Below are positions 1-13,271 of a DNA stretch of 13,271 bases, one piece after another. Both the position numbers and the translations under genes were made by a program. The stretch spans positions 1-13,271 of the forward strand of contig NW_021826348.1 in NCBI RefSeq assembly GCF_006345805.1. Reading direction: 5' to 3'. Source of the DNA: Octopus sinensis. Lineage: Eukaryota. The notes beneath the pieces were generated by a model. That model ran no database searches. It was not told the origin of the DNA and worked only from the letters and a program-made list of their open reading frames with translations. Numbering within the stretch: the stretch's first letter is position 1; each line of letters begins with the position of its first letter.

Positions 1-69
1 CAAGGTGCCACGCAGTAGGACTGAACCCGCAACCATGTGGTTGGTTAGCAAGCTACTTAATCACACAGC
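1..69 (-). mobile_element. tRNA-derived SINE head (octopus OR-type/CORE-like), cut by window edge
   Basis: Reverse complement GCTGTGTGATTAAGTAGCTTGCTAACCAACCACATGGTTGCGGGTTCAGTCCTACTGCGTGGCACCTTG closely matches the head of the full SINE at 4190-4263; B-box-like GGTTCAGTCC at 19-28. Confidence 0.85.
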
Positions 70-102
70 GTGTGTATGTGTTGATATGCTGATGTAACTA
101 TG

Positions 103-247
103 TCGTTGAATCGGCACAATTGTTAAAGCATTAGAACGAAATGCTTCGTATTATTTGTTGTGATTCTCAGTATGGTGACTTCAAATCGCACCATACTCAA
201 CTTTGCCTTTCATCTTCTGGACGGGTGGGGGTGGGGGTCGATAATAA
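103..247 (+). mobile_element. Degenerate tRNA-derived SINE, same family as 1926-2113
   Basis: GGCACAATTGTTA..GAAATGCTT..TTCAAAT..ACTTTGCCTTTCATC..GGGGTCGATAA parallels the copy at 1926-2113; recognisable homology stops at the mariner MITE. Confidence 0.6.
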
Positions 248-249
248 TA

Positions 250-383
250 TAAGGTTGTCCCAAAAGTTCGTAGAAAGTCTTGGAAAATAATGGTCTTTAT
301 TTTGAGGAATAATTTTTGTTGTTTTACTTGGCGAGTAAAAATTCAATTTTCGCAAGTGTTTACGAACTTTTAGGACAACCTAA
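250..383. mobile_element. Tc1/mariner-type MITE (134 bp)
   Basis: 23-bp TIRs 250-272 (TAAGGTTGTCCCAAAAGTTCGTA) and 361-383 (rc TTAGGTTGTCCTAAAAGTTCGTA), 21/23 identical; TA on both flanks (248-249, 384-385); terminus resembles the mariner TTAGGTTG start. Confidence 0.85.
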
Positions 384-557
384 TATTACAATCATCGGCA
401 GTGGATTCTTGAAGCTGTTAGAAGTTCGCACCAGATGGGGCTGCAGTATGTGTTGCAGTTCTGTGTGTTCTGATAGTAACGCTATCGATTACTCTGGTGC
501 ATAGCTCTATTGGTTCCCGTTGGTGGCATTTCTTTAAAAAAAAAATAAAAACTATAT

Positions 558-892
558 TTACCATCAAGATGTAGGACAAGATACTTTGATAGCCTGGGCT
601 TCAGAGGCCCACAGCTCTTCAATATCCTCCCGAAGAACCTGAGGGACCTGCATGGGGTGGATGCGGATGTCTTTAAAGTAGGACTGGATCTCTTCCTGTC
701 AGGTGTCCCGGATGAACCAACTTCACGGCAGGAGGTGCAGATGAGGGCAGCTGCATCGAACTCCCTCATGCACCAAATGGCAATTGCTAAAATGCATTCG
801 TGAAGTAAAATCATGTAGCAACACCAAATGGCGGTGCCCCAGCATGGCCACAGCTCGTGAACTGAAACTAGATGAAATGAAATAAATAAATA
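558..892 (+). mobile_element. 5'-truncated CR1/L2-group LINE 3' end with target-site duplication
   Basis: 558-803 reads without stops as LPSRCRTRYFDSLGFRGPQLFNILPKNLRDLHGVDADVFKVGLDLFLSGVPDEPTSRQEVQMRAAASNSLMHQMAIAKMHS*, homologous to the C-terminus of the LINE at ~7680-7935; tail (GAAAT/AAAT)n; 10-bp TSD AAAACTATAT at 548-557 and 893-902. Confidence 0.9.
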
Positions 893-966
893 AAAACTAT
901 ATCCGGCGTAGAGAGAGGAGACTTATATAACTGCACTTCTTCCTCATAATATTTTACCGAATCCGG

Positions 967-984
967 CACACACACACATACACA

Positions 985-1033
<49 letters not shown>

Positions 1034-1061
1034 AACACACATACACACACTCACACACACG
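967..1061. repeat. Imperfect (CA)n microsatellite
   Basis: Direct inspection. Confidence 0.95.
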
Positions 1062-1230
1062 CATATTGTATAATTATATGCATAATTATAACAAGAGATC
1101 GGCTTTACACCTCGCCCCGCACTGCAAGAAATAGACTCTAAAGCTCCTATTGCCACCTTAAAATCTCCGAGAATAATACACTATATTGTAGGCAAGCAAA
1201 AGAAAAATAATGACTCTACAAGGTTGGTTA

Positions 1231-1298
1231 ACTGTGTTTACGATCGAATTTCAAGCTTAAAGTAAAAATATTTTACCTACTGCTCTCATCAGCACAGT
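1231..1298 (-). ncRNA. Minimal type I hammerhead ribozyme motif, partly decayed
   Basis: Minus strand: ACTGTG-CTGATGA-GAGC-(loop containing GTAAAA/TTTTAC hairpin)-GCTT-GAAA-TTCGATC-GTA-AA-CACAGT. Stem I ACTGTG/CACAGT, stem II GAGC/GCTT, near-palindromic stem III, GUA triplet; 2 extra nt before stem I. Confidence 0.65.
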
Positions 1299-1490
1299 AC
1301 TCCGTAGGATAGATATACGAGTATCTCAAAATATGCATGCGATCGGCGACATCGCATGACCAGTATCCATCTACGCTCACAAAAATATACTCCCAAGTAT
1401 AATTCAAATATGTTCCTCTTCTACCCACGTGTAGGTGTGATAAGATCTAGACCGCAGTAAGTAAATACATTTTTGATTATGAGTAAATTT

Positions 1491-1610
1491 ATTCATATAT
1501 TAATTAAATAAAAGGGTAAAATCAATGATAATTTCACCAGGTATTTTCACACTGACTACCTGGTAAAATTATTATTGATTTTACGCTTTTATTATAATTG
1601 ATATTTGAAT
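1491..1610. repeat. Foldback palindrome, ~53-bp arms
   Basis: 1491-1543 is the approximate reverse complement of 1557-1610 (AAAAGGGTAAAATCAATGATAATTTCACCAGGTA / TACCTGGTAAAATTATTATTGATTTTACGCTTTT); 13-nt spacer; abuts (TA)n. Confidence 0.85.
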
Positions 1611-1672
1611 ATATATATATATATATATATCTATCTTATATATTTAAAAAAGGAGATGTGGAACCCGAGTTT

Positions 1673-1727
<55 letters not shown>
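1609..1727. repeat. Two (TA)n microsatellite tracts (1609-1630, 1676-1727)
   Basis: Direct inspection. Confidence 0.95.
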
Positions 1728-1835
1728 CATAATCAATATTGACTTACGAAGGTCTCACATATTTACAGGCAAGTATAATCTATATAGAATTGTTTTGTCT
1801 GTATGTAGGTATGTATGTTTGCTGTTCCTACTATT

Positions 1836-1887
1836 GATTTAGTTTCTGATGCGTCTTTGGACGAAACAAGATATATTTTAACGAATC
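1836..1887 (+). ncRNA. Degenerate hammerhead-like motif (core A9 to C)
   Basis: CTGATGC-GTC-TTTG-GAC-GAAA-CAAGATATATTT-TA at 1846-1880; 3-bp stem II; stem III is two changes from the palindrome CAAGATATCTTG; stem I pairing poor. Confidence 0.4.
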
Positions 1888-1925
1888 TGTGTACAATTAT
1901 ATTTCATATCTTCGGGGACAATCTT

Positions 1926-2113
1926 GGTGATGAGTTGGCAGAATCTTTAGCACACCCTACAAAATGCTTGACGGCACCTCGTCTGTCTTTACGTTCTGAG
2001 CTCAGATTCCACCGAGGTCGATTCTGCCTTTCGTCGGTGAATAAATTAAGTTCCAGTAGAACACTGGTGTTGATGCAATATCAAGGCTTGTGCATAATAT
2101 AATAGAAAGGATA
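1926..2113 (+). mobile_element. tRNA-derived SINE (central domain resembles Meta-type SINEs, from memory)
   Basis: A-box-like TGGCAGAATC, B-box-like GAGCTCAGATTCC, then CCGAGGTCGATTCTGCCTTTC..ATAAATTAAGTTCCAGT; related copy at 103-247. Confidence 0.75.
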
Positions 2114-2272
2114 TATTCGGAGACAGACACTGAAATGCTGAAAAGCCTTTTGCAGAGAAGACATTTTGTTCTTATAGACAATGTGTGAAAACAAGAAAAA
2201 GGAGCACTTTTTAACAAGCAGGATAGTCATGGCTAGATTGCTTTTGATAATATGTATGCGAGATCACTTTAA

Positions 2273-2658
2273 TCTCTCTCTATATAAACGGCAGTTTGTC
2301 TGTGTGTGTTTCTGTGTGTCTGTTTGGTTGTACCCTCACTCTGACCACTGCTTTCAACCGATTCTGATGAAACTTGACACACACATAGCCCAATGTCATA
2401 ATTCAAAACTAACGCAGCGAAAATTTTGAAAAGTTCCCCCAGTTCTGAAAAAAATCGATAAATTTGACATGGGGTCGAGAATCAGAAACACAGACCACAG
2501 ACTGTCTAGGGGACGCAACTCGACCTTTTTTAACTCTCAAAAAAAAATTTACCATCATTTTTTTTCCATTTTTTTGCTATTTTTTGGCTATAACTCTCTA
2601 AAAATGCTTTATAGTTATTTCCCTTACAAACCTGAGCAACGCCGGGCGATACTGCTAG
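2273..2658 (+). mobile_element. Non-autonomous Helitron, copy 1
   Basis: A|TC 5' end (boundary blurred by TC run); 3' hairpin CCTG-AGCAACGC-CGGG then CTAG|T at 2655-2659; no TSD; 5' part shared with 12153-12581, 3' part with 11204-11622. Confidence 0.85.
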
Positions 2659-2939
2659 TAAAAAATATAAAAGTATCCGTGAGAAATATTATTCATATAA
2701 AACAGAAGAATTACTAATTGCTGTTGAAAGTTAACAGCTTATTAATCTTATTTTCAGGTTATGGATCCTTAATTTCATTCATGAAGTAAACAAAAACATT
2801 ATGATAACAAGAAAGACAAGAGAGGAAGATAAATAAATAGTAAACGGAGAAAACTGAATATTAATAATAAAACAATTTCAATATCAAACACGAGAAAAAT
2901 AACTGCTAATAAGGAAAAATCGTATGGAGAAGGGAAAAC

Positions 2940-3235
2940 AAGTAATCCCTCGACTATCGCGGGTGTTACGTTCCAAAACCCCTGCGATAGGTAGAAATCC
3001 ACGAAGTGCTGTATTGTATATTTCTTAAAATTATTTTTATAATTTGTATTTATTTATTTTATCATAAATGCAAAACAACACCACGGAGGAATCGACGTAA
3101 GCTTAAATAATAAACCGCGATAGGTGAACATGATAGGTGAGCCGCGATAGGTGAACCGCGATAGGTGAACCGCGATTGGTTAACTGCGATAGGTGAACCG
3201 CAATCCGTGAACAACGATATGGCGAGAGGTTACTG
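2940..3235. mobile_element. Tigger/pogo-like MITE inserted in the NUMT
   Basis: TIR-like ends (C)AGTAATCCCTCGACTATCGCGG and rc CAGTAACCTCTCGCCATATCGTTG; CAGT-type termini typical of pogo/Tigger; flanks read CA rather than canonical TA. Confidence 0.8.
3115..3211. repeat. Seven ~14-bp tandem subterminal repeats CCGCGATAGGTGAA
   Basis: Units start at 3115, 3129, 3142, 3156, 3170, 3184, 3198; a related motif sits near the left end (CCTGCGATAGGTAGAA, 2981-2996). Confidence 0.9.
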
Positions 3236-3480
3236 CATATGAAATTGTGTCGGATCGACATACAAAAACGTGTTTTTAGATGTAATTATGACTACAACAC
3301 TGATAATTAACAAAATTAGATTAGGATAAAGAACAGAGAAAGAACATGAAGAATGTGATTATACAAATAAAATTCTTCTGGTTAATAACAACAATATAAT
3401 CCGTTCATTCAGGTACTTTTGTTCGATGAAAATCTATGTCAGAGCACCATTGAGCTTTTTCTGCTTTCTTCATGTTTCAG

Positions 3481-3641
3481 AGATCACAGGAGAATGTTTG
3501 GACTTCAGTAAACACACAGACTGCCGTTTCTATGATTGTTTATATGCAAGGTTTCCTTGTGGTGTAAAAAAACTACCACAACATAGTGCACGTATGAGGT
3601 GTGAGGACGGAAAAAGAGGAGTCAACCATTTGAATCATAGG
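3481..3641 (+). CDS. STC: Internal coding exon of a stanniocalcin-like gene (equivalent to STC exon 2)
   Basis: Pyrimidine tract + TTTCAG acceptor (3480), donor AGG|GTAAGT (3642); 161 nt, phase 1 to 0; encodes (E)ITGECLDFSKHTDCRFYDCLYARFPCGVKKLPQHSARMRCEDGKRGVNHLNHR with a DC.FY.CL....PCG motif. Family-level call only, not orthology. Confidence 0.8.
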
Positions 3642-3811
3642 GTAAGTGGATAGTGCCAACTTCTGATTGCAAGCGCGCGTGAGAAATAAGAAAAGAAAAG
3701 TAGACAAAATAATGTAACTATGGTCTATCCATTGCACTTACTCAGCATTACCTGATACCTTTGGGTCTTACTGACACCATTACCTCTCATAACCTATATA
3801 TATATATATAC

Positions 3812-4263
3812 TATTACTCTTACTCTTTTACTTGTTTCAGTCATTTCACTGCGGCCATACTGGAGCACCGCCTTTCTAGTCGAGCAAATCGACCCCAGGA
3901 CTTATTCTTTGTAAGCCTAGTACTTATTCTATCGGTCTCTTTGCCGAACCGCTAAGTAACGGGGACGTAAACCACCCCCAACATCGGTTGTCAAGCGATG
4001 TTGGGGGACAAACCATAGAAAAACAAACACACACACCACACACACATACATATATATATATATGTATATATATAATATATATATATATATATAATATATA
4101 CGACAGGCTTCTTCAGTTTCCGTCTACCAAATCCACTCACCAGGATTTGGTCGGCCGAGGATGTATAGTAGAAGACACTTGCCCAAGCTGCAACGCAGTG
4201 GGACTGAACCTGGAACCGTGTGGGTTGGTAAGCAAGCTACTTACACACAGCCACTCCTGCGCC
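3812..4263 (-). mobile_element. Full-length tRNA-derived CORE-like SINE with internal (TA/TG)n and LINE-like tail
   Basis: Minus strand: GGCGCAGGAGTGGCTGTGTG head, GGTTCAGTCC B-box, CTTGGGCAAGTGTCTT core-like segment, microsatellite 4025-4100, 3' GGCGGTGCTCCAGTATGGCCGCAG..ACTGAAAC, (GAGTAA)-type tail; sits in a TA run. Confidence 0.9.
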
Positions 4264-4272
4264 TATATATAT

Positions 4273-4597
4273 AAATATTAGAAGAAAACCACCTTTTATC
4301 ATTCAAAATGAATAATTAAATTACACCATCTAGAAAATTACATATGATAGAAAAGTTAAAATTAAAATAACGATAAAAAGTAAAGATTAAGTAAATTACA
4401 AAAATAATATAATGTAAATAATAGGTGTTATATTATTACCTATTATATACATTATATTATTTTTGTAATTTACTTAATCTTTACTTTTTATTGTTATTTT
4501 AATTTTAACTTTTCTATTATATGTAATTTTCTAGATGGTGTAATTTAATTATTCATTTTGAATTGATAAAAGGTGTTTGTTTTTTTTTCTAATATTT
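4273..4597. repeat. Long near-perfect foldback palindrome (~155-bp arms, 11-nt loop)
   Basis: 4273-4426 versus 4438-4597; about 4 differences over the inner ~135 bp; (TA)n on both flanks. Confidence 0.95.
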
Positions 4598-4744
4598 TAT
4601 ATTTATATATATATATATTATATTGTGTGGAATTTGATTTAGTATTTCTAAATTGAATTCTTTTTCCCTGTAAGTTTGGATTTTATTCCCTCAAATAATA
4701 ATTATATATTTAAACCAAAACAAAACCAAAAGTTAAAAGAAGGG

Positions 4745-7700
4745 AAAAAGCGCACTGACCACTACTGAAAGACGGTATGGCCAGATGTGGTGCGCGGAAA
4801 CCCAACAGGTGGCCAGCTTCACCCAGATGTGAGAAAGGCGGCAGCTGAACAGCAGTCTTTTTTTGTGCATGGCACAAAAAATTGTTCAGCAGCTGACCTG
4901 GCTACAAGCACAAAGCTGGAACTACCACCACATAGGCCACCTCCAACAGATGCAGGATGGCCACCACAGACCAACACCAACACACACCACCACAAAAATA
5001 TTTCTACTGAATGTAGGAGGGCTGCTGCGCGGAAACTGTAAAAAGAAAATTCATTCCTTAGAGACCTTGTGACATGCAATCAAGCTATAGCATGGCACTC
5101 ACAGAACGCATCTTGAACCCGATATAGGTGATGCAGAAATACACATGCCGCAATATGCATTCATACGCACAGATAGAAAAGGGAGGAGCCATGGTGGAGT
5201 TGCAATGTACATCCGAGATGACCTCACGCCCCAGGTCCTGCTTCATATTCAAACTCAGTATGTGAAACTCAATTGTCACATAAGACACCTGAATATCGTC
5301 ATATGCACTACATATCGCCCCACCAGACGCCCCAAAACACTCAGGCATGTTTGAAGACTGCCTAACAAAATATGAGAAGTCCTCACCAACCTTGAACAGC
5401 ACAACAGTGTATTCTTCCTGGGTGACTTTAACCTCCCCAATGTGGAATGGCCTGGGGGGCAGATGCTCCCAGGGATGACACACCATCAGCAGGCACAGGT
5501 GGAGTCCCCTGCTCCATCTCACAATACCTCTTTCATGGAGCAAATAGTTCTGCAAACCAACAAGGGCAGATAATATACTGGATCTCTGCTTTACAAACAT
5601 ATGGATATTATCCATAATGTTAATGTGATGCCGACAATGATCTCGGATCACAACATATGAGCTGTCTATGTATGGAACAAAAGCCCCCCGCAGACACACA
5701 GCCTATACGAAGCACCCCACCATCTCTCCAACTTAAACTTTCATAAAGCCAACTGGAAGTCGATTGAGAAAGAGATCCTCAACAGGATTGGCCTGAATGT
5801 CTCTCCACACCGGACATAAACATGAAACACAAACACTTCATGTCCATAATACAAGCCATATGTGACAATATGTCCAATGTGCAGGGCCACACACACAAGA
5901 ATAAAACACAGATCCCTAGAGAAGGAGGATTCTTATGAGACGACGGACAAGGATTGCAAACCGCCTGAGCACACACAAAAGTGTGAGAAGTCTCGGCTCG
6001 AAAGAATGCTAATGGAAACTGAGAAAAGTCTACATCAGTCCCATGAAAAGGAGAGAGCAGATTAAAGAAGCTTGGGTAATAGAAAATATAAAATCAAACC
6101 CTAAAGCTTTCTTTAAGTTTGCCAAAGAGACAGCCACAGTGCACCAGATAATAGGACCTCTCTTCCAAAAATGGCTCTCTCACAGGAAATCCCACGAGGA
6201 TAAGTGAAATACTGAACGAACAGTTCCCAAAGTGTGTTCACTACAACCCTCTAGGACACAGGCAAGTAAACAACCCAGAAGACTTCTTTGCCACTTTACC
6301 AGCGGCCAAAGAGACAAAAATTGAGTACATCAACATCGAAGAAGATGATTCACACTAGCCATTGATGAGATTGACACAACTCAGCTGCTGGACCTGATGG
6401 ATTCCCAGCGATCCTTCTCAAATCGTGCAAAGAGCCCTTGCAAACCGCTACAGCTTCTTTTTCAGAGCTTTCTTGCAAGTGGTAAGCTCCCAGTCAAACT
6501 GAAAGAGGGGGTAATATGCCCTATCCATAAGGAGGAGCAGAGCAGATGCTAAAAATTATAGGCCTATCTCTCTGACCTCACACATCAGCAAAGTCATGAA
6601 CGAATAGTCCGTAAGAAACTAATCATGTTCCTTGAAGAAATGACTTCTGTCTGACACCCAGCATGGATTTCGACCAGGTAGAGGCTGCCTAACACAGCTC
6701 CTGCAGCACTATGACTGGGTGTTGAAACAGCTACTAATTGGCTCAAATGTGGATGTAATATTATCTTGACTTTGCAAAAGCCTTTGATAAAGTCGACCAT
6801 GGTATGATCTGTCATAAACTGCGTGGTCTCGGCAGGCGGGAAACTTGAGAGTGGCTGCACAACTTCCTAAAAGACAGAAAACAGGCAGTTGTGAGCAATG
6901 GCCACCTCCAGGAACGCAAATAACAAGCGGTGTCCCACAGGGCACTGTCTTGGGGCCACTGATTTCATTGGCCCTTTCAGACATGCCTTCAGTTGCTACG
7001 ATGACCACCCTTGCTAGCTATGCAGATGACACAAAGGTCTCCCACGCAATACAGAAACCCTGAAAAATATTGCGCATCTGCAACATGAGCTGGACACAAT
7101 ATACAGGTGGCTGAGGACAACAACATGCAGTTTAATGCAGGTAAGTTCCTCCAGGCCTGCGCTACTGGCACACAAAGGTAAATGCGTGAAGACTGGATAC
7201 ACTGGCCCAGGAAGAATTGCAATCCCTGAGTCAAAATCAGTGCGTGACCTGGGCATTGACATGAGCAATGATGCATCTTTCCAAATGCATATTGCTAATC
7301 TGGTGATAAAATGCAGACGGCTAGCTGGATGGATTCTCCGAACTTTCAGAACAAAGAGAAGGAGACACTGATGGTCCTATGGAAAACATTTGTCCTCAGC
7401 CGCTTGGACTACTGCTCCCAACTTTGGTCACCACACAATATAAACAAAACAGCAGAACTCGAAGCAACTCAGAGAAGCTAACACAAAGAAAATCGTCTCA
7501 TGCAAAATGTCAGCTACTGGGAAAGACTGAAGGTATTAAACCTCTTCTCCCTGGAGCGGAGGCGGGAGAGATATGCAGTAATATACATCTGGAAAATCCT
7601 GGAGGTCTTATCCCAAACTTTGGCATTCAAGTTACTCCAACCGCAGAACGGGGCGCCGCTGCGTGGTGCCAAGGATTCCAAATCACCATCAAAATACAGG

Positions 7701-8010
7701 TCCAGATACTGCAAAACAGCTTGGTTTCAGAGTGACCACAGCTTTTCAACATCCTCCCTAAATGCCTGAGAGACTACATGGTGTGGATGTGGTTTTCTTT
7801 TTAAACTAAACTGGATCCCTTCTTGTTGGGATTCCCAGATGAACCTACCTCACGACAGGAGACACGGATGCGGGCAGCAGCATCGAACTCCCTTGTTGAT
7901 CAGTGCCACGTATCAGAGGTGGATTCACAAACTAGTGTGCTCATTCAGCGGTGTTGCCCCAGCATGGCCGCGGCTTCGGGCTATAACATTTTTAAGGTTT
8001 AAGGATTTAA

Positions 8011-8014
<4 letters not shown>
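4745..8014 (+). mobile_element. CR1/L2-group non-LTR retrotransposon (LINE), multiply frameshifted; 5' boundary approximate
   Basis: APE and RT motifs in order; 3' UTR TGCCCCAGCATGGCCGCGGC (7955-7974); tail (TTTAAGGA)~3 running into (AT)n. Confidence 0.93.
5004..7935 (+). pseudogene. LINE ORF2: apurinic-like endonuclease + reverse transcriptase (frameshifted)
   Basis: LLNVGGL 5004, RTDR..GGVAMY ~5166-5210, GDFNLP 5421, LDLCF 5578, SDH 5643; NYRPISLTS ~6554, QHGFR ~6659, DFAKAFDKV ~6768, GVPQGTVLG ~6929, YADD 7019-7030, RDLG ~7243, SLERRR ~7548; stop TAG 7933-7935. Confidence 0.92.
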
Positions 8015-8077
<63 letters not shown>

Positions 8078-8140
8078 TGTTGTATGTATGTATGTATGTA
8101 TGTATTTATGTAATGTATATTAAGAGAGTGAGAGAGAGAG
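8013..8140. repeat. Compound (AT)n-(ATGT)n-(GA)n microsatellite
   Basis: Direct inspection. Confidence 0.95.
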
Positions 8141-8702
8141 TGATGTAAGAAAAATAGTGGAGAGGAGGGTGCCATGTTTTAATATTCTCTCTGCATTACA
8201 TTATAAACATCTTATTGCACTTTAATTTTCCAATAATCTAATCATTAGTGATAATGACAAATTACACTTTATTGAACAAGTAGGAGGCTTCTGATAATTA
8301 TTGAGTTTCGAAATAATACTATCGTCATAATCTAACAGTATATATTGCTGTATATTCACTTAGAATATTTCTTTCAGCATGGGCAAGTCACAACGAATTT
8401 GTATTCAACTGATGGCTCTAAACTATATAGACATGTTCCACATTCTAGACAGTACTTGCAAGAAAAAATTTGAAAATACCATAGAAAATATTGAAGAAAA
8501 TTAAAGTATCACAGCATATATATATATATATTATTATATATATATATATATATATATTGAAGTTATAAGAGATAATGATATCATTCAGACCCAAAGGTGT
8601 CAGGTAATGCTGAATAAGTGCTATAGAAAGACCATAGTTAAGTTCCAGATTCGGTAACATTGCGAATAAGGGGTTCAACGTTGGCTCTATGTCAGCGTGT
8701 GC

Positions 8703-8912
8703 ATATAAGAATTTTTTGCTTAATAAGATAAAAAAACCAAGGCTGTATAGATAGTAGAGCATTTATAGATAGAAAGTCTTACAGCTGTTTCTAGGATGAA
8801 GGGATATTACTAATAAATATCCTAGAAACAGCTGTAAGACCTTCTATCTATAAATGCTCTACTATCTATACAGCCTTGTTTTTTTATCGTATTACGCAAA
8901 AAATTATCATAT
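8703..8912. repeat. Foldback palindrome (~95-bp arms) with a hammerhead remnant at its centre
   Basis: 8703-8797 versus 8819-8912, one mismatch in the inner ~60 bp; centre reads GATGA-A-GGGATATT-actaata-AATATCCT-A-GAAAC-AGCT-GTA-AGAC (8795-8840); abuts (TA)n. Confidence 0.92.
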
Positions 8913-8921
8913 ATATATATA

Positions 8922-8969
<48 letters not shown>

Positions 8970-9147
8970 ATTATTTATTTATTTATTTTACTCGTAGCTA
9001 TTTAATTTCCCATCAGCAAGCATTCTCTGATGAAAGACCTCAATCCTATTTGTGAAGTATAATTTATACTATGTTTCGTAGTTTCGCATTGCAAGGCTTC
9101 TCCAAACTTTTAGAAAACCTATGGGCCACACATAAAGTTATTGTCAT

Positions 9148-9156
9148 ACACACACT

Positions 9157-9223
<67 letters not shown>
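9148..9223. repeat. (CA)n-(TA)n microsatellite
   Basis: Direct inspection. Confidence 0.95.
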
Positions 9224-9226
<3 letters not shown>

Positions 9227-9338
9227 TATTAATTTGAAAGAGACAAACTCCAATGTCAATAACACTTCTCGCCAAACCTGACACATAGGGCATATTTAAA
9301 CACAGAGCGCATATATAAGCCATTAGAAATGTGCGAAC

Positions 9339-9718
9339 AGTCTTCGTATTGGCGCGCCAAACTACCGGAAATAATTCTGCAGAAAATAATTCTCTGCAGT
9401 GAATTTTGCCGGTTAAGAGAACATAGTTATTTAAATTTAAGTTTAAAATAATAAGGGTGAAAAATTGAATATTAATTTGATTAATATCAATTTAAAACCA
9501 ATAGTCTGGCATATTGCAAAATCTGAAGATTCATAAAAATTATATTACGTACATATAAGAGGGATGACCACTAAGTGGACATTCATTATGATAGAAATAG
9601 ACCCCCCCCCATGGTCTTACCACTAAGAAAGGATTGTTCTCAAAAAAATTTAGCAAACTGCAAAGAATTATTTTCTGCAGAATTATTTCCGGTATTTTGG
9701 CGCGCCAAAATGAAGACT
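9339..9718. mobile_element. Unclassified MITE with ~60-bp TIRs
   Basis: AGTCTTCGTATTGGCGCGCCAAACTACCGGAAATAATTCTGCAGAAAATAATTCTCTGCAG (9339-9399) mirrors 9658-9718; no TSD evident. Confidence 0.85.
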
Positions 9719-9819
9719 TTTTAAAGATAACTCCAACCGTAATTGGTAGAACTCTATACCTGTTCAATCTCATGCGGACGTCTCGTGTATAGTTCTCCAA
9801 ATTATATTTTGCTATGACG

Positions 9820-9891
9820 ATCACACTGATGAGTTGCGGACAATTACGTAAGTAATTACATAAGTGGTAACAACGAAATCGCATTTGTGAT
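9820..9891 (+). ncRNA. Minimal type I hammerhead ribozyme, catalytic core intact
   Basis: ATCACA (9820-9825) / CTGATGA (9826-9832) / GTTG..CAAC stem II (9833-9836 with 9871-9874), enclosing AATTAC-GTAA-GTAATT / GAAA (9875-9878) / T-CGC-A-T-T (AUU triplet) / TGTGAT (9886-9891). Confidence 0.8.
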
Positions 9892-10518
9892 TAATCATTA
9901 TATTTTGTATCTTTTCATTTGTCTTGCTCTCTTACGCTCTGGCGTTTGCTAAATTTTCTTGAGTAGGGATCTACTTCTAGCATAATGGATGTTCAATTAG
10001 TGATCATCTCTCTTATATGTATATATATATGTGTGTGTGTGTGTGTGTGAAATTCAGAGATTATGTTAACCTCATGAAGAGATGGTGTCATATATATATG
10101 TATTCCAATGTGCGGATATATACTCCTCATACAGGGTTGAAAACGACCTATGGTTAGTATATCCAATATCTACGAGAAAATCTCATCGATATAAATGGAT
10201 ATATTAAAAATACATACACATACATATATTAGTAAAATATATAGACATACAAATTTATAGTGTTTGTATTGTTTTATTTTTATTTATTTTTTATCTATGA
10301 TTATACAATCTGTTTTTAAAATCCCAACCTAATAACATGTAACTATTTGACCGTGTTGAGATTTTACTCATATTATATTCTAAACGCAAATTTTATTTTA
10401 TTTATAAATTTGTAATGTGTGAAGTTGAAGCAAATTGGACGTATTTTTATTTTCATTAACCATCTGTTAATAAATTAATTTTGTATCTATATACTCTCAA
10501 CTTTCTTCTTGTATTCAC

Positions 10519-10695
10519 ATTGTATATATATATACAAATACACACAAACACACATGTATATATATATATATATATATATATCTATATATATATATATATA
10601 TATATACATGTGTGTCTGTGTGTATGTGTATATATATATATATATGCACATACAGACACATATGTGTATACATATATATGTATGTGTGTGTGTGT
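10519..10695. repeat. Compound (TA)/(CA)/(TG) microsatellite
   Basis: Direct inspection; source of several low-complexity ORFs in the track. Confidence 0.95.
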
Positions 10696-10714
10696 ATTAG
10701 TGAACAAGTAAGAT

Positions 10715-10747
10715 AAACTGGCTCTTAACATAATTAAGAGCCAGTTT
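10715..10747. repeat. Perfect 14-bp inverted repeat, 5-nt loop
   Basis: AAACTGGCTCTTAA-CATAA-TTAAGAGCCAGTTT. Confidence 0.9.
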
Positions 10748-11038
10748 CTTTTGAGATATTTATCCTCGAAGATAATTACATAAACATGCACAAAACCACA
10801 TCCACGTAAAGATGTCAAACATACTCACGGACATTAAATCAGACAAAACGACTTTACTCGTTCCTGTGCTTGTATGTGTCTCCGTGTATCAATAAGGGTG
10901 TACATACTTACACACATAGATATATATATCATATTTTCCTTTCGAAATCCACTCCCCATGGCCCCAGTTCACCAACCAACTCTCTGTAACATCTTCCCCA
11001 ACACAGCCGTAAATTTACACATCACCCATGTACTCTAT

Positions 11039-11140
11039 ACACGCGCACGCGCACGTGCACACACACACACAAACACACACATGCACTCACTCACACACAC
11101 ACGCACATACAGAAACACACACGCGTGCGCATACGCAAAC
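11039..11140. repeat. Imperfect (CA)/(CG) microsatellite
   Basis: Direct inspection. Confidence 0.9.
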
Positions 11141-11203
11141 ATGTAGCCTTAAAAATAAAATTCACATTATACACGCAAATATACATATATTCGTACTTAC
11201 ATA

Positions 11204-11622
11204 TCTTTATATATAAAAGTGAAGTTGTGTGTCTGTATCCTACGATTTAGATTCCTAACTACTCCCACATTTTGCGGTGCAGTTTAACCAAAACCGGCTA
11301 TCTTATAGTCGTGATTCATATCGAGCCCTTCTGGGTATTAGCGCGCGTCTACGATGAGTCTACGATTTAAAAAATAATTTACCATCATTTAAAAAATAAT
11401 TTACCATCATTTTTTCCCATTCTAATGCATTTTTTCGCTATTATATAAGGGAAGTAACTCTCTAAAAATGTCTACGATGAGTCAACGATTTAAAAAAAAA
11501 TTTACCATCAGTTTTTTTCCATTTTTAATGCATTTTTTTGCTATTTTTTGGCTATAACTCTCTAAAAATGCTTTATAGTTATTTCCCCTACAAACCCGAG
11601 CAACGCCGGGCGATACTGCTAA
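11204..11622 (+). mobile_element. Non-autonomous Helitron, copy 2 (different 5' end, internal duplication)
   Basis: A|TCTTTATATATAAAAG start; CCCG-AGCAACGC-CGGG hairpin then CTAA|T; last ~130 bp match 2538-2658; duplicated TCTACGATGAGTC..TAACTCTCTAAAAATG block (~11348-11470 and 11471-11570). Confidence 0.85.
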
Positions 11623-12152
11623 TACTACATAATATAACAAGCACACACAAACAAGTACTAGCACGTGCGTACACAGCATGCATATGGCCATGCTCTCACA
11701 TCCATCCGGTAACCCACAAAATTACTAATCTACACATTTCATACACATAGTCATGCCTAAAAAAAAACCGGTAAACGTGCGCTCATGCATATACTAACAC
11801 GTGCACAGACAAACTTTTAATCTTATATTTGCACTTCTATGTCAGAAAACCATATCCAACCACATCCTTCATTTTCATAGCAGTGAATGGCCAGCTTAAA
11901 AAGTAGCGCCATTGGTGCCTTTTCGCCTTGATTAAACTTATTATATTTTAGAGTTTTCCAAGTCTTTCCGCCTCTCTTTCAAATCTGCACTATATTCTAA
12001 AGAGGATCATCCACGAAATACTTTAGTTAACTCTTTACAGTTTAGAAATATTCACAACAAACTATTCCGTCAATATAGGCGCCTAAAACATCTAGCGAAA
12101 GTTTGAAACCCTCTGCCAAATCATACGAATTCTGAATGGCAGCTAAGTATTA

Positions 12153-12581
12153 TCTCTCTCTATATAAACGGCAGTTTGTCTGTCTGTGTGTCTGTGTGTC
12201 TGTCAGGTTGTACCCTCACCCTGACCACGGCTTTCAACCGATTCTGATGAAACTTGACACACACATAGCCCAATGTCATAATTCAAAACTAATGCAGCCA
12301 AAATTTTGAAAAGTTCCCCCAGTTCTGAAAAGAATCGATAAATTCGACATGGGGTCGAGAATCTAAGCTTTTTATATGCAACACATTTTCTGTCTTGGGG
12401 ATACAACTCGACAGCTAGGGACAGCTAGGAACATCGTATACACAGAAGTATTCGAGTGAAGAGAAGACATTGCAACGTACACATGCGCCTTCGTTCCCTA
12501 GAGGGAAAGGACTAGATTGGGATTAGTCGTTGCCTACTAGGGGCTCTTACATACCCGGGCAACGCCGGCTTATGCTGCTAG
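12153..12581 (+). mobile_element. Non-autonomous Helitron, copy 3 (different 3' end)
   Basis: A|TCTCTCTCTATATAAACGGCAG start, near-identical to 2273-2483 up to 12363; 3' CCCGGGCAACGCCGG..CTAG|T. Confidence 0.85.
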
Positions 12582-12667
12582 TTTTTCATAAATTATTATG
12601 AACAGAAAAACAATAATCCATCAAAATCTTTTCTTTTTTTTTTACTAACAACTGCCAAATTTTACAG

Positions 12668-12894
12668 GATAAGAAATGGATGTATAGAATAATGAAATGC
12701 ATCATGGATGTGATGACAAATATCTACAAAAGTAAAAGAGTCAACTGCGAATATGCTGTTGAAATTGTACTCGAGGTAGAATCAGGATGTTATGTGAAAA
12801 ATGGTTTATGCACGGTCGGCTGGCATCGCCGCTATTCTATAAAGAGTTCATTCGAGGAACGCATGAAGCAACCAAACAACTATATTGTTAAGGC
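12668..12894 (+). CDS. STC: Internal coding exon of a stanniocalcin-like gene (equivalent to STC exon 3)
   Basis: TTTTACAG acceptor (12667), donor GC|GTAAGT (12895); 227 nt, phase 0 to 2, no stops; DKKWMYRIMKCIMDVMTNIYKSKRVNCEYAVEIVLEVESGCYVKNGLCTVGWHRR..; C-x15-C-x13-CY-x5-C spacing equals STC1 C98/C114/C128/C135 as recalled. Confidence 0.82.
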
Positions 12895-13124
12895 GTAAGT
12901 ATCCGTTGTTGTGTTTGATGTTGGTGGCGATATTGATAGTCAGGGAGGAACATTCATTATTGGTGGGGGGGGGGGTTACTGGGTTACCACAAACAACAAA
13001 TATACATGTGCGAACACATGTGGACAGCGTTGTTCTGGCGAGCAAAATATGCAATGTCTCTGCCCAGCTGAACAGGATACAGTACTGTACCTCTTTTTGT
13101 GTAATGAAGAACTCCTCACTGCAC

Positions 13125-13130
<6 letters not shown>

Positions 13131-13186
<56 letters not shown>
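13131..13186. repeat. (TG)n microsatellite
   Basis: Direct inspection. Confidence 0.97.
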
Positions 13187-13189
<3 letters not shown>

Positions 13190-13271
13190 GCATTCGCAGC
13201 TGTTACATGTGCCTAATTTAAGCAAGATTTGGCTGCTATTTCCAGAAGAGACTAGTGATCATACAAAGCTT

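What the first reader, a model, noticed from the sequence alone, without database searches (positions are those of the whole stretch)
3481..12894. Hidden stanniocalcin-like gene split by a 9 kb transposon-filled intron
Seen: two exons with canonical splice sites join in frame (AGG|GAT) to give ECL-x-C-x4-C-x6-C-x13-C-x23-KCI-C-x13-CY-x5-C, nine cysteines in all (C-x7-C-x4-C-x6-C-x13-C-x23-C-x15-C-x13-C-x5-C). Recalled: STC1 has C45-x8-C54-x4-C59-x5-C65-x8-C74-x23-C98-x15-C114-x13-C128-x6-C135 counting the Tyr, i.e. the same CYxxxxxC unit. STC1 exon 2 is phase 1 to 0, and exon 3 starts 10 residues before C98 and ends in phase 2, all reproduced here. The peptide mixes invertebrate/fungal STC-like features (DC.FY.CL..PCG, KKW) with a vertebrate-like EVxxxCYxK, and lacks the usual GY..YG and SH motifs. 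Inference: a divergent secreted cephalopod stanniocalcin-family protein. The ORF track shows both pieces only as short anonymous ORFs.
Basis: partly seen in the sequence, partly recalled or inferred. Interest (0 to 1): 0.82.

Follow-up and report, generated by a model that had tools for sequence, protein, structure and literature searches.

The report
Unannotated fast-evolving octopus stanniocalcin-like gene
The two short reading frames are real, spliced exons of an unannotated octopus gene for a secreted stanniocalcin-like protein, one member of a large octopus-specific gene cluster whose protein-coding parts change far faster than the surrounding DNA.

Summary
Confirmed. Window 3481-3641 and 12668-12894 are exons 2 and 3 of a four-exon gene. 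An RNA-derived contig joins them exactly at 3641|12668 and leaves exon 3 at 12894.

The window is a whole unplaced 13.3 kb contig of the Octopus sinensis assembly. Exon 1, which encodes a signal peptide, lies on the overlapping contig C3336. Exon 4 is missing from the assembly.

All nine cysteines are invariant in at least 15 paralogues, mostly a tandem array at C25:23.4-24.0 Mb, and exon sizes and phases are the same. Stanniocalcin membership holds:
- Pfam PF03298 gives 19.6 bits for exon 3 alone, 27.5 for the O. bimaculoides orthologue and 50.2 for a paralogue.
- The family profile hits only human STC2 in the PDB (E 3e-13).
- The orthologue's model matches STC2 at Z about 10.

New here:
- The clade is octopod-specific.
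- Exon 3 evolves under strong positive selection (dN/dS 3.5-8.3) and is about twice as diverged as its flanking introns.

A 2026 preprint reports stanniocalcin mimics in octopus venom glands, so the kind is known. This gene is a new, unannotated member. Its tissue and function were not tested.

The parts
1..1990 (.). Overlap with the 3' end of unplaced contig C3336 (C3336:9927-11912). This joins the two contigs into one locus and places exon 1 (C3336:6342-6438) 6,964 nt upstream of exon 2.
   Evidence: blastn gives 99.05% identity over 1,997 nt, same orientation. Exon 1 was found.
3481..3641 (+). Coding exon 2 (161 nt, phase 1 to 0). It encodes 53 full codons carrying conserved cysteines 1-5 of the stanniocalcin core.
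   Evidence: AG/GT boundaries. Paralogues share the same size and phase. Five Cys are invariant in 10 copies. It is 64-68% identical to the O. bimaculoides orthologue's exon 2 copies. Its last 23 letters are fused to exon 3 in the X1 contig.
3642..12667 (+). Intron 2, 9,026 nt, GT...AG, rich in repeats.
   Evidence: Sequence. Microsatellites. Dispersed repeats matching several places in C3336 and C25. The intron is removed in the X1 contig.
5100..7800 (+). Young LINE-like retrotransposon copy inside intron 2. The true ends may lie beyond this range.
   Evidence: 8,085 first-look candidates in the genome. Of the 40 scored, most are 93-97% identical and many are 5'-truncated with a shared 3' end. 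ORF 6845-7063 has a weak RVT_1 match, E 0.0032.
12668..12894 (+). Coding exon 3 (227 nt, phase 0 to 2). It encodes 75 full codons carrying conserved cysteines 6-9.
   Evidence: AG/GT boundaries. PF03298 gives 19.6 bits, E 6.5e-4, profile positions 86-138. 224/227 nt with the same phases in 15 copies. W, 4 Cys, Y, G, W and R are invariant. The X1 contig lies on 12667-12894 only; X3 holds the exon with its intron flanks as genomic DNA.
12895..13271 (+). First 377 nt of intron 3. The contig ends here, just after a (TG)28 microsatellite at 13132-13187. Exon 4 is not in the window.
   Evidence: Donor gtaagt at 12895. Microsatellite. No exon 4 match in the window and none in the assembly that can be assigned to this gene.

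Best explanation
The window holds exons 2 and 3 of an expressed, four-exon gene for a protein of about 195 residues with a signal peptide and the ten-cysteine helical stanniocalcin fold. The gene is split over two overlapping unplaced contigs of the Octopus sinensis assembly (C3336 and C2819). It probably belongs at or near the 100-N gap at C25:23709341-23709440, inside a tandem array of at least 15 stanniocalcin-like genes. It is the counterpart of O. bimaculoides LOC128250809. Its clade is octopod-specific, distinct from the conserved invertebrate STC gene on contig C9. The clade has lost the GY..G..YC loop between cysteines 4 and 5, and it has neither the cysteine that vertebrate STCs use to dimerise nor STC2's Cys120. 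Shown: the exon structure, the splicing of exons 2-3 and out of exon 3, family membership, the fold (on the orthologue), and strong positive selection on exon 3 with the disulfide scaffold kept intact. Inferred: the protein is secreted and acts as an extracellular binder whose surface is being diversified against a changing target. The most likely role is as one of the stanniocalcin mimics reported from octopus posterior salivary (venom) glands. I put an exocrine or antagonistic role at about 0.5 and endogenous signalling at about 0.3.
For: - Exons: splice sites, frame and cysteines.
- Paralogues: exon 2/exon 3 pairs lie in the same order and strand, 4-17 kb apart, with identical phases.
- RNA: the 359-nt X1 contig consists of 23 nt of exon 2, then exon 3, then 108 further letters, while X3 shows the unspliced genomic form. 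Only two genomic places match exon 3, so a retrocopy is unlikely.
- Exon 1: a hydrophobic N-terminus and a phase-1 donor lie on C3336, which overlaps window 1-1990 at 99%.
- Genome identity: P0003 is O. sinensis XP_036369332.1 on a 28,926,792-nt contig, the same length as C25.
- Orthologue: the P0049 locus is collinear with the merged contigs through exons and introns at 80-90% identity.
- Family membership: PF03298 gives 50.2, 27.5 and 19.6 bits, and 36 of 48 distant hits carry it. The window's two exon peptides, joined with an X, score 76.2 bits against an HMM of 15 non-octopus STC-like proteins, against 11.2 for the best of 2,000 shuffles.
- Link to vertebrate STC: the family profile hits only human STC2, E 3e-13, with identical Cys spacing at six of eight intervals.
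- Fold: AF2 model pLDDT 86; STC2 chains rank 1-4 with Z 9.8-10.1, and the next hit has Z 6.2.
- Selection on exon 3: dN/dS is 4.05 against the O. bimaculoides orthologue (p 0.007; 3.9 and p 0.011 with one codon dropped to fit L019), 8.3 against paralogue L019 (p 5e-4), and 3.5 for L019 against O. bimaculoides. Exon identity is 74% against 87-92% for the flanks (p 5.6e-6).
- Clade: the tree separates an octopod-specific clade with 100/99 support.
- Venom link: preprint 10.64898/2026.02.02.703354 reports stanniocalcin 'doppelganger toxins' (superfamily SF5) in octopus posterior salivary glands.
Against: - RNA support is a single low-depth contig (2.9) from one run whose RNA status is a guess and whose tissue is unknown.
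- The exon 1-exon 2 junction has not been seen in RNA.
- Exon 4, and so the tenth cysteine and the stop codon, is absent from the assembly, so an intact full-length ORF is not shown for this copy.
- The window's own exon 3 is below Pfam's cut-off (19.6 against 23), and exon 2 alone gives no Pfam hit.
- The structure was predicted for the 54-68% identical orthologue, not for this protein.
- It is not established that this clade is the preprint's SF5, because the supplement is not held.
- The dN/dS figures rest on about 40 synonymous sites, and one-to-one orthology is unresolved (open fork).
- High dN/dS would also fit immune or reproductive roles.
Confidence: 0.8

Rival explanations
1. It is an endogenous hormone-like or paracrine stanniocalcin, for example a regulator of ion balance or an inhibitor of the animal's own proteinases. 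It would have been duplicated for tissue-specific use and would not be a venom or other antagonistic factor.
For: It has the STC fold and cysteine scaffold. Vertebrate STCs are endogenous regulators and pappalysin inhibitors (PMC13675253 abstract). The tissue of run X1 is unknown.
Against: The conserved, slowly evolving STC-type gene is a different locus, on C9. Tandem expansion together with dN/dS of 3.5-8.3 and exons diverging faster than introns is unusual for an endogenous hormone. The six-frame search found no Peptidase_M43 (pappalysin) domain in this genome, though that result is weak. Invertebrate STCs lack Cys120 and are thought unlikely to bind invertebrate PAPP-A (PMC11925022).
Confidence: 0.3
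2. It is a decaying or truncated gene copy. On this view the unplaced contig carries a partial duplicate without a working 3' end, and the high dN/dS reflects relaxed constraint.
For: Exon 4 is not found in the window or assignable elsewhere. The window has the longest terminal branch in its subclade, 0.44. RNA depth is low.
Against: Both exons are open over 128 codons. All nine Cys and the other invariant residues are kept. dN/dS well above 1, and dN 3-4 times the intron divergence, exceeds what neutrality gives. The X1 contig is spliced onward from 12894 into 108 further letters, enough for an exon 4 of the size seen in the orthologue. The exon is also kept in a second organism label, X3, at 97% identity.
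Confidence: 0.07
3. The two reading frames are chance ORFs with chance splice signals, and the cysteine pattern is coincidental.
For: Each ORF is short (75 and 72 aa in the mechanical list), and exon 2 alone has no Pfam hit.
Against: The same two exons recur in order at 10 or more loci with invariant cysteines. They match annotated proteins of three octopus species. They score 76 bits against distant relatives, compared with 11 for shuffles. They are spliced together in an RNA-derived contig.
Confidence: 0.01

Closest known systems
Octopus bimaculoides LOC128250809 (XP_052832735.1, 196 aa, 'uncharacterized protein')
   Same: Same four-exon layout, with introns collinear at 80-90% identity. Same signal-peptide start (MLK.F), the same nine cysteines in exons 2-3, and PF03298 above the cut-off at 27.5 bits.
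   Different: Only 64-68% (exon 2) and 53% (exon 3) amino-acid identity, although synonymous divergence is about 8%. The O. bimaculoides locus has two tandem exon 1 + exon 2 cassettes ahead of one exon 3/4; the O. sinensis locus shows one cassette and a LINE-filled intron instead.
Human stanniocalcin-2 / stanniocalcin-1 (PDB 8a7e, 8a7d, 7y5q, 8hgh)
   Same: Secreted ten-cysteine helical protein. Cysteine spacing is identical at C1-C2 (8), C2-C3 (4), C5-C6 (23), C6-C7 (15), C7-C8 (13) and C8-C9 (6). Profile E 3e-13. Fold Z about 10 over 151-152 residues.
   Different: About 15% identity. The C4-C5 loop is 13 residues rather than 8. There is no counterpart of STC2 Cys120. There is no C-terminal dimerising cysteine and no long C-terminal tail in the orthologue or paralogues. 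There is no N-glycosylation sequon in exons 2-3. It is a member of a multi-gene tandem array rather than one of two genes.
Invertebrate stanniocalcin homologues (Roch and Sherwood 2011, PMC5654410; e.g. oyster K1PDI7 'Stanniocalcin-2'; O. sinensis locus on C9)
   Same: Ten-cysteine pattern, signal peptide, 150-300 residues. BLASTP against oyster K1PDI7 gives 26.7% identity over 131 residues, E 1e-14.
   Different: The conserved clade keeps a GY....G..YC segment between cysteines 4 and 5 (the stretch where Roch and Sherwood note a hydrophobic region). The window's clade has replaced it with a charged, variable loop. The two clades separate with 100/99 support.
Cephalopod 'stanniocalcin doppelganger toxins', superfamily SF5 (bioRxiv 10.64898/2026.02.02.703354)
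   Same: Octopus proteins with a signal peptide, STC cysteine pattern and a predicted STC2-like structure.
   Different: Those were defined by high expression in posterior salivary glands. The tissue of this gene is unknown and the published sequences could not be compared. That text does not describe a genomic array or selection for SF5.

Membership tests
Stanniocalcin family (Pfam PF03298) | Match to the family HMM above the gathering score of 23 bits | tested here: inconclusive
   For the window, exon 3 alone scores 19.6 bits (E 6.5e-4) and exon 2 alone gives no hit. The joined peptide was not sent to Pfam. At family level the feature is met: orthologue P0049 27.5 bits, same-genome paralogue P0003 50.2 bits, 11 paralogous exon 3 copies at 25.7-35.5 bits, and 36 of 48 distant hits positive. 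The window's two peptides joined with an X score 76.2 bits against an HMM of 15 non-octopus STC-likes.
Stanniocalcin family (criteria of Roch and Sherwood 2011) | Conserved pattern of ten cysteines | tested here: inconclusive
   Nine of the ten are present, with STC2-identical spacing at six intervals. The tenth lies on exon 4, which is not in the assembly. It is present in the orthologue and in paralogues.
Stanniocalcin family (criteria of Roch and Sherwood 2011) | N-terminal signal peptide (secreted) | tested here: inconclusive
   Exon 1 on C3336:6342-6438 starts with Met-Leu-Lys, followed by 12 hydrophobic residues and then Thr-Glu-Gly. Its donor phase fits exon 2. No signal-peptide predictor was run, and the exon 1-exon 2 junction was not seen in RNA.
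Stanniocalcin family (criteria of Roch and Sherwood 2011) | Length 150-300 residues | not testable with these tools
   The orthologue is 196 aa and paralogue P0003 is 195 aa. The window gene's own length cannot be stated without exon 4.
Stanniocalcin family | STC fold (disulfide-stapled helical bundle as in solved STC2) | tested here: met
   Tested on the orthologue P0049. The AF2 model has pLDDT 86. STC2 chains rank 1-4 in Foldseek with probability 0.96-1.0 and in VIA-align with Z 9.8-10.1, rmsd 3.7-3.9 A over 151-152 residues; the next hit has Z 6.2.
Vertebrate STC1/STC2 subfamily | Eleventh cysteine for covalent homodimer; STC2 Cys120 for covalent PAPP-A inhibition; conserved N-glycosylation site | tested here: not met
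   There is no cysteine at the STC2 Cys120 column. Exon 4 of the orthologue and paralogues has a single cysteine. There is no N-x-S/T sequon in the window's two exons.
Cephalopod SF5 stanniocalcin 'doppelganger toxins' | High expression in posterior salivary gland, and sequence membership of the published superfamily | not testable with these tools
   The tissue of run X1 is coded. The one read-laying run was used. The preprint's sequence files are not held.

The most novel reading that the evidence does not exclude
Octopods have turned the ancient stanniocalcin hormone fold into a hyperdiversifying secreted arsenal. This is a tandem array of at least 15 genes in which very recent duplicates (the window and L019, about 5% synonymous divergence) already differ at roughly half the residues of exon 3 while keeping every disulfide. 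That is exon-focused accelerated evolution of the kind known from cone-snail and snake toxins, here applied to a hormone mimic aimed at prey physiology.
Probability: 0.35. Interest if true: 0.7.

Novelty: new member of a known kind. Interest (0 to 1): 0.5.

Why it matters
The result adds an expressed gene that the Octopus sinensis assembly fragments across two unplaced contigs and that no protein record in the searched collections represents. It also shows where the gene probably belongs, at a scaffold gap inside the stanniocalcin-like array.

More broadly, the octopus stanniocalcin-like genes carried in databases as 'uncharacterized' form an octopod-specific, tandemly expanded clade under strong diversifying selection. 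That gives independent genomic support to the recent proposal that octopus venom glands secrete stanniocalcin mimics. It also offers a tractable family for asking what stanniocalcins bind, since no receptor for them had been identified (Roch and Sherwood 2011).

Tried and rejected
- Pfam on exon 2 alone gave no hit.
- tblastn of eight family proteins against the window found only exons 2 and 3, so exons 1 and 4 are not in the window.
- A genome-wide search with the orthologue's exon 4 found only the paralogues' exon 4 copies, none assignable to this gene.
- The haplotig idea (the window as an allele of the C25 copy L019) was rejected. Identity is only 74-78%, and the exon differs far more than the flanks.
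- A retrocopy as the source of the spliced contig was rejected, because exon 3 DNA matches only two genomic places, both with intron flanks.
- The preprint's supplements are not held.
- A full-text search for the RefSeq gene and protein ids found no paper.
- A six-frame search of the genome for the pappalysin catalytic domain PF05572 found nothing at E <= 0.001. This is inconclusive for an intron-split gene.
- The word-index search with the orthologue found only two O. bimaculoides clusters.
- I did not send a typed joined peptide to Pfam or to the structure tool. Because the family may be a venom component, exon peptides were joined only with an X at the junction inside scripts.
Full report
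**What is in the window**

- Exon 2, 3481-3641 (161 nt), follows tttcag and is followed by gtaagt.
- Exon 3, 12668-12894 (227 nt), follows ttttacag and is followed by gtaagt.
- Read in the open frames, they encode 53 and 75 full codons, join in phase 0 (AGG|GAT) and carry five and four cysteines.
Corrected, those intervals fit stanniocalcin better.

**Not chance**

A six-frame search of the window's own genome with the Pfam Stanniocalcin model found 17 exon-sized matches, 11 of them above the family cut-off. Thirteen lie within C25:23.40-23.98 Mb. A search with the exon 2 peptide found 12 matches. These pair with the exon 3 matches in the same order and on the same strand, 4-17 kb apart.

In all copies exon 2 is 158 or 161 nt with phase 1 to 0, and exon 3 is 224 or 227 nt with phase 0 to 2, each with AG/GT boundaries. 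All nine cysteines are invariant, together with a handful of other residues.

**RNA evidence**

Three public runs hold exon 3. When they were laid on window 12300-13271, run X1 gave a 359-nt contig.
- Letters 24-251 of that contig lie on 12667-12894.
- The 23 letters before that are exactly the last letters of exon 2 (window 3619-3641).
- The remaining 108 letters lie on nothing in the window.

Run X3, from another organism label, gave a 313-nt contig running straight through the exon and both intron flanks, which is genomic DNA. Exon 3 DNA has only two places in the assembly, both with intron flanks. The joined form is therefore best read as spliced mRNA, not a retrocopy.

This confirms the 3641|12668 junction and use of the 12894 donor. 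The support is thin: one contig, depth 2.9, unknown tissue, from a run whose RNA status is the tool's guess.

**The rest of the gene**

The window is the whole of contig C2819 in a 2.72 Gb assembly. That assembly is Octopus sinensis: a paralogue in the array is identical to XP_036369332.1 of that species, on a contig of 28,926,792 nt, which is the length of C25.

- Full-length relatives show four coding exons. Exon 1 carries a signal peptide and a short linker. Exons 2 and 3 are as above. Exon 4 has about 32 codons and the tenth cysteine.
- Neither exon 1 nor exon 4 is in the window.
- Exon 1 is on another unplaced contig, at C3336:6342-6438. It has a hydrophobic N-terminus and a phase-1 donor that fits exon 2.
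- The last 1,986 nt of C3336 overlap window 1-1990 at 99% identity, so the two contigs form one locus with a 6,964-nt first intron.
- Exon 4 could not be found for this gene. The contig ends 377 nt into intron 3, just past a (TG)28 run.
- The nearest paralogue (L019, exon 3 at C25:23709626-23709849, with its exon 4 near 23712524) begins immediately after a 100-N scaffold gap at C25:23709341-23709440 and lacks its own exons 1 and 2. This is the likely home of the unplaced contigs. That placement is an inference.

**The intron**

Intron 2 is 9,026 nt. Positions 5100-7800 are a young dispersed repeat.
- There are 8,085 first-look candidates, and most of the 40 scored copies are 93-97% identical.
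- Many are 5'-truncated onto a common 3' end.
- A weak reverse-transcriptase match lies on the + strand.

This is a LINE-like element. The rest of the intron has microsatellites and other repeats. 'Transposon-filled' is fair.

**Family membership**

- The window's exon 3 alone matches PF03298 at 19.6 bits (E 6.5e-4, cut-off 23), and exon 2 alone gives nothing.
- An exhaustive profile search with 13 exon 3 peptides found 48 proteins, 36 of which carry PF03298.
- The same-genome paralogue scores 50.2 bits and the closest full-length relative, O. bimaculoides LOC128250809 (P0049), scores 27.5 bits.
- The window's two peptides, joined with an X, score 76.2 bits against an HMM built from 15 non-octopus relatives. 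The best of 2,000 shuffles scores 11.2. BLASTP against an oyster protein that UniProt names Stanniocalcin-2 gives E 1e-14.
- A profile of 23 family members hits only human STC2 among all PDB sequences (E 3e-13). Cysteine spacing is identical at six of eight intervals, and no residue matches STC2 Cys120.
- The AlphaFold model of P0049 (pLDDT 86) matches the four STC2 chains first in Foldseek (probability 0.96-1.0, TM about 0.5). In VIA-align it matches them at Z 9.8-10.1, rmsd 3.7-3.9 A over 151-152 residues, with the next hit at Z 6.2.

By the published criteria of ten cysteines, a signal peptide and 150-300 residues (PMC5654410), the family qualifies. For this copy the tenth cysteine and the length remain unseen.

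**Which stanniocalcin**

A tree separates two clades with 100/99 support.
- One is a conserved clade holding oyster, annelid and Argonauta sequences, plus a transcript-derived protein (P0017) that resembles the O. sinensis locus on C9.
- The other is an octopod-only clade holding the C25 array.

Within the octopod clade, the window groups (100/99) with L019 and O. bimaculoides LOC128250809 and LOC106876190. The expanded clade has replaced the conserved GY....G..YC segment between cysteines 4 and 5 with a variable charged loop.

The O. bimaculoides locus is collinear with the merged O. sinensis contigs through exons and introns. It carries two tandem exon 1 + exon 2 cassettes ahead of one exon 3/4.

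**Selection**

Exon 3 evolves much faster than its surroundings.

| Comparison (exon 3) | dN | dS | dN/dS | Fisher p |
|---|---|---|---|---|
| Window vs O. bimaculoides | 0.34 | 0.084 | 4.05 | 0.007 |
| Window vs L019 | 0.39 | 0.047 | 8.3 | 5e-4 |
| L019 vs O. bimaculoides | 0.38 | 0.108 | 3.5 | 0.0095 |

(. For the first pair, dropping one codon to fit L019 gives 3.9 and p 0.011.)

- Between the window and L019 the exon is 74% identical, while the flanking introns are 87-92% identical (p 5.6e-6).
- Against O. bimaculoides, both exons are about twice as diverged as their flanks (p about 0.006-0.007).
- The three listed differences in the X1 contig are all non-synonymous. Four of the six exon differences in X3 are non-synonymous.
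- Across older paralogue pairs the whole-exon dN/dS is 0.6-1.3.
- Cysteines never change.

The synonymous site count is small (about 40) and orthology within the four-member subclade is unresolved. The direction and size of the effect are still consistent in all three comparisons.

**How it probably works**

Shown: a secreted-type precursor gene, an STC fold, an intact scaffold and a fast-changing surface. Inferred: an extracellular binding protein engaged with a changing target.

A February 2026 preprint reports stanniocalcin 'doppelganger toxins' (superfamily SF5) among highly expressed secreted proteins of octopus posterior salivary glands. It cites O. bimaculoides and Hapalochlaena sequences and an STC2-like predicted structure. 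Tandem expansion and exon-focused positive selection are what one expects of such a family, so this is my leading reading, at about 0.5. An endogenous signalling role (about 0.3) is not excluded. The tissue is unknown, and I could not compare sequences with SF5.

The proteins lack the vertebrate dimerising cysteine and STC2 Cys120. If they act on pappalysin-type proteinases, it would be non-covalently. No pappalysin catalytic domain turned up in the octopus genome, but that search is weak for an intron-split gene.

**Novelty**

The kind is known: invertebrate stanniocalcins since 2011, and octopus salivary STC mimics since 2026. Relatives are in RefSeq as 'uncharacterized'.

This particular gene appears unannotated. 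No O. sinensis protein for it was found among the 48 representatives, or by the word search with its orthologue. As far as the held literature shows, the tandem array, its restriction to octopods and the strength of selection are not described.

Noticed in passing
G000:C25:23400000-24020000 (loci L001-L011, L015, L019, L021-L030): A tandem array of at least 15 stanniocalcin-like genes on both strands, including near-identical recent duplicates (L001/L002, L008/L009, L003/L004). Two further copies lie on unplaced contig C9781, and the conserved-type gene is at C9:61.92-61.94 Mb.
   Followed up: partly
G000:C25:23709341-23709440 (in L019 and L050): A 100-N scaffold gap sits directly upstream of a paralogue that has only exons 3 and 4. 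The first 100 nt after the gap are 94% identical to window 12054-12153. This is the likely site where contigs C3336 and C2819 belong.
   Followed up: partly
L051 (O. bimaculoides CM046625.1:11314269-11352209), positions 1469-1576, 9905-10069, 21175-21282 and 25982-26146: The orthologous locus carries two tandem copies of the exon 1 + exon 2 cassette ahead of a single exon 3 and exon 4. RefSeq isoform X2 starts inside the first cassette's exon 2. These may be alternative 5' cassettes, or the remnant of a gene whose 3' half was deleted.
   Followed up: partly
L022/L023 (C25:23410060 and 23456729) with L008/L009: Two duplicated genes have identical exon 3 sequences, but their exon 2 copies differ by nine non-synonymous and no synonymous changes.
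   Followed up: no
P0014 (Branchiostoma floridae, 660 aa), P0012/P0013, P0008, P0018, P0028: The exon 3 profile also hits long proteins with two to five stanniocalcin-like stretches. One is an amphioxus protein annotated with a phospholipase A2-like domain. These could be fusions, tandem-domain proteins or merged gene models.
   Followed up: no
window 3113-3212: A 14-nt tandem repeat (7.2 copies, consensus AACCGCGATAGGTG) lies about 270 nt upstream of exon 2. Window 3800-4270 is a dispersed repeat with several copies in C3336 and C25.
   Followed up: no
window 12300-12600: Very high contig depth in all four runs, including X1 and X4. This marks the stretch just upstream of exon 3 as a high-copy repeat that is present in, and possibly transcribed in, those samples.
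   Followed up: no
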